Positions 1 through 64,000 of a stretch of DNA of 64,000 nucleotides are shown here, in pieces. The first letter of the stretch is position 1. Each line of letters opens with the position of its first letter. Made by a program: the position numbers and the translations under genes. Under the pieces are notes generated by a model that was not told where the DNA came from, searched no databases, and was given only the letters and a program-made list of their open reading frames with translations. This stretch comes from Dimorphilus gyrociliatus (lineage: Eukaryota; Animalia; Annelida): contig CAJFCJ010000017.1 of assembly GCA_904063045.1 (NCBI GenBank), positions 868,001 through 932,000 of the forward strand, given 5' to 3'.

Positions 1-2
1 TG

Positions 3-1598
3 AGGAGAACTCACATGCAATACAATCAACATCAACGTCAAATCGAACAAATGGAAAGTGAAGAACTGCAATACCAAAAGAAAATGAGAACTGAAATGAT
101 GAATTTAGAGGAGCAAGTTTGCATTGTTAGAAAAGATAACGAACTCTTAAAACAACAAAACGAACAGATATCCGCAAGCACAGAGCAATTGGGGCCCATC
201 AATCGTGAAATGAGACAATTAATATCTCAGTTAAGGACTCATAGTGATCAACAAAAAACTGAGATTGCGCGTTATAAGAAAAAAGTTCGTGAGTTACAAT
301 ATCGAATTGAAGAGATACAACAAAATGCCCAAGAAGCCTCAAATATTATCAGCGAAGAAATTATGCCAATGAAAACCGAACCCGAGATAATAGAACAACA
401 GAGCTCACCGCCAGAGCCAGGCGAAACAAGAGACGACGGAGAAGTTGAAGAACCAGATGACGATGAAAAGGATTCCAAGTCTTCTATAACCCCCGAAAGA
501 GTATCTTTGTCGAATGATAGTGAATCTGATTTAAAATCTCAATTGAAAGCTGCTCTCGATTCAAATAAAGAGTTGAAGTTATTGCTAGATACATTCAAGG
601 CTGCTTCTAAGGAAAATAGAGATAAAGCAACACTAATGGCTGGAGAAAAGAGAGCAAAACAAGAAGTTGAAGAGCTGAAAATGATTATTAAAAAATTAGA
701 GAAAGAAAATCATTCGAGTAGATCGAACCATTCAGACTCAAATATTGATCATGAACAATTAGCAAACAAAAATAGAAAGATTGCACACATGGAAAAGCAA
801 ATAGCCAATTTAAAAAGTGATTTGCAAGCTAAAGAAGAGCAAGAAAATGCTCTATTGAGTGAAATGGATGTTACTGGGGAAGCTCTAGATGAGACCCGAG
901 ACCAAAATTATCGTCTTTTAACAGAATTGAAAGAAAAAGATGATGCCAATATAAATTTAATGTCTGAAAGGCTAAAAGCTCAACAAACCGTTCGATTGTT
1001 GAAAGAGGAGAAAAAACAATTAGCTGAAGAGATACAAATTCTTGCTCAGCAATTAGATGCTCAAAATGAAGTTGTTAGAAGTTTGGAAGAGAAAGAAAGA
1101 GGACTCATAGCAACTTTAACATGCTACGAGAAAGAAAGTAATACGAAACAAATGGCACTTGAAAATCAAAAACGCAAGGCAGTTGAATGTTCTCAAGCAG
1201 CTGCCGATTTAAAACTACAAGTAGAAAAATATCAGACTCAACTAAAAGAAGCTCAAGTTGCTGTTGCGGAGAAAACAACTGTCCTCGAACGGGAAATGTT
1301 TAAGCATAAACGACTAAAAGAAGAAGTTGCTAGTTCAAGAAAGAAATTAGAAAGAGCCAAAAAGATAGAGCAAGCTAGTTCAGCCGACGAAGTACTTATG
1401 GAAGAAATAAAGGAATATAAAGAGCAATTAACTTGTCCTTCTTGTAAAGTGAAAAAGAAAGATGCTGTCCTAACAAAGTGTTTTCACGTTTTCTGTTTGG
1501 ATTGCTTAAAAGTTCGATATGAAACAAGGCAACGTAAATGTCCAAAATGTAACGCAGGCTTTGGAGCCCATGATTATCATCGTCTATATTTGACTTGA
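3..1598 (+). CDS. BRE1: E3 ubiquitin ligase BRE1 (RNF20/RNF40), 5'-truncated C-terminal part
   Basis: Coiled coil followed by a C3HC4 RING (CPSCKVKKKDAVLTKCFHVFCLDCLKVRYETRQRKCPKC), recognised as the BRE1 C-terminus. The frame is open back to the window edge, so the M at 15 is not the true start. No intron in 1.6 kb. Confidence 0.95.
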   Translation, partial: RRTHMQYNQHQRQIEQMESEELQYQKKMRTEMMNLEEQVCIVRKDNELLKQQNEQISASTEQLGPINREMRQLISQLRTHSDQQKTEIARYKKKVRELQYRIEEIQQNAQEASNIISEEIMPMKTEPEIIEQQSSPPEPGETRDDGEVEEPDDDEKDSKSSITPERVSLSNDSESDLKSQLKAALDSNKELKLLLDTFKAASKENRDKATLMAGEKRAKQEVEELKMIIKKLEKENHSSRSNHSDSNIDHEQLANKNRKIAHMEKQIANLKSDLQAKEEQENALLSEMDVTGEALDETRDQNYRLLTELKEKDDANINLMSERLKAQQTVRLLKEEKKQLAEEIQILAQQLDAQNEVVRSLEEKERGLIATLTCYEKESNTKQMALENQKRKAVECSQAAADLKLQVEKYQTQLKEAQVAVAEKTTVLEREMFKHKRLKEEVASSRKKLERAKKIEQASSADEVLMEEIKEYKEQLTCPSCKVKKKDAVLTKCFHVFCLDCLKVRYETRQRKCPKCNAGFGAHDYHRLYLT

Positions 1599-2143
1599 AA
1601 AAAATGTATTTTGTGAATATGATTTTAGTTGTGTAGACAAGATTTTAGACTTAAACAGTATCCTTCATACAAGTTGTATACCGTTTCTGTCTATGTTAAC
1701 AATTTCTTTCATGTATATATTGTAAACAATATCATTCGCATAGATTTAAATAAATTAACAAATTAAATATATAGGATTGTAAGTATGTATACATTCTATA
1801 CGTATTCAATTAAATCATCGCTCCCAGCAGTACATGCCCCTTTGCTTATGGAGAACGGTAATTAATATAAACAAAGGAAGAATAATCTACAATGATAATG
1901 GTTCCTTTTGTTTTTTTGATTAGTTTCATACTAATTGAGTTAAAGTAAATTAAGCAACTGAGTTCAAAGAGACTTCAGAGTAATCATATCGGGATAATCT
2001 TCCATAGTGAATATTTCACGTAGTGATAATAATTAATACCAAAAATAATTAGAATGTATTAGCCTTTTTTTTTATAGAAATGTGTACGTCTTGTATTTAA
2101 ATCTCAACAAATAGAAGTATAAACTGCGATTGCTTAAAACTAA

Positions 2144-3496
2144 CTAATTTACATGGAACACTTGGAATCCGAATGATGATCTCCTTCGAGATTTATTCTG
2201 TTTGATATCTATTCCGTTGTCGAATTTTACAAGTCCATGCTCAGTGTAATCTGCTCCGAGAATTTCATCTTCAGATGACATTCGCAGTCCAACAGCTTTC
2301 TTAATAATACTTAAAAGTATTATTGAACACATTGCACTCCAGGCCGCTATGCAAACAAGAGCCAAAATTTGAACACCTAGTAGATAAACCCCTCCCCCGT
2401 GAAATAGTCCAGCCCTTCCTCTAGTTACGTCTTCGATTGGATCAATATCAGCAAACAGACCGACAACAATCATTCCCCAAATACCGCCAATTCCATGAAC
2501 AGCGAAAGCCCCAACTGGATCGTCTACTTTGAAATATTTAAAAATGGGATTCACAATAAAACTCAAAATTGCTGCAAGTGATCCTGATAAAATCGCTTCC
2601 CATGGACGAATTACAGCACAGCCCGCTGTAACGCTTACCAGGGATGTAAGAACAGAGTTAACTAAATCTGTTACTACAAATTTGCGCTTGTTAATTATCC
2701 AGCTAAACAACATTCCAGATACACCACCACCCATTGATGCTGTTATTGTAGTGACTGCTGACTTGGCTGCCAATATCCATTTTCCACCGGAAATACCAAA
2801 CGTACTTCCACAATTAAATCCTAACCAACCCCACCAAAGCATAAACATGCCTATTAACGAATTAGTGGGGTTACCAGGAGGATCGAGTTTTCCGCCGTCA
2901 TATTTTCCTTGTCTTGGTCCTAACATAACAGCGGCAACAAGAGCCGAAACAGCCCCGAGGACGTGAACTCCACCGGATCCTGCAATATCTACAACACCAA
3001 GATCTCGAAGGAAACCTCCGTCGACCCACAGCCAATGAGCACTCACGCAATAAACCCAAGTGTTTGTTAATGAATATAAGATGTAAGCTGTCAATTTTGT
3101 CCTTTCAGCCATTGCACCAGAAACTATTGTTGTTGCTGTAGTTGCAAACGATAATTGAAAGATGAAAGTTGAATAAACTATGCCCATTTCCTTTTCATTT
3201 TCTGAATCAAGTAGGAAGCTCCCAACTCCACAAAATGCATTAGCGTACTTTCCTTGACCGAAAGTTAATCCATAACCAAACGCCCAGTAAGTTATGCCGC
3301 CAAAAACGACATCGACAGCGTTCTTTACCATAATATTTACTTCATTTTTTGCTGACACACATCCGGCTTCCAAGAGACCGAAGCCTGATTGCATGGTAAA
3401 AATAATGAAGGAAGATGTTAATATCCATGTTGCGTCATCCCAAGTCATTTGTGGATCCTCCGTGGGGAGACGTGTTTCATTTTGGTTACAGGGCAT
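2144..3496 (-). CDS. amt: Ammonium transporter (Amt family), intronless, 450 aa
   Basis: Amt motifs MQSGFGLLEAG, FQLSFA, DIAGSGGVH, WWGWLGFNCGS and FAVHGIGG. Both pore histidines (SAHW, AVHG) are present, with multiple hydrophobic helices. Confidence 0.95.
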   Translation of the reverse strand: MPCNQNETRLPTEDPQMTWDDATWILTSSFIIFTMQSGFGLLEAGCVSAKNEVNIMVKNAVDVVFGGITYWAFGYGLTFGQGKYANAFCGVGSFLLDSENEKEMGIVYSTFIFQLSFATTATTIVSGAMAERTKLTAYILYSLTNTWVYCVSAHWLWVDGGFLRDLGVVDIAGSGGVHVLGAVSALVAAVMLGPRQGKYDGGKLDPPGNPTNSLIGMFMLWWGWLGFNCGSTFGISGGKWILAAKSAVTTITASMGGGVSGMLFSWIINKRKFVVTDLVNSVLTSLVSVTAGCAVIRPWEAILSGSLAAILSFIVNPIFKYFKVDDPVGAFAVHGIGGIWGMIVVGLFADIDPIEDVTRGRAGLFHGGGVYLLGVQILALVCIAAWSAMCSIILLSIIKKAVGLRMSSEDEILGADYTEHGLVKFDNGIDIKQNKSRRRSSFGFQVFHVN

Positions 3497-3712
3497 GCTT
3501 GTAACAACTGATTAAATAGTACATAGTTTGTCAAGGAGGGGAAGAGCGCCATCTATCGTCCATCGTTTTCATATTAATCTTTTCTCGCTTATTGACAAGC
3601 ATCAATATAGAGCGACGTCTATTTATAGTAATCCCACTTTACGCTGTCTTACTGCAACCTTAGTTGTCTTGTTTATGACAAAATGACAAACTAAGTGATT
3701 ATCATCAGATGA

Positions 3713-4510
3713 TGACGTCATTGTAGTGCTTGTGAGAAAACAAATTAAGCTAAATGTATTTTGGTCAATTATATTTTTGTTCTTTTTATAGCCATTACTG
3801 GAAAATTGATTATAAAAACTAGGTCATCTGTATTATATATGTATGTACCATTACCAAATACGGTATATCCCGATCAATGACACTTGGAAAGAGCGGTTAG
3901 GAAAGGTAGCCTTAACGTAAGGTTTCGAAACATCTAAAATACGTTGACGTATAAAATTGTAGCATCTAACTGAAATATTCTCTGAAGTTTTCAGACGAAT
4001 CAGTCTAGGCCACGTGACGTCATTGGCCGAATAGTTTAGATAATTTAGATTATCTTTTTCTTTTTTCTAAAAACAAGCCTTATTGTTTCCATTCTACTAC
4101 TATGAAGAAAACTACAATATGATAATTTAGAGAAACTTAAGCGTTTTGTTTTTTCTTTTCACCTTGGGAGAGAATATAAGGCAATGTATATTCATATCTA
4201 TTACGGCGGAAATAGGAATCCAAATACGGCAAATGTCGTGACGTCATCGGAAGGTACCTACCATATAAGGAGATATTAAGAATTCTCGATAAGTAATCGG
4301 TTTTGATTGATAATATTTAGTAGAGTAAACTTATATTTTATCATTCCATATCTATATGAATATTTATTTGAAAAATATATGAAAAGTAAGACAATAAAGC
4401 GCCGGAAATAATCGAGTATTTTTCATACATATTTAAATGAGGAAGCTATGCAAGCTGATTGGCTGTCAGGCAGAGCGTATTCTTGTGAAGCGCTGCTGAG
4501 TATATATAAG
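3713..4510. promoter_or_regulatory. Immediate-early-gene-type promoter between the divergent Amt and EGR genes: CRE + CArG/SRE + ETS + CCAAT + TATA
   Basis: TGACGTCA at 3713-3720, 4015-4022 and 4239-4246. Perfect CArG CCATATAAGG at 4261-4270. CArG-like CCAAATACGG at 3854-3863 and 4220-4229. ETS cores CGGAAA/CGGAAG near 4207, 4248 and 4403. Inverted CCAAT near 4458. TATATAAG near 4503-4510. Confidence 0.75.
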
Positions 4511-4648
4511 GCAGTTTCATTCATAAAATCGTAAACGAGAGGTTAGTGTTGAGCAGTGTAGATCATTGCATAACTTTTATCCTCACCGAGAATACAAGCA
4601 GCCGTGGCGCAGCGTGATAACCCCAAACACAAGAGTGGAGACGACGAG

Positions 4649-5602
4649 ATGATCATGGATAGTATAGACACCTTTGCTGCTTCCGGAGCAACTTTAATGC
4701 CGGATCCTGTTGGAAGTATGTCCTTTGAAGCATTTTCAACGGATAATGATGAAATTTCAAGCTGTTTAGCAAGCGGTTAGTTGAATTTTTTTCTATTATT
4801 ATTTTTTAATTGTTACAATAGAATTAATAAAAGATTTTTTTATATAATAAAGTAAATAAAACACTTGGTTTAATTTTTATTATTTGCATTTCTAAAAAAG
4901 CATATTTATGACCCTGTCATATTTCCAACAGCCGTTGCTTTACCCGATCAAGTATCAACAGGAGAGCAATGCGTTACCTACAAAGGCGTATTCTCGACGA
5001 CAGCGCCGTCACTCAGTCCCTTATTTATAAACCTGCTGGCGCAGGGCAACCAACCCGATGACTTGATGTCAGAGGCGTCCGAGACGCTCTCAGTTACAAA
5101 TACCCCACCTCCACCACCTTATTCCGAACCACATCATATTTCTTTACCCGATTTGGGTGCAGGAGTCTTGAGAGGTATAAATATAAAGGAAGAGGAGTCG
5201 CCTGCGGCGTCTTCCTGCTCCTTGGCTCAACCGAAGATGAGAAAGTATCCCTCAAGACCAAGTAAGACTCCGTTGCACGAACGTCCTTACGCCTGCCCAA
5301 GCGAAACTTGCGATAGAAGATTCTCCCGTTCTGATGAGCTAACTAGACATATTCGAATTCATACTGGTCAAAAGCCGTTTCAATGTCGGATCTGTATGCG
5401 GGCTTTTTCCAGATCCGATCATCTGACTACGCATATTCGAACGCATACGGGCGAAAAGCCTTTCGCCTGCGAGCAATGTGGAAGAAAATTCGCCAGATCA
5501 GATGAGAAGAAGAGGCATTCTAAAGTTCACTTGAAGCAGAAGAAGAAATCGCCTCCCTCAGCAACGGCTGTTGCTCCAACTATTGTTACAACCTCCAGTT
5601 AA
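4649..5602 (+). CDS. EGR: Early growth response C2H2 zinc-finger factor; exons 4649-4775 and 4932-5602 (265 aa)
   Basis: The three fingers match the EGR family ([35 protein letters not shown]...[12 protein letters not shown]...[12 protein letters not shown]). A GT-AG intron at 4776-4931 joins an ATG exon in frame and restores the N-terminal VTYKGVFS motif. Confidence 0.95.
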
Positions 5603-5967
5603 AGAAAAAAGGTCTTTTGTATACGCTTTTCTTTTTTAAAAACTTTTTCGAATTAGCGCTGGTTCGCAAGGGTCTTTTTTCAATTTTCTAATTTATTCAT
5701 GAACAAAAATGTCTAATTGTATAGTTGTTTCTCTTGGAAATTTAGATGTGTGTCGTCTGGTACATACATTTGACTCTTTTCATTATTTTTAGAAATTTTT
5801 TAATTGTTAAAATGTCTGTTTCAAGCAAAAGCTTGATGAAAATAAACACTCTTGTCAATATATTTGAAAGACTATTTATATATACACAATGGAGTATCTC
5901 TAATGACGTCAGTACTATAGGATATACCTATACCTAGGCGAACGGCCTAAGCTTAAACTAGAGCGCT

Positions 5968-7323
5968 ATGCAACTATTTCCGGTGGGCTTTTCTCGCTTT
6001 TTTTCAACGATTTTTGCTCTTTCCTCTGGTCAGGGGAAATGTGGAGTTGCAGTTTTTAGGGTAACAGGACCTAAAGCACGAAATGTTCTTTTTCAACTGA
6101 CAAAAATGCGTAAATTACCGATTTCAAGGAAATCTCTATTGAGGAATGTCTATAATCCCATATCGAACGATCGAATTGACCAGGCACTGGTGACGTGGTT
6201 CCCTGCACCCGCTAGCTTTACAGGCGAAGACTGTGTTGAAATACACGCGCACGGAGGCAAGGCCGTTGTCTCTGCTATTTTACAATCTCTTTCAAATTTG
6301 CCCGACTTTCGGCCGGCAGAAGCGGGCGATTTCACAAAAAGGGCGTTTACTAACGGTAAATTGGATTTGACTCAGGTCGAGGCACTCGCTGACCTTATAG
6401 CGGCTGAAACTGAAGCTCAGAGAAGCCTAGCTATACGGCAGTTGGGAGGAGAATTAGGCTTATTGTACGAACAGTGGAGGAGGGATTTAATCGAATGTTG
6501 TGCTTTTATTGAAGCCTATATTGATTTCGGGGAAGAAGAAAACTTAGATTTCGATATAAAGGTGAATGACCGCATAAAGTGCTTATCGAACGAAATTAAG
6601 TGTCACCATTCAGAGACAAAAAATGCTGAACGTATACGTGTTGGTGTTAAAGTGGCAATTTTAGGACGACCAAACGTGGGAAAGAGTAGTCTTTTTAATC
6701 GATTAGTGGGTAGGGAAAGGGCAATCGTATCACCATACGCTGGTACCACTAGGGATATCCTGGATGCTGCTCTTGACATAAATTCATACGCTGTAATCCT
6801 TACTGACACTGCAGGCCTACGAGACGACATGAAAATTGATATTGTAGAACAGGAAGGTATAAAGCGGGCCATACAAACAGCTTCTGAAGCCGATTTAAAA
6901 CTATTAGTTGTGGATGCTACGGACGGGGATGTTCCTTCTGAAATAAAAACTGATGAAAATACTATCATCATTTGGAATAAAGTAGATCTTTTAAAAGAAC
7001 CAATTGTCCAAGATGGCATTAAGTTATCTTGTAAAACTGGAAATGGTATGGATGAATTAATTGAAACATTGAGTGAAAAAGTAGAACACTTATGTATCAA
7101 TCCAAATTCACCGAATCCAATATCATCAAATGCCCGACATTCGTATCATTGTAAATTATGCTTGGAGAGTTTAGAAAATTATTCAAAGCTAATTAAACAA
7201 GATATAGTATTAGCGGCCAATGAACTTCAAATAGCTATAAATCATATGTCCAAATTAACTGGAACAATAACTAATGATGATATATTAAATGTAATTTTTA
7301 GTGAATTTTGTATTGGCAAATAA
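5968..7323 (+). CDS. GTPBP3: Mitochondrial tRNA-modification GTPase (MnmE/MSS1 family), intronless
   Basis: TIFALSSG, FTGEDCVEIHAHGG, G1 GRPNVGKSS, G2 GTTRD, G3 DTAG, G4 NKVD and C-terminal FCIGK. Confidence 0.97.
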   Translation: MQLFPVGFSRFFSTIFALSSGQGKCGVAVFRVTGPKARNVLFQLTKMRKLPISRKSLLRNVYNPISNDRIDQALVTWFPAPASFTGEDCVEIHAHGGKAVVSAILQSLSNLPDFRPAEAGDFTKRAFTNGKLDLTQVEALADLIAAETEAQRSLAIRQLGGELGLLYEQWRRDLIECCAFIEAYIDFGEEENLDFDIKVNDRIKCLSNEIKCHHSETKNAERIRVGVKVAILGRPNVGKSSLFNRLVGRERAIVSPYAGTTRDILDAALDINSYAVILTDTAGLRDDMKIDIVEQEGIKRAIQTASEADLKLLVVDATDGDVPSEIKTDENTIIIWNKVDLLKEPIVQDGIKLSCKTGNGMDELIETLSEKVEHLCINPNSPNPISSNARHSYHCKLCLESLENYSKLIKQDIVLAANELQIAINHMSKLTGTITNDDILNVIFSEFCIGK

Positions 7324-10300
7324 TAATTGATATTATTATTGTCTTAATTACTCTTTTCATAGAAAAGCATGAATTTCTATAAATAGATAAAAAAATAAAA
7401 GTAAAAAAAAAAATAGATAGAAGTGGGAAATTGAAAATCCATCTATATAAAAAAAAAAAAGAAAATAGGAGAAAGGTATCAAAATCATATATGAATGAAT
7501 ATAATCAAAGAAAAAAAAGAGATAACAACATTAACGACCCAACTTCTTTAACCTTTGAACTATACAAAGAAAAATAAAATTCAAAAATATTTTATTACTT
7601 TGTTTTTTATTGTTGAAAGAAATAAAAACAAGAAAAATATTTTTTCCAAAAAAAAAAAAGTAACAGCATGAATTTTAATCATAAAATAGAAATTATGTTG
7701 AAAATTATATGATATATATATTATTGTTATATAACTGTATATGTATTGTTCTAATATCTATATCTCATTCACATCTTTTTATTCAACTGTCTAAAAGTTG
7801 TAGAATCTAACGGTTGATGAACTATAGAACTTTTATTAGTGAACTAAAAATTTGACAAGAAGCGTAGGAATTTCCTTGAAAGCTGTATAGTTGTAATAAT
7901 TGATCGATCCCTTTACAGGGGCGGTTATAGATAAATAATAAAAAAAAAGCTTCGTGGAAACTGGTAAGAAATAATTAATCCTGTAACAATGAATGAGAAT
8001 AAAAAAACATTTCAAGTTAACGATAGGTCAATCACACTTTGTATGTAAACGTTTGTAAGGCAATACTTAAGTGATATTCTTGAACGCTTGTAAGTCAATT
8101 TAGATACGTTGTGGAAAAAAAAAACCAATTAAATCACAATTCTAAATGTATATAATACATATATATTGTCTGCCATTTTCTGTGATATCTGATAGAAAAT
8201 CGCTCAACATAATAACAAAGGGAAATTATTAATTTAAAATTGTGTATTGTCTCTCAACTACTCATGCTTATTGCCAATAAAAGATTGAAATGTTTTTGTT
8301 TTAAACATCAAAATAACATCACTAATTTAGTAATTACAGTTAATAATTAAAGAAAGTTAATAGGAATTACTTAATGCTCATAGGGAGGGGGAGGGTAGAC
8401 ATTGTGAAACCTTTTGTTTACAAAAACTATAACCAATTATCTCCTTTCCTTGAAAAGTGAAAACAACTTAGCTCTTAATTATCAATGTAGCTTCGATTAT
8501 CAAACTAATTTGTTGTTTATGTTTTTTAATAAAGTTAATTTTTGAATAATGAGCAGGTGTGCAGTTTCAAACGTTTTTGTGGTGTAATTAAAGACCAGAG
8601 ATCGTTATATCGTCAATTTAAAAAAAAATAATAATAATCTATATTACATATAAAACTTCTTATACTGGCACGGGTACAACAATTTTTTTAGTCTGTGGAA
8701 CAGATGTCATTTTGTGTGTTGGGGGGGAGGGGAAATGCCAAATGTTTTTTTTTTCGAACCTATTGTACAACTATGCAGAAGTAAGCTATATTTGTTAGTA
8801 TAACACACTTTCTTGGTAATCACGAGGGGACAACAAGACAAGTACTGCCGTTGACCTTTTATTCTGTTCAATACTTTTGTAATCTATAACAACTCAAGGA
8901 TTACTTTACGTATAGACAGAATGGAGTAGGGTGGCATAATCTGATTAAATAAAAATAGTATGCATATATATATATATATATATCGTACATACTATATATA
9001 TATATACAAAAACTACAAGTATATATAATTATGGGAAGATTTATTTCAAAAATAATTAATAATATAAACTAATAAAATATTACTAAATCTATAAATAGCT
9101 TTTATATTTTTTTCTACAATAAATCTATAACTTTAATTAACAGTTTGTCATTTTTTTTTAATTAAAAAAATAATAATTCCCGCTTACGTAAAGACTTTTA
9201 AAATGTGTCAACACGAATATTCTAATAATCTAAAATGGCAATCATAATAATAATAATAATAAAAATACCTTTTTCACTTCAATAGATTCTTACAGATGTA
9301 AACTAAAAATAAAGACCTGACAATTTCTTCCTATATATATATATATATATTTACTGAAATGTATAATATTTCAATGAATATTCATCTTTTTTTTCTTTAT
9401 ATATACAGTATATATATACATATATACAATACATATAAATAGAAATTAATACTTTTTTACAATTTAATTTTAAAGGAAGTATTTTATAATCGATAAAGGA
9501 ATGAAAAGTAATAGGGGGAAATTTTACACATCTAGCTATTTTGAAATTTTAACCATTTTTTATTTATTAAAGTTAATGGAAAAAAGTAAATATCTACTTT
9601 ATTTATAGATTCCTATACGATGAGGTTTTGGTATAACTTTTCATATATTTACAGAATAGTTTATACATATATGTTTATAATTCCAGCATTATAATACTAT
9701 ATAACGTATAGTAGATGTATGGAAATATTGTATTTATTATGTTTTCTTTTTGTATAATAAATATGTTTTTCGTTACATTATAGAAATTTTTTAAAACTAC
9801 CAAGAACCATTCTCCATCAATTGAAATGCGCAATTTTTTTAACCATGTTAATTGTTTTTTTTTCTACATTTCTTACTATTTATCTCTCTCTCTCTCTATC
9901 ACCTATTCGACAGGTGTTACTTTGTTAATTACGAAGTATTTTTTTTTTTGGTAAATAATTGATATCGGTCGAAAGTTGAATACTTTGTCCGACATAAAAT
10001 CTATCCTGCAAAAAATTGACATGAACTTAGAATTATTCTAAGCGCTATCGGTAAATATTGATTTGTGATTTGCTTTTCGGACACTTTAGGCAATTGATCT
10101 TCAAAGAATTGATACATAAAACCTAGTTTTGAGAAATGATTGTTCGTCGTAAACCTTATTCATACTTTTCTAGTAAAGCTTTTATAGCGAGTCAGTTACC
10201 CTTTTATTGTTATTGTTATTGTTATTTTCGTAGGTGTTTTTTTTTTTATAAAAAAAAATTTGCACCCTTTTTACTATTATTACTATATTTATAATTATTG

Positions 10301-10702
10301 TTACTATCTAACAAGAGTCAAATAGAATAAAAAAAAATGCTAAATATAAACTAACACAAAGTAAAATTGACTAGATTGGAAAAAGAAGAGAGGCCTATTG
10401 CTGACTTTGCAGCTATAAATCATTAATATCAAAGCTGGAAGATTAATTCAACGGTCATCGACCTTTGTGACTCGTTACAGACCAGACTCGACAAATTTGA
10501 ACTTGTTTTGAACTGAACTTCCACTTTTACAAGAAACTCATTTCGAAGAAACTAATTATTGATAAATATTTACCGTTGTATTTTAGATAATTGATAGATA
10601 TTAGTCACATTGATTAACATATGAAAACGGAAGACTGCAAGTGATATTCAGATATAGTTTTTTCCTTTTTTTCCTTGCTTTTCAGCTGTTTTTTCCCTGG
10701 GA

Positions 10703-13700
10703 TTAATCTTCGACATCAACCGACTCACCCTTCTTCATCTTGGCAATAATCGCCTTTAGTTTATTAATCTCCTTATTCTCAGCGTTCTTCGTTGCGTCGT
10801 TCGTTATCAATTTAACCCTTGCTGCGTAGGTCAAAGAAACAACTGATTCGTCTGCATTGTAATCTGCAGGGGAAATATTCACAAACATCAGAGTTTTCGA
10901 GTTACCTCCTAAAGAGTCTTGCATGAGCATCGTTAACTTGTTATTTCGGTATGGTATGAATGATTGCTCGCTTGATAAAGCCGATATAACATCGCCAAGG
11001 GCCGATAATGATTTGTTAATTGACATGGCTTCCTTTAATTGTTCGGCGCCGGCGCCTGTCTTTGCTGCTCTTTCGGATCCGGCAAGATCCACTAAACTTA
11101 GCTTACCTTTCAAAACTTGACCTGTCGATTTATTCCTGCTCTCAATCATAATTCCTATTACTAAATGAGACCGAGAACTTTCCGAGTTCATTTTCGTGGA
11201 AGCCACATGCCTGTTTTTGGAACCCAATTCGAAGAGCCCCATTAATTCTTTGCTATTATGAGCGCTCTTCACTTCTGCTCCCTGTACAAATACCATCCCC
11301 TTTTTATCCCGTTTAATTTCCAATTTATCGTCATCTGCGTGGGATGGTTTAGCAAAGAGATCTATAAGTTTGTCATTATACAATTCCAGCATATAAGCCG
11401 CAACTGCAAAAGTGAACTTCGAAGAATTTTCCTCGATAAGATTAAAGATTCTTTCGAAAGATCTTGGAGCAATACCAGGGAATTTTTGGTCGCGATCTCC
11501 GATTATTGTAAAAGTTTTTCCGGAGCCTGTTTGTCCATAGGCGAAGATACAAACATTGTAACCGTCAACGGCCGATTGTACAAGGTTGTTGGTATCTTCA
11601 AAGACCTTTTCTTGGTTCCCATTCGTATCTGGCATAAACACGGTATCGAATTGAAAATCTTTTTCTCCTCTTGTAGTTTTAATACCAATACTATATTCAT
11701 CAACTGAATTTACAATTGAAAAATTCCCGCGTTTTGCCTCTGAATCCGACAGAGGGCGTACTCTACAGTACACTCGAATCTTTCCTTTCATATCTTCAAC
11801 CATGTTGAAGTATTTCTTGCGAAGAACCCTCTCAGAATTGAAACTGTCCGCCAATTGTTTATTTTCGGTTAAAACTTTCTTCTTCTCTTTTTCTAATTCG
11901 TTTAATTCGGTTTCTTTAGTTTTTAATTTAGCCTGTGCTGTTTCTAATTTCTTTTCTAAGTCTTTTATAGCCTTCTCTAGTTTAACATTTGCAGTTTTAG
12001 GTCTTGCACTTGCCGTTTGTAAACTACGTAATTTGGCTTTGAGTTCATTATTTTCTTTTTGTAATTTATCACTCTTATCATTATTAACAGCTCCTTTCAT
12101 CATCATAATGGGTATTTTTTTCTTAAATTTTTCATGAGCCTGTATTAATTTCTTAATATCAGCGTGTAATTCTTTAATATCTAAATCTTTCTTCTTTAAA
12201 GCGGCTTCTGATTCTCTCTTACTATCTTTGACTTGCCTCAACAAGTCCATTTCTTTTTCGACCATCTCTCTCTCTTTCTCTTTTAATTTACCATTAAGTT
12301 TCTCTGTCTCTGCTTTAGATACTTTTATATCATTTTTAGCATTTTTCAGTTGCTTTTGTAATTCTATAATCCTATCTTCCTTTTCTTTTTTCTCTTTATC
12401 AAATATATCAAATTCCGCTTCCAAATCTGCGATACGATTCTCTAATTCTATAACGCTTTCAACTGGTTTATCCTCTTCGATTCCTGTCATTCTGTTTTTC
12501 ATCCTGTTATACTGCTTGACTAGCTTAACTATATCCCTTTCCATATCCTTTATCTTATCGTTTTTGAACTTTACAAGCTTCAAATGGTCTGCTTCTTTCT
12601 TTTCGGCTGCTTCAATTAGTTCATTTTGCTTCTCTTTTAATTCGGCTTTCTCCTTTTCAGCCTCTTTCAATAGCCTTTCCATTTCGGCCAATCTCGGTGA
12701 GAGGTTATCTTTTTCATCTACAGCATTTTGTTTCCTTGACTCCTCTTCAGCCAACTTCTTCTCTAGATGACGAATATTATTTTCGGCTACGGCTAAATCT
12801 TCTTCTAGTTTCCTATAGTCTTCATTATTTTTTAAGAGAACTTCGGTTACTGCTTTTTCCTCCTCTTCTATTTCATTTTCAGCCTTCTTATCCTTCTTTT
12901 CCAATCCTTTTAGCCTAGCTTTCATCTTACTATACTGCTTCAATAGATCTTCAATATCCTTATGCATTTCTTGTAGTTTTTCCTCTTTCAAATTCATAAT
13001 TTTCTTATGATCTTCCTCTTTTCTCTTTGCTTCTTCAATTAAATCTGCTTTCTGTTTCTTCAAATCTTCATTCTCTTTTTTATTCTCTGCCATTAATTTC
13101 TCAAGCTCGGCTATTCGGGCTAGGAGGTCTTTATTCGCATCTTCCAGCAGAGCTCTATCTCTTTCTTTGTCTGCCAATTTCTTCTCAGCCTCAGCTAATA
13201 GACTCTCTAAATCAGAAACTTTAGCTAAAATGCTGGTCCTATCTGCTTCAATTTTGTTTTTTTCTGCTCCCTCCTCTAACAATTTCTTTTTCAATTGAAC
13301 AACATTATCTTCAGATTTAGCAAGCTCTTCCTCTAATTTCTTATAATCATCATCGGTCTTTGCTAAAGGTTCAGCAACAGCTTGACTCTCTTCTTCAACA
13401 GTGGCGGCTCCAGTATGTATCATTGTAATGGCTTCAACTAACAACTCATCTTGAGTTTCGGAACTTTTAACACTATTTAATCGTTCTTCTACTTTCAGAG
13501 CAGCAGGGTTTATCTCTTGATTTACAGCTTTAGCTTCATTGACAACAAGTTCCAAAAGCTTCTTGGTTCGCTTAAACTTTTTCTTATATTGTGTATGAGC
13601 GATAATTAGCTTTTCAATATCTTTTTCCATCATTTGTATGTTCTTTTTCTGTTTATCAATTTTTTGTTGTAAATCCGCTTGTTTCTTCTTTAGTTCAACT

Positions 13701-16143
13701 TTATCATTTTCAGCCGCTGCCAGTAATCTCTCTAATTCTGCTATTCGATCAGCTAAATTACTGTAATCGTCTTCCACTTTATTCTTCGCCGCTTCCTTAT
13801 CTGAAGCTCTCTCTTGCTCCATATCTTTTAGTAACCTTTCCAATTCATTTACTTTAGACCCTAGCAGTTCCTTATCATCCTCAGCTCTTTGCCTACTGTT
13901 CTCTTGTTCCAGTAGTTTCTTCTCCAACTCTCTTACTTTATTTTCAGCTCCTGCAAGTTCATCTTCAAGATTTTTAAAATCGTCTTCGTTCTTTGCAAGC
14001 GGTTCGGAAATAGCTTCGGTCTCCTCCTCTTCATCCTTAATTTCGGCAGCCCCTGTATGTATCATTGTAAGGCCTTCGATGAGTATTTCATTTTCACTAT
14101 CAGTATTTTTTGCTTCAGCTAAACGTTCCTCAACTTTTATTGCAGCTGGATTGAATTGCTGTAAAACACTTTTAGTTTCTGAAACGACCACCTCCAATAA
14201 AGTTTTAGTCTTTTTAAACTGCTTTTTATATTGGGCATGAGCTTTAATAAGTTTTTCAATATCTCTATTCATACTAGCTATTTTCTTATCTCTTTTAGCC
14301 AGTTTTTTTTCTAAATCTTCATTCTTCTCCTCAAGAGCCTTATTGATTAGTAAAAGACTGTCTCTTTCAGAAGAAACGCTCTCTAAATCTGATTTAGTGA
14401 TTGTAAGTTCATTTTGTAATTTTGCCTTATCTGCTTTCATAGCTAAAACCTGTTTCCGTAAACTATCGATTTCATCCCTTGCCATTTCAAGTGCGGCAAC
14501 TATTTCAGGGTCAGGAACGAAAACTTTAACAATTCTCACATCTGCTGTTTTCGGGCGGATAGTCGCCGCTGTCATAGGTCTACCACTTTTTAGCTCTTTT
14601 AGGGCTTGAAGTTCTGCATTTAAATTATCCAACTGTTCTTGCAGAAGTTCCTGATTAGGATCGTCGGATTGTTGTAAAATTTCCTGTTCAAGCTGCTTTT
14701 TCTCTGCCTCTTTTTCAACTTCCTTTGCCTGAGCTTTTTCTTTTTCATCTTTTCCAATAACCACAACTGCGGTTAATGCTGCCAGTTGTGCTTTTATAGC
14801 ATCGTAGTCGGTAGTTCTGTCAATTAACTCAGTGTTTTGAGCTTTAAGCTCAGCCGCTCGTTCTTGGACATCATCCAAGTCCTTTTGTAGAATGCGCCGT
14901 TCCGCGGTTAATTTTTCTCTTTCATCTTCCAAATGAGCGAATTCTTTTAATAACAATTCCCTCTCGCCAACCATCTCGGCTCGCTCTTCGTTCATTTTGA
15001 TTCGCTCCTTAGTTCCTAAATCTTTAACGATTATTGTCGGTTCACGGCCTAAAGCAACAGGTGGGATATAGGAAAATGAAGACTCGTTAATGTTTTCTTG
15101 AATTACTGGTTGTATAGCTTGTTGAGTTTCCGCAACTATTACAGGAGCAGGCGCTTCCTCCTTTTTGGTAATGCGAACGGCTTTAACTTTTGATTTTTTA
15201 TCAATATGTTGCTCTTCCTCAGCAGATTTCAATTTGGCATTTGTTTCATCTAATTGCTTCGTTAAAGCAGTAACAGTTGTTTGTTTCTCCTTTTCAACCC
15301 TCTCATATTCAACTTTATTCAACACCAATAATTTCTTTTTTTCGTTCATTAAATCCTTATTCTTTTTCTTTAAACTATTCAACATTTCATCCCAATATTG
15401 TTCTTTCTGTTTCAATTCAATTCTATGAATTTCAATAATTTGTTGAAATGTATGAACTTTTGATTTGTATTGCTGCCTTAAATTCAAAACGAACACATTG
15501 AAGTGCGACTGTGTTTCATTTTCAATTGTCTTATAGTTTTCGTCTATTCTTTTAACAATTTCGACGTGTCTAAATTGCATATTTTTCGTGTCCTGCACGA
15601 TTTTTTCAATGTAATCTTTAGCGAAATTGTAAGGAATATAGGCGTGTTTCAAGTTCATTTCGGCAGGCGCAAGCATAGCTGTTGTTTTACCAGAAACTAG
15701 ACTCGTTACGCTATTGGATCTAGATCTGGTACTGCTCCAGGCTTGAGATATTTTCGATCGGATAGAAGAAATACTAGGAGATCTTTTCAACTTTTCCGAA
15801 ATTTGGCTAATTTGACTTCTAGATCTCTTTAACTGTGGCGTATTTCCTCTACTCTCTTGCCCATGAGTATTAGTTTCTTGTTCGTGCTTTTCATTGTCTT
15901 CCTTCTTCGGATCATTTGTATCATCTTTATTGCTACCAAACTCTTTTACTGAAATAACACTTCCAAGACTTTGAACAGGTGTCAAAGTTCTTTGACTAAG
16001 CGTTGAAAGAGCGGACGGAGGTCTATCAACTGTTTAGCATAGACTTTTGATATTATACATAATTCAATAGATCAAACGGTTATTATACACTTACCATCGA
16101 TTTCTGTAGGCGTCGAGACTTTATTCTTTTTCCTTGTTAACAT
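10703..16143 (-). CDS. Giant C-terminal-motor kinesin-14, KCBP/kinesin-C type; exons 16143-16095 and 16029-10703 (about 1790 aa)
   Basis: The motor has the neck RKKYFNMVEDMKGKIRVYCRVRP, P-loop GQTGSGKT, SSRSH and DLAGSE, followed by a basic amphipathic helix (KEINKLKAIIAKMKK). A 49-nt ATG exon with a GTAAG donor splices in frame onto the long ORF. The stalk is a long coiled coil. Confidence 0.88.
12128..14295 (-). repeat. Internal degenerate tandem repeats in the kinesin stalk (period about 640 nt for the best pair)
   Basis: A DIxKLIxxHxxY/FKK-like motif recurs five times (near 14270, 13620, 12960, 12535 and 12160). LTMIHTGAA (about 14050-14075) repeats as ITMIHTGAA (about 13405-13430). Confidence 0.85.
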
Positions 16144-16268
16144 AATTAAATCTTGAAAATTATCATTATTAATCTACAAGATATTAATCAATGTAACCCT
16201 TTTTGTCTTCGTTAGCATTTACGATTATTTGGATAGTCTCGAAGAATGACTAAATCAAATAAAACGAG

Positions 16269-16304
16269 GACGCCATTTGTAAACAATATTGTTATTATGG
16301 TGAC
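16269..16304. promoter_or_regulatory. Candidate RFX X-box plus forkhead site (and a YY1-like CGCCATTT) upstream of the kinesin
   Basis: GTTATTATGGTGAC (16291-16304) fits the X-box consensus RTHNYYWTRRNRAC. GTAAACA lies at 16279-16285, about 140-160 nt upstream of the ATG. Confidence 0.5.
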
Positions 16305-17064
16305 GGGCTCTTTACTGGATTTAAAACTTTTGTAAGCAATACGCCTGGTGAAACGAAGTACTATAAGGGCTTATGTTTATTCCTTTATTTAGCTTAGGCT
16401 TGTTTACTAACAAAAATTTAACGAATTTTATCGATACGAGATGGCACTTTCATCGTTTATTTATGCCTATACCAATTTTATCAATTTTAACTTATTTCCG
16501 TTCAATTCTTGGAACGAAGCGCTGATATAGCAACTTTTTATCTTTAGGTAAAACTACCTTTTTTTTAAACAAATCTTATCAATCAGTGTAAATAATTGCG
16601 TTTATAATCGTAATGAATATTCAAATCTAGATCATACTCGAATTCTTTAATGCGTTTAATATCAAAGTTCAAATCTATCATTATTTTTGATGATACAGCA
16701 AAAGGATATTTTGAAATTATTAATTATCTCAACGGAAAAGCAGAAAACCCAAATACAAATCTTAGCATTGAAGATTAACAATGTATTATATAGTTCGTAC
16801 AAAGTTTGTAGAATATATTAATCTGTTAAGAAATATGTAATAAATCAAATATTTGATGAACCTTGGCCCAGAGGGCTCGCAAAATTTTTAAGTTTACCGC
16901 CTATTTTCATATTTTCTCTAAGACCCTTAGAGTGTTTAAAATTTTGCAAAGTCATGCTTGTCCTATAATCAGAATAGACCTTGACCTCTACATTTGAATT
17001 CTTATTGACACGTTAGTGCCTCAAATGACTATTGACTTTAATACTGTACAGTAGCTACCCCAAG

Positions 17065-17724
17065 ATGAGCTTAAAATTGGGTGACGTCTTCCCGAATTTG
17101 TCAGTTGACACCACCGCTGGCAAACTGCAGCTGCATGATTTCTTTGGCAATAGCTGGGGAATCCTATTTTCTCATCCCCGTGATTACACGCCCGTTTGTA
17201 CAACAGAATTGGGGCGTGCTGCTCAACTCACACCTGAATTTGAGAAGAGGGGTGTAAAAATGATTGCCTTATCTTGCGATTCTGTTGAAGATCACCATGG
17301 ATGGACTAAAGACATTGAAAGTTACAACACTGTCAAAGTCACCTATCCGATAATAGCTGATAGTGACCGCAGCATAGCAAAACAATTGGGTATGCTTGAT
17401 CCTGATGAAAAGGATCCCACCGGAATGCCTCTAACTTGCCGAGCTGTTTTTATTGTTGGACCTGACAAGAAAGTTAAATTGTCAATCCTATATCCAGCGA
17501 CCACTGGGCGAAATTTCAACGAATTGTTAAGAGTAATCGACTCTTTACAATTAACGGCTACAAAGAAAGTTGCAACTCCGGTTGACTGGAAAGATGGCGA
17601 CAAATGTATGGTCGTGCCTTCATTGAGCAACGAGGACGCTTCAAAGCTTTTCCCTAAAGGATTCGAAACAAAGAATGTTCCATCTGGAAAATCGTACATT
17701 CGCCTTACACCCCATCCTAAGTAA
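17065..17724 (+). CDS. PRDX6: 1-Cys peroxiredoxin (peroxiredoxin-6), intronless
   Basis: FSHPRDYTPVCTTE active site, LYPATTGRNF and ATPVDW. The start is placed at the first true ATG (MSLKLGD). Confidence 0.97.
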   Translation: MSLKLGDVFPNLSVDTTAGKLQLHDFFGNSWGILFSHPRDYTPVCTTELGRAAQLTPEFEKRGVKMIALSCDSVEDHHGWTKDIESYNTVKVTYPIIADSDRSIAKQLGMLDPDEKDPTGMPLTCRAVFIVGPDKKVKLSILYPATTGRNFNELLRVIDSLQLTATKKVATPVDWKDGDKCMVVPSLSNEDASKLFPKGFETKNVPSGKSYIRLTPHPK

Positions 17725-17819
17725 TTAGGCGAATGAAAAGGCTGAACACTAATTATATTCATATTCAAAATCGATTGTATTGAAAATCTTTCGATTAGTT
17801 AATATGACAATGAAAGTGC

Positions 17820-18954
17820 TCAGTAATACATTAATTTAGTATATGTGACTGGCTTGTTTTCGTATGTAATAATCGCATTTATTAAGTTTTCTTTTTTGTT
17901 TATCCATACTTTTTGGGTTACTATTTGATGACTATCAAGCTCTTTTAAGTTTTGGACTTCAATTTGTTTCACTTTCAATGTACCAGGGTCGACACCACTT
18001 TCATATAGTCCATCGTATGCCCACGATATACATTCTTTATTGTTAACATGCCTATAAAAGTCTGTATGTCGGTATTGCGTTTTAATCGTATGATCGAAAG
18101 CATCAGCTGGTACTTCTGGAAGCGGGACACGAGGTGGTCCCTTTTCTTGTAAACTTAAACCTAATCCTTCAAAGTCTTTCACATAACTTTCGGGTAAATC
18201 AATGACTCTTCGGGACACTTTATCTGCTATTAAAATAAGAACTTCAACGCTACCAAGCTCTATATTGCCTTCTTCCTTGTAAAGTATGTTTTTCATTGAA
18301 AACGATTTCTTTGAGCAGTTAGTAAACTCTGACATTGTATATATTGGCTGATGTAACAAGAGCTCTTCGTAAAATGGCCTTAGAATTTCGACTTTCTGAG
18401 AAACAAGTAGTAATAATACATCTGAACGATTTAAACTAAGAGACTTCTTTCGCTTGAGGAGAGGATGAATTTTGTTCATTGTTAAGGAACCACCCCAAAT
18501 AGCAAATCTTGCATCTTCGCAACGGCTTATCAGTGATCTCGTTTGAAATGATCCACCTTATAAATTGAAAGTAATGGTATTATTATTTGTATTAATTATA
18601 TTGTCTTTATAATTTATACCTGATGGTTCAAAATCACCAATAAACAATGGGGAAGACTGTAATTTCCACTTATTTCCGATAATCGCCAAATGTCTATCAT
18701 CAGGTCTAACTAAATCTGGACACAAGCTGTTGAACAATTTTAATAATATAAAAAAGCATACAAGATTTCTTCTAAAAGTGTTTTTCTAGTGAAGAAACAT
18801 GTGCTTTACAGAACTAATCATAGATCCAAATACAAATTTCCTTTACAGTCTTAAAACGTTAAAAACCTAACCTATGTCTTGAAGAAAAAGCTCGAGTAGG
18901 AAAATTTTTGGTATGCTTGATGTAATTCACAAATTTCAAAGTTCGAAAACTCAT
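17820..18954 (-). CDS. Putative mitochondrial double-HotDog (acyl-ACP/acyl-CoA thioesterase-like) protein; exons 18954-18872, 18803-18762, 18726-18620 and 18556-17820 (322 aa)
   Basis: Four exons join in frame through GT-AG introns. The N-terminus is basic, hydroxylated and free of acidic residues (MSFRTLKFVNYIKHTKNFPTRAFSSRH). YRHTDFYRHVNNKECISWAYDGL resembles the thioesterase DxDxxxHVNNxxYxxW signature, and SRCEDARF resembles the first-domain ExAR helix. Confidence 0.6.
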
Positions 18955-19322
18955 TGTTTAAATATAATAAATGGTTTAAACAAGAAAAGAATTTACTCTT
19001 AGGTTCAACAATCGTCCCACTTTTTTTAATGGGTTCCCCACTCCTCAACTAAATTTGTCACACATTTCCAACGAGAGAACTTCTATACAAAAAAAAGATG
19101 TTCTGATCCAGAACACAATATTAACGCTGTCCAGAAAAAAGTCCATATATTGCACAATTATAATACTTATTTCCTGAGAACTTTAAATTTCGTAGAGTAA
19201 GTAAGTGGTAAAATAATGCGAAATGTGAAATTTTGTTCTTAAAGCGACTTATTTTTTAGTCTGTTTCCAAGTCGTATGGTTTATGAGCGATACTGAGTGA
19301 ACTGCATAACTCCTGTAACTAA

Positions 19323-21269
19323 ATGAATGAGTCGAATTTAAAACCTTCCTTCCAGGCCGTTGTCTTAGCGGGAGGGAAAGGGTCGCGAATGCGAGATGTC
19401 ACGGAAAAAATTCCAAAAGCACTCGTTCCAATTGGAAATGTTCCTTTAATTTATTTTCCTCTAAAATCGCTTGAAAGAGTTGGATTTCAAGGTATTGCAT
19501 TATATAGCTTATTATAACTATGATATATGTATATATATATATATATCTTTTTATATTTCAATAATACAGAAGCTATTGTCGTTGTTTTAAAATCTCAAAA
19601 AGAGATCATCGATACGGCAATTACGAATACCGACTTAAAGCTATGTGTAAAGTTTTTTGCCATCGAGGATGAGGATGACCTTGGAACTGCTGAAAGTCTA
19701 CGTTTGCTCAAAGATAGAATTGATGTATAAACTACATTTATATGATATATAGCAATAATTTACTTCTAATTTTTACATAGATGGATATTCTTGTTGTATC
19801 CTGTGATCTGATAACTGATTTATCTTTTCATAAATTGGCCGATATGCATAGAGCAAAAAACTCTTCTCTAACCATAATGTTGGCTAAATCCTTATCTGTG
19901 GGTGAAATTCTACCCCCAGGAGGAAGAATTAATAGAAAAATAGGTTTTATTACTTCAATTACTCTGAAAAAATTTTTAAACTTTTCCTCACCTAGAAAAT
20001 CAATTTATCGCTTTGGACAACAGCCAAAGGCTGATTTATATGGCAACTGAATCTGATTTAGAAGATGAAATAAGAATACGTCATAGAATAATTAAAAAGT
20101 AAAATATCTTATTTTATTTGAAATAGAAGAGGAAAGTAATAGTATTATAATTATTGTCTTTTAACAGCTATCCATGTATAAACATGCATTCTTCACTAAT
20201 GGATAGCCATGTTTACCTTATTAGCAAGTCAACTTACGATTTAATGTTTGAGGACACGTAAGACAAATCTATTTTATCAACAATTCGAAAATAACAACGA
20301 AAATATTAATATTCTAGGAATATTATCGACCTAAGAGAATATATTCCTCTTATAGTCAAGAAACAGTTTGCAAAAGAGGATAAAGTGGAGAAAAATGAAA
20401 ATGGTAAATTAGTAACCTGGCTAATAACAGTATTTATCGCATTTCTAAAATATTCTCTTTTCATATATAAGAATCTGAAACTGATGATCATTTAATTGAC
20501 GAAATGTCATCTTTTCGCCACCAATCAACTTCAATTAATTTACCAAGATGTTTTGGTTACTTTTACGATGGTTTATGTTTTAGAGTCAACAATATAATGG
20601 CATATTGTGAAGCAAATCGTCGGGTAAAAGTTTAATAAATTTGACAGGGTAAAGGCAAATAGTAAATTACACCTCTAAAATCAATATAGAGTACCACCTT
20701 CTTGGAAAAGTTTAAAGGAATTCCCACAGTTAATATTTCTCCATCTATTTCTCTTCAACCAAAATCCACTGTAAATATATTATATAAGTATAAATAAATT
20801 AGAAAAGCAAAAAATTATCAACACTTTTTAGGTGAACTCCGATTGTTTAATTGGTGAAAAAGTGACCATTGGAGCTAAATGTGGTATCAAAAAATCAATT
20901 ATTGGAATGAATACAGAAATAGGAGATTATTGTAAAGTTACAAACTGTATCATTATGAATAAAGTAAAGCTAAGGAAAGGGTGCGAAGAAACAAACTTAT
21001 ATGTTATTATATTCTAAACTGATCGAATGTTGTCTCTTTTAGCATAACTATTCAAAATTGCATTATATGCGAAAATGCCACTCTTGAGGAAAAGTGCGAG
21101 TTAAAAGATTGTATTGTTGGAGCAGACCAAATTATACATGGAATGGGTAAGAAGAAATAGAATCAAGTTACATAATTAATAAAAAAACACCTTCTTTCTC
21201 CTTAAAACAGCTAAACTGTCAGGTGAAGCAGTTCGAGGAGTTATGAATACAGGATTCGATTTGGATTAA
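19323..21269 (+). CDS. EIF2B3: Translation initiation factor eIF-2B subunit gamma, multi-exon
   Basis: [35 protein letters not shown] and [12 protein letters not shown], plus C-terminal hexapeptide (LbH) repeats. Multiple short GT-AG introns; last exon 21211-21269. Confidence 0.93.
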
Positions 21270-21559
21270 CAGTTTTAATGTATTCCATTGGATTAAATAA
21301 TATAAAAGCATATATATTTATGTATATACGATATTGTGTACACTTTATTTAGTACAGACATAGAACATACTGTATATCTATATGTGAATGAATATGTTAC
21401 CATCTAAATTCACTATCAAAATATTATTCATAGAAAAACTATGAATATTTAATAAAATAATTCAATAAGAACAAAAAAGAAGAAAAAAGAACAAATACTG
21501 TACTTAACAATTTTTTCTGAAAGAAGTAAGAAAAAGTTATGCCCTTGAGATAAATGATT

Positions 21560-23487
21560 TTAGTTCACTGTCATTTGTAAATTGAACATTTTTGAGGTTA
21601 CCCAATCAGCAACAAATCCGGGTGAAAAATTCAAGTATTTTTCTAGAAAACAGTGATTCTGTTGAAAAATAACAGAATATGTTTAAATAAATTGTAAGGG
21701 CCATTTGGTTTAGATTATTTAAATCAATTATACCTTTAAGTTATTGGGACATGGTCGATTTTCTGGTTGTTTTTGTAAACTTAAAAAAGAAATTGTATAT
21801 TTAAGAAAGTATAGCAGAAAAGTAGAGACAGCAACATACCATACAGCAATAAAGTCAATTAATTCGTTACTACACTTTTTTGCTCTCAACAGTCGCAAGG
21901 GTGGTGGCTTTTTGGGAATTAAAAGGAAATAGAAATGATTATTTGAGAAACTGTAATAAAAGTAATGAAAAATTACTTTAGTCACGATAAAAGTGAGTAA
22001 TTCCATCAACTTAATTTCTTCCTTTGGTACGGGGAAGACTAAATGATATGGGAATTTACCCAAAGCCATCTATGAAATAGATCAATTGTTTGATTGAAAA
22101 CATTAAATCACATACTTACTTCAAAAACAGACACTCCAATACTCCATACTTCGGATTTGATATCATAACCTTGAGCATTAATTCTTTCCGGCTAATAAAT
22201 ATGATAAATCAAACACGAACAGTATTTAATAATAATAGTAACAATGCAAACTTACGGCCATATAACCATTAGATCCTATGTACGTTTGTGCAATTGAATT
22301 AACAAGTTGAGTACTAACGCCAAAATCGCATAATTTTATCTCGCCTTTTGTGTTTACTAGTATATTAGATGGTTTAACATCTAAAGAATAGGAGATAAAT
22401 GAGAGTATTATAATAGTTTGTCAATGAATTTATTATTTATTGAAATTACTAACCTCTATGCATAATTTTTAATCCTGATAAATAAGATATACCCTCTATA
22501 ATGGATACTGCAACTGGACCTAGTATCGATTCTTCTATTTGACCATATCTATCTAAGGAGCATCCATTCATATATTCTGTACATATTGATATCCGATTTT
22601 CAACGAAAAAGGCACCGTAGAAACCAATAATATTGGGAGAATTACACTAGTGATTAAAACAAAAATCATATGATTAAGTAAAGTTATATCATTTTCTCTA
22701 GTTTTTATAAAATTAACCTTATACAAAATCTCTAGTTCAGCAATTATGCGTCGTTGTTCATCTTGCGTTGCGTCTAAAGCTATTGTTTTTACAGCCATTT
22801 CACATCCAGATAAAATATGTAATGCTCTATAAACAATTCCGCTTGCTCCTTTACCAAAAACCTCAATTTCCTGCAAGTCAGCCGCACTTACATTTCCACA
22901 TGACATTATTTCGTTTAAATCGCTTGAATTAATAGCTTTCATTTCAGTGTCTTTTCTGTAGTCCACTGGAGGTAATGTTGGTGCAGGATTATGGCTAGTC
23001 CCTGAAACTTCGACTTTAAGACCAAAAACATTCTTTTCGCATGACTTATTGTATTTTGGATAGATGTTAAATGGCAAGTTTAAGTTTGTTTCATTTATTG
23101 AAGATTTTTGCTATATAATTGATATATACAAGTTGATATTAAAATTGTATTTAAAATTCTTTATTATGTAAGCTTACAAATGCAAGCATTGCAGACATTT
23201 CCGCGTCTGTTCTGACAGTAATTCTATCACCATCTTCGTCATCGTCTGTAAACCTTACAAGATTAAATTTATATATACATTTTATAATTAAAATTTTACA
23301 CTCAAAAGCTGTAACAGAAACATCTGGAAGAACTTGATTCATAGCCTCCTATTTAAAGATAAAAATACTTTTATAAAAAAGGCAACGAAAATAAAGAACT
23401 AACCAGAACTTCTCTAAAAGTAATGTTTAGTGAATTTTCGAGTTCCCAATCAAATGAACCTATATCTGTGACGATCCTCAAAATCAT
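21560..23487 (-). CDS. MAP2K5: Dual-specificity MAP kinase kinase 5 (MEK5), multi-exon
   Basis: N-terminal PB1 domain ([14 protein letters not shown]...[19 protein letters not shown]). Kinase motifs [40 protein letters not shown] and PERI were reconstructed across introns. Confidence 0.93.
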
Positions 23488-23822
23488 CTCTATGATATAC
23501 ACTACAAATCAATAACTGTTACTACTAATTAATGAGGTACTCGCTGAATTTAATATATAGTAATTTAAGCCTATCTATCTGGTTAGTAATCCCATTCAAT
23601 AGTTGACAGAAGTGCACCTGAACGGGGTCGGCTGCTTAAATTTTCTTTTTAGTAACTGTTAATATTTCTTAAGTTTGTTCGCAAGGTTAACGATTAAGTC
23701 TAAATTATTACTTTTTCAAATTATTTAATATATTTATCGAATATCAAATGCTGAGTATGTGTTCAAAGTGTTTGCATTCAGTTTTTATAATATATTAAAC
23801 CAATTGTAATCGAAGTTACGAA

Positions 23823-23854
23823 AGAGACTAGTCTCTATGGTTGCGCGGTAAACA
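23823..23854. promoter_or_regulatory. 14-bp palindrome, RFX half-site and forkhead site in the MAP2K5/IQCH bidirectional promoter
   Basis: AGAGACTAGTCTCT is a perfect palindrome at 23823-23836 and overlaps the X-box-like GTCTCTATGGTTGC (23831-23844). GTAAACA lies at 23848-23854. Confidence 0.4.
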
Positions 23855-23924
23855 ATGGAGGTGTGATAAATGTGTTATGTTTTTTATTTTTATAAGTTAT
23901 ATATCTAACTGAGAGTAATTATTA

Positions 23925-26900
23925 ATGATGTCATCCATGACGGAAAATCAATCCAATGCCGAAGATGTGGGGGAGACATTGATTAAGGTATGCATTTAAA
24001 GTAGTTTAGGATTTTGATCACAAAATTATAGGCCTAATTTATCAATCATTTCCAGACACAAAATGATTTAATAAAGCTCCGAGAATATCTTTCCAAGTCC
24101 GGTGTGTCCGATATGGCTCCATTAGAGTCTGCTATCGAAAGAATGGAAGAAAAAATTCAAACCAGAACAGAGGAAATACTAGATCGGATTAATGGCCAAG
24201 TTATGAGTCTTCCATCACTTGAAGAAAACGATATGACAGTTTCGATACAAATCTTCGATTTGGAAAAATCTCAGCAGCAAGTTCCTAAGAAAAAACCTGA
24301 AGAAGCAAAAGTGAATGGTCTAGTATCTCCCTCTCCTGGTCAGAAAGTTAAATTGAAACAAGATGCCAAAGCGTTAGCTAATCCTTATAGTTCAAGGAAT
24401 AGGCAGGTTTTACATGATAATCATGGTATACAATTACCTCTGTTAGTTGATCATAAACTTCCTGCACCGGAAGGACAAGTATATAAGGGATCGACGGTGG
24501 AAAAATTAGCTACTCTTTCTAGCAAACACGATCCGCAAAGTACCCCACCGCCAATTAAAGAGGAGGATGCGAAAAAGGGTATTCTTTCACTGACCCAGCG
24601 TAGATTAATACCACCTACAGCTGAATTACAATTTAGTCCATCCCCTCTCCAGCTTCAACTTGTTAACATGCGTCCAGCGGAAGAGAAACGAAATAGTATT
24701 GGACCGGGAAATCAAAAATCTTATTCTACAGCAGTTGTACCAGTCAAGAAGGTTGAGGAAGCGAGTTCTAGCGGTAGGCGAACAACATCTAGTAATAAAA
24801 ACCGACGAACAACTCCAGTTGCGGTTAAGAATGTTGAATTAGGTATACACCAACCAATGCCGCCACCAACCACACCGGCTAGTGGTGACTTTAAAGAAAA
24901 AGGACATCGAATAGCCGTTCAGAATGGGCGTCTGCGAGAAGCAGCCCCCGAATTTCACGCATACAAACAGGCATATTGCCTTAATTGGGGCCCAATAGCA
25001 ACTCTATTGAAGAGATCGTGCAAACTATTGCAGAACTATAATGTACCAATTGCCTTTATTCAAGGAGATAAAGCAGCTGAGTTGGCTTTCGAAATTGAAT
25101 TAGAAGGTGATTTGACTATCCCTCAATTATTATCGATCATAGCTAATAGAGAAGACGTTGAAGCCATTATAAAACAACCTGGCAGAACTTTTAGAGCTAC
25201 AGACACGGGAGTTCATAAGGCAGCCGCAAGAATACAAGCTACTTGGAAAATGTTCGGTCAAAGGAGAAACTATCTAGAGTATAGGAGAAAGAAATGGGCT
25301 GCAGGGGTAATAGCTATAAGTTGGATTATGAGCGTAAAAATGTCGAAAGTTCGACGTCAATTAAAGACAACTCGCCTCGAGCAAGTTGCATCCTTTAAAA
25401 GACGGCTGCAGGATTTGAAGAAGAGGTGGCCTTCCATTAAAGAATCTCGTCGTGTTATCATACACATAAATTCGTATGGATATAACGATTATATCCGTAA
25501 ATCAACCACAAAATTAAACATTCGTCAAAACTTGCAGATGGCGCGTTTGTGTGACTTAAGGGATGATAACGTTGATGTTATTTATATAAGTTCGGTTACG
25601 ATAAGTGATGAAATGACGCAATACTATTCAAAATTGATGGGACTGAAGCCCGCCATCGAATCGTCAAATGTTGATGATCAGCGAGACATTTCCGAGAGAT
25701 TTACCATAATAACTCCAGATGCTATAAACTCCTTTCCTGCTCATAATATGTGTTTGGCCTCTTTACTCAAGTACTCTCCTAGAACTCTGAACAGGATAAA
25801 AAGCATCATTAAAGGTCGAGAAGCTTATATTTATACTGGTTTTCCTCAAATCGACGATTTGGCAGTCGCCGATGCTCTTAACGTTCCAATTATTTGTTCA
25901 GAGCCAAATATCTCATCATCGTATAGCTCTAAATCCGGTTCGAGGAGAATACTCATCGGAGCAGACGTACCAATTCCTCCCGGAGAGTTCGATATATATA
26001 AAGCGCAACATTTATACGAAAGTCTCGCTCAATTAATCATCGACAATCTTCAAGTTAGCCGTTGGTTAATCAAAATTGATGAGGAGATGGAGGGTCGCGG
26101 TATTGCGTATATTGATATCGATAAACACCTCCAATGCTACGATTGGGCAGTAAGAGAGGCCGCTAGGTACGGAGATAAATGGAACAAAAAGTGGGCCCAA
26201 GAGGCAGCTCTTATTAAAATTCAAACTGAATTGCCGAGTGTTATTCAACAATTCGCTATTCCTGCCTGTAGGGACATATATCCCACTTGGGAAGAATTTG
26301 AAAAAGCTCTGATATCTAGAGGAGGTGGCGTTGAGGCGTCACCTCCCTCCGAAAGTGTAACAGCTATTACCGCTGATATGATGATTGAACCAGATGGTAC
26401 AATTCAATTACTAAGTGTTGGTGATCAAGTTCACGCCGAAAACCCTTTTCACTGTTGGGGTATATCCGTACCCCAGTCGTCAGTGGAACCGCAACAACTA
26501 AACGAAATCCTGCAGAAAGTGGCAGAGACGTGCCGAAATCGTCATATTGTTGGTCCAATATCAATTGATCTTGTCACATTTATACATCCAAAAACTATGG
26601 AGCAACTCGTTTGGGCAGTGAACGTTAATATGAAATACTCTGATACTATGGCTATGTTTAACATGCTTTTATTTGCAACGAATGCAAAATTTGACGCCGT
26701 TAATCATGTTTTAGAATGCCCACCACCGCCCCCTGATCCAAAGAAGCGGCGGGACGCTAAACCCCAAACGGAAACAAACAATTCCAGATACGCCGTTTTA
26801 TCTACAAGATTGCAACATTCGAATTTAACAGTTGTTCACTACAGTGTCTTCTTCCAGATGTGTCGGGCTCATGGTATTGGCTACGATGTTAGGGAAAAAC

Positions 26901-27145
26901 AAGGGACAATTTTTACGTTAGTCGATTCCTTTTCTCGAGATCGTCTCGGGATGTTAACCGTATCGGATACCCTCCAAGCTGCCTTAGCTAGTTTTGCTAG
27001 GAACTTAAGTGTTATCCATCAGGAGATCAGCGCTCCAAATATGCAAGGGGAAAGTAACTTTAGAGCGGTTATTGATGATATTGAAGCGATTCTCGGAACA
27101 ACGGTCGAGAACGCAGATGAAGAGAATGTCGAGAATGAGAAATAA
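23925..27145 (+). CDS. IQCH: IQ-motif-containing protein H; exons 23925-23987 and 24056-27145
   Basis: IQ motif AARIQATWKM followed by the IQCH conserved region (NLQMARLCDL, LASLLKYSPRTL, ATP-grasp-like C-terminus). The 63-nt first exon (MMSSMTENQSNAEDVGETLIK) resembles the IQCH N-terminus and splices in frame. Confidence 0.88.
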
Positions 27146-27374
27146 ACCAGTTTTAGTCTGTCTTTATTAAATGATACAATATACATGGAAATTTTTTTTA
27201 TATATATTTATATTTATTTTCTTTTTTCTAACTCGCGTGATTATTGTAATAGTTGCAATTGGTAGGCCTACAGTAATAATATAAAAAAAAACCCGTTAGA
27301 AATAGGTTTATTCAGTAAATTTATTGGGATATTGAAAGAGACTGAGCTCACGCATATACTTCAAGTACAAGCTC

Positions 27375-27377
<3 letters not shown>

Positions 27378-27412
<35 letters not shown>
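27378..27412. repeat. (TA)n microsatellite
   Basis: Pure TA run of about 35 nt. Confidence 0.95.
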
Positions 27413-27413
<1 letters not shown>

Positions 27414-27763
27414 TTATACATTTATTGCTACAAGGAAATATATATGCCGTAAAGGGTAAATATATAAATTGCATATACGTACGTACTGTATTCTATATCT
27501 ATATCTATATGTATTTGTATACAAATATAAATATAGATATTAATATACAAGTATATCTAATCTATACGCTGTATGTAATTTTGTATAAGAACAATGTTTT
27601 TATACGTGTGTATATACGTTTAATAAACATATAATTTCATAGTTTAATCGACTAGGAGAGAGGAATGCAATTAGTTACTTGGAAACCTATTAAATGCAGA
27701 TTGAGTAAAATTGTTTTAATTTTAGTTTGTACATGTTTAAAAGACAATTAATATATAGTTTGA

Positions 27764-27767
<4 letters not shown>

Positions 27768-27799
<32 letters not shown>
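27768..27799. repeat. (TA)n microsatellite
   Basis: Pure TA run of about 32 nt. Confidence 0.95.
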
Positions 27800-27803
<4 letters not shown>

Positions 27804-28425
27804 ACTTGTATAACTTCTTATACAATATAAATAGGTAAACAAAATACAAACATGGAATTATTTATACTCAAGTTATTATTAATAATATCATTCATTATTC
27901 TTCTTTAAATTTTAGCATAGAACGTTGTATAAGCAGTTTGCGAAGATAGTAATAATAATAACTTTATTAATTGAGATGTTATTACTAAATTGATAGAATA
28001 AATAGTATTAACATTAAATAGCAGTATTAGAAGAAGTAATCTTAATTATGGTAGTAGAGTAATTAAAGATTGTTTAGTTTGTCGACCTAGTGCTTGTAAT
28101 AGTTACATAAATTGTGATCAAACACTCTTATAGTTAGGAAGATTAGCGGAAGTAGAATAAACGGGAAGAAAAGCAGAAAGGGTAAAAAGGACGAGAAGGT
28201 ATTAGGATATAATAGAAAGGAAAACGTAAATGAGTCAGTCAGGAAATGGTAGCCATATGAAAAAAAAATGAAAATTTCGAAACTAAAACATAAATATAAA
28301 AAATATATAAAACGAAGACAATGAATATAATAATAATAATAGTAACAAATAATAGTAATAATAATAGTAATAATAGTAATTATATAAAAAACACACAAGT
28401 GAAATATTGGAAGAAATCACGACAT

Positions 28426-28494
28426 TCACTGGTTGACGAGAATATTCTTTGCTCTCTTGTCAGCTACTCTAATGCGATTATCCAGCGATACGGC
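28426..28494 (-). CDS. SNAP25: SNAP25 alternative terminal exon b ([22 protein letters not shown])
   Basis: Long polypyrimidine tract and TTTAG acceptor, phase 0; aligns residue by residue with terminal exon a. Confidence 0.85.
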   Translation of the reverse strand, partial: AVSLDNRIRVADKRAKNILVNQ

Positions 28495-31374
28495 CTAAAC
28501 AAAAATAACGAAAAGGAAAATTTTAAAAGGGGAAGATCTATTATTCACGCAGTAGTTTATTAGCTCTCTTATTCGCCTCTTGAATACGTGTTTCGTTCGA
28601 CATGCCCTGTGAGAAGCAGAGAAATGCAAAGCAGAAAATTAATAGAAGCGTTAATCGATAGCGTAAATATATCATGTGCTGATTCCTTCCGGCAGTAATC
28701 ATTATGACAAAGGCCAGCAATTAACAAAGCGAAAATCTCTTGGAACAAGAGTAAAGAAGAAAAATTAAAAGAATAAAGTGCCAAACCTTCTGATTTATGC
28801 GGTCGATTTGTTTATTCTGCGATTCCAGTTCATTGCCCATATCCACAGCCATGTTCCTTAGATTTGATATCATACCACTAACTTCTCCCAAATTCTGTTC
28901 CATTTCATCCTCCCTTGCATCGTTAGTTATTCGAGTCACGTAATTACCAGACATTCCGGCTTGATTGTCGCCAACTATCATTCTTGGTCCGTTTGTGTTA
29001 ACCTATAAATAATTTACAAGTGATATTATCATTTTTTACTATATTTCCTATTATTAATATAATTATACATAATATTATTATTGTTATTAATGTTATTATT
29101 AGTAAGAGTATCAGTAGTAGTTTAAGTAGTAGTAATAGTATTATCTTTGGTAAAAAACAATTTCTTTGGTCAGAATTCTATTTTAATTCTTCCCTTCATT
29201 AGCCTGCTTCTTATGTGTCTATTTCTGCTAAGAACGACAAAGAAGGGGTAAACTAAATCAACTAAACTAACCTTTCCATCTTCATTCCCCTTCCAAGTAT
29301 CCTTATAAGCGGAATCTTTTTCGAAATTTTTACTCCTCTTCCACGGCAAGACGCATAGACCGCAACATTTTTCCATACCCTCCAAATTCTTTTCGGCATC
29401 TTTCATATCTTGATTAATCTGATCCATTCCTTCTTCGATCCTCTCCAATTGTTCTATAAGCGAATTTAATAAACTTAAAGCTAGTCTTTACTCAGAAATT
29501 TTCCACTCAAATAATTGCAATTAAACTAGAAAAAAAAAGGAATAAAACAAATCGTTCTTAATCAAAGATGATTGGAAAGCAGCTTATTTCCTAATCTGTC
29601 TAAGAATATCATACCCCCTTGAACTGCTAACGTTGCAATAGTATTCACCCCGGCATCTTGTGTCTGTATTTTTTGGTTTGTCAGTTTACACATACAAATA
29701 AAAAAGATAAAGATAAAAAAAAAAAGGAAAAATAAAAGGGATGGTTTTGCTATCAAATGCAGATCGAAATTGGAGAGTTTTTGCAGTTGACACCAAGATC
29801 AACGCAATGTACATATAAATTCGTTTAGAAAACGATAAAATATAACTAATAAGCACATAGAACTAAGAGCGGTTATCAAACAATACTGATACTATGAAAA
29901 ATATGAAAAACGACACTAATAAGTACAAACCAGAAAAAAAGGAAAAAAAAACATTTCATATAATAGATAAGAAAATCAAAAGATAAGAAATTAGGTGAAA
30001 AGGACAAGAAAAAGAAATTGATCTATGTCGATTATAATCCTTTTATAAACAATAGAACGCTTTCCAATCATCGATATCGTCAGAATTATCACTGTTCTTG
30101 TTATTGTTGTTATTCCTTTTATTGCTTGTCTGGCGTTTATTTTTTTTTTTTGTATCTAAGAAAAATTTTCAAAACAAACCTCCTTGTTCGTCCAACATAA
30201 CGAGCGTCCTAATTCCAGCATCTTTACTCTAAAAGGAAAAAATGCAACAAATACGAAAATAGACAAGTTACCAAAAGAGATATTGAACACACTCATCTAC
30301 AATTATAGTACATACTTGTTTATAATAAATACTATAGACAGAAAAAACATCTTCAACTTAGGAAACAAAGTATAAAAGTGAGAAATGTACGTAATTATAA
30401 TAGTAATAATAAAAAGAATAATACTATCGTAAATATTATACTTAATTAACAACACATTGGATTATTTATTACGTAATGGCACTTATTATTAGTTAAAAAA
30501 AATCAGTAGCATAGGCGAATAATCTAGCAAAACTATTGTATGTAAAAAAAGAAAAAAAAACCAAATAGGACAAAAAATTGATAAGTCACATGTAAATTAA
30601 TTATACGATCTCAAACAATAATACTTGTTCGCTATTCTCCAACAAAACAAAAAGAAAAAAAAAAGACAAACAATACACATAAGCAGTACTAGTTATGCAT
30701 AAAATATAATTTTAACTTACCTCCTCGCATAATGCCACCATGCGTCTCGTACTCTCCAAACTCTGTTTCGAAAAATGGCATTGATTATTTAGTATCTTTT
30801 CGTTAAAAAATTGAAATAAACAGGAGAAAAGTGGAGTTATCTGTTTAAACTTTTAAGTAATGAAACAATTATTAACTAAAGTTTTAAGATCGATGAATGT
30901 CAATTGACAAGAGACGCCGCTTGGTTAATAAAGCTTGAACCTGAATTGTTCCATTATTAATATCCAATTGAATTTGTTCATCTTCTGTAGGTGTTCGGAT
31001 TGGACGCTCCTCCTCATTTTCACATTGTTTTTCAGAGTAACTCATTACATCGACCGGCGACCGTTTTCATAGTTCGAATATTCGTACAGGGAGACGCCGC
31101 GCGCGAAAATTACAACGTCTAGACGATAGGCGGCGTTGGACACAGTCAGATCGATAGGCAAAACGCAGTGTAATTATGTAAAAATCGATTTCAAAGCGTC
31201 CGCCCATAAATCGACAGCGACTGTCATAATGTAGAAGGAGAACCAAAACGGGGTGGGGAGAAAGGAGGCGAATGAATGAATTGTACTAACCTCATCAGTT
31301 TTTGCATTCATTTGCATGTGAATGTCCATGGGACCAGTAGGGCTACCAGCAGTGGGGCTTTGTGGTTCCTCCAT
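28426..31374 (-). CDS. SNAP25: Synaptosomal-associated protein 25 with three alternative exon pairs; constitutive exons 30762-30721, 29453-29272 and 29002-28787
   Basis: Reconstructed [14 protein letters not shown] / [16 protein letters not shown] / [29 protein letters not shown] / [14 protein letters not shown]...[11 protein letters not shown] / [15 protein letters not shown]. All GT-AG junctions are phase-consistent, and the 42-nt and 49-nt exons match vertebrate SNAP25 exon sizes. Confidence 0.97.
28541..28606 (-). CDS. SNAP25: SNAP25 alternative terminal exon a ([21 protein letters not shown])
   Basis: CACAG acceptor, phase 0; closest to the canonical SNAP-25 C-terminus. Confidence 0.92.
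   Translation of the reverse strand, partial: GMSNETRIQEANKRANKLLRE
29567..30072. repeat. Perfect 14-bp intronic inverted repeat flanking SNAP25 49-nt exon B
   Basis: GATGATTGGAAAGC at 29567-29580 and its reverse complement GCTTTCCAATCATC at 30059-30072. Confidence 0.85.
29615..29663 (-). CDS. SNAP25: SNAP25 mutually exclusive 49-nt exon B ([16 protein letters not shown])
   Basis: TACAG acceptor and GTATGA donor. Same length and phases (0 to 1) as exon A, with DAG..T...L..QG conserved. Confidence 0.88.
30180..30228 (-). CDS. SNAP25: SNAP25 mutually exclusive 49-nt exon A ([16 protein letters not shown])
   Basis: TTTAG acceptor and GTTTG donor. The peptide is identical to vertebrate SNAP-25 residues 39-54 as recalled. 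Confidence 0.95.
30941..31045 (-). CDS. SNAP25: SNAP25 alternative N-terminal exon b ([35 protein letters not shown])
   Basis: ATG-initiated 105-nt open frame ending at CAG|GTTCAA in phase 0, which would join SLESTRR. A CpG-rich patch lies immediately upstream (about 31050-31210). Confidence 0.65.
31291..31374 (-). CDS. SNAP25: SNAP25 N-terminal exon a ([28 protein letters not shown])
   Basis: A CACAG acceptor precedes the ATG, the donor is GTTAG in phase 0, and the exon ends in ..TDE like canonical SNAP-25. Confidence 0.9.
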
Positions 31375-34300
31375 ATTGTTAGTCTGTGTATGAAAATAAA
31401 TGATAAAAACACAAAACTACATACATAATATATCTAAATAAAGACTTATTAAACCATCAAATTGCTTTACTTAGTTAAACGCTTCAGCCTTATCGAATAA
31501 TTTTTCCCTATTTATTTATTCAGAAACTAATTTCTGCATTATGATCAAGAAAAAAAAATTGACCGTCATATTGCTTTTCTTATTTATACAAATCGGTTTA
31601 TCGCCAATAGTTGTGGCTAAAACATGCTTTAACCTTTACTTTTATTCTACTCAATATTATTCCGCTGACTTCCTCATATAACAAACTGTAACGCAATCGA
31701 TTTCTTCTAGAGGAAGCCGAAAATTTCTCTTTAACAAAATTATCATTAATCCATCCATATCGGTTTATCTTATTCTCTTTTTTTTTTTTTTTTTCTCTTT
31801 TCATCCCTTTTCCTGCCTCCACTAACCGTCCCACCACCATTTACTCGGATCAATCTATCTATATCTTTTTCTCTGTCATTTACTCCCCCTCCTTTTTTTT
31901 TATAGTTTAATAAAAATGTCCTAAAAACCCAGCTGTCAAGGTAAAATAAAGATATATTACATAAGTGATTGTAAATATATATCAGTATAATATATTTATA
32001 AAAAAGATATTTTTCGCCTCTTCTCTTCTGCTATCTCACTCGCCCATTCACTCTTCCTCAATTACTGTCTTTGTTTCAAGAATTGAAAAGAAAAAAGATG
32101 ACAAGGCCGAAACTTTTTGGTGTATATTTCATTTTAGAACATTACTTAAAACAACCTTTTTATTGATTAGTCATAATCATGTATAAAAATATTAGAAAAC
32201 CATAAACTGTTGTATGAGTAATTAATAATACATGATTCATAAAATCATCATAATGTTCTTATGTGACACGTGGAGATATATCAATTGCAAACTGTTTTGC
32301 AAACGAGGTGATAGGATGAGAAAGAAGAAAACAAAATAAAATAAATTATTCCGGAGAAGATCATTCAAGCTAATAAACAATTGAAAATAAAAAAACAATT
32401 TGTATGTGTTTACAACAAGATCTATATATATTTTAGTGCCTTAGGAATGTTCTTCCAACAGCAATACTGCATTAAGACGTTTATATATATATATATATAC
32501 ATTCAGTACCAATATATATAGACTAATCCATAAAGATTTTATTGAAGAAATTGCGCATTCAATGTATTAAGACAGTTCTTGTCAACAGGCCAAAAACTAA
32601 ACAAATTGCATGCAATTGGTTTGTTAAAATAAAAAATGAAGAGATAGGAAGGGAGAGGTGGGATGAAAGGATTGAGGTACAAAAATAAAAACACAAACCC
32701 TCTTGAGAAAAGGCTCACTCTCCATAACGTTTTTTTTTCTGATTTTTTTTAGCTTACATCACCTGCTACATTGGGTTAGTACATGCAAAGATATATAATA
32801 AAATTCTATCAACTATAGATATATATATATATGTATATACTGAATAATAATATATTCTAAAAAATCGCCTACGTAAATTGATGCAGATTATAAAAATTAT
32901 ATAAACAGAGGAACCGAGCGACTGTTAATGGTAAACGGACCAGGAAAGACATCATAGCACTGAATTAGAACCAATTATTCTACGTTAATTCTCGTTAACA
33001 TCCACTAATTTTTATATTTAAACGATTTAATTATCATTTGAGACTATGAATTACCACAATCCACTTACGTTATAGCGAATTTAAGGGATTTAGAAGTAAA
33101 AAACCGCCTCCAAATCACTTGAGCGATATGGCTCCGATTTTTCTGTCCAATCAACAACCAGCTTACAGGAAAGAGTTATATTGGCCTATTAAACATTTTT
33201 GGCGCACATTTCACTTCATTCAAATTTCATGTTACAATTCTTTACAATTTTTTAAGGTGAAAAAAGGATAGTGATTTATAATTAACATTTATTTTCTTAT
33301 AAAACTGTACGCAGAATAAATTAGACTATGAATAAATTAATTACATTATCAACATTTAAAAAGGTATTATTCTCTTCTTATTATAATTCAGCAATTATAT
33401 AAAATTAGAACAACTTGCTCTTTAATAATGCAATCGGATCAAACGCGGGGAAAAAATATTTCCATAAGATACATTAATGGATAAATAAAAAGATACTCTA
33501 GGTATCTTTTAACATAGTTAATTCAATAAGTAAAGATTTAATCAAATGTAAATTTCGAACAAAAATCTCTTTTGTGTGTGTATCATTTACTTTCATTGAT
33601 ATTCATATCCTTTATTCAATTAAAAGAACACGTATAATGATTTTTTTTATTTGTTTTATCACCATATTCTTTTAATTGAAGGCTGTAAATCGTTAACTCT
33701 TTTACTTTATGCTTTATAGTTGCTTTGCATTTGCTTTATCCATATGAAAGATTATGCGAATAGCATGCAAATGGTGAATAATCTGAGAAGTAAAAATCAG
33801 TTTTCTCCCAAGTTCTCTCTCTTTCCTTTTTTAATTTATATTACAATCCAACGGTGAAATTGAGAGAAAAATGAGTTTTCTTTGATATAGTTTTTGCATT
33901 TCCTGCCTAATGAAATACTACTGAGTAAAAATTTTTCTCTTTGATTAGAAAAAGAATTGTCTTAGGAGAAGATTTATGGCATTTTTATGATTAATCAATG
34001 TAACGCGAAGTCTCTTTATTAGTTATAAATGTGACCTTAGAAATGTACTGTAAATTTTACATTTCTTAATCTTTATCAATAACTGCGAGATATTAGGAAA
34101 TATATTAGCGTATTCTAATTAACATCTGCAAATCGAGACTTACGGATTTTCCGATTTCCGAAATCGATTTCGCTTTCTTTCGGAATGTAGTAATTTTACG
34201 TGTTTAAACTTGCAGTCTATTGTTTGTTAAGTTTTATTTTGAAAAATCATATATTTTCTTATTAATTTTGACTGTAAGTTTTAATATTAATAAGAAGCAG

Positions 34301-34404
34301 CTTTCGTTAGGAGGTGAACTAAAAGTGAAATTGTTTTGCCAAGTTATCAAAACATTTGGGCGATATTACATGGTTTTTAGAATAATTCTTTTACAAATTT
34401 AGTC

Positions 34405-35760
34405 ATGGCAACTCTAAATGGAAACAAAAAATATGTGCAAGGAACAATTTATGGTTTCCGAGGAGAAAGGCCACCATTATCCCAGGGGCAAGGAATTTGT
34501 GAAGCCAAGTTACAAGAAGTTTACGACGAGTTAACAGAAATCAAAGATCATTTAAAAAGGGAATCAACAGCTCTCTCTGCTAAATCTAGGGAAATAGAAT
34601 TTAGAGAGGAACGGTTGCGACTGAGAGAAGAAAAGATTTTAGAGTTGGAAGAAAAATTGGACAGCGTTGTGACGGAAGAGACCGATGAAAAGATTAATTG
34701 CATTGAAAGAGAATACGAGGAACGGTTGAACCGTTTAAAAGGTGGGAATGAAGAAGCGAAAAAAGATAACAAGAGATTAAGAGAAAGTATGAATTTATTG
34801 GGTAAAGAGAATGAGGGCCTAAGACGGCAGGTTGGAATATTGGAAAAGGAATTGGAGAAGACTCAGAAAAAATGCTTGTCGCTGGAAGGAAGAGTTTCAA
34901 ATTTTGAACGCTTGAAAAATCCTTCAAATCCTCTGAAAGATATTAAGTTAAAATCGCAAAACGATAAGCCATCAAATAAAATCAAGCCAAAACTCGTACA
35001 ATTCAAAGGTAAACAATTAATACTACAGCTTCTCGATTGGACCTCTGAGCACTCTAAAGATATTGACGAGTGCGTGAGGGTTCTTCCAGAATTAATTGAC
35101 TTGTTACCCGAGTTTGAAGATAGCAAAGTTTCACCTTTTAAATTTATATATGCTATTTTGCAAAGTTTGCAAGCCAATCATCAACGTTCTCAGCATACGG
35201 CAACATTAAGAAGACTTGGAGAGCAAATATATGGACCCCGCCACCAGATGGCATCTTATTCTGACACTGAGTGTCTGATGTTGTCGGCTTTAATTATCCT
35301 CCATACTCCGCTGCCAGTTGATCAGCTCGCTCATGCTCTGGAAACAATTAGAAATCAGGTAAAGAATGAAGTTGGCCGAGGTCTTTTCCTGAAATATGCT
35401 GGGCCACTAGCCATTACACCTTTTTTGCGACCTACTAACAAAGCACTTCAGAACAAGTCTTTGGATATTCATATTCAAATGTGTGTTGAGTCAACTTTCC
35501 TCGACAACTTCCTCGACAGTCTGAGCAATGATTTATGGTTTAGAACGGTCTCGCTAACGTTTAAGGATGGCTTAGAAGCCGATAGAACGGCCGAAAAGTT
35601 GAGCGTTCTTCTTCAAAAACTTAGCAAAGATAGGAAGAATAAAAAGTATTTTGATGCCTTTGGTTTTATGAAAGTGGCTGAAAATATGCTAAAGTCTTGT
35701 GCTGATCAGGGATTTCTAGCTTTAAACTTAAGATCTACCATTAACAATTTGTCCTCTTGA
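34405..35760 (+). CDS. CCDC138: Coiled-coil domain-containing protein 138 homologue, intronless
   Basis: N-terminal coiled coil plus a C-terminus (WFRTVS...EKLSVLLQKLSKDRKNKKYF...FLALNLRSTINNL) recognised as CCDC138-like. Confidence 0.8.
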   Translation: MATLNGNKKYVQGTIYGFRGERPPLSQGQGICEAKLQEVYDELTEIKDHLKRESTALSAKSREIEFREERLRLREEKILELEEKLDSVVTEETDEKINCIEREYEERLNRLKGGNEEAKKDNKRLRESMNLLGKENEGLRRQVGILEKELEKTQKKCLSLEGRVSNFERLKNPSNPLKDIKLKSQNDKPSNKIKPKLVQFKGKQLILQLLDWTSEHSKDIDECVRVLPELIDLLPEFEDSKVSPFKFIYAILQSLQANHQRSQHTATLRRLGEQIYGPRHQMASYSDTECLMLSALIILHTPLPVDQLAHALETIRNQVKNEVGRGLFLKYAGPLAITPFLRPTNKALQNKSLDIHIQMCVESTFLDNFLDSLSNDLWFRTVSLTFKDGLEADRTAEKLSVLLQKLSKDRKNKKYFDAFGFMKVAENMLKSCADQGFLALNLRSTINNLSS

Positions 35761-36121
35761 AGAGATAAACTAAGACTATTTGATAATATTTTCCGTTTTA
35801 GAATATAAATGGGCTTAATGTCTTTTATGAAGAATTAATAATTAGATAGTACTGTATTACGTTTTAGTCTCGTAAAACATTAATCATATGAGCAATGGAT
35901 TTGCTAGTACGACAAAAAGAAAAGAAACACTTACCCTTCAGATGTTCGCCTTATATAATTATTCAATTCTCACGACATTCACTTAAGTAAAAATTTTCTG
36001 AACAACAAATGAAACCCACTCAGAACTACTTGTAAAGGCGATCAATGAAAGACACGTGGAAATGAATATAAAATATTCTATCCGCTTTTTTATCAAATTT
36101 CCTACATATATATACACGTAC

Positions 36122-36124
<3 letters not shown>

Positions 36125-36163
<39 letters not shown>
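36125..36163. repeat. (TA)n microsatellite
   Basis: Pure TA run of about 39 nt. Confidence 0.95.
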
Positions 36164-36164
<1 letters not shown>

Positions 36165-36313
36165 CCATTTACGCACATACTCTGTCCTTCGACTAGATTT
36201 GCAAACGAACAGAAGAAAAACGTACACAACAAACTTGTGCAGCATATTGCTAAAAGCAAACGAATTTTCGCTTAAATTCGCTCATTTGATAAATTTTATA
36301 AAGCTGTATAATC

Positions 36314-37141
36314 TTAAATTTGAACGTCTTCAGAAACGTTCTGATTCTTCCTATCATTTTCCCATTCAACAAAATCGTCAAATAGAGAAGGCCAAGCTTC
36401 AGATTCGTCATATGCTGATAAATCATCACCAACTTGTTCGACTAGATTCAGGAACATATCCCAAGTATCTCTTGCTATAGCCCTTACTGATGAGGATTTT
36501 TCCAAAAAAAGAAGCCATGGTTTTAGGATGGCAGGCTCGTTTTCAGTAAATATTAAAGGCCAGAGGACAAGTGCCATTTCGATTGACAAAGAACGCTGGC
36601 CACTCTCCAAACCATATGAAAATGTCCATTTGTAGAAGATTTTGAAAGAGATTTTATCGCAGATTAGATTATTGATTAATGACGGTATGACCGATTTAAA
36701 GCCACCTATAGAATGAACGCCTAACTTTCGGCCCCCATTGAGAAATTCGGCTTTTGTAAAGCAGCACATTGAACTTGCGTTCAGAGCATGTGCGAGAACG
36801 AGTACCCGAAAGTCATCTGGTTTCAGATCCAGATCGAAACACAACCTTTCGCAACCATCGGCTAAAATGCAATTTATATCTTCTGTGTCTTTGTACCGGT
36901 CATATAAATCCAGCAAGGCTCTTTCTGCTTCTGCTTCGTTTCCAACGCCGCCTTCGGTGGCAGATACATCACCAGTAACATTTAATCCATCATTGGCGCC
37001 GTTACAATTCTGGCCATTTAAAATTCTGTTCCGTTCGTAGGCATGTTGTCTGGAATTTGTAGGTGCAGCAAGCTTCGCCGGATTCGAACGATGACGTGTG
37101 GAGCTTCCGCTCGTACAGCACCGGGATATGCAGTTGCCCAT
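36314..37141 (-). CDS. DCUN1D3: DCN1-like protein 3 (neddylation co-factor)
   Basis: MGNCISRCC myristoylation/palmitoylation-type N-terminus. DCN1/PONY domain with FYKWTFSY, RAIARDTWDMFL and AWPSLFDDFVEW. Confidence 0.93.
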   Translation of the reverse strand: MGNCISRCCTSGSSTRHRSNPAKLAAPTNSRQHAYERNRILNGQNCNGANDGLNVTGDVSATEGGVGNEAEAERALLDLYDRYKDTEDINCILADGCERLCFDLDLKPDDFRVLVLAHALNASSMCCFTKAEFLNGGRKLGVHSIGGFKSVIPSLINNLICDKISFKIFYKWTFSYGLESGQRSLSIEMALVLWPLIFTENEPAILKPWLLFLEKSSSVRAIARDTWDMFLNLVEQVGDDLSAYDESEAWPSLFDDFVEWENDRKNQNVSEDVQI

Positions 37142-38993
37142 CGAGGCGCCAGGTGGCGCTGTGGTCATAAGCACCTGGAAAAGTCAACGTCGAATCTTAA
37201 ATATATTCCATTCCTGACAAAAACATGCGTCTGTACAACATTCCCAAAGGCTAAACATTCGCTAAATTAACCACAGCGCGCCTTACACTATTGACAATTC
37301 TCTGCCGTGTTATTTCGAATAGAGAATATTTCACAATTCCAACTTATATTTGATTATACATCTATTCTTATCTGCTTTTTAAGTTTGGCCAGTATTTAAC
37401 TATGAGTTTGTGTAATTATTTAAATTAATGCAACACACGTACTTTTTCTTAACTTATCTGTTACGTATTAATCAAGCTGCCAAAAGGTTTGGAAGCTTTC
37501 TTTGTTTGTTGAGGGTGAGTGATGAGAATTATGCGACGAAGACAAAAGCTTTCTACATAGAAAAGAAATCATGCTTTTTTAAGCGCTGATTTTCCTGAAA
37601 AATTCTGATTGTGAACTAGTCAATTATATATAATAGTGATGCAAATTAAATTTTAGAAATCTACAGCTGTAGGGTGTTTAGTATCTCATTTTCTGAAAAC
37701 ATCTACCAATTAGCACCAGTAGAGATGCTCTTTTCTGTAGGCCTACAATTTAATTTACAATGGCCTAAATATATAACCGTCAGATATTATACATTTACAA
37801 CGGTCATATAATGACTATGCAAGTTACAGCTGTCCATAACATCTCAAATCTTCAGGACATTTTCTATTTTTATAAATCAGATATTCGTAAATTTGAAGTT
37901 CTAACTTTGCAAGTTAATTTTCCAAGAATACAATTAATATGTTACACAAAGCTGTAAATTAACTGCTAAAGGCAACTTTTGTATTCGAAATCAAAAGCTG
38001 TTTACTATACAATTTCTATTTAGGTCTATCCAGCAACATGTTGCTTGTAAAAAGAAAATGTCGTTTAAAGAATTCTTTATTTAGAATCGATGAACGAAAA
38101 CCGAATAAAATTAGGTTACACTATGCTTGTTCCAATTAATTCCACGCTCAAGCGAGCGTCCATAAATCAACGACGTTCCTGACAAACCAGGAGCGTCTAA
38201 TATAAAATATCGCTTAATACTCTCTCGTTTTTTTTTCGGCATCTCGATCGATAAAGCGAGAGAATTCTTTTAACTTTTTCCACATCCCGAGCGTTTCCTG
38301 TCATATAATATAGAAAAGCGACTCGACTGGTAAGTCAGCAGCAATCAGCATCATAAGCTGATTAATAAGCTACATTCAAATGTTCTCGGTAAATAACTAG
38401 TTATATTAATAGTAATCCCATTAGCAGTCCATAAAACTATCGTTCAGGTTTCTTCTTAAATATTCTTTTTAAACAAAAGCGTCAAGTACATGTAAATAAC
38501 AATGACGAAAGGAAAAATCATATAACTCCTTTCGCAGTAACCTATGTATGGGAACGATGAAACTTAATGAGATTTAAGCTTTTAGAAAGTTTCTTTTTTT
38601 TATAACAAGTGTGAAAAGTAAACAATGTCAAACCTCAAAAAAAAAAACATTTTTAACAGATTAAATTTTCGAACCTCACCTTATCAAGAACAATTTCCTG
38701 CTATCATTGAATATTTTTTCACATAATGTTATTCCGAATCGGGATGATAAATTATTTAACGATTTAAAGAAAATAAAATCTGTAAAATTATCTTAAAACG
38801 CTTTTTGTTTGTAAATCGTGAGAATTCGTTGTGCTAGCCGTGCGAATGGCAGAATATTCCAACGTTGTTTGCCATGTTCGAAAGCGAGGCTGGGATTCCC
38901 TTTCGAATTTTTTTGCCTGGAAACGTATTCTTTCTAATTGTATTAAATAATAAAGAAAAAATATTAGTAATTAAATTTTTTTCATAGAAAATA

Positions 38994-41900
38994 ATGATTT
39001 ATCTGCCATCTGAAATGGCGGTAAATCAACGTACCCATTCAAATTCGGAGCCTAATTCGGGTTATATAACTAGAATCAAACTGCATAATTTTGTTATTTA
39101 TGATGATATTGAATTCTTTCCTGGGAGGAATCTTAATTTAATAACTGGAGCGAATGGAAGTGGAAAATCTACAATAGTGTGCGGACTTTCGTTGGGTTTG
39201 GGTAATTCGTGCAATAATTTCTCAAGGCCTAAATATTTAAATCTTAATTTTTTCTCTATCAGGAGGTAAGGTATCTAATCTTGGAAGGGGGACATGTCTT
39301 GCTGACTTTATAAAAATGAATAAAGACGAAGCATATATAGAAATCGATCTCTATCAGTCGGAAACCAAAAATGTGCGAATTAAACATTCTTTCAGACGCG
39401 GCGAAAAGAAGTCTTACTGGTCGATAGATGGTAAAACAGCAACAAAACATGAAGTCGAGAAAGCTACATCTGCATTTAACATTCAGGTAGATAATTTGTG
39501 CCAGTTTTTGCCTCAAGACAGAGTTGCAGACTTTGCAAAGATGAATGCAAAAGATTTGCTACTCAATACCGAAAAAGCTATTAATGAAAAACTATATGAT
39601 ACTCATATAGACTTATGCCAGATGCATAATTTCGAATCTAATTTGAAAAAAGAAGTTAATTCGTTAAGTGAAAAATTAGAAGAAGCTAACAAGAAAGTTA
39701 CTCACTGGAAATCTGAATATGAAAATCTGCAGGAGAGGAAACAACTGTTAAAACAACTGGATATTTTAAGGTGTAAAAAACTTGAAATAAAGACTCATAC
39801 TGCTAAAGAAGACTTAAATTTAATGAAAGAAGAATGTAAAGAACACATCAGTCATTTAAAAGCAGTTGAAAAAAGCGTGGAACCCCTCGAAAATAGTATT
39901 AAAACTTTTGATACGCAGATCAAATCTTTTGAAAAAGATATTCATATATTGGAGCAGAAATTAAATAATAAAGTTGATAAAGACCGAAATTATAAAAATC
40001 TCATAGAAAATATCAATGAAAGTGTCAGGCAAGCTGAAGATGATTTGGAAAGAGCCATTAAGGAACAAAGTGATTTAAAAACTAAACGTCAAAACTTAAA
40101 AAATAAGATACAAGACCTGGAGGTAATATATGAGAATTCGGTCGAGGAAAGCAATCAAGCCAAAGTTGCTTTGGCCGAAGTTGCTAAGGAGACAAATGAA
40201 ATTAAATCTAAAATTTTAGCCATTGAAGATCAACAATCAGGATTGGAACCAGATAGAAGACAAATTTTATGTCAAATGAAAGCATTGGAGAATGAACTTT
40301 CTAGAAATCAAAATTTAAATAAACAAAGAATGGACTTGCTCAGGCGAGAAAGTAGAGATGCTTATGAAGCAGCTGCATGGTTGGAAAACAATAGACATAA
40401 ATTCAAATCAAATGTATTTTTACCACCGGCTATTACAGTGCAGTGTAAAAATGATAGGATGGCAAGATACGTTGAGTCATCAATTCCTAGAAGGGATTTG
40501 GTTTCATTTATGTTTCAAAACTGTGAAGATATGGATGAGTTTTTGAGTATTATTCGTGATGAGAAGAAACTGGTTGTGAACGCTGTTCAAACGCCAAAAA
40601 GACAACTTCATGAATTCAAACCAGATATTCCTATAAATGAATTAAAAAATTTTGGTTTCATTTCCTACGTCAATGACTTATTCTCTTGTCCAGATGAGGT
40701 AAAGGCATACCTTTGTCAATCTTATGGTATTCATAACTTACCCGTTGGAACAGAGCAGACACATGCAAAGGTTGTTAATTTTAAATTTTAAATTGTATCA
40801 GTCTCAAAAGTATTAAACTTTGTTTGGTCTCATTTTCAGGTCAGTCAAGTTATATCTACATTTGAAAACTTGCGTCAATTTTTTACTCACGATTACTCTT
40901 ATCGAATTACGAGATCTCAATACTCTAACAATACATCAACTAGCTCAAATGAAATTCGTCCTGCTCGTTTGTTGGCAAATGCTTGCAATCATAAACAAGA
41001 AGAAGAATTAAAGAGAAAAATAGAAGTTTTGAAAAGTCAATTGAATGAAATTTCTCAAGAATATCAAAAGTTAAGGACTCAAAGGGAAGAATTAAACCAT
41101 AAAATGGAAGGTCTTAGAAGTAAAAGAAACGATCTGACAAAAGCTAAAGATAGATTAAACCATTTGGAAGGTCGACTTAAGGCTTTCCGTGATCAATTGA
41201 ATGGTTTAAGTGATATTAACATGGATGAAATCAGAGAAAATCATGATCTTACTTTGGTAGATTGTGTGAAAAGAAAATTATCTGTCATGTCTAAAATCAA
41301 GGAATCTGTAGGCGAGTACTCTGTTATTATCTTGAAAATAAATCGATTAGGAGCACAGAAATGTACAAGCAGGAGAGAACTGGAGCTCACGAAAAGTCAA
41401 TGCGAAGATAAGTTGAATGAAAAAAGAAAACTTATTGAAATTGTTGACAACTTAAGGAAGGAAGAAAAAATTCTTTTTGACGAATACCGGAAATTATCAT
41501 CTGATCTCTTTCATAAGCTTAATGATTTAAATATAAGCGAAGATGAGTTAAATAATTTAACAAATGATATAGAGGAAATAGACACAAAAATAGCTGAATT
41601 TGAAGCAAGAGCAGAATTGCAAGCTCGGGAAGTTGAAGACATTGAAAAGCAATACGAAGATTCTATTCGCAATTTAGAAGTTACAAAAGAATATTTTGAA
41701 AAATCTTCTAGCAAATTAGAAAACTTTGTCTCTAATAGCAAACAAAAAAGAGATGACTGGGAAAGGGAACTCAAGGAAGTAATTCAAACTATCAGCTGTG
41801 ATTTTGGAAATTTAATGAGCTATTTAGATTGTGCTGGAGAAGTTAGCCTAAGTAAACCTTTAGAAGAATGTGATTACGAAAATTACGGAATTTGCATAAA

Positions 41901-42261
41901 AGTAAAATTTAGGGATAACGAAGAATTAATGGAATTGAGCTCTAAGAGACAGAGTGGCGGAGAGAGAGCAGTATCAACTGTACTCTATATGCTCGCTCTT
42001 CAAAAGTTAACATCAGCTCCTTTCAGAGTTGTTGATGAAATTAACCAGGGTATGGACTCTACAAACGAAAGAAAAGTTTATGAATTACTCATAAAACATG
42101 TGTGTTCTCCGAGTCAATATTTTATGTTAACGCCAAAATTACTACCTGATTTGAATTACCCAACTAACATTACGTTTTTTTGCGTTCAAAAAACTATAAA
42201 AAATTTCGGCTTGCCTTACGATTCACTGACGAATGCATACAACAGATTTTTAGATAGTTAA
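38994..42261 (+). CDS. SMC5: Structural maintenance of chromosomes protein 5; exons about 38994-39201, 39263-40770 and 40840-42261
   Basis: Walker A GANGSGKS, QVDNLCQFLPQDRVADFA, signature QSGGERAVST and Walker B PFRVVDEINQGMD. The introns are phase-consistent. Confidence 0.95.
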
Positions 42262-42774
42262 AAAAATGTCAATTTCAATGAATTTTTTTATATCATTTTT
42301 ATTCTGAATCCGAGTGAATTAGCCGATTAATAAAACTTCATTCCAAAATTCTTCTTTTGTTATAGAGAATTGAAACGTTTTTTTTTTGATTTTTGTAAAA
42401 GTTGATTAGTGATTTTAGAAAGAAAAATGTGAGTGTTGTAGAAAGAAAGCGAACAAATGTGCTATCGTATTTTAAACTATCAACTAGGAAACAATGAAAA
42501 TATTGAAAAAAACTTAAAATTAAAAGGTTGATGTAGCTTTTACGACAGCATTAAAAATTTTTGACAAGATATTTTTTAGAAGAGTGAAACTAAGTTATTA
42601 CAAAAAATATTTGTGCATAGGTGTAGTGAAAGAGAATGAAAAGAAAATACTAAATAACACTTCATATCTTTACCTTACCTATTTACAATCTCTTAATCTA
42701 AAGAAGATCAAATTATATTATAATCGATATTTCAATGACGAATATTTTTTTTAATAAATCGTAAGAGAAAACAA

Positions 42775-44818
42775 TTAAGGTATGTTAAGCTTATAATGTT
42801 GAACCCAATACTCATCTCCCATGCGATCCTCGCCCTGTTCTAAGAAATCCCCAACCATAATATTATCCCCATAATATTCCTTACTTCTTCCTAAAGCGTA
42901 AGCAATATCCTGTTTAGCCGCTAGAACAGTGTTTTTCATAAGCATAGCGACTGTCATTGGACCAACACCGCCTGGTACGGGGGTAATCCAAGAAGCTTTC
43001 TCGCTTACACCTATAAAATAATACTCAAGTATATTTACAGTGAGAATGAACTACTAATAATTACCTTCAAAATCAACATCTCCAACTAGTTTATATTTAC
43101 CAGTTTGTGGATCTTTGACTCTGTTAATGCCAACATCGATGACGGCGACACCTAACAAGTTTAGATTTACATTTGTATTAGGAAGAATATTCCGATAATT
43201 ACCTTCTTTAACCATGTCACCAGTTATGAGATTCGGGATCCCTGTAGCTACAACGAGAATATCCGCTGTCTTCACAAATACTTTTAATTGTTCGGGAGGT
43301 GTGTATCGGTGGCAAATTGTTGTAGTTGCGTCACCTAAAAAATGTTGAATAGGCCGAAATTATTATTTAATTACGAAAATTCAAATAATAACTAAAAACA
43401 TTAAAATAATAAAAAATGTCAAGGCAGATTTTAAGGAAAATAAGAAAAAAAATTGGCTCTCAATCTCTAAATGACGTAACCTTGAATAAAATGATAAATA
43501 TCGACTCTGGTAATTGTCTTGTTGTGATTATTGAAGCTGTGAACAATATTATAAAAGAGAGCTCAATAATTAATGAATTAATCAAGTCTAAAAGTGAAAA
43601 TGAAACAAAGTCGGAATGTCAAGAGATTATTGATAAGTGTTTATCAAAATCGCATTTTATTTTATACAAGATTTACAAATTAAAAGCCTATATTTCGGAA
43701 ACGGGAAATACATTACGAGAGCCAAATAGGCCTATCAAACTGCCGGCTGTCGAAAATAGGACAAGTTATCTGTCAGGACTGACGTGCAACGATTTAGCAA
43801 ATGAAATGTTCAAGCTACACTCTAGGCTGACAAACTGTTTACCGAGTCTAAAAGAAATTTACTGTTTGACAATGAAAAGTAATGGAAGCGGCGAGCAAGA
43901 ACTCGTGGAAACGGATTTATAAAAGATTATTGTAAGGAATTGATTGAACCTGCTTGGGTCTCTCCTTCTCCATCCGAATGGAGAAGCATTGCTATCGGCA
44001 TGCCCACGTTCTTTGATCTACCGCACACAACAGCATTTTTTCCATATGTTTCAATGCCACTTCTTTTCAATAACTCCATCACTCCTGCTGGCGTAGCAGG
44101 GATCATTGATGTCAAATCAACGCAAAATCTAAATCATGGCATACAGCGAATTTTAAATTTAGCGAGAAAAGGAAGTAGTAAGTTATATTAACCTCCCGAC
44201 ATTTGTTGTATGAAATCCATCAACGTCTTTAGATGGAGTTATTGCATTACAAACTGTTCTTTCCTCGATATGCTTCGGAATCGGCAGCTGTCAAGTTCAT
44301 GATTATTTGATAATTTTTTCAATAAAAATACAATCGTACTTGAACAATTATTCCATCAACATTTGGATCTTTATTGAGTTCATCAATTTTTTGTAGTATC
44401 TCCTCCTGAGTTGTTGTTTCTGGGAGAGATAAAGTATCGCTTTCAATGCCGGTGTACTTTGCAGCGATCATCTTATTCTTGACATAAGTTTGACTAGCTG
44501 GATCATGTCCAACAATCACTGCAGTTAATTTCGGCCTTCTTTTCCCTTCACTAAGCATCTTTTCAACCTCCGCCTTTAGTTCAGTTTTAATTTCTTTTGC
44601 TATGGCTCTTCCATCGATGATTCGAGCTTTTTCCCTGTGGTTATAGAAACGTAAAAGAGGTGAATGACCCCAAAATTGGTTTCCCCGCAATTTAAATAAT
44701 GATTGTTGTACCCAAACCCGTAATAAATATACCTTATACTTGTTGTTGACAGTGGTAATTGTTGGCGATTGAGCAGAAATTTAGAAACGCGTAAAAAAGA
44801 AGAAAGTTTTCGAGACAT
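42775..44818 (-). CDS. MTHFD2: Mitochondrial bifunctional methylene-THF dehydrogenase/cyclohydrolase, 7 exons
   Basis: Transit-like N-terminus, [56 protein letters not shown] and [20 protein letters not shown]. Confidence 0.95.
43416..43922 (+). CDS. Orphan 168-aa intronless ORF nested antisense in MTHFD2 intron 4 (43335-43949)
   Basis: An ATG-to-TAA 507-nt ORF fills 82% of a 615-nt intron, while the other MTHFD2 introns are about 50-130 nt. No family recognised. Confidence 0.6.
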   Translation: MSRQILRKIRKKIGSQSLNDVTLNKMINIDSGNCLVVIIEAVNNIIKESSIINELIKSKSENETKSECQEIIDKCLSKSHFILYKIYKLKAYISETGNTLREPNRPIKLPAVENRTSYLSGLTCNDLANEMFKLHSRLTNCLPSLKEIYCLTMKSNGSGEQELVETDL

Positions 44819-45013
44819 GCTTTCACGTTGCTACTGGTCTACTAATTACGACAATGTAAATCCGTGAAAAAGGTTCAATCATCAAAATATGTTTAAAACC
44901 TCTATAATTTTTTTATAACGTATTTAACTATTAGAGTTAGGTGAAATTTCAAAGAGATAACGAAAATACGAAGATAAGTAAAAAAATGATCACGCTATAG
45001 TACCACTTTTTAA

Positions 45014-48000
45014 ATGGCGGACAAACAAGAAGAGCCCGCGCAGAAGTTGGAAACTTCTACAACAGAATTAGGAGATGACAGTGCAGTTTCCTTGCCAAAT
45101 CTGAATGTCGTTGAAGGAGAGGAAAGTGAGACGTCATCCGAAGAAGGAGTAGATGTAAATGTGTTCGAAACTAAGTCAACAAATCAGGAAAACAATTCCA
45201 CACTACCAGTTACGACAACAGATGATCCAAAGTTAAAAGAAGGCCAAAAGAAAGGACCACCACTTAACTTTCGGAGTTCTTTACCTAAATCAAGACTGTT
45301 CAAATGTAAATATCAAATCGATAATTTTCTCAAAAAAATTTTAAATTGATAAAAACGATGTGGATGTGTAAAGTTTAGCTTCCAACGAATGTGACGTCAA
45401 TTTAGAGCGCCGTCACAAGTAGGCCTAGTGTGATCGATAGACCTGAGGCGCCAAATGCTCTGTGCAGACGTTATTTAACCATATTGCTACTTATTATTTA
45501 TCTGCTGATAATATTAATATTCGTTTTGATTCGAGATTCGATTAGTCGAATAAGAAAGTTGTTGATTCCACAACAATTGCGCCTATATTCATTGTAAACT
45601 TGATAAATAAGACAATTATGGCGAGTGAAAGATTATATTTATGTAATTTCCGTGTTTCGGTAGAAGGAGATTGGTTGTGCCTTAAAGAACTTTCGAACTC
45701 AGATAAGGGTTTTATCCCTCAGAACTTGAAGAATGTCGATGGTGCTTTTTGTTCTTTTTTCTTATAAAAAAAAAATCTACTTTTATAATATGCATTTTTA
45801 ATTATTTAAATTTTCAGATCGAGATTCTATTACTATCGAACGATATAATCTTTTATCAGTATGCAAATTGGTAATAAAGGAACTAATAGACTCTTCACTA
45901 AAGCACGGTAGAATGCTTGACGACGAACACGTTCCACTTCAACAGTTTTTCACTGTATTTGAACACGTTTTAAGGCATAGATTAAAGCGTAAGAATATAT
46001 AAATTAATTGCATAAATAATTCATAATAATATTTTACTCTATTTTTCTTTTAATCTATAGCTAGAAAAGGTTTATTAAAAGATACTTATGATATTTGGCC
46101 AGTTTTAGAAAGCGTTCAAAAGTGTATGCACGATGCTATTGATATAACAATAAGCGTTAAAGACATGCCCAATGTCAAGTAAGTTTATTGATTCTATCTT
46201 TTGTAGACATGTATGCGCAATGTTTTCTATATAATATGTAACAATAGATGATGTAGTATACTATTTACACTTTTTGCGTTATAATTATTTTTCTTTTTAT
46301 AACTGTAGGTCTCCAGCTGGTAAAGCCAGAGCTTGGTTACGTTTAGCACTCATGCAGAAGAAGCTGGCTGACTATTTCAAAGTGTTAATTGAAAATAGAG
46401 ATGGATTTTTAAGGTTAGGGTTTATTTTTATTAAAAAATGCCATTAAACACTAAGGTGATTATCTCTTCGTAACAGAAATTTTTACGATAATGGAGCGTT
46501 AATTTTGGAAGAAGATGCTACAGCAATTGCTGGTTTACTGCTTGGTCTTAACGTTATTGATTGTACTTTTTCAATGAAAGACTGTAATTTGGATGAACCG
46601 GTATAAAAAATATTAATAAATTATTCACTATTATTAAGAAAGAATACCGTACACAGTTAGGAGTAATAGATTTCAGTCTATATTTACCTGATCATAAAGC
46701 TGTTAATGAAGATTCGGACGATGATGAAGATAATAAGCGTAAAATGGCTGCAATTTTAGACCAGAAAAATTACTTGGAAGAATTAAATAGGCATTTAAAG
46801 TAAGTTAATTATCAACAAATCCAGATTAATTAGAGAGATAACCTATTGAACTTATACATATGCAAAATATAAACATATCTATTTTTGTACATATACAGTA
46901 GTATAGTATATATTATATATTTAAAACACAGTATATCTATTTGTAATCTATTAAGACAAATCGTTTTAGCTGATAAAAGATATAAGTAACAATAGTTTAT
47001 TTAAGATATGAAATCTTATTTATGTTTTCCTTCTATTGGTTTTATTCTAGTAAACGTTGCTTTTTAGTTCTACAGTTACAAATTTAAATACCAAAGTTGA
47101 ACTATTACAAACATCCAACACTCTAATGAAAGAAGATTTGGCTATAGCGAAGAATACTGTATTACAATTACAACACGACAATTCCAATCTTGGCAGGGAA
47201 AAAGAAGAATTAATTGGCGAATATAACCGACAGATGGAGGTACTTTTCTTGTTATTCGGATGCTTATTCTTTGGTAAAAATACTTGTTTATTGTAACCAA
47301 TCTCTTCTTTTATTAGGTTATGCAATATGAACTAAAGAAGGAACGTGAGAACTGTCAAGTTGATAAGATGAATATTGAAGCGCACAAGAATTTACAAGAA
47401 GAGACAAAAATGAGAATTGTATAGCATTATTTTTTCTCCATTAAAATTGTATTAAGCAAAATCTAACGAAGATTAAAAAATAAGACAGGAAAAGAAAGTA
47501 AAAAATATACCTTTTTTCGTTTTAGGACACTGAAAAAGAATTAAAAGTACAAATAGGTTTAAAAAAAGAAAATGAGATGGCTTTGAGACTTCTCGAAAGG
47601 GATATACACGAAAAGCAGGTGATATTAAAATTCAGCCTATATAGCACGCGTTAATAGGGGTAAATTTTTTAAAACAGGATTCTCTAATTTCATTGAGAAA
47701 GCAATTAGACGAAGTAAAAGAAATCAATCTTAATTTGTATGATAAATTACAGGTTTTTATAAACAAAAATTTTTATTTTATTGTAATCTTCAATAGGATA
47801 ATTAGCTGTTTTTTTTTATTTAAAGGAAGCTGAGACGTCGCTGAAACATAAAACTGATATGGTGAATAAACTGGAAGAAAGAGGCAAGCAAATGACTTCT
47901 AGTATACGCGATATGGAAATTCTGTAAGTTAATTATGTCCTCTTTCGTCGAATGAGATGCGTTATTCATTATTGATTCATTGTGGCAAACAAGGGTAAAG

Positions 48001-48921
48001 AATTTGGAGGCAGGTAAGAAAGCAGCGGAGGAAACTGCCAGGAAATTAGGACAGCATTTAGCTGAAAAGGACGCGAAAAAGAGTGCAGTGGAAACAGATC
48101 TAAAGATTGAAAGGGAATGGAGAGCAACATTACAAGGAAATTTAGAACAAGAAAAAGAAAAAGTTAGTAGTCTTATAGAGCAGGTGGAAAATTTAAACAA
48201 CGTTCAACAAGTAAGTAGATTATGGAGCCTTCATTCTTAATCGTCTTAGCGTATAAAATATAAAACTCTCTAATAAGGAATACGAAAAATTAAAAAAAGA
48301 ATATCAGATGCTAAAATTAACTTGCGAAGATCAAGAAAAAGCTCTGTCTGAGCTTGGCTCTCATTTGAGCGAGTAAGCTAACTTATTATTTTTGTATTGT
48401 TATTTGATGGACGTCATCTAATTCGTTCTGTGTCCAAAAGGTCAAAATTGCGCGTTGAAGACTTAAAAGAGGCTCAAGCGGTAATGAAAGATGCCGCATG
48501 GACGGACGATAAAGAAGCATCAGCCTGTAAAGCATGTAATAAGCAGTTTTCAGTTTCAAGGAGAAAGGTTTGTTAATTTAATTATGGTACGAATACTTTG
48601 TTAATACACTCATTTCTATTTTTCTTCAGCATCACTGCCGAAATTGTGGAGAAATTTATTGTAATGGTTAGTGTATTTACAATAATAACATTTACAATGT
48701 ACATGTGCAGTACATGTATATAAATTTATATATATATACTGCATGTACAAGTCGATACAAAACAATAGTAAATCAAGTATGCACATAACTATTCACAATA
48801 TACATGTAAATTTTTTTCAGAATGTTCAGACAATAGAATGCCTTTACCGTCTTTTGCCAAACCGGTAAGAGTATGTGACGCCTGCAATACTGTTTTATTG
48901 CAAAGATACTCTTCTTCTTAG
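45014..48921 (+). CDS. RUFY: RUN and FYVE domain-containing protein (RUFY1/2/3 co-orthologue), multi-exon with two candidate first exons
   Basis: RUN domain ([32 protein letters not shown]), coiled coil and FYVE domain ([31 protein letters not shown]). Candidate first exons are 45014-45305 and 45618-45741. Confidence 0.92.
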
Positions 48922-49313
48922 TGTTTTTATTAAGTTATATTTTGTTTGTTTTTAATTAATAATAAAAAAAATTAATTCAACGAACAGCCCTCAACTATAA
49001 AATCCTCTTACGATATGTATTCACTGATACACATATAAATTACATTACACCAACAATTCAAAAAGGCAAAAACAAACAAAAATGTTTCTTTGGTATTATT
49101 CGACAACGAATATACATAAATATATATAAATATATTTATATATATATTTTTATATACATATATATAAGGTATGATTATTTATAAATATGCATACTTATAA
49201 ATATTTAAACAACACAAATCATGTATAAAATATGGTGTTTAAAACATGTATACAACAATTGGCAAGCGGAGAGTGTCAATGTTTTGGAATGTTTATGTAC
49301 AATTTTCCTTATG

Positions 49314-52300
49314 CTAACTAATGCCACTCAAGTGACCGTTGGCTAAATTCGTACCGTCTTTCACTTTACTACCTAAAATGTTTACATTTGTTACGTCCCC
49401 ACTTCCGTTTATCCGGGACTGTGATGATGTTAAAGGTATTCTACTGTCATCTACTTCATCGTCTTCTTGGATAGGATCATAATCTGCTGGTTGTTTATTG
49501 GAAGAATCGGAGAGAGGTTCATTGATTGCACCATCTTCAGCTGGAGGTGTATAACTTCTTAACTTACTATAATAAGAAACTCTTTTGAACTTTTCATTCA
49601 AGTTAGGCTGTAAATGTTCAATGAGATCCGTAAAAGTTGGACGATCTCTAGGCTTGAATTGCCAACAATTGGTCATCATTGTATATAAATCAATAGGACA
49701 GTTTTCAGGCATCTGCATACAATTTCCTGCCTTTACGAATTGTAAAACATCGTCGTTACTTAGCCCCTGATAAGGTTGTTCGGCTAGCGTTGCCATTTCC
49801 CACAAAACAACCCCAAAACTAAACACATCCGATTGGGATGTAAACTTTCCGTCTTTTAAACTTTCTGGAGCCATCCACCTAACAGGTAAAATACCTTTGT
49901 TACCTTTACGATAATAGTCTGTTTCGTATATATCTCGAGTCATTCCAAAATCTCCCACTTTGACTGTTTTATCCTCGCTTACCATACAATTCCTTGCCGC
50001 CAGATCACGATGAACAAATTTATGACCGGCCAGATAGGCCATGCCATCCGCTATTTCCCCAGCCCATTGCATTATTTGACCAAGAGACGGAGGTTCAAGT
50101 TGACTATCTTCGTCTGGTCGATGCTTTCGAAGGTAAGATTTCAAGTCTCCATTAATCATGAGTTCCATAAGAACTAAAGGATTACTGCCAGTTTTCGACA
50201 TGACTCCCAGTAATCGAACAACATGTTCACAGTGCAAACCTTTCATTACAGAAGCCTCATTTAAAAATTCTATTTTATCTCGAGGTGTAGCACTGTCACT
50301 GAGGCTCTTAACAGCGCACGGTTCAATGACATCAGGTTGATCATCTTTAAGTCCTCTTACTGTACCCTTATATACTTTGCCAAAGGCACCTTCTCCTATA
50401 GGATCTCCAATCTTTATTTTTTCGTTCTCTACTTCCCATTCATCAGGAACATATATTTTGGCGTGTACATGAAAATAATCTGGATTAATAGATGCGTATA
50501 ATAAAGAATCTAACGGAGGCTTTCGATTCCTCTGATAACAGCAGTAACCGAAAACTGCTGCAAGAAATAGAAGAATAGCAACGACAGCGACTCCAATAAT
50601 AATACTTATAGTTTTATCGCTATTATTTTTGAAAGGTGGATAAAATGATACCCACTTCGACCAATTTCCTTTACCAAATAATAACTGTGCTTGTATTCTG
50701 ACACTGTGCTTGTTGCCATCGACGAAAACTGAACTGTTTATTCTTAAACCGTTTGTCCTTAGATAATCAGGAATAGGAACACAGTAGAAGAAAGCTGGCC
50801 TTCCTTCACTTTTTATTTCTAAATTGTAATTATAAATGTAGCCATTAGGCTTTTTTGGCGGTTTCCAGGTGATCATAATATCTCCAGTTCCCTCTTTAGG
50901 AATAGCTTTAATAGTTTCCTCATCAAGATTATCAGCATTTTCCTTCACACCCGTTATTTCACTAGCTGTGGCCTTTTTCGAACACATTCTTTTACCTGAT
51001 GTATGATGACAGGCTCTAACTTCAATTGTATATGATGTGTAATACTTTAAATTATGAATTTTAATTTGTGTATCATAAACAAGTGTTTCAGTAATATCTT
51101 CTTGAAATGAATCCTCTTCGTCGATTGTTTCAGTCGTTTCTGGCCTATTTGTAGTTATTGGTGACACTGTCTGAGAGTCTTTCGTTGAGGTCGTTCTGTT
51201 TGGCGAAGAAGTAAACAAATTTCTATTCAAATCGCTATCTTTCAAATTAATGTTATTCATGTTCGCATCATGTTTCTTATGATAAAAACTATCCATAATG
51301 GTCAATTCAAGAAGTTGAAGACTCCTTTTCAAACTCCTCTGCTTTTGTACAGAATTTTGCCTTTTCTTATCTAATTTTTTAGCCTCGCAACTTGAATCGT
51401 TCCTTTTTTCAAATGAGTCGTCTGGCTTCTTTCTGTTATTGTCTGGCTCTCGACCACAAAAGCTACGATTATCATATTTAGAATAATTATCTTGCTGTTC
51501 CAATATAACTAAAACATATTCCGTAACGTTACCATTCTCATACTCTGGCTTTTTCCATGTTACATGTATTGTATTGTTGGGTAATGCTTTTGCTTGTAAG
51601 TCTACAACTTTTGAGGGTTCAGAAGGTTTGGTGTGAAAATATTTTATATTACTGATAAAAGTCTTTCCTTGAGGATCAATTGACACTGATTGAATATAAG
51701 CTGCATATTCGGTATAAGCCTTTAAATTGCTCAAAACAGAATTGTCTTTCGGTTCAGGAGAGTACCAAGTAGTTTCAACCGACCAAGCGCTTTCGTCACA
51801 AGATGCTGCCAAGTAAGGTGTTAGTTTCTTGCTTTTATCTTTGACTTCTTGATAATATACGGAATGACCAAGTAGATTATCAGGAGCCGAATTTGTTTGC
51901 TTCTTCCATAAATTGAGTAAACTTGGTCCATAAATATTGGCCGTATGTGTTGTTGTATTTACATGTGAAATTTTATAATGAACCGTATCGCACAGAGCGT
52001 TTTTACCGTTGGAGAGCCATTCAGTTTTAGTTTGACTCGATGGAGATTTATTTCTGACTGATTTGAAAAATTTTTCAATTTTTGACGGACATAATAAACT
52101 GTTTTTAAATATTTTAATTGACCCATCGCCCACAGTTATATTATTCGGAAAGTCCAAATCAACTAAATTTGGATTTTCTGCTAAACGAATCCTGACAGCA
52201 TTTGCTGTAACATATGAGATTTTTTTCAAACTCTTAAAGATACTCATAGATGTTAAAGCCTGAGTTCTCATTATGTACAGTTGTTCGATACTTTCCAGTA

Positions 52301-53824
52301 TGGAAAAGGCTTCCTCCATTGTTGCTTTTATATTGTTGATATCATTACTATGGATGGCGACATCCAAAAGTTTAACCGAAGTGCATCCTTTCTTGGCAAA
52401 TTGCTTCAATTTATCATAGCTCTCTATAGTTTCTGTTTCGCAAGGTTTCTTGCAAATATGACCAGGACATTCAACACAAACTCTTGAATAGGGGCTTTTC
52501 CTTTGAAAACCAGTTGGGCAATCTAAAGTACACTTGTCCCCGTTTTTAACTGGCAGCTTCTTTGGGCCGGTTAAGTCTTTGAAGGGCATAGTAGAGTCGG
52601 TTGAGTCTTTACTGAATATTTCCTCGCATTCTGTCTCACTAATGCAAAACCGATTTCTATATATTAATTCACCAGTGCACTTCTCGACACATCTTCCATT
52701 ATTGTTGGCATTTTTACAATTGTAACAAGCCGACGCATTATCTTTCTCGTAACACCCACCAAAACATTGATCATGACAGCATTTACCGTCAGTTGTACAA
52801 AACTCACAACCACACAGCCCCTTCGGTTCTGCAACAAAAAAACAAGCTCTATGACAAACGCGCTTTTCTAATTATAAGCTCAGAGCTGATGACGTCACTG
52901 CTTTTGACATAGACTTGTTTACATCATAAAATCGGGTCAACTTTTATAAAGTAATTACGATACAACATCAACATACATCGTTATAGTAACAATCTATCTT
53001 GTTATACTAAAAAACAGTCGACCTAAGTTCAAGAACAAAGCAGCTTGTCTAACAGCTTGGAAGCCGGTTAGGTAGTGAACAATAAATACTTACCACTTTG
53101 GCAATAATCCTGATTCCAACAAGAAACGGTGCGATCGTCATTTCGCGGGCAATTTGGCATCCCACAAAAATTCGTACACGCTTCAGCCACTCTGTTTTCT
53201 GAGAAAAGTGTTTCCACGTCTTCTGATAGTATATACTTCCAATTAATATTATCAATATAACAAAGCATAGGATTTTCAACGATAGCTACTGATCCTCTTT
53301 TTATCGAAACCAAACTTTTCAATCCGAGATCCATTATGTCCGAATTTTCACAAATGATTAATGCCTGATCATTCATCAACGCTTCACCCTCGATCACAGC
53401 TAATTTTGGAAACAGTTTAACTAAAGATTTCAAACCCGAAATTCGATAAACTGATAAATATCCAGTTATGACTCTTAAATTAGGGAATCTCATTTTTTCC
53501 CAATGGGTCACATTTTCCATGGGTCCTAAAGCTAGATTTCCTAAAATAATAGTGCAATTTTGGAGAGGTACGGCCATATCACCTCGTTTCTCTATCATTA
53601 TCCTATTCTGTTCGCCTTTGCACACTATTAGCAAACAATTTATAAAACAAAAAGAATTTTAATTGTCTATAGTAAATTTTAAACTTACCTAATTCACTTC
53701 CTAAGGAGTAATAGTTTATAAGATACATATATCTATTCTGCGAAATTTTTCGATCACTGGCAATCACTACAAATGAATGATAGAGTAGGTAGAGGAAGAT
53801 CAATTTGTTGACAAGTTCGTTCAT
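49314..53824 (-). CDS. INSR: Insulin/IGF receptor; exons 53824-53689, 53624-53094 and about 52829-49314, with an apparent 1-nt frameshift at 52799-52803
   Basis: Signal peptide, L1, furin-like Cys-rich region, L2, FnIII repeats, RSLKR processing site, TM helix, NPDY, GEGAFGKVY, HRDLAARN and activation loop DIYETDYYRK. Confidence 0.95.
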
Positions 53825-54984
53825 TCTCTTTTTTTACATTTTCCTGACTAGATTTCTAGAAAAAATTGTACGCCGATCACTTACTCAGTCATTGTTTCGC
53901 ACAACAAATTGTTAATATACGATGAGGTCAGTGCCCAAGAGATTCTTTAAAATAAATCCCGCTATCCACTGATCGCTGAGAACTTGTATTCACTTTTCTG
54001 TCTAATCCAAAATATTTGTAGTGTGATAATCCATAAAAATGAATCAATTCAAAGGGTTTAATGGGTTTTATGCGTGATTTCGCACGAAACGTTCAGTCAT
54101 TTTCGTTCTACAGCGGAAAAGCAAGATGTAAACAAGCAACGACGCTGATTGGCTAGTTTTTTATTGTTCTTTTCGTATAAATTTTGTTTCGGTGCATAAT
54201 CGCTAGCGGCCCCTGCCGTCGCGTGTATCAGCGTAAAGTGTACTAATATAACAGAAAAGTACATTTAAAAAGTAATGAATATTTAATAATTGCTAAGCCC
54301 AAGATCTGTTTTCTCTTATGACCCAATTTCGGTCCATCATGGAACCGCATTCTTTTTTTTTACTTTTAAATTGAGGTATCAGTAATACTACACCATTCAA
54401 ACTTAAGTTGTCTTATTCTCTCATATCAGGATATTCTACACATTCACTAAATAAAGAACTATCAATGGCAAGTGTGTGGCGTAATTTCAACAGGCAGTAA
54501 ATTTATTCAATGTACTGAGTTGTTTTTTCTCTTTTAACTATCTAAATATGTCTTGTTGAGCTCCAATTTCTCAGAATACTCAAGTTAGTACACCTGCAGA
54601 GGACGCTAAATTTAACGCTGCAGATGTCGCTAATTAGTTTTTCTATTGTCAAAAACACTGTAGAATCCTCCCCCGCTTACATAAAATTACATACAATTCC
54701 GGAAAATTACGACTCTTAATCTATAAAATTGTAATTATTAATTACTTATGAGCTATTTAAACTTTGTTAGATAAGATCCAACGTGTTTTTTTCCCTGTTG
54801 TATCATTCGATACGCACGCAACACATAGGAGCATCAGCGAAAAAAAAAATAACTAAATGACGTCACAAAGTGACGCGACTCAAGAAAAGTTTGAACAAAT
54901 AGCTAAATGATGACAAGCGAGATTCCAGCAGTTTTCCCGATAGAAACTTAAATTAGTTAATTATATAAGGTCCAAGAATCCAGC

Positions 54985-57900
54985 TTGTATGCTGGAGACT
55001 TGGAAAGTTTGAGCAAAGCACTCACCATCTCAGATATTCGTTGGTTTAATAAAGAAACATCTAGTAGTAACTGGATTCCGTTTCTAGGGTCGGATTCCTT
55101 AAAAATTGAGGAAAACTCTCGTCTGCTTACTTATGCTAAATTATATTCTTCCTGTATTTCTGTGCTAGGAGGAATGTACGAAATCGACTTTGTTAGAGGA
55201 CAATTTTATAAGCTGTTTTGGAGAGGTACAGATCTTTAGTACAATAATAATTAATATAATTGTTAGATTGAGGCTATCTTCAGACACAGACGTAATTAAT
55301 ATTATTAGAAGTATGTAGTTTATTATAGACGGTCGGTTGCCAATTAAAGAGGAATTTGCTGTAAAAGTCAAGAGCCATCGGCCATACGTAAAAAAAATGT
55401 GCTAGGATTGGAAAAAATTCGTAATAATTGCCCACAAAATGATCTTTGTAATTAGTAAGTTCCATTTATTACTACAATTATGTATCAGAAAATTAATTAT
55501 CTTTACTCGCTGTCCGCCTGGGAAAATATACTATCAACAGAAATTTTAAATAGGAAGTTTTTTTTGTTTGTTAGAAAATTTCATAAAGCATTATCTAAGC
55601 CTAAATGCTAGATGGAATAGATTACGTAGGGAGTTATCAGTACGAAGACACCAATAAAGAAAATTTACCCAATACAACTCATTTAATATTAGTAGTAGTA
55701 CTAGGTCTAGGATTGGAATTTTGCAAAAAAAATAGTAATAACAACAACAATAGTAAAGAATTTACTCACAATATTAAATAGTACCGTAAGTAGTTTTCTA
55801 TTTTTCTTTGCCAGCAGCACTGAAGAATTTCTTTATTTTTTGACTTGACAGGTTTAGAGAAATTTGGATGAAAAATGTTAGCAGTCAGATAGATTCTAAC
55901 AAGAAAGGAGAATTCATAACCAATTCAATGACTTTTATACCTAAAATTAGGTGAAGGTAAGAACATAGCATTCTTTCATAAAACTAAAATAATTTCTACT
56001 TTGTCTTTTAGATGTAATTGAATCAATAAACACTGGATATTGTATGAAAAGGTTTCGAAACATTAATAATCGAGGTTTCATTGACATATTCTATTACAAT
56101 TCACCATTGTATAATATTGAAGCAAGTAAAAGCTATTCAATTAAGAAGTATATAAATGACTTATGAATTTGATGTTTGTTCTTCTAGATTATGAAATATC
56201 TAAGCAAAAGCTGAATAATTTATTCAATTTATTTCATCGAAAGGAATTCTTACTTTCGATCTAGAGGGAAATTTCCATTTTAGCCTAATCCCTTGGCAGG
56301 TAGATAAAAAATTAAATATAGACCTAAATAAGAGCTTTCAAGACAAAAAAGGCACGCATAGACGTATTTATTGACTTTACTTGACATACGTTTAAGGAAT
56401 GAATAAAACGTATAATTACACATTTTAGTTTAGTGTTCTTATCTACGATCTATTGACTGGTCAGAATTCCATGAAACTATATACAAAGTACGGAAGATTT
56501 ATTCTTTCTCATTCTTTATTTGGTTCGTCTTTCTTAAATATTTAAAGACACTGTCTATTCTATAACTAGAACAAAAGGCCACTGACCGCTCAGAAACAAA
56601 ACATTCACAATACACGAATATCTAACTTAGCACGGTACGTAAAAGTTTTTTACCCTTGTTCATGTAAGAAAAAAGTCAACAAACCGCAATAGAGGTAAAT
56701 AAGTGGTCTTCTTTCCACGAGACTAAAATATCCTCGAACAAAGCTGGAAATCTAACATCAAAGATAGAGATACCGAGATCAAAGTTCTCTTTAAATTTAA
56801 TAAAACTATACATTTTACATTGTGCACGTAAACCGATAAAAAAATTACGGGGTCAACCGGATAGAGAATGATTCTCTTCAAGATAATCCAAGAAGATTAT
56901 TAAAGCTTTAATAATGAAAGTTAAAAAGCTTAAGGGTGATTAATAAAAACAATTTTTTTCTCTTTACTCTATACTAATGACTTTAAGAGAGTCTTTGTTA
57001 ATTACATTTCAAATCTTTTCTACATTGTCTATTCTTTAGTTCTGTTTTTAATGTTTTGTGGAAAGATTCTGTAAAAGGTTCCAATATTGATCATATTTTT
57101 CCAGAGAATGCTTTTAAGAATATTTGCAATATATATCATCCTGCAGATGTTGTTGTAAGTCAAAAATAGAAAGATATATGCATACGGTATATATACATAC
57201 TAATATATATATATATATACTGTACATGTATTATATACACTTATTTATTTTTATACAATATATAAAAATAGCTTTTGGTTTTGTTGTTAAGCCTACAAAT
57301 TGAGCCTGTATTACTACAAAACTTCGAAGAGTGCACTGCGGTGAAGATATATACTGTATATATGTATATATAGTATATATTGAAGTATTGGAGAAAAGTT
57401 ACTCGTATAACAAAACACCATTATTAATGAATAACTCCAATAGAGAGAAAAATGTAATGAAGAATATAAAAGCTTCTAGGCCTAGATAGATCTATAAAGT
57501 CAAACGAAATATTACGTTCGTAGAAACATTTCTTAAATTTTGATCTTGAATAATTATTTCATTTTCTTTTACTTCCTTTTATTATTTATTTATTTATTTA
57601 ATTGATAAAATTATATTAAAAATATTGATATTTCTTCTCCTTATCTTAGATGATAAATCTAAAGAATCTAAAGATTTGAATGATGCAAGGTTAAATCGTG
57701 ACATATTCAATGGTACATCTTTTTCCAGAGAAACGATAAGGAACAAAAAAAAGCACCTATTTTAAAATATAATGATTGACTCTAGTTTATAGAAATAAAG
57801 AAAGATTATTTTTCTGTAGAAATAAAGATGATGATAATCAAAATGCTCACGAATATGGAAAATATTTAATTACTTAAGAAAAACAAATTAAGTATCTATT

Positions 57901-58140
57901 TATAGAATGGATTAATTATCAATTTATAACAAAATAAAATACAGGTAGAATAACACGTTATGATTTTCAATTAAGAAAGATGAATAAGAAGTAGTAGAAG
58001 TAGTCAACTATATGCGCTTATGCACGCATAAATTTTCATACAACGTACTGGACAAGTAATGATTTGGTAATGTGTTTGTTACTGCGTTTTCTTTTCCAGA
58101 ATATAAATTTCGTTACCAAACGGAAACATAAGATACAAAA
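54985..58140 (+). pseudogene. DDHD1: Decayed, intron-containing DDHD1 (PA-preferring phospholipase A1) pseudogene
   Basis: Collinear DDHD1-like peptides: IRWFNKE..WIPFLGSDSLKIE, VLGGMYEID, TTHLILVVVLGLG, DIFYYNSPLY, SILA*SLG, DHIFP..NIYHPADVV, EPVLL, RYDFQLR and HTTYWTSND. In-frame stops at 55316-55318 and 56286-56288, plus several frameshifts. Confidence 0.85.
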
Positions 58141-58894
58141 ATTTTTATCAGTAATAGTATTAAGTTATCTTCAAAAATCTCAATATTTGGAAACGTAGAT
58201 AATGATTAATTAACAGTCGCTATCTCCAAAACTATTTTAATCAAATCGCTAAATAGTTCTTGTCGTTTATATGTCGGTTATTGATATAAAAAAATGATAT
58301 GAAAGTCTTTCGTTATAGTCAAAGTATAAAGAATATATTTCTCTTCGTCGTTTAATCATCTTATCTCTTTCCCCTTGTTTTTTAATTAAAAAAAATTATA
58401 GTAATAAAAAGTAACAACGCTGATTAATTTATAATTAATAAACTTTCTCTTGTTTATATCTCTCTAAACATGGAAGAAAATGAATAATCAAAAAAAAGAT
58501 TACAAGAAAAACGTAATTAAAAGAAAAAAAATGTACAAACTTGCTAAAATCTAGTAACACTTCATCTCGGAAAAAATATTAAAATAACGTAATATACATT
58601 GATATGTACACATTTTATATATTTATACTTGCAGTTTAAAAATACAAGTATAAATATTACACGCATTCATAAAACAGATAAATACATACATATACATTTT
58701 ATATATATGTATATCTATATATATACATATATATTGTATATATATAGATTACAATACATAAGAGTATGTATTTACACTTTGTACTTGGCTTAGTAAAAAG
58801 AGTTGAGATCAATAAATTAAATAGATACAATTTCATTAATTTACAAAAAAGAGACTGATGAAAAATAAAACAAATTCTAGTCTTTAGCAACCAA

Positions 58895-60883
58895 TTAAAC
58901 TTGTTCAGTCTGTAAAAGCTTATGTATATTCTTCTTAACTCGTAACATAGACAATCTTGCAGCTGGAGTTTCTTGCCAACATTCTTGTATTAGTCTATTA
59001 ATAGGATTAATAGTGTCTTGTGGGATCGAATGATCACAGTTTAATTTTGGTCTCTGTTTTTTAATATACACAACGTCGTACATGTCTTCAATTGATGGAT
59101 CGGGCCTAACAAACTCGTAATAAGGAAGACAAGCCTCTGTTGCTTCATCTAAAAAATAGTATATAAGTGATGTGAGTATATTTTAAGAATAATTGATTTT
59201 TAATGATAAAAATATACTCACTGTTCCAAGAAACTCTTTTATATACTTCCCACATTACTAAGGCGAATGCGTAAACATCCGCTTGTTTAAAAGCGTCTAA
59301 TGCTGTTTGGTCGAGAGTTTCATTCAAGATTTCAGGAGCCATATAACGTCTTGTACCTTGTCTTGTACGATTTATAGGTATATCTAACTTTCTTGTTTCA
59401 CTATTTTATGGTGATAAAAAAAGATACATTGAATAAATGATTGTTTTGCAATAGGTATAGTTGATAATAAACAAATGAATAAAAAACAATGAAGCATTTT
59501 GTACCTGTCGTATTTTACGGCCAATCCAAGATCTGCAATACAGCACACTCCTGAATGTTTTACCAGTATGTTACGACTTTTGACGTCCCTATGAGCCATT
59601 GCTGGCTTTCCCCTTGTCCCTATTATATCTGAATGGAGATGATTTAATCCGTTTGCACTCGAATAGAGAATATTAAGTGCTTCATTTTTATCTAGTACAT
59701 TCTCCTTTAAGTAATCATAAAGAGAACCAAGAGGATGATAGTCCGTTATAAGCATTAATTGAGTCCACGATCCAGTTCCTTTGATATCCGATGCGATAAA
59801 GCCTAATATGTTCTCGTGTCTAATTAAGACAGTTTGATAAATATCCGTTTCCCTCTTCCAGCTGGCTTCTTCTGTCGAGAAAAAGATTTTTACTGCAATA
59901 TTTTCACCCCTCCAGCTCGCTTTCCACACTTCGCCAAAACGACCTTTCCCAACATTTTCTAAAAGACATAGCTCTTTGGCAATCGTTCTTTGAACAAGAA
60001 CAGGTAGTCCTGAACCAGAACCGGTAGAGGCATCTATCAGATGATGTATACCCTTACTACTATCGAGAGATTCATTTGGTTGATTTAAGAGCTTTTCTTT
60101 CTTTGGATTGTGCAGTCTTTGTCTGTTTATTTTGAAACAAAGTCATGAGCAACATATTTACAACAAACTCAAAAGTTGTCAATTAATATTGATTACTTAC
60201 CGTCGAAGACAAAAACATACTATAATAGTGAGAAATGTACCAACACATGCTACAGGTGTTATTACTATTAACAAGAACTCTTTATTCGACTCTGAAGATA
60301 GGTAAATATAAAGTTAATTTCATTCAGGATATTGGTAATACGTAAAAGAAAGGCTTCGAATTTACCTGCAGGTAGCACCGTTGATTTCGAACTATAATTT
60401 ACTCTTAAATCTCTATTGCATAGATCATAGTTGTTACAGCACCCGATCCCTTGGGCAATTAAAAATTGAGCATTGCTATTGATAGTACACTGCAATATAA
60501 ATGAGTTTTTTTTATTGAGTAGAGCTCTTGTTTTTTTTTTATAAATACAAACTTGTAGAAAGGAAGCATCTGATAAGTTGTGTCTACTGGTACTAGAAAC
60601 TTTTTTATGACCATCTAAACAGCCAAATTCCCATGCTCCCATTTCGGGATCTGGGTTATCGTCTTCCTGAATAGTATATGCAAAACACAATCCTCCAGAT
60701 TGCAATATACAAGTCTCATTTGGACAATCATGACAATAGCATTGCCTCAAACCGCCTACAAGACGCACAAAAAAGCAAATTACTACATATCAATTGTGAC
60801 AATCATATAAATTACATACCTGGGTTTGATGTTATAACTTGGCTAAAAAATAGGGGTAAAAGAGCAAAAATTACGCCATTCAT
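58895..60883 (-). CDS. BMPR1: BMP type I receptor (ALK3/ALK6/thickveins class), multi-exon
   Basis: Signal peptide, Cys-rich ectodomain (CCNNYDLCN), TM helix, GS box [19 protein letters not shown]45 loop [11 protein letters not shown] (ALK3/6 type), HRDVKSRN and GTRRYMAPE. Confidence 0.95.
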
Positions 60884-60897
60884 TTTTATTGACATAG

Positions 60898-61045
60898 GCG
60901 CCATTTTAAAGGTTCGCGTTAAATTAATTTTTATAGGCAAAAGATTCGCATATCAAATAGAATTTAAAAGGAACAAATCAGTTGTTTAACCTTTATTTTA
61001 AAAAAATACGAGAATAACTCTTCTTATTAATTGAGCGCATGCGCA
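60898..61045. promoter_or_regulatory. Bidirectional BMPR1/RAB40 promoter with NRF1-like and YY1-like motifs
   Basis: GCGCATGCGCA at 61035-61045 and GCGCCATTTT at 60898-60907, within a gap of about 305 nt between the divergent ATGs. Confidence 0.55.
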
Positions 61046-61187
61046 GCATTCGTGCTGACTTATTTGTTTACTCGCTCATATATTCTCATGATAACAGTTT
61101 ATCAAAGGGTTGTTTGCATTTTCTGATTATTGTAAATGCTGACTAGAAACACTGTGAACCTTGAATTTTAATTTTCTTCATTCGATC

Positions 61188-62309
61188 ATGAGCCGGTCTC
61201 CACTGACTGATAGAACCAACTACGATTTCGTCTTAAAGTTTCTCTTAGTAGGAGACGGTGATGTGGGTAAGGAAGAAATGCTTGATAACTTTGAAAATGG
61301 AGCTTCTGATTTACCTTTTGGGTTCCCAAGCGCAAACGGTAAGAGTATTGTGACATGTAGTTCGTTTCGGATCGTTGCCCTTGCTAATTGTTTGTAAATT
61401 TCTCAGGTACTGGAAAAATTTATAAAACTAAAACAATTTTATTGGATGGAAGAAGAGTGAAATTACAATTATGGTTTGTATAAACATTTTTTCTTTATTT
61501 TAGTTACGATTCATGATTGATCTATTAAAAGGGATGCTTCCGGCCAAGGACGCTTTTGTACAATACTCCGTACATATTCACGCGGAGTGCAAGGAATAAT
61601 TTTGGTCTACGATATCACCAGCAGATGGTCATTTGATGGCATAGATCGATGGTTGAAGGAAGTTGACCAGGTATAAAATAGTTAGTCATGGGAAAAAATT
61701 ATTTAAACTTTTCGTGTTGAACAGCTGGCGCCAGGTGTACCTCGAATACTCGTCGGAAACCGTCTACATTTGGCCTTTAGGCGACAAGTTAGCGAGTTGT
61801 GTGCAGAATCTTACGCTCTCAAAAACAACATGTCATTTTTTGAAGTATGAATAACTTACCACAGCTTTCTAATAAGTCTAATTTAAACAATCTGACATAG
61901 GTTTCATCTTTATGTGATTATAATCTGACGGAATCCTTAGCAGAATTGGCAAGATTATCAATTAAAAAAAATGGTATAGAATCTAGTTGGAGTCACAATA
62001 AAGGTAAAGAATATTTTCATTTTAGAATTGAATTATTAGAACATTTATTTTTCAGTCGTTTCTCTGCAAGAAATGTGTTGTCGAACCATTGTTAGCCATA
62101 CTACAATATATGGAATAGATCATCTTCCACTACCTTTACCAATAAAAACACATTTGAAATCCTTTTTGATGGCAAACAATACACGATCGATAAATAGAAG
62201 AAAAGGTTGGACAAACGATTCAAAATCTCGATCTCTTCGTAAACGAATGCCATTAAACCCATCTTACTCACCGGCGACAAACTGTCGAAAATCGTGTTGT
62301 ATTAGTTGA
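61188..62309 (+). CDS. RAB40: Ras-related protein Rab-40 (GTPase plus SOCS box), multi-exon
   Basis: [36 protein letters not shown] box [10 protein letters not shown]...LPLPIKTHL and C-terminal CCIS. Confidence 0.95.
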
Positions 62310-62447
62310 TTATCAAGACTGATTTAAGCATTTATTATCCAACTCGAATGTTTTTTACATAGTTTCAATTTTTCGTTATATGACTGTTGTTGTCCGTTTT
62401 TTTTTTACAACATTAAAGTCTACTTTGTTTCTATTGATAATTGTTTT

Positions 62448-63634
62448 TTAGGCGTATAGTCTGACAAAGGAAAGAATTCCTGAATTCTCAAATACCATTG
62501 AATATCCTCCTGGAGAAATTAAACAAATTTATATTACAATTTAAAAATTTCGTTTTTGACTTACTTCAATCGCACCATTTTTTTTAGCATCATTTGTTAA
62601 TGAATCGAGGTTAGTATTCAATTCTGACCAGGAGGCTTTTAGGTACTGAGATGATGCTAAAGAGTTCTTACAAATGCAATATAACGATCTAGCAAGCATT
62701 TCTGTTGTTTGGTTGTGAGAGGGTTTCAATTGAGGTATGATCGCTTTAATTAGCTTTTTGCTAACAAAATCTGATTGGCGATTCCAATCTTCTTCTATTA
62801 AATTATATATGATAAATGCCGATTTTGCTATACAGCGATCTATTCCACTACTTAACCATGATATCAGAGATTGCAAACCGTTATTTTTCATAAAAAATTG
62901 GTAACCATCTTTTGTTCTTATTAATGCTAATAGAAAAAAATTTAATTAATTAAGCTTGATGAAAAAGTATACATGCTTACTTGAAACTGGCGATAAGGCA
63001 GAAGATAAAACTGTATTTGGACACGAGCTATCGTTAATAATTTCTAGAATAGTTTGGAACCATTTCTCTTCAAGGGCAACTTTTTCACCATCTGTGTTAT
63101 TTTGTACTAAAGATGATATTAATTGAAAACAAGCAATTTTAATGTCTTCGGAGCCATGCTTTAAATATTCAGTAATCATTAATGAACATCCGGAATTAAG
63201 AAATGCTGGAAAATAAGTTTCTAAGTCTTCATTTTATAATATCTTTAATTATATTACCTTTGGCTAAATCAATGTCTTCTACAAAATCTGCTATATCTTC
63301 TAAAATTTCAACTAAATCGTCCAAATTTGAACTATTATGTTTGGCTTTTAGTAAATTTATATTATGTTGTAATAATTCTAATGGGTGATTTGCTGCCATG
63401 CCTTTCATAACTTCTTGCAATATTTGTTGTCTCTGCAAAAGTACATAGCGAAATTACTTAGAGGCTAATAATATTAAAGTAATAAAATGAGCTTACCTCC
63501 TGTGGATTAGTGGACATCTCCTTCTTCGCCTCCTCCATATCTACCATGTTGTTTTCTAAGTGTTCCTGAACGGCATTACAGTGTTTCAAAAGCTGCTTAA
63601 AGTTTTGTGGATTTCTAGGGTTGTTTTCACTCAT
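62448..63634 (-). CDS. HSPBP1: Hsp70 nucleotide-exchange factor HSPBP1/Fes1-like, multi-exon
   Basis: N-terminal PQNFKQLLKHC, LEDIADFVEDIDLAK, SSLVQNN, ALSPVS and armadillo-like helices. The last exon EDIQWYLRIQEFFPLSDYTP* ends at 62448. Confidence 0.8.
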
Positions 63635-64000
63635 AGTTACAATTATTAAGCTACTATAACTATAATCTTTATCTTAAAGTAAAATTGAAATAGAAAATTC
63701 TAGAATCGAGTGGAACTTTTATTCGTCGTGATCAGGGTTCATAGTCAAATTTTTTAATTATAGAATCAACACATAGCCATAACCAGTTTATGATCTCCAT
63801 ACATTGCAGATGGCGTTGCAACATGTTGCACAACACTAGTCCATTTGTTGCACAATAAAATGAAAGTATGGGAACATTTAAAGGCTCTATAAATTGCCTG
63901 AGAGAATAGTTTTAGCTCAATTAGAGATAGGAAACAGAAGAGAAAAATGGCATTAAGCACAAGAGAGGCTCTGAGAAGATGCCTTCAAACCACTGATATA

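Follow-up and report, generated by a model that had tools for sequence, protein, structure and literature searches.

Two alternative 49-nt exons in a SNAP-25 gene, one with a predicted change to the synaptotagmin-binding face

Does the SNAP-25 gene in the window (the whole 64-kb stretch of DNA analysed) encode two t-SNAREs that differ on the surface that meets the synaptotagmin Ca2+ sensor? The gene contains two successive 49-nt exons, A and B, for the same stretch of protein (residues 39-54), which we take to be the counterpart of vertebrate 'exon 4'. To our knowledge, nearly all work on splice variants of SNAP-25 has dealt with vertebrate exon 5.

The gene is a member of the SNAP-25 family of Qbc t-SNAREs, with both SNARE motifs, the zero-layer Gln and the linker Cys cluster. 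Its product is 94.5% identical to the Dimorphilus gyrociliatus SNAP-25 protein over 163 amino acids, which marks the window as DNA of a dinophilid-like annelid, and 84% identical to gastropod SNAP-25. The SNAP-25 family linker domain (Pfam PF00835) is shared between two exons that cover profile positions 1-25 and 26-56 and score 29.6 and 35.4 bits, above the cut-off of 25. The gene is very compact (~3 kb) and has the following exons (L numbers denote the loci compared–for example, L007 is the D. gyrociliatus locus and L001 is a Logan contig):

31291..31374, minus strand: first coding exon (MEEPQ...MQMNAKTDE), with donor gttagt; aligns with its counterpart in the Dimorphilus-like loci L001 and L007
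30721..30762, minus strand: 42-nt exon, 14 residues, equivalent to vertebrate residues 25-38; also in L001, L003, L007, L008 and L009
30180..30228, minus strand: exon A, 49 nt, 16 residues, with the canonical K40/D51/E52; this peptide also in the SNAP-25 of Capitella, Dimorphilus and vertebrates
29615..29663, minus strand: exon B, 49 nt, 16 residues, B-type; its position is orthologous to the B exons of L003, L006, L008 and L009
29272..29453, minus strand: next constitutive exon (QLERIEEG...CCGLCVLPW...GNEDGK), beginning with the split codon for E55; matches PDB SNAP-25 sequences and PF00835 (29.6 bits)
28787..29002, minus strand: exon encoding the end of the linker and the greater part of SNARE motif 2; 520 library matches at E<=1e-10, PF00835 35.4 bits
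28541..28606, minus strand: last exon, version a, 21 residues and stop; kept in L001, L003, L007, L008 and L009
28426..28494, minus strand: alternative last exon, version b, 22 residues and stop, directly downstream of version a

The exon at 29272..29453 (minus strand) holds the end of SNARE motif 1 together with the Cys cluster (CCGLC). Second last exons homologous to version b are found in Dimorphilus, Capitella, Owenia and Elysia, and also in mollusc isoform records.

Exons A and B are the only open AG-49nt-GT units between the flanking exons. Exon A has the acceptor ...ttccttttag and the donor gtttgt. Exon B has the acceptor ...aaaaatacag, with a poor pyrimidine tract and a CTGAC branch-point-like motif ~17 nt upstream, and the donor gtatga. 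A transcript with just one of the two exons stays in frame downstream of the 42-nt exon (30721-30762) as far as the final stop codon; one that has both, or lacks both, is shifted and meets an early stop in the next exon (29272..29453). Because 49 is not a multiple of three and transcripts of the latter two kinds meet this stop, exactly one 49-nt copy is expected per transcript, and the other products would presumably be cleared by nonsense-mediated decay. The original prediction had placed two exons, together 98 nt long, within 29615-30228 and had argued that they must be exclusive since including both would shift the frame; both points hold, and leaving both out shifts the frame as well.

A pair of complementary intronic segments might contribute to the choice between the two exons:

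30059..30072, minus strand: duplex arm 1, perfect 14 bp, in the intron between exons A and B, 108 nt downstream of the exon A donor
29567..29580, minus strand: duplex arm 2, in the intron between exon B and the next exon, 35 nt downstream of the exon B donor

Pairing of 14 bp was reached in 3 of 400 shuffles. The duplex (-21 kcal/mol) is part of the minimum free energy fold, with a pair probability of 0.44. If formed, it would loop out exon B and may bias the choice towards exon A.

Aligning the two peptides with PDB chain 1sfc_C gave their residue numbers (S39...G54): the QG that closes each exon falls on Q53-G54, Q53 being the zero layer. Relative to exon A, exon B has S39T, K40Q, I44V, R45N, L47I, V48A, M49T, D51A and E52V, and positions 43, 46, 50 and 53 are the same. 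The claims that exon B changes K40 to Q, D51 to A and E52 to V, and that it retains the hydrophobic core positions and the zero-layer Gln (G43, T46, L50 and Q53), are thus borne out by the alignment. Scored against a profile of B-type exons from other species, exon B reaches +31 bits, compared to -13 on the A-type profile. No unrelated 16-mer in the 64 kb of the window does better than -17 bits on the B-type profile, a gap of 48 bits. On these scores, its resemblance to B-type exons is far beyond chance. It carries the signature of that class (Q or E at position 40, with G43, T46, L50, Q53 and G54 retained) and departs from the B consensus by K45N, V48A, M49T and D51A, although N45, T49, A51 and V52 each occur in other B-types.

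The prediction had presented the exon pair as a discovery, but the same pair is already there in named mollusc and arthropod isoform records and in the genes of Capitella, Owenia and Elysia. In these three genera, as in the window, the 42-nt exon and the EQL.RIEEG exon flank two tandem 49-nt exons of the same phase, with A upstream of B. In Homarus the next exon is preceded by three 49-nt copies, and the last of them, directly before it, is B-type. Isoform records that differ in this 16-mer only exist for Pomacea, Mercenaria, Mya, Physella, Bacillus rossius, Daphnia and Procambarus, and a B-type sequence also occurs in a hemichordate protein. A Logan contig of 1153 nt (L010) has an intron-free coding sequence for a complete B-type protein, so B-type mRNA must exist in another species, as the named isoform records also imply. 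Among the matches listed in three large protein searches, none was recognizable as a protein of the window species. The distribution indicates that the A/B pair is an old arrangement, shared by annelids, molluscs and arthropods, and not a new one. Our literature searches found no paper on this invertebrate exon switch, which is represented by dozens of isoform records in sequence databases. A 1999 study by Johard et al. reportedly dealt with 'sequence variability' of cockroach SNAP-25 and may describe the 49-nt exon. A paper on butterfly splicing names SNAP25 among differentially spliced genes.

We compiled residue statistics from 93 distinct 16-mers. Counted as distinct sequences, which are not phylogenetically independent, A-types have K40 in 20/20, D51 in 18/20 and an acidic residue 52 in 19/20. 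B-types, counted likewise, have K40 in 0/70 and Q or E at this position (Q40 in 39/70), position 40 itself having been used to sort A from B. Among the same B-types D51 is found in 43 of 70 and an acidic residue 52 in 16 of 70, and the core is near-invariant (G43 in 67/70, T46 in 69/70, L50 in 69/70 and Q53 in 70/70). I47 is present in 20 of 69 B-types versus 1 of 19 A-types, and 20 of 69 B-types have no acidic residue at either 51 or 52, exon B of the window being of the same kind. The most variable B-type positions are 48, 51 and 52, with 10-12 residue types.

What would such a change of residues do? K40, D51, E52 and E55 are indeed, as the prediction stated, residues of the primary interface between the SNARE complex and the C2B domain of synaptotagmin-1 (PMC9811660; PMC8967716), and interface residues and mutant phenotypes have also been described in a C. 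elegans preprint. Mouse neurons with SNAP-25 D51N/E52Q have impaired evoked and increased spontaneous release, and their primed pool is normal (PMC11494337). At the level of sequence, exon B lacks the interface residues K40, D51 and E52, and E55, D166 and the acidic residues of syntaxin are unaltered. Because the inward core positions (S/T39, G43, T46, L50 and Q53) are retained, both isoforms should form SNARE complexes. The changes in exon B would rewrite the outward face, which in vertebrate SNAP-25 makes up much of the primary interface with synaptotagmin-1 C2B. By analogy with the mouse mutant, the predicted B isoform would be both poorly triggered and poorly clamped, and might suit slow, tonic or non-neuronal secretion. 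B-type exons in general have lost K40 and usually E52, which adds comparative support to this reading of the interface. 'Uncoupled', the word used in the original prediction, does not describe the B class, because most B-type exons retain D51. Nor should K40Q uncouple by itself, because SNAP-23, which has this substitution, supports Ca2+-triggered fusion with Syt2 in reconstitution (PMC8967716). What we observe directly is the anatomy of the gene, its homology and its pattern of residues, and altered synaptotagmin coupling of the B isoform is a plausible extension of them; its consequences for binding and physiology, and the use of exon B in the window species, we infer. Taken together, we think it probable that exon B is an old alternative 49-nt exon with its core kept and its synaptotagmin face rewritten, and that it makes a SNAP-23-like t-SNARE with a predicted alteration in how it couples to the fast Ca2+ sensor.

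Exon B is absent from the two closest loci, D. gyrociliatus L007 and Logan contig L001, and exon A is present in both. Because these loci do without it, exon B must be dispensable in the dinophilid-like lineage. A segment of L001 (TQDTVNT followed by a stop) that we considered as a decayed exon B gives no evidence of a relic, with a local alignment score of 22 compared to a shuffle mean of 24.6. The absence from L007 and L001 raises the alternative that exon B in the window is itself a dying relic of an exon in the annelid ancestor, unspliced or yielding noise removed by nonsense-mediated decay, and heading for a loss that is complete in Dimorphilus. Its weak acceptor, its four departures from the B consensus and its lower score than exon A on the B-type profile (31 vs 39 bits) point the same way. 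However, it still has its length of 49 nt, an open frame, the AG and GT, the five core positions and the QG end. The introns of the window gene have no alignment left with those of the Dimorphilus-like loci, so an exon that had long been neutral should be unrecognizable. The lack of an acidic residue at 51 and at 52 is nothing unusual among B-types, its N45, T49, A51 and V52 are known from other B-types, and regulated exons usually have weak sites. We consider decay an unlikely explanation.

A second alternative accepts that exon B is used, but for another partner–for example, another synaptotagmin isoform, disassembly by alpha-SNAP/NSF, templating by Munc18/Munc13, tomosyn or channels–or for tuning how stable the N-terminal half of the SNARE bundle is or how fast it assembles. 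The variation of the B face between species (10-12 residue types at 48, 51 and 52) would fit relaxed or partner-specific constraint better than a single defined switch, and SNAP-23, with its B-like K40Q and L47I, still works with Syt2 (PMC8967716). Judging by the titles of the papers concerned, the differences between vertebrate exons 5a and 5b act via priming and pool stability. On the other hand, the positions where A and B characteristically differ, or where B-types are most variable (40, 47, 48, 51 and 52), are listed positions of the Syt1 C2B primary interface (PMC8967716), and changing D51 or E52 singly affects release strongly and specifically (PMC11494337). An effect through another partner therefore seems to us rather improbable. 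The last alternative, a chance open frame in an AT-rich intron that resembles exon A by accident, could appeal to a segment of only 16 codons and a poor acceptor tract, but is effectively refuted by the 48-bit profile gap and by B exons of the same length, phase and position in four other genomes.

The 49-nt exons form a switch on the synaptotagmin-binding face of the helix, with a B class that lacks K40, usually lacks E52 and keeps the fusion core. The B-types thus offer an existing set of naturally occurring interface variants on which current models of clamping and triggering can be tested. The window's own exon B is of modest value, being a further and rather divergent copy from a lineage in which the closest loci no longer have it.

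The closest known systems are the isoforms of molluscs and arthropods, such as Pomacea canaliculata X1/X3 vs X2/X4 and Mercenaria mercenaria X1-X8, which have the same 49-nt exon in the same phase and place, with A followed by B. Bacillus rossius X1-X3 and Daphnia pulicaria X3/X4 differ in the same 16-mer, SK(E/D)AG vs S(Q/E)D(V/A)G. The B signature (Q/E40 with conserved G43, T46, L50 and Q53) is common to these isoforms and the window gene, and so are the companion switches, an alternative N-terminal exon and an alternative last exon. The window's exon B is more divergent than their B-types (N45, A48, T49, A51 and V52), and insects and decapods, unlike the window gene, have three or more exon versions.

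Engineered SNAP-25 mutants neutralize the same positions as exon B, both in D51N/E52Q and in the quintuple mutant K40A/D51A/E52A/E55A/D166A, which has been used to break the primary interface (PMC9811660). Exon B differs from them as a natural variant that keeps E55 and D166 and has six further changes. As in Dscam1, whether by docking and selector sequences or by simple looping-out, complementary intronic arms would enclose one exon (exon B), but the window gene has one pair of arms without a competing set of selectors, and its duplex is without comparative support.

In vertebrates, SNAP-25a and SNAP-25b arise from mutually exclusive tandem exons 5a and 5b in the first SNARE motif (PMC2581893). 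They resemble the window pair in gene family, in sharing the same core and in differing at surface residues. However, the vertebrate duplication affects the exon for residues ~56 onward, with the Cys cluster, whereas the window gene duplicates the preceding 49-nt exon (39-54) and has a single equivalent of exon 5, so it does not have the vertebrate exon 5 switch. Because the vertebrate duplication arose within bony fish (PMC2581893), the vertebrate and invertebrate exon duplications are independent.

The comparison with SNAP-23 suggests a possible evolutionary link between the splice forms and the SNAP-25/SNAP-23 gene pair. Relative to SNAP-25A, SNAP-23 has K40Q, L47I and V48T at the interface and keeps D51 and E52 (PMC8967716). 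Its K40Q and L47I are hallmarks of B-types, and exon B of the window has K40Q, L47I and V48A. We suggest, tentatively and as a possibility we would not bet on, that invertebrates make SNAP-25-like and SNAP-23-like t-SNAREs from one gene by means of the 49-nt exon, and that each paralogue retained one of the ancestral versions after the vertebrate genome duplications, the K40 type in SNAP-25 and the Q40/I47 type in SNAP-23. The B exon would then be a repeatedly re-tuned clamp and trigger face, in which the state of residues 51 and 52 sets the tightness of clamping and triggering in the cells that use it. SNAP-23 nevertheless differs from exon B in being a separate gene, not a splice form, and in having kept the D51 and E52 that exon B has lost.

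The window has the base composition of AT-rich animal DNA and contains a compact SNAP-25 gene on the minus strand, from about 31374 to 28426.

Exons of the SNAP-25 gene (plus-strand coordinates)
31291-31374, minus: first coding exon
30721-30762, minus: 42-nt exon
30180-30228, minus: exon A, 49 nt
29615-29663, minus: exon B, 49 nt
29272-29453, minus: 182-nt exon with the split codon of E55, QLERIEEG...CCGLCVLPW...
28787-29002, minus: 216-nt exon
28541-28606, minus: last exon, first of two tandem alternatives
28426-28494, minus: second alternative last exon

Both large exons score over the curated threshold of Pfam PF00835, and both also match PDB chains of SNAP-25. Once spliced, the gene encodes a protein with 84% identity to gastropod SNAP-25 and, over 163 residues, 94.5% identity to the Dimorphilus gyrociliatus protein DgyrCDS11406; the D. 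gyrociliatus locus (L007) aligns to the window in the exons alone, the introns being saturated. The analysis accordingly took the window to be from a dinophilid-like annelid other than D. gyrociliatus. The tandem last exons alter the end of SNARE motif 2, and both types are kept in Dimorphilus, Capitella, Owenia, Elysia and mollusc isoform records. At L007 3001-4650 the deposited DgyrCDS11406 protein (P0405) ends in VCVQMYIVIKIVVPVL, where translation runs on into the intron that follows the SNARE-motif-2 exon, and both genuine last exons lie further downstream (at 4499 and 4602), so the 3' end of this model appears to be wrong. In the intron preceding the 42-nt exon, positions 30941-31045 (minus strand) form an open segment from an ATG, then gttcaa; it is a weak candidate for an alternative N-terminal exon of the kind that mollusc isoforms have as their second, and gave no alignment to Dimorphilus-like loci. 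The roughly 60 nt of intron directly upstream of the 42-nt exon (30763-30822, minus strand) have about 75% identity to a Logan contig (L001), to which the other introns are unalignable, and may be a conserved splicing element; the window's alignment to L007 did not reach this stretch.

Exons A and B are both exactly 49 nt long, start in phase 0 and have AG/GT flanks, and they are the only open AG-49nt-GT units between the neighbouring exons. Because each is 49 nt, exactly one is usable per transcript: A alone or B alone leaves the frame open to the stop codon, whereas including both or neither shifts the frame and causes termination within the next exon. Such mis-spliced transcripts, carrying early stops, would probably be degraded. 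This frame argument for exclusivity was part of the original prediction and is correct, as are its peptides, coordinates and residue numbering, alignment to PDB SNAP-25 chains fixing the segment as S39-G54 with the zero-layer glutamine at Q53. Nine positions (39, 40, 44, 45, 47, 48, 49, 51 and 52) differ between A and B, which share their residues at 41, 42, 43, 46, 50, 53 and 54. Four of the five core layer positions (39, 43, 46, 50 and 53, by heptad count from Q53) are unchanged, and position 39 is merely S to T.

Dozens of species already have the A/B pair in their public gene models, and the window adds one divergent member. Protein records of many species differ solely in the 16-mer, SK(E/D)AG... 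versus S(Q/E)D(V/A)G..., and three genomic loci share the order 42-nt exon, 49-nt A, 49-nt B, next exon.

Isoform records differing in the 16-mer
Pomacea canaliculata: X2/X4 versus X1/X3
Mercenaria mercenaria: X2/X4/X8 versus X1/X3/X7
Mya arenaria and Physella acuta
Bacillus rossius (X1/X2/X3), Daphnia and Procambarus
Several Hymenoptera and Diptera

Genomic loci with the shared exon order
Elysia crispata (L003): A at 29760, B at 31505
Capitella teleta (L008): A at 3237, B at 3582, third 49-nt copy at 2881
Owenia fusiformis (L009): A at 54416, B at 58643

The hemichordate Saccoglossus also has a protein (P0371) with an SQD-type segment. One 1153-nt Logan contig (L010) carries the whole coding sequence of a B-type protein in a single uninterrupted ORF and is thus a spliced mRNA, so the B-type exon is expressed at least in that species. 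In Homarus americanus (L006), three 49-nt copies precede the next exon, and the last, adjoining that exon, is B-type. This locus has at least three copies (at 7188, 10001 and 13876), and insects have a third, well-conserved version (P0316, P0322, P0326, P0337 and others); the cluster has thus grown in arthropods. In Capitella the start of the following exon is also present in three tandem copies, at 4341, 4558 and 4913 (EQLDRVEEGMEQ..., EQLDRIDEGMDQ... and EQLERVEEGMDH...), a possible parallel to the duplication that gave vertebrates exons 5a and 5b.

Among 93 distinct 16-mers, which are not phylogenetically independent, 20 are A-type and 70 B-type. Position 40 was the sorting criterion, with K40 in 20/20 A-types and, among the 70 B-types, Q in 39, E in 28 and K in none. 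A-types have V48 (19/20), D51 (18/20) and an acidic residue at 52 (19/20), whereas in B-types D51 occurs in 43/70 and an acidic 52 in 16/70, variability being highest at 48, 51 and 52. The B-type core is fixed (G43 67/70, T46 69/70, L50 69/70, Q53 70/70). Just nine of 69 B-types are acidic at both 51 and 52; 20 of 69 are non-acidic at both, as is the window's exon B. I47 is found in 20/69 B-types versus 1/19 A-types. Despite the shared ancestry of these sequences, A and B contrast strongly: the face that is frozen in A is free in B.

The two closest available relatives, L007 and L001, have exon A and both last exons without exon B. (An apparent relic of exon B in L001 was not significant and was rejected.) Since the window's exon B also has a pyrimidine-poor 3' splice site and differs from the consensus of B-types at 45, 48 and 49, it could be a decaying relic, but we think this improbable: its length, reading frame and splice-site dinucleotides are preserved, as is every core residue, in a lineage whose neutral sequence is saturated. 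About equally improbable is a role by way of some partner other than synaptotagmin-1, or by way of the stability of the bundle. A chance open frame is ruled out: a profile built from B-type exons of other species scores exon B at +31 bits, whereas the highest-scoring unrelated 16-mer from a six-frame reading of the window gets -17 bits, so exon B is an orthologue of an ancient alternative exon.

The probable reading is that exon B is a true alternative exon which changes the face bound by synaptotagmin. The B isoform should still form the four-helix bundle and would show synaptotagmin a different, SNAP-23-like, non-acidic face. As for the choice between exons, the A-B intron (30059-30072) can pair with the intron after B (29567-29580) in a perfect 14-bp duplex, a length reached in 3 of 400 shuffles; it occurs in the minimum-energy fold (pair probability 0.44, -21 kcal/mol). 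This duplex would enclose exon B and could favour the A form.

On SNAP-25A the primary interface with synaptotagmin-1 C2B comprises K40, D51, E52, E55, Q56 and D166, and L47 and V48 lie in it or close by (PMC8967716). The standard way to disrupt it is the K40A/D51A/E52A/E55A/D166A mutant (PMC9811660); in C. elegans the interface has been modelled as conserved (bioRxiv 2025.09.30.679486). B-type exons strip K40 and E52 from this face while the core is frozen, and are similar to SNAP-23, a general pattern that appears undescribed and is directly testable; the literature searched yielded no paper on the 49-nt pair, and a 1999 cockroach paper may touch on it. The stronger claim, that exon B toggles SNAP-25 from synaptotagmin-coupled fusion to a fully uncoupled form, seems doubtful. 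SNAP-23 differs from SNAP-25A at the interface by K40Q, L47I and V48T, with no others, and supports Ca2+-triggered fusion in reconstitution with Syt2 (PMC8967716), so K40Q alone does not uncouple the sensor. Its K40Q and L47I are B-type hallmarks, and the window's exon B has K40Q, L47I and V48A. In mouse neurons, evoked release is severely reduced by D51N while the primed pool stays normal, and E52Q increases both the release probability and spontaneous release; D51N/E52Q combines the two effects and is "neither clamped nor efficiently Ca2+ triggered" (PMC11494337). The more frequent B state, which retains D51 but not E52, is similar to mouse E52Q, and the window's exon B (K40Q, D51A, E52V) is similar to the double mutant.

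Follow-up and report, generated by a model that had tools for sequence, protein, structure and literature searches.

The SNAP-25 gene on the minus strand of the window (the whole stretch of Dimorphilus gyrociliatus DNA analysed here, 64,000 nucleotides long) carries two 14-nt segments that are perfectly complementary to each other and that lie on either side of exon B, the second of two tandem 49-nt exons. Judging by comparison with a paralogous gene in the same genome, these segments very likely form a functional RNA stem in the pre-mRNA, and it is probable that the stem has been retained as a selected RNA structure. For the more specific proposal, that the selectively maintained stem loops out exon B and favours the joining of exon A to exon 4, we put the chances at about even. 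The same balance of confidence applies to the idea that the stem also sets the A/B ratio.

The exons of the gene were read from the sequence, each being searched for singly. The features on which the argument depends are listed here in the order of transcription, with positions counted along the window:

30721-30762, minus strand: SNAP-25 exon 2, constitutive, upstream of the A/B pair, with AG/GT borders; matches the corresponding segment of named SNAP-25 proteins
30180-30228, minus strand: exon A, 49 nt (16 residues + 1 nt), the canonical version of the SN1 segment; its acceptor tract is strong and U-rich
30059-30072, minus strand: 5' arm of the stem, GATGATTGGAAAGC (GAUGAUUGGAAAGC), beginning at +108 after the exon A donor; called 'selector A' in the first-pass annotation of this DNA
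29615-29663, minus strand: exon B, 49 nt (16 residues + 1 nt), a divergent lophotrochozoan B-type exon (xQDxGVKTI...QG)
29567-29580, minus strand: 3' arm of the stem, GCUUUCCAAUCAUC, with its first base at +35 from the exon B donor and its last 113 nt short of exon 4; called 'docking site' in the first-pass annotation
29272-29453, minus strand: exon 4, constitutive, with the peptide (E)...NEDGK and an acceptor common to A and B
29002-28787, minus strand: exon 5, read from the sequence

Exon 2 contributes 14 residues of coding content, and the gene ends in two alternative last exons. A fragment from a close relative (P0001, Logan) is 95% identical over exon 5. Exons A and B share their length (49 nt), AG/GT borders and phase, and they encode homologous 16-residue segments; since 49 is not a multiple of 3, simple arithmetic dictates that the use of both exons, or of neither, would shift the reading frame. 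The peptide encoded by exon A is identical in many annelid loci and proteins. The acceptor of exon B is A-rich immediately upstream; a U-rich tract, together with a branch-like CTGAC site, lies farther up.

A perfect 14-nt complement around exon B, at 30072-30059 and 29580-29567, had been proposed from a reading of the sequence, and our analysis bears this out at precisely those positions. The 3' arm is the exact reverse complement of the 5' arm over 14 nt, with 478 nt separating the two, so that the arms bracket exon B together with both of its splice sites. The arm 14-mer occurs at only these two sites in the whole 77.9-Mb genome, and a pattern search of the window gave 2 matches where 0.04 would be expected by chance. 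When the two flanking introns were shuffled with their dinucleotide composition kept, a 14-nt exact complement arose in 1 of 200 shuffles. A helix score, computed without gaps and judged against shuffled introns, reached 38 for the observed sequence compared to 25.8 +/- 2.7 after shuffling, and none of 100 shuffles attained 38. Three complex exact inverted repeats of at least 14 nt within 1.5 kb occur in the 64-kb window, which means that the arms are notable for their location and not for their mere existence; the chance that such a repeat would fall exactly around exon B is roughly 1 in 100 to 1 in 200. The DNA between the arms has no other match anywhere in the genome. Farther out on both sides, a possible outer helix could extend the structure, and both of its halves are weak and of low complexity:

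30103-30123, minus strand: 5' half of the possible outer helix, a purine-rich box of 21 nt with 81% complementarity to 29532-29552
29532-29552, minus strand: 3' half of the possible outer helix, a U-rich tract

Folding of the region 29450-30260, which the first-pass annotation had put forward as a check, yielded a minimum free energy (MFE) structure that contains the 14-bp stem, with the possible outer helix stacked outside it. The pairs of the stem have probabilities of 0.97-0.998 in three sequence contexts, values that refer to equilibrium folding and take no account of co-transcriptional kinetics or proteins. The energy of the duplex is approximately -24 kcal/mol, from 14 Watson-Crick pairs and one G-U pair. 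The structure of the region as a whole is not unusual compared to shuffles (z = +1.17), and a search of 28300-31500 on both strands gave no match to an Rfam covariance model at E <= 1.

Evidence for selection on the stem comes from an ancient paralog. A search of the genome with exon 4 revealed two further SNAP-25 paralogs, bringing the number to three:

C19:558011-558190: exon 4 match in the paralog referred to below as C19, 95% identity
C9:1391253-1391432: exon 4 match in the paralog referred to below as C9, 82% identity

The exons of the C19 gene are those of the NCBI protein DgyrCDS11406 of D. gyrociliatus (P0267). Both paralogs have an exon A, and in both of them exon B is absent from the interval between exon 2 and exon 4. 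Of 140 codons that specify the same residue in the window gene and in C19, 75 differ, and just 16 of 38 four-fold sites match, with about 1.1 substitutions per site (Jukes-Cantor) and a Nei-Gojobori pS above 0.75; on these counts, neutral sites are close to saturation. The introns of the two genes show no general alignment. Both arms are nonetheless kept, in unchanged order, in the homologous intron of C19 (A to exon 4, 308 nt): the 5' arm is represented by a 10-nt block, TGATTGGAAA, 43 nt from the start of the intron, and the 3' arm by an 11-nt block, TCCAATCATCT, at intron position 225. When the C19 intron was shuffled 5000 times, words of these lengths from the respective arms turned up in 10 and 3 of the shuffled versions, giving a joint chance of approximately 1e-6 if the arms are assumed to be independent.

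MFE and centroid folds alike contain the C19 stem, which has an energy of -17.5 kcal/mol and consists of 16 pairs, one bulge and one mismatch. An 8-bp core is common to the two stems. To this the window adds 2 outer and 5 inner pairs, and C19 adds 4 outer pairs past a one-base bulge and 4 inner pairs past one mismatch. From the window to C19, two inner positions show double compensatory changes (G-C to U-A and C-G to A-U) and two outer pairs are gained in C19 at mismatches of the window stem, a covariation that is drawn from only two sequences, both paralogs of one genome, and whose statistics are thin. The ungapped helix of C19 is not significant by itself, with 35 of 100 shuffles as good. 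Retention of both arms, together with preserved pairing in the face of near-saturated neutral sites, argues that the stem is under selection. Both arms are missing from the 179-nt A-to-exon-4 intron of the C9 paralog, which shows no such stem either. That C19 keeps the stem with no exon B to enclose means that the conserved role cannot consist solely of hiding exon B, and that a role for the stem as an exon switch is putative.

To our collection of introns from the same genome we can add those of other animals. A metagenome scan returned 80 loci, of which nine are intron-less and cDNA-like; most of the worm loci have exon A only, and two tandem 49-nt exons were present in just two loci of that scan, one annelid-like (L043) and one bivalve-like (L049). 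Neither has a significant stem around its second exon, as 67 of 100 and 22 of 300 shuffles, respectively, were as good. For the A-to-exon-4 introns of other worms in the metagenomes (347-1259 nt), the helix was no better than in shuffles in 16 of 19 cases, showing that the helix test is not permissive, and the remaining 3 contain transposon-like inverted repeats of 41-130 nt. One locus (L009) has an arm-like word, TGATTGATTGGGAAAG, which lacks a complementary partner and is probably due to chance. The scan of genome contigs gave spurious archaeal and bacterial matches only.

The exon pair itself has a wide distribution. Named SNAP-25 proteins split into an A type (SK[DE]AGI[KR]TL...) and a B type (xQDxG[VI]KTI...), and those of A or B type come from gastropods, bivalves, a chiton, the brachiopod Lingula and the nemerteans Lineus and Tubulanus, with the brachiopod and nemertean named isoforms carrying the B type. 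In the RefSeq isoform pairs of Physella and Pomacea, the differences are confined to these 16 residues; molluscan RefSeq isoforms employ A and B one at a time, and intron-less, metatranscriptome-like contigs likewise bear either the A or the B type. The A/B exon pair is therefore old. In rat SNAP-25 numbering, we take the pair to correspond to residues 39-54 and to reach as far as the zero-layer glutamine. Although annotated in many molluscan RefSeq isoforms, the pair was not described in the literature that we searched. The exon B of Dimorphilus retains the B-type signature (Q2, V6, I9 and the terminal QG) and is more divergent than other B types, departing from the consensus at several conserved positions. 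A protein search with the paralog protein as query found no product of Dimorphilus exon B; apart from the paralog, the nearest protein had 79% identity.

On the reading that we prefer, the long-range stem would link sequence immediately downstream of exon A to sequence upstream of exon 4. The 478-nt loop that it closes would contain exon B along with the branch site, the acceptor and the donor of that exon. In the paired state, about 220 unlooped nucleotides would separate the exon A donor from the exon 4 acceptor, compared to 726 nt in the unpaired state. The median intron of D. gyrociliatus is 66 bp, and splicing in this species is more efficient on short introns (PMC7854359). Because the spliceosome of this species performs best when introns are very short, pairing should promote the joining of A to exon 4 and the skipping of B; exon B and its two splice sites would necessarily be confined to the loop, which should bias the choice towards A. 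Exon B would then compete only on transcripts in which the stem has not formed or has been opened. We infer that the stem forms in vivo, that it lowers the use of exon B, and that it has a bridging role in the B-less C19 gene. The broadest version of this proposal, in which an ancient, selected stem does the actual switching between two mutually exclusive SNAP-25 exons that are shared across Lophotrochozoa and that recast the SN1 helix immediately ahead of the zero layer, is possible and, in our view, rather doubtful.

The first-pass annotation had gone further and proposed docking/selector-type control, in which pairing hides exon B and selects A. Part of this survives. The 3' arm is placed in the cluster's final intron and is conserved in C19, as would suit a docking site; the position of the 5' arm fits an exon A selector; exons A and B form a cluster of equal-length homologous exons (49 nt, same phase) of the type that mollusc RefSeq isoforms use singly; and complementary boxes with a predicted stable stem occupy both introns flanking exon B, the geometry of which does enclose that exon. 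What did not emerge is a competing pairing, and the hiding of exon B as the purpose of the stem sits uneasily with its conservation in the B-less C19. A selector was supported after exon A only, instead of one for each exon. One further box came into question:

29587-29596, minus strand: GAUUAGGAAA, candidate 'selector B', which repeats the 5' arm in degenerate form and could pair locally with the 3' arm in a bulged hairpin of 9 bp

True competition would have the 3' arm pair either with the distal selector, giving A, or with this local GAUUAGGAAA box, giving B. The arm positions fit such a downstream-docking layout, no counterpart of GAUUAGGAAA was seen on reading the B-less C19 intron upstream of the 3' arm, and a degenerate arm copy fits the duplication model of PMC6071210. 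The local hairpin, however, amounts to just -6.5 kcal/mol and 499 of 2000 shuffles fold equally well, so that we rejected it as a selector, and the long-range stem occupies at least 0.97 of the ensemble. Nor is there a significant stem that would loop out exon A, the candidate found being low-complexity poly-U/poly-A pairing matched by 11 of 200 shuffles. We consider this form of control highly improbable; with selector competition lacking support, the structure is classed as a looping-out stem or RNA bridge, which is a known kind. A different possibility grants the stem a function and denies it any effect on the A/B choice: it would act as an intron bridge only, shortening an intron that is unusually long for a spliceosome adapted to introns of approximately 66 nt, while exon B is constitutively skipped, decaying or chosen by other means. 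Conservation of the stem in C19, where there is no exon B, speaks for an intron bridge, and the more efficient removal of short introns in this species (PMC7854359), the divergence of exon B from the B-type consensus and the outcome of the protein search, in which no B-containing product was found, all point the same way. But a stem around an exon and both its splice sites is expected to reduce the use of that exon, and the 179-nt intron of C9 and 16 of 19 other-worm introns (347-1259 nt) do without a stem, leading us to regard a bridge with no influence on splice choice as unlikely.

The remaining alternatives do not require an RNA structure. The arms might be two inverted CCAAT-box-like sites of an intronic enhancer or internal promoter, with a complementarity that stems from the shared motif. 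A core, TCCAATCA, is exactly common to all four arms of the window and C19, and the 11-mer is found 107 times in the genome versus 45 times for its reversed control, about 2.4 times as often; taken together, the shared core and the excess indicate that a DNA-level motif explains part of the conservation. The species also has 944 intronic ATAC-seq peaks, located in introns that are longer than non-regulatory ones (PMC7854359), and open chromatin is frequent in its long introns. Such a motif does not account for pairing that extends far beyond the core with different flanking letters in each gene (6 extra pairs in the window, 4 + 4 in C19), the extra pairs of C19 including two double changes. 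The 5' flank of the arms is, moreover, presumably at odds with the purine-rich consensus of NF-Y. A purely DNA-level element is in our estimation quite unlikely. Even less can be said for a chance match, a neutral relic without function or a transposon's terminal inverted repeats, a reading that is disfavoured and to which we attach very little credence: one inverted repeat somewhere is expected in a window that has three complex exact ones, and the non-significant ungapped helix of C19 (35/100) would agree with this, but the location-specific shuffle result (1/200) and the persistence of both arms in a near-saturated paralog (about 1e-6 for independent arms) are hard to reconcile with it. Inverted repeats of a transposon or MITE were rejected on the grounds that the 14-mer is not repeated elsewhere and that the interior is unmatched in the genome and holds an ancient coding exon; no direct repeat of the kind left by target-site duplication flanks the arms.

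We thus return to a selectively maintained stem that would loop out exon B. Its interest lies in the setting, since within compact introns it surrounds an exon that alters the core of a synaptic fusion protein, and since C19 provides a built-in natural control in which the stem is present and exon B is absent. Two propositions are directly testable, namely that the stem sets the A/B ratio and that it helps a short-intron spliceosome to clear long introns. Insects and a handful of vertebrate genes have provided the worked-out cases of RNA pairing that selects among mutually exclusive exons, and RNA-pairing exon selection in spiralians is not covered in the literature searched. If the stem is a true switch, it would to our knowledge be the first case of RNA-structure-controlled mutually exclusive splicing outside arthropods and vertebrates, and one that sits in a 78-Mb genome in which it is easy to test.

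Among known systems, the closest in layout is the downstream docking of 14-3-3, described in 2011, where a box close to the constitutive acceptor and beyond the last variable exon pairs with a box after the upstream variable exon (PMC4691838). As proposed for the stem of the window, the exon in between is looped out and the chosen donor is brought near the acceptor. Unlike 14-3-3, the window has one supported pairing and a cluster of two exons, its stem also occurs in a single-exon paralog, the gene is SNAP-25 and the phylum Annelida, and the stem here is predicted from sequence. Pairs of conserved intronic boxes in Drosophila form long-range looping-out stems, a kind of structure that modulates cassette exons as well as mutually exclusive ones. 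In human ATE1, the elements R1-R5 make up several competing and ultra-long-range pairs that were validated by mutagenesis (PMC7797038). The Drosophila box pairs and ATE1 resemble the window stem in that boxes hundreds of nucleotides apart flank an alternative exon, show covariation and have skipping of the enclosed exon as the predicted effect; compared to ATE1, the window has a single stem, with conservation seen only between paralogs of one genome. For the stem of C19, the better likeness is to the internal stems of long yeast introns (RP51B type), which shorten the effective distance from donor to branch site. In C19, too, the stem encloses intron sequence only, and a host with short introns fits the bridging logic, whereas organism and intron architecture differ and the bridging in C19 is putative. 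With respect to the exons, vertebrate SNAP25 has a mutually exclusive pair of its own, exons 5a and 5b (PMC5740500). This pair belongs to the same gene family and likewise consists of mutually exclusive exons in the N-terminal half of the protein, but it is a different exon from A/B, corresponding to the last part of SN1 together with the cysteine cluster; the vertebrate 5a/5b and the A/B pairs arose independently.

The Dimorphilus genome (G000) contains three SNAP-25 genes, namely the one in the window and two paralogs, on contigs C19 and C9:

G000:C19:556511-559690, SNAP-25 paralog (locus L087)
G000:C9:1389753-1392932, SNAP-25 paralog (locus L088)

Among the three, exon B is retained by the window gene only. 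The C19 paralog has 95% identity to the window gene in exon 4, with silent sites nearly saturated, while exon 4 of the C9 paralog is 82% identical to that of the window gene. The window gene also has two alternative last coding exons, each encoding its own C-terminal segment:

window 28426-28494 and 28541-28606, minus strand, SNAP-25 alternative last coding exons

Two possible local pairings involve the splice sites of exon A, one in the C19 paralog and one in the window gene:

L087:1191-1207, near-perfect palindrome containing the C19 paralog's exon A donor, GTACAACG.GCGTTGTA
window 30101-30121 and 30230-30250, minus strand, purine-rich box past exon A and exon A polypyrimidine tract

In the MFE fold as well as the centroid fold, the palindrome closes a 3-nt loop with a 7-bp stem, a hairpin that could mask the 5' splice site. 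In the window gene, the purine-rich box and the polypyrimidine tract show 76% complementarity across 21 nt. The box could mask the exon A acceptor; the pairing is of low complexity and absent from the MFE fold.

The introns between exon A and exon 4 at three SNAP-25 loci of other worms (L032, L056 and L079) contain inverted repeats of 41-130 nt, which look like transposon or MITE insertions. The CCAAT-box-like 11-mer TTCCAATCATC is mildly enriched across the whole Dimorphilus genome (107 copies versus 45 for the reversed control).

Two further loci come from the metagenome scan:

L005:1682-1954, intron-less SNAP-25 on the 14-kb metagenome contig JAAUYG010090905.1 (protein P0182)
L049:1202-1250, third 49-nt exon variant, peptide AKE[AG]GITTLVLLDEQG

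At L005, exons 2, A and 4 follow one another directly, with no introns; either this is a retrogene or the host is intron-poor. The third variant, AKE[AG]GITTLVLLDEQG, is common to the bivalve-like locus L049 and to isoforms of the bivalve Mercenaria (proteins P0206, P0241 and P0247), which suggests a cluster of three exons at the A/B position in some molluscs.
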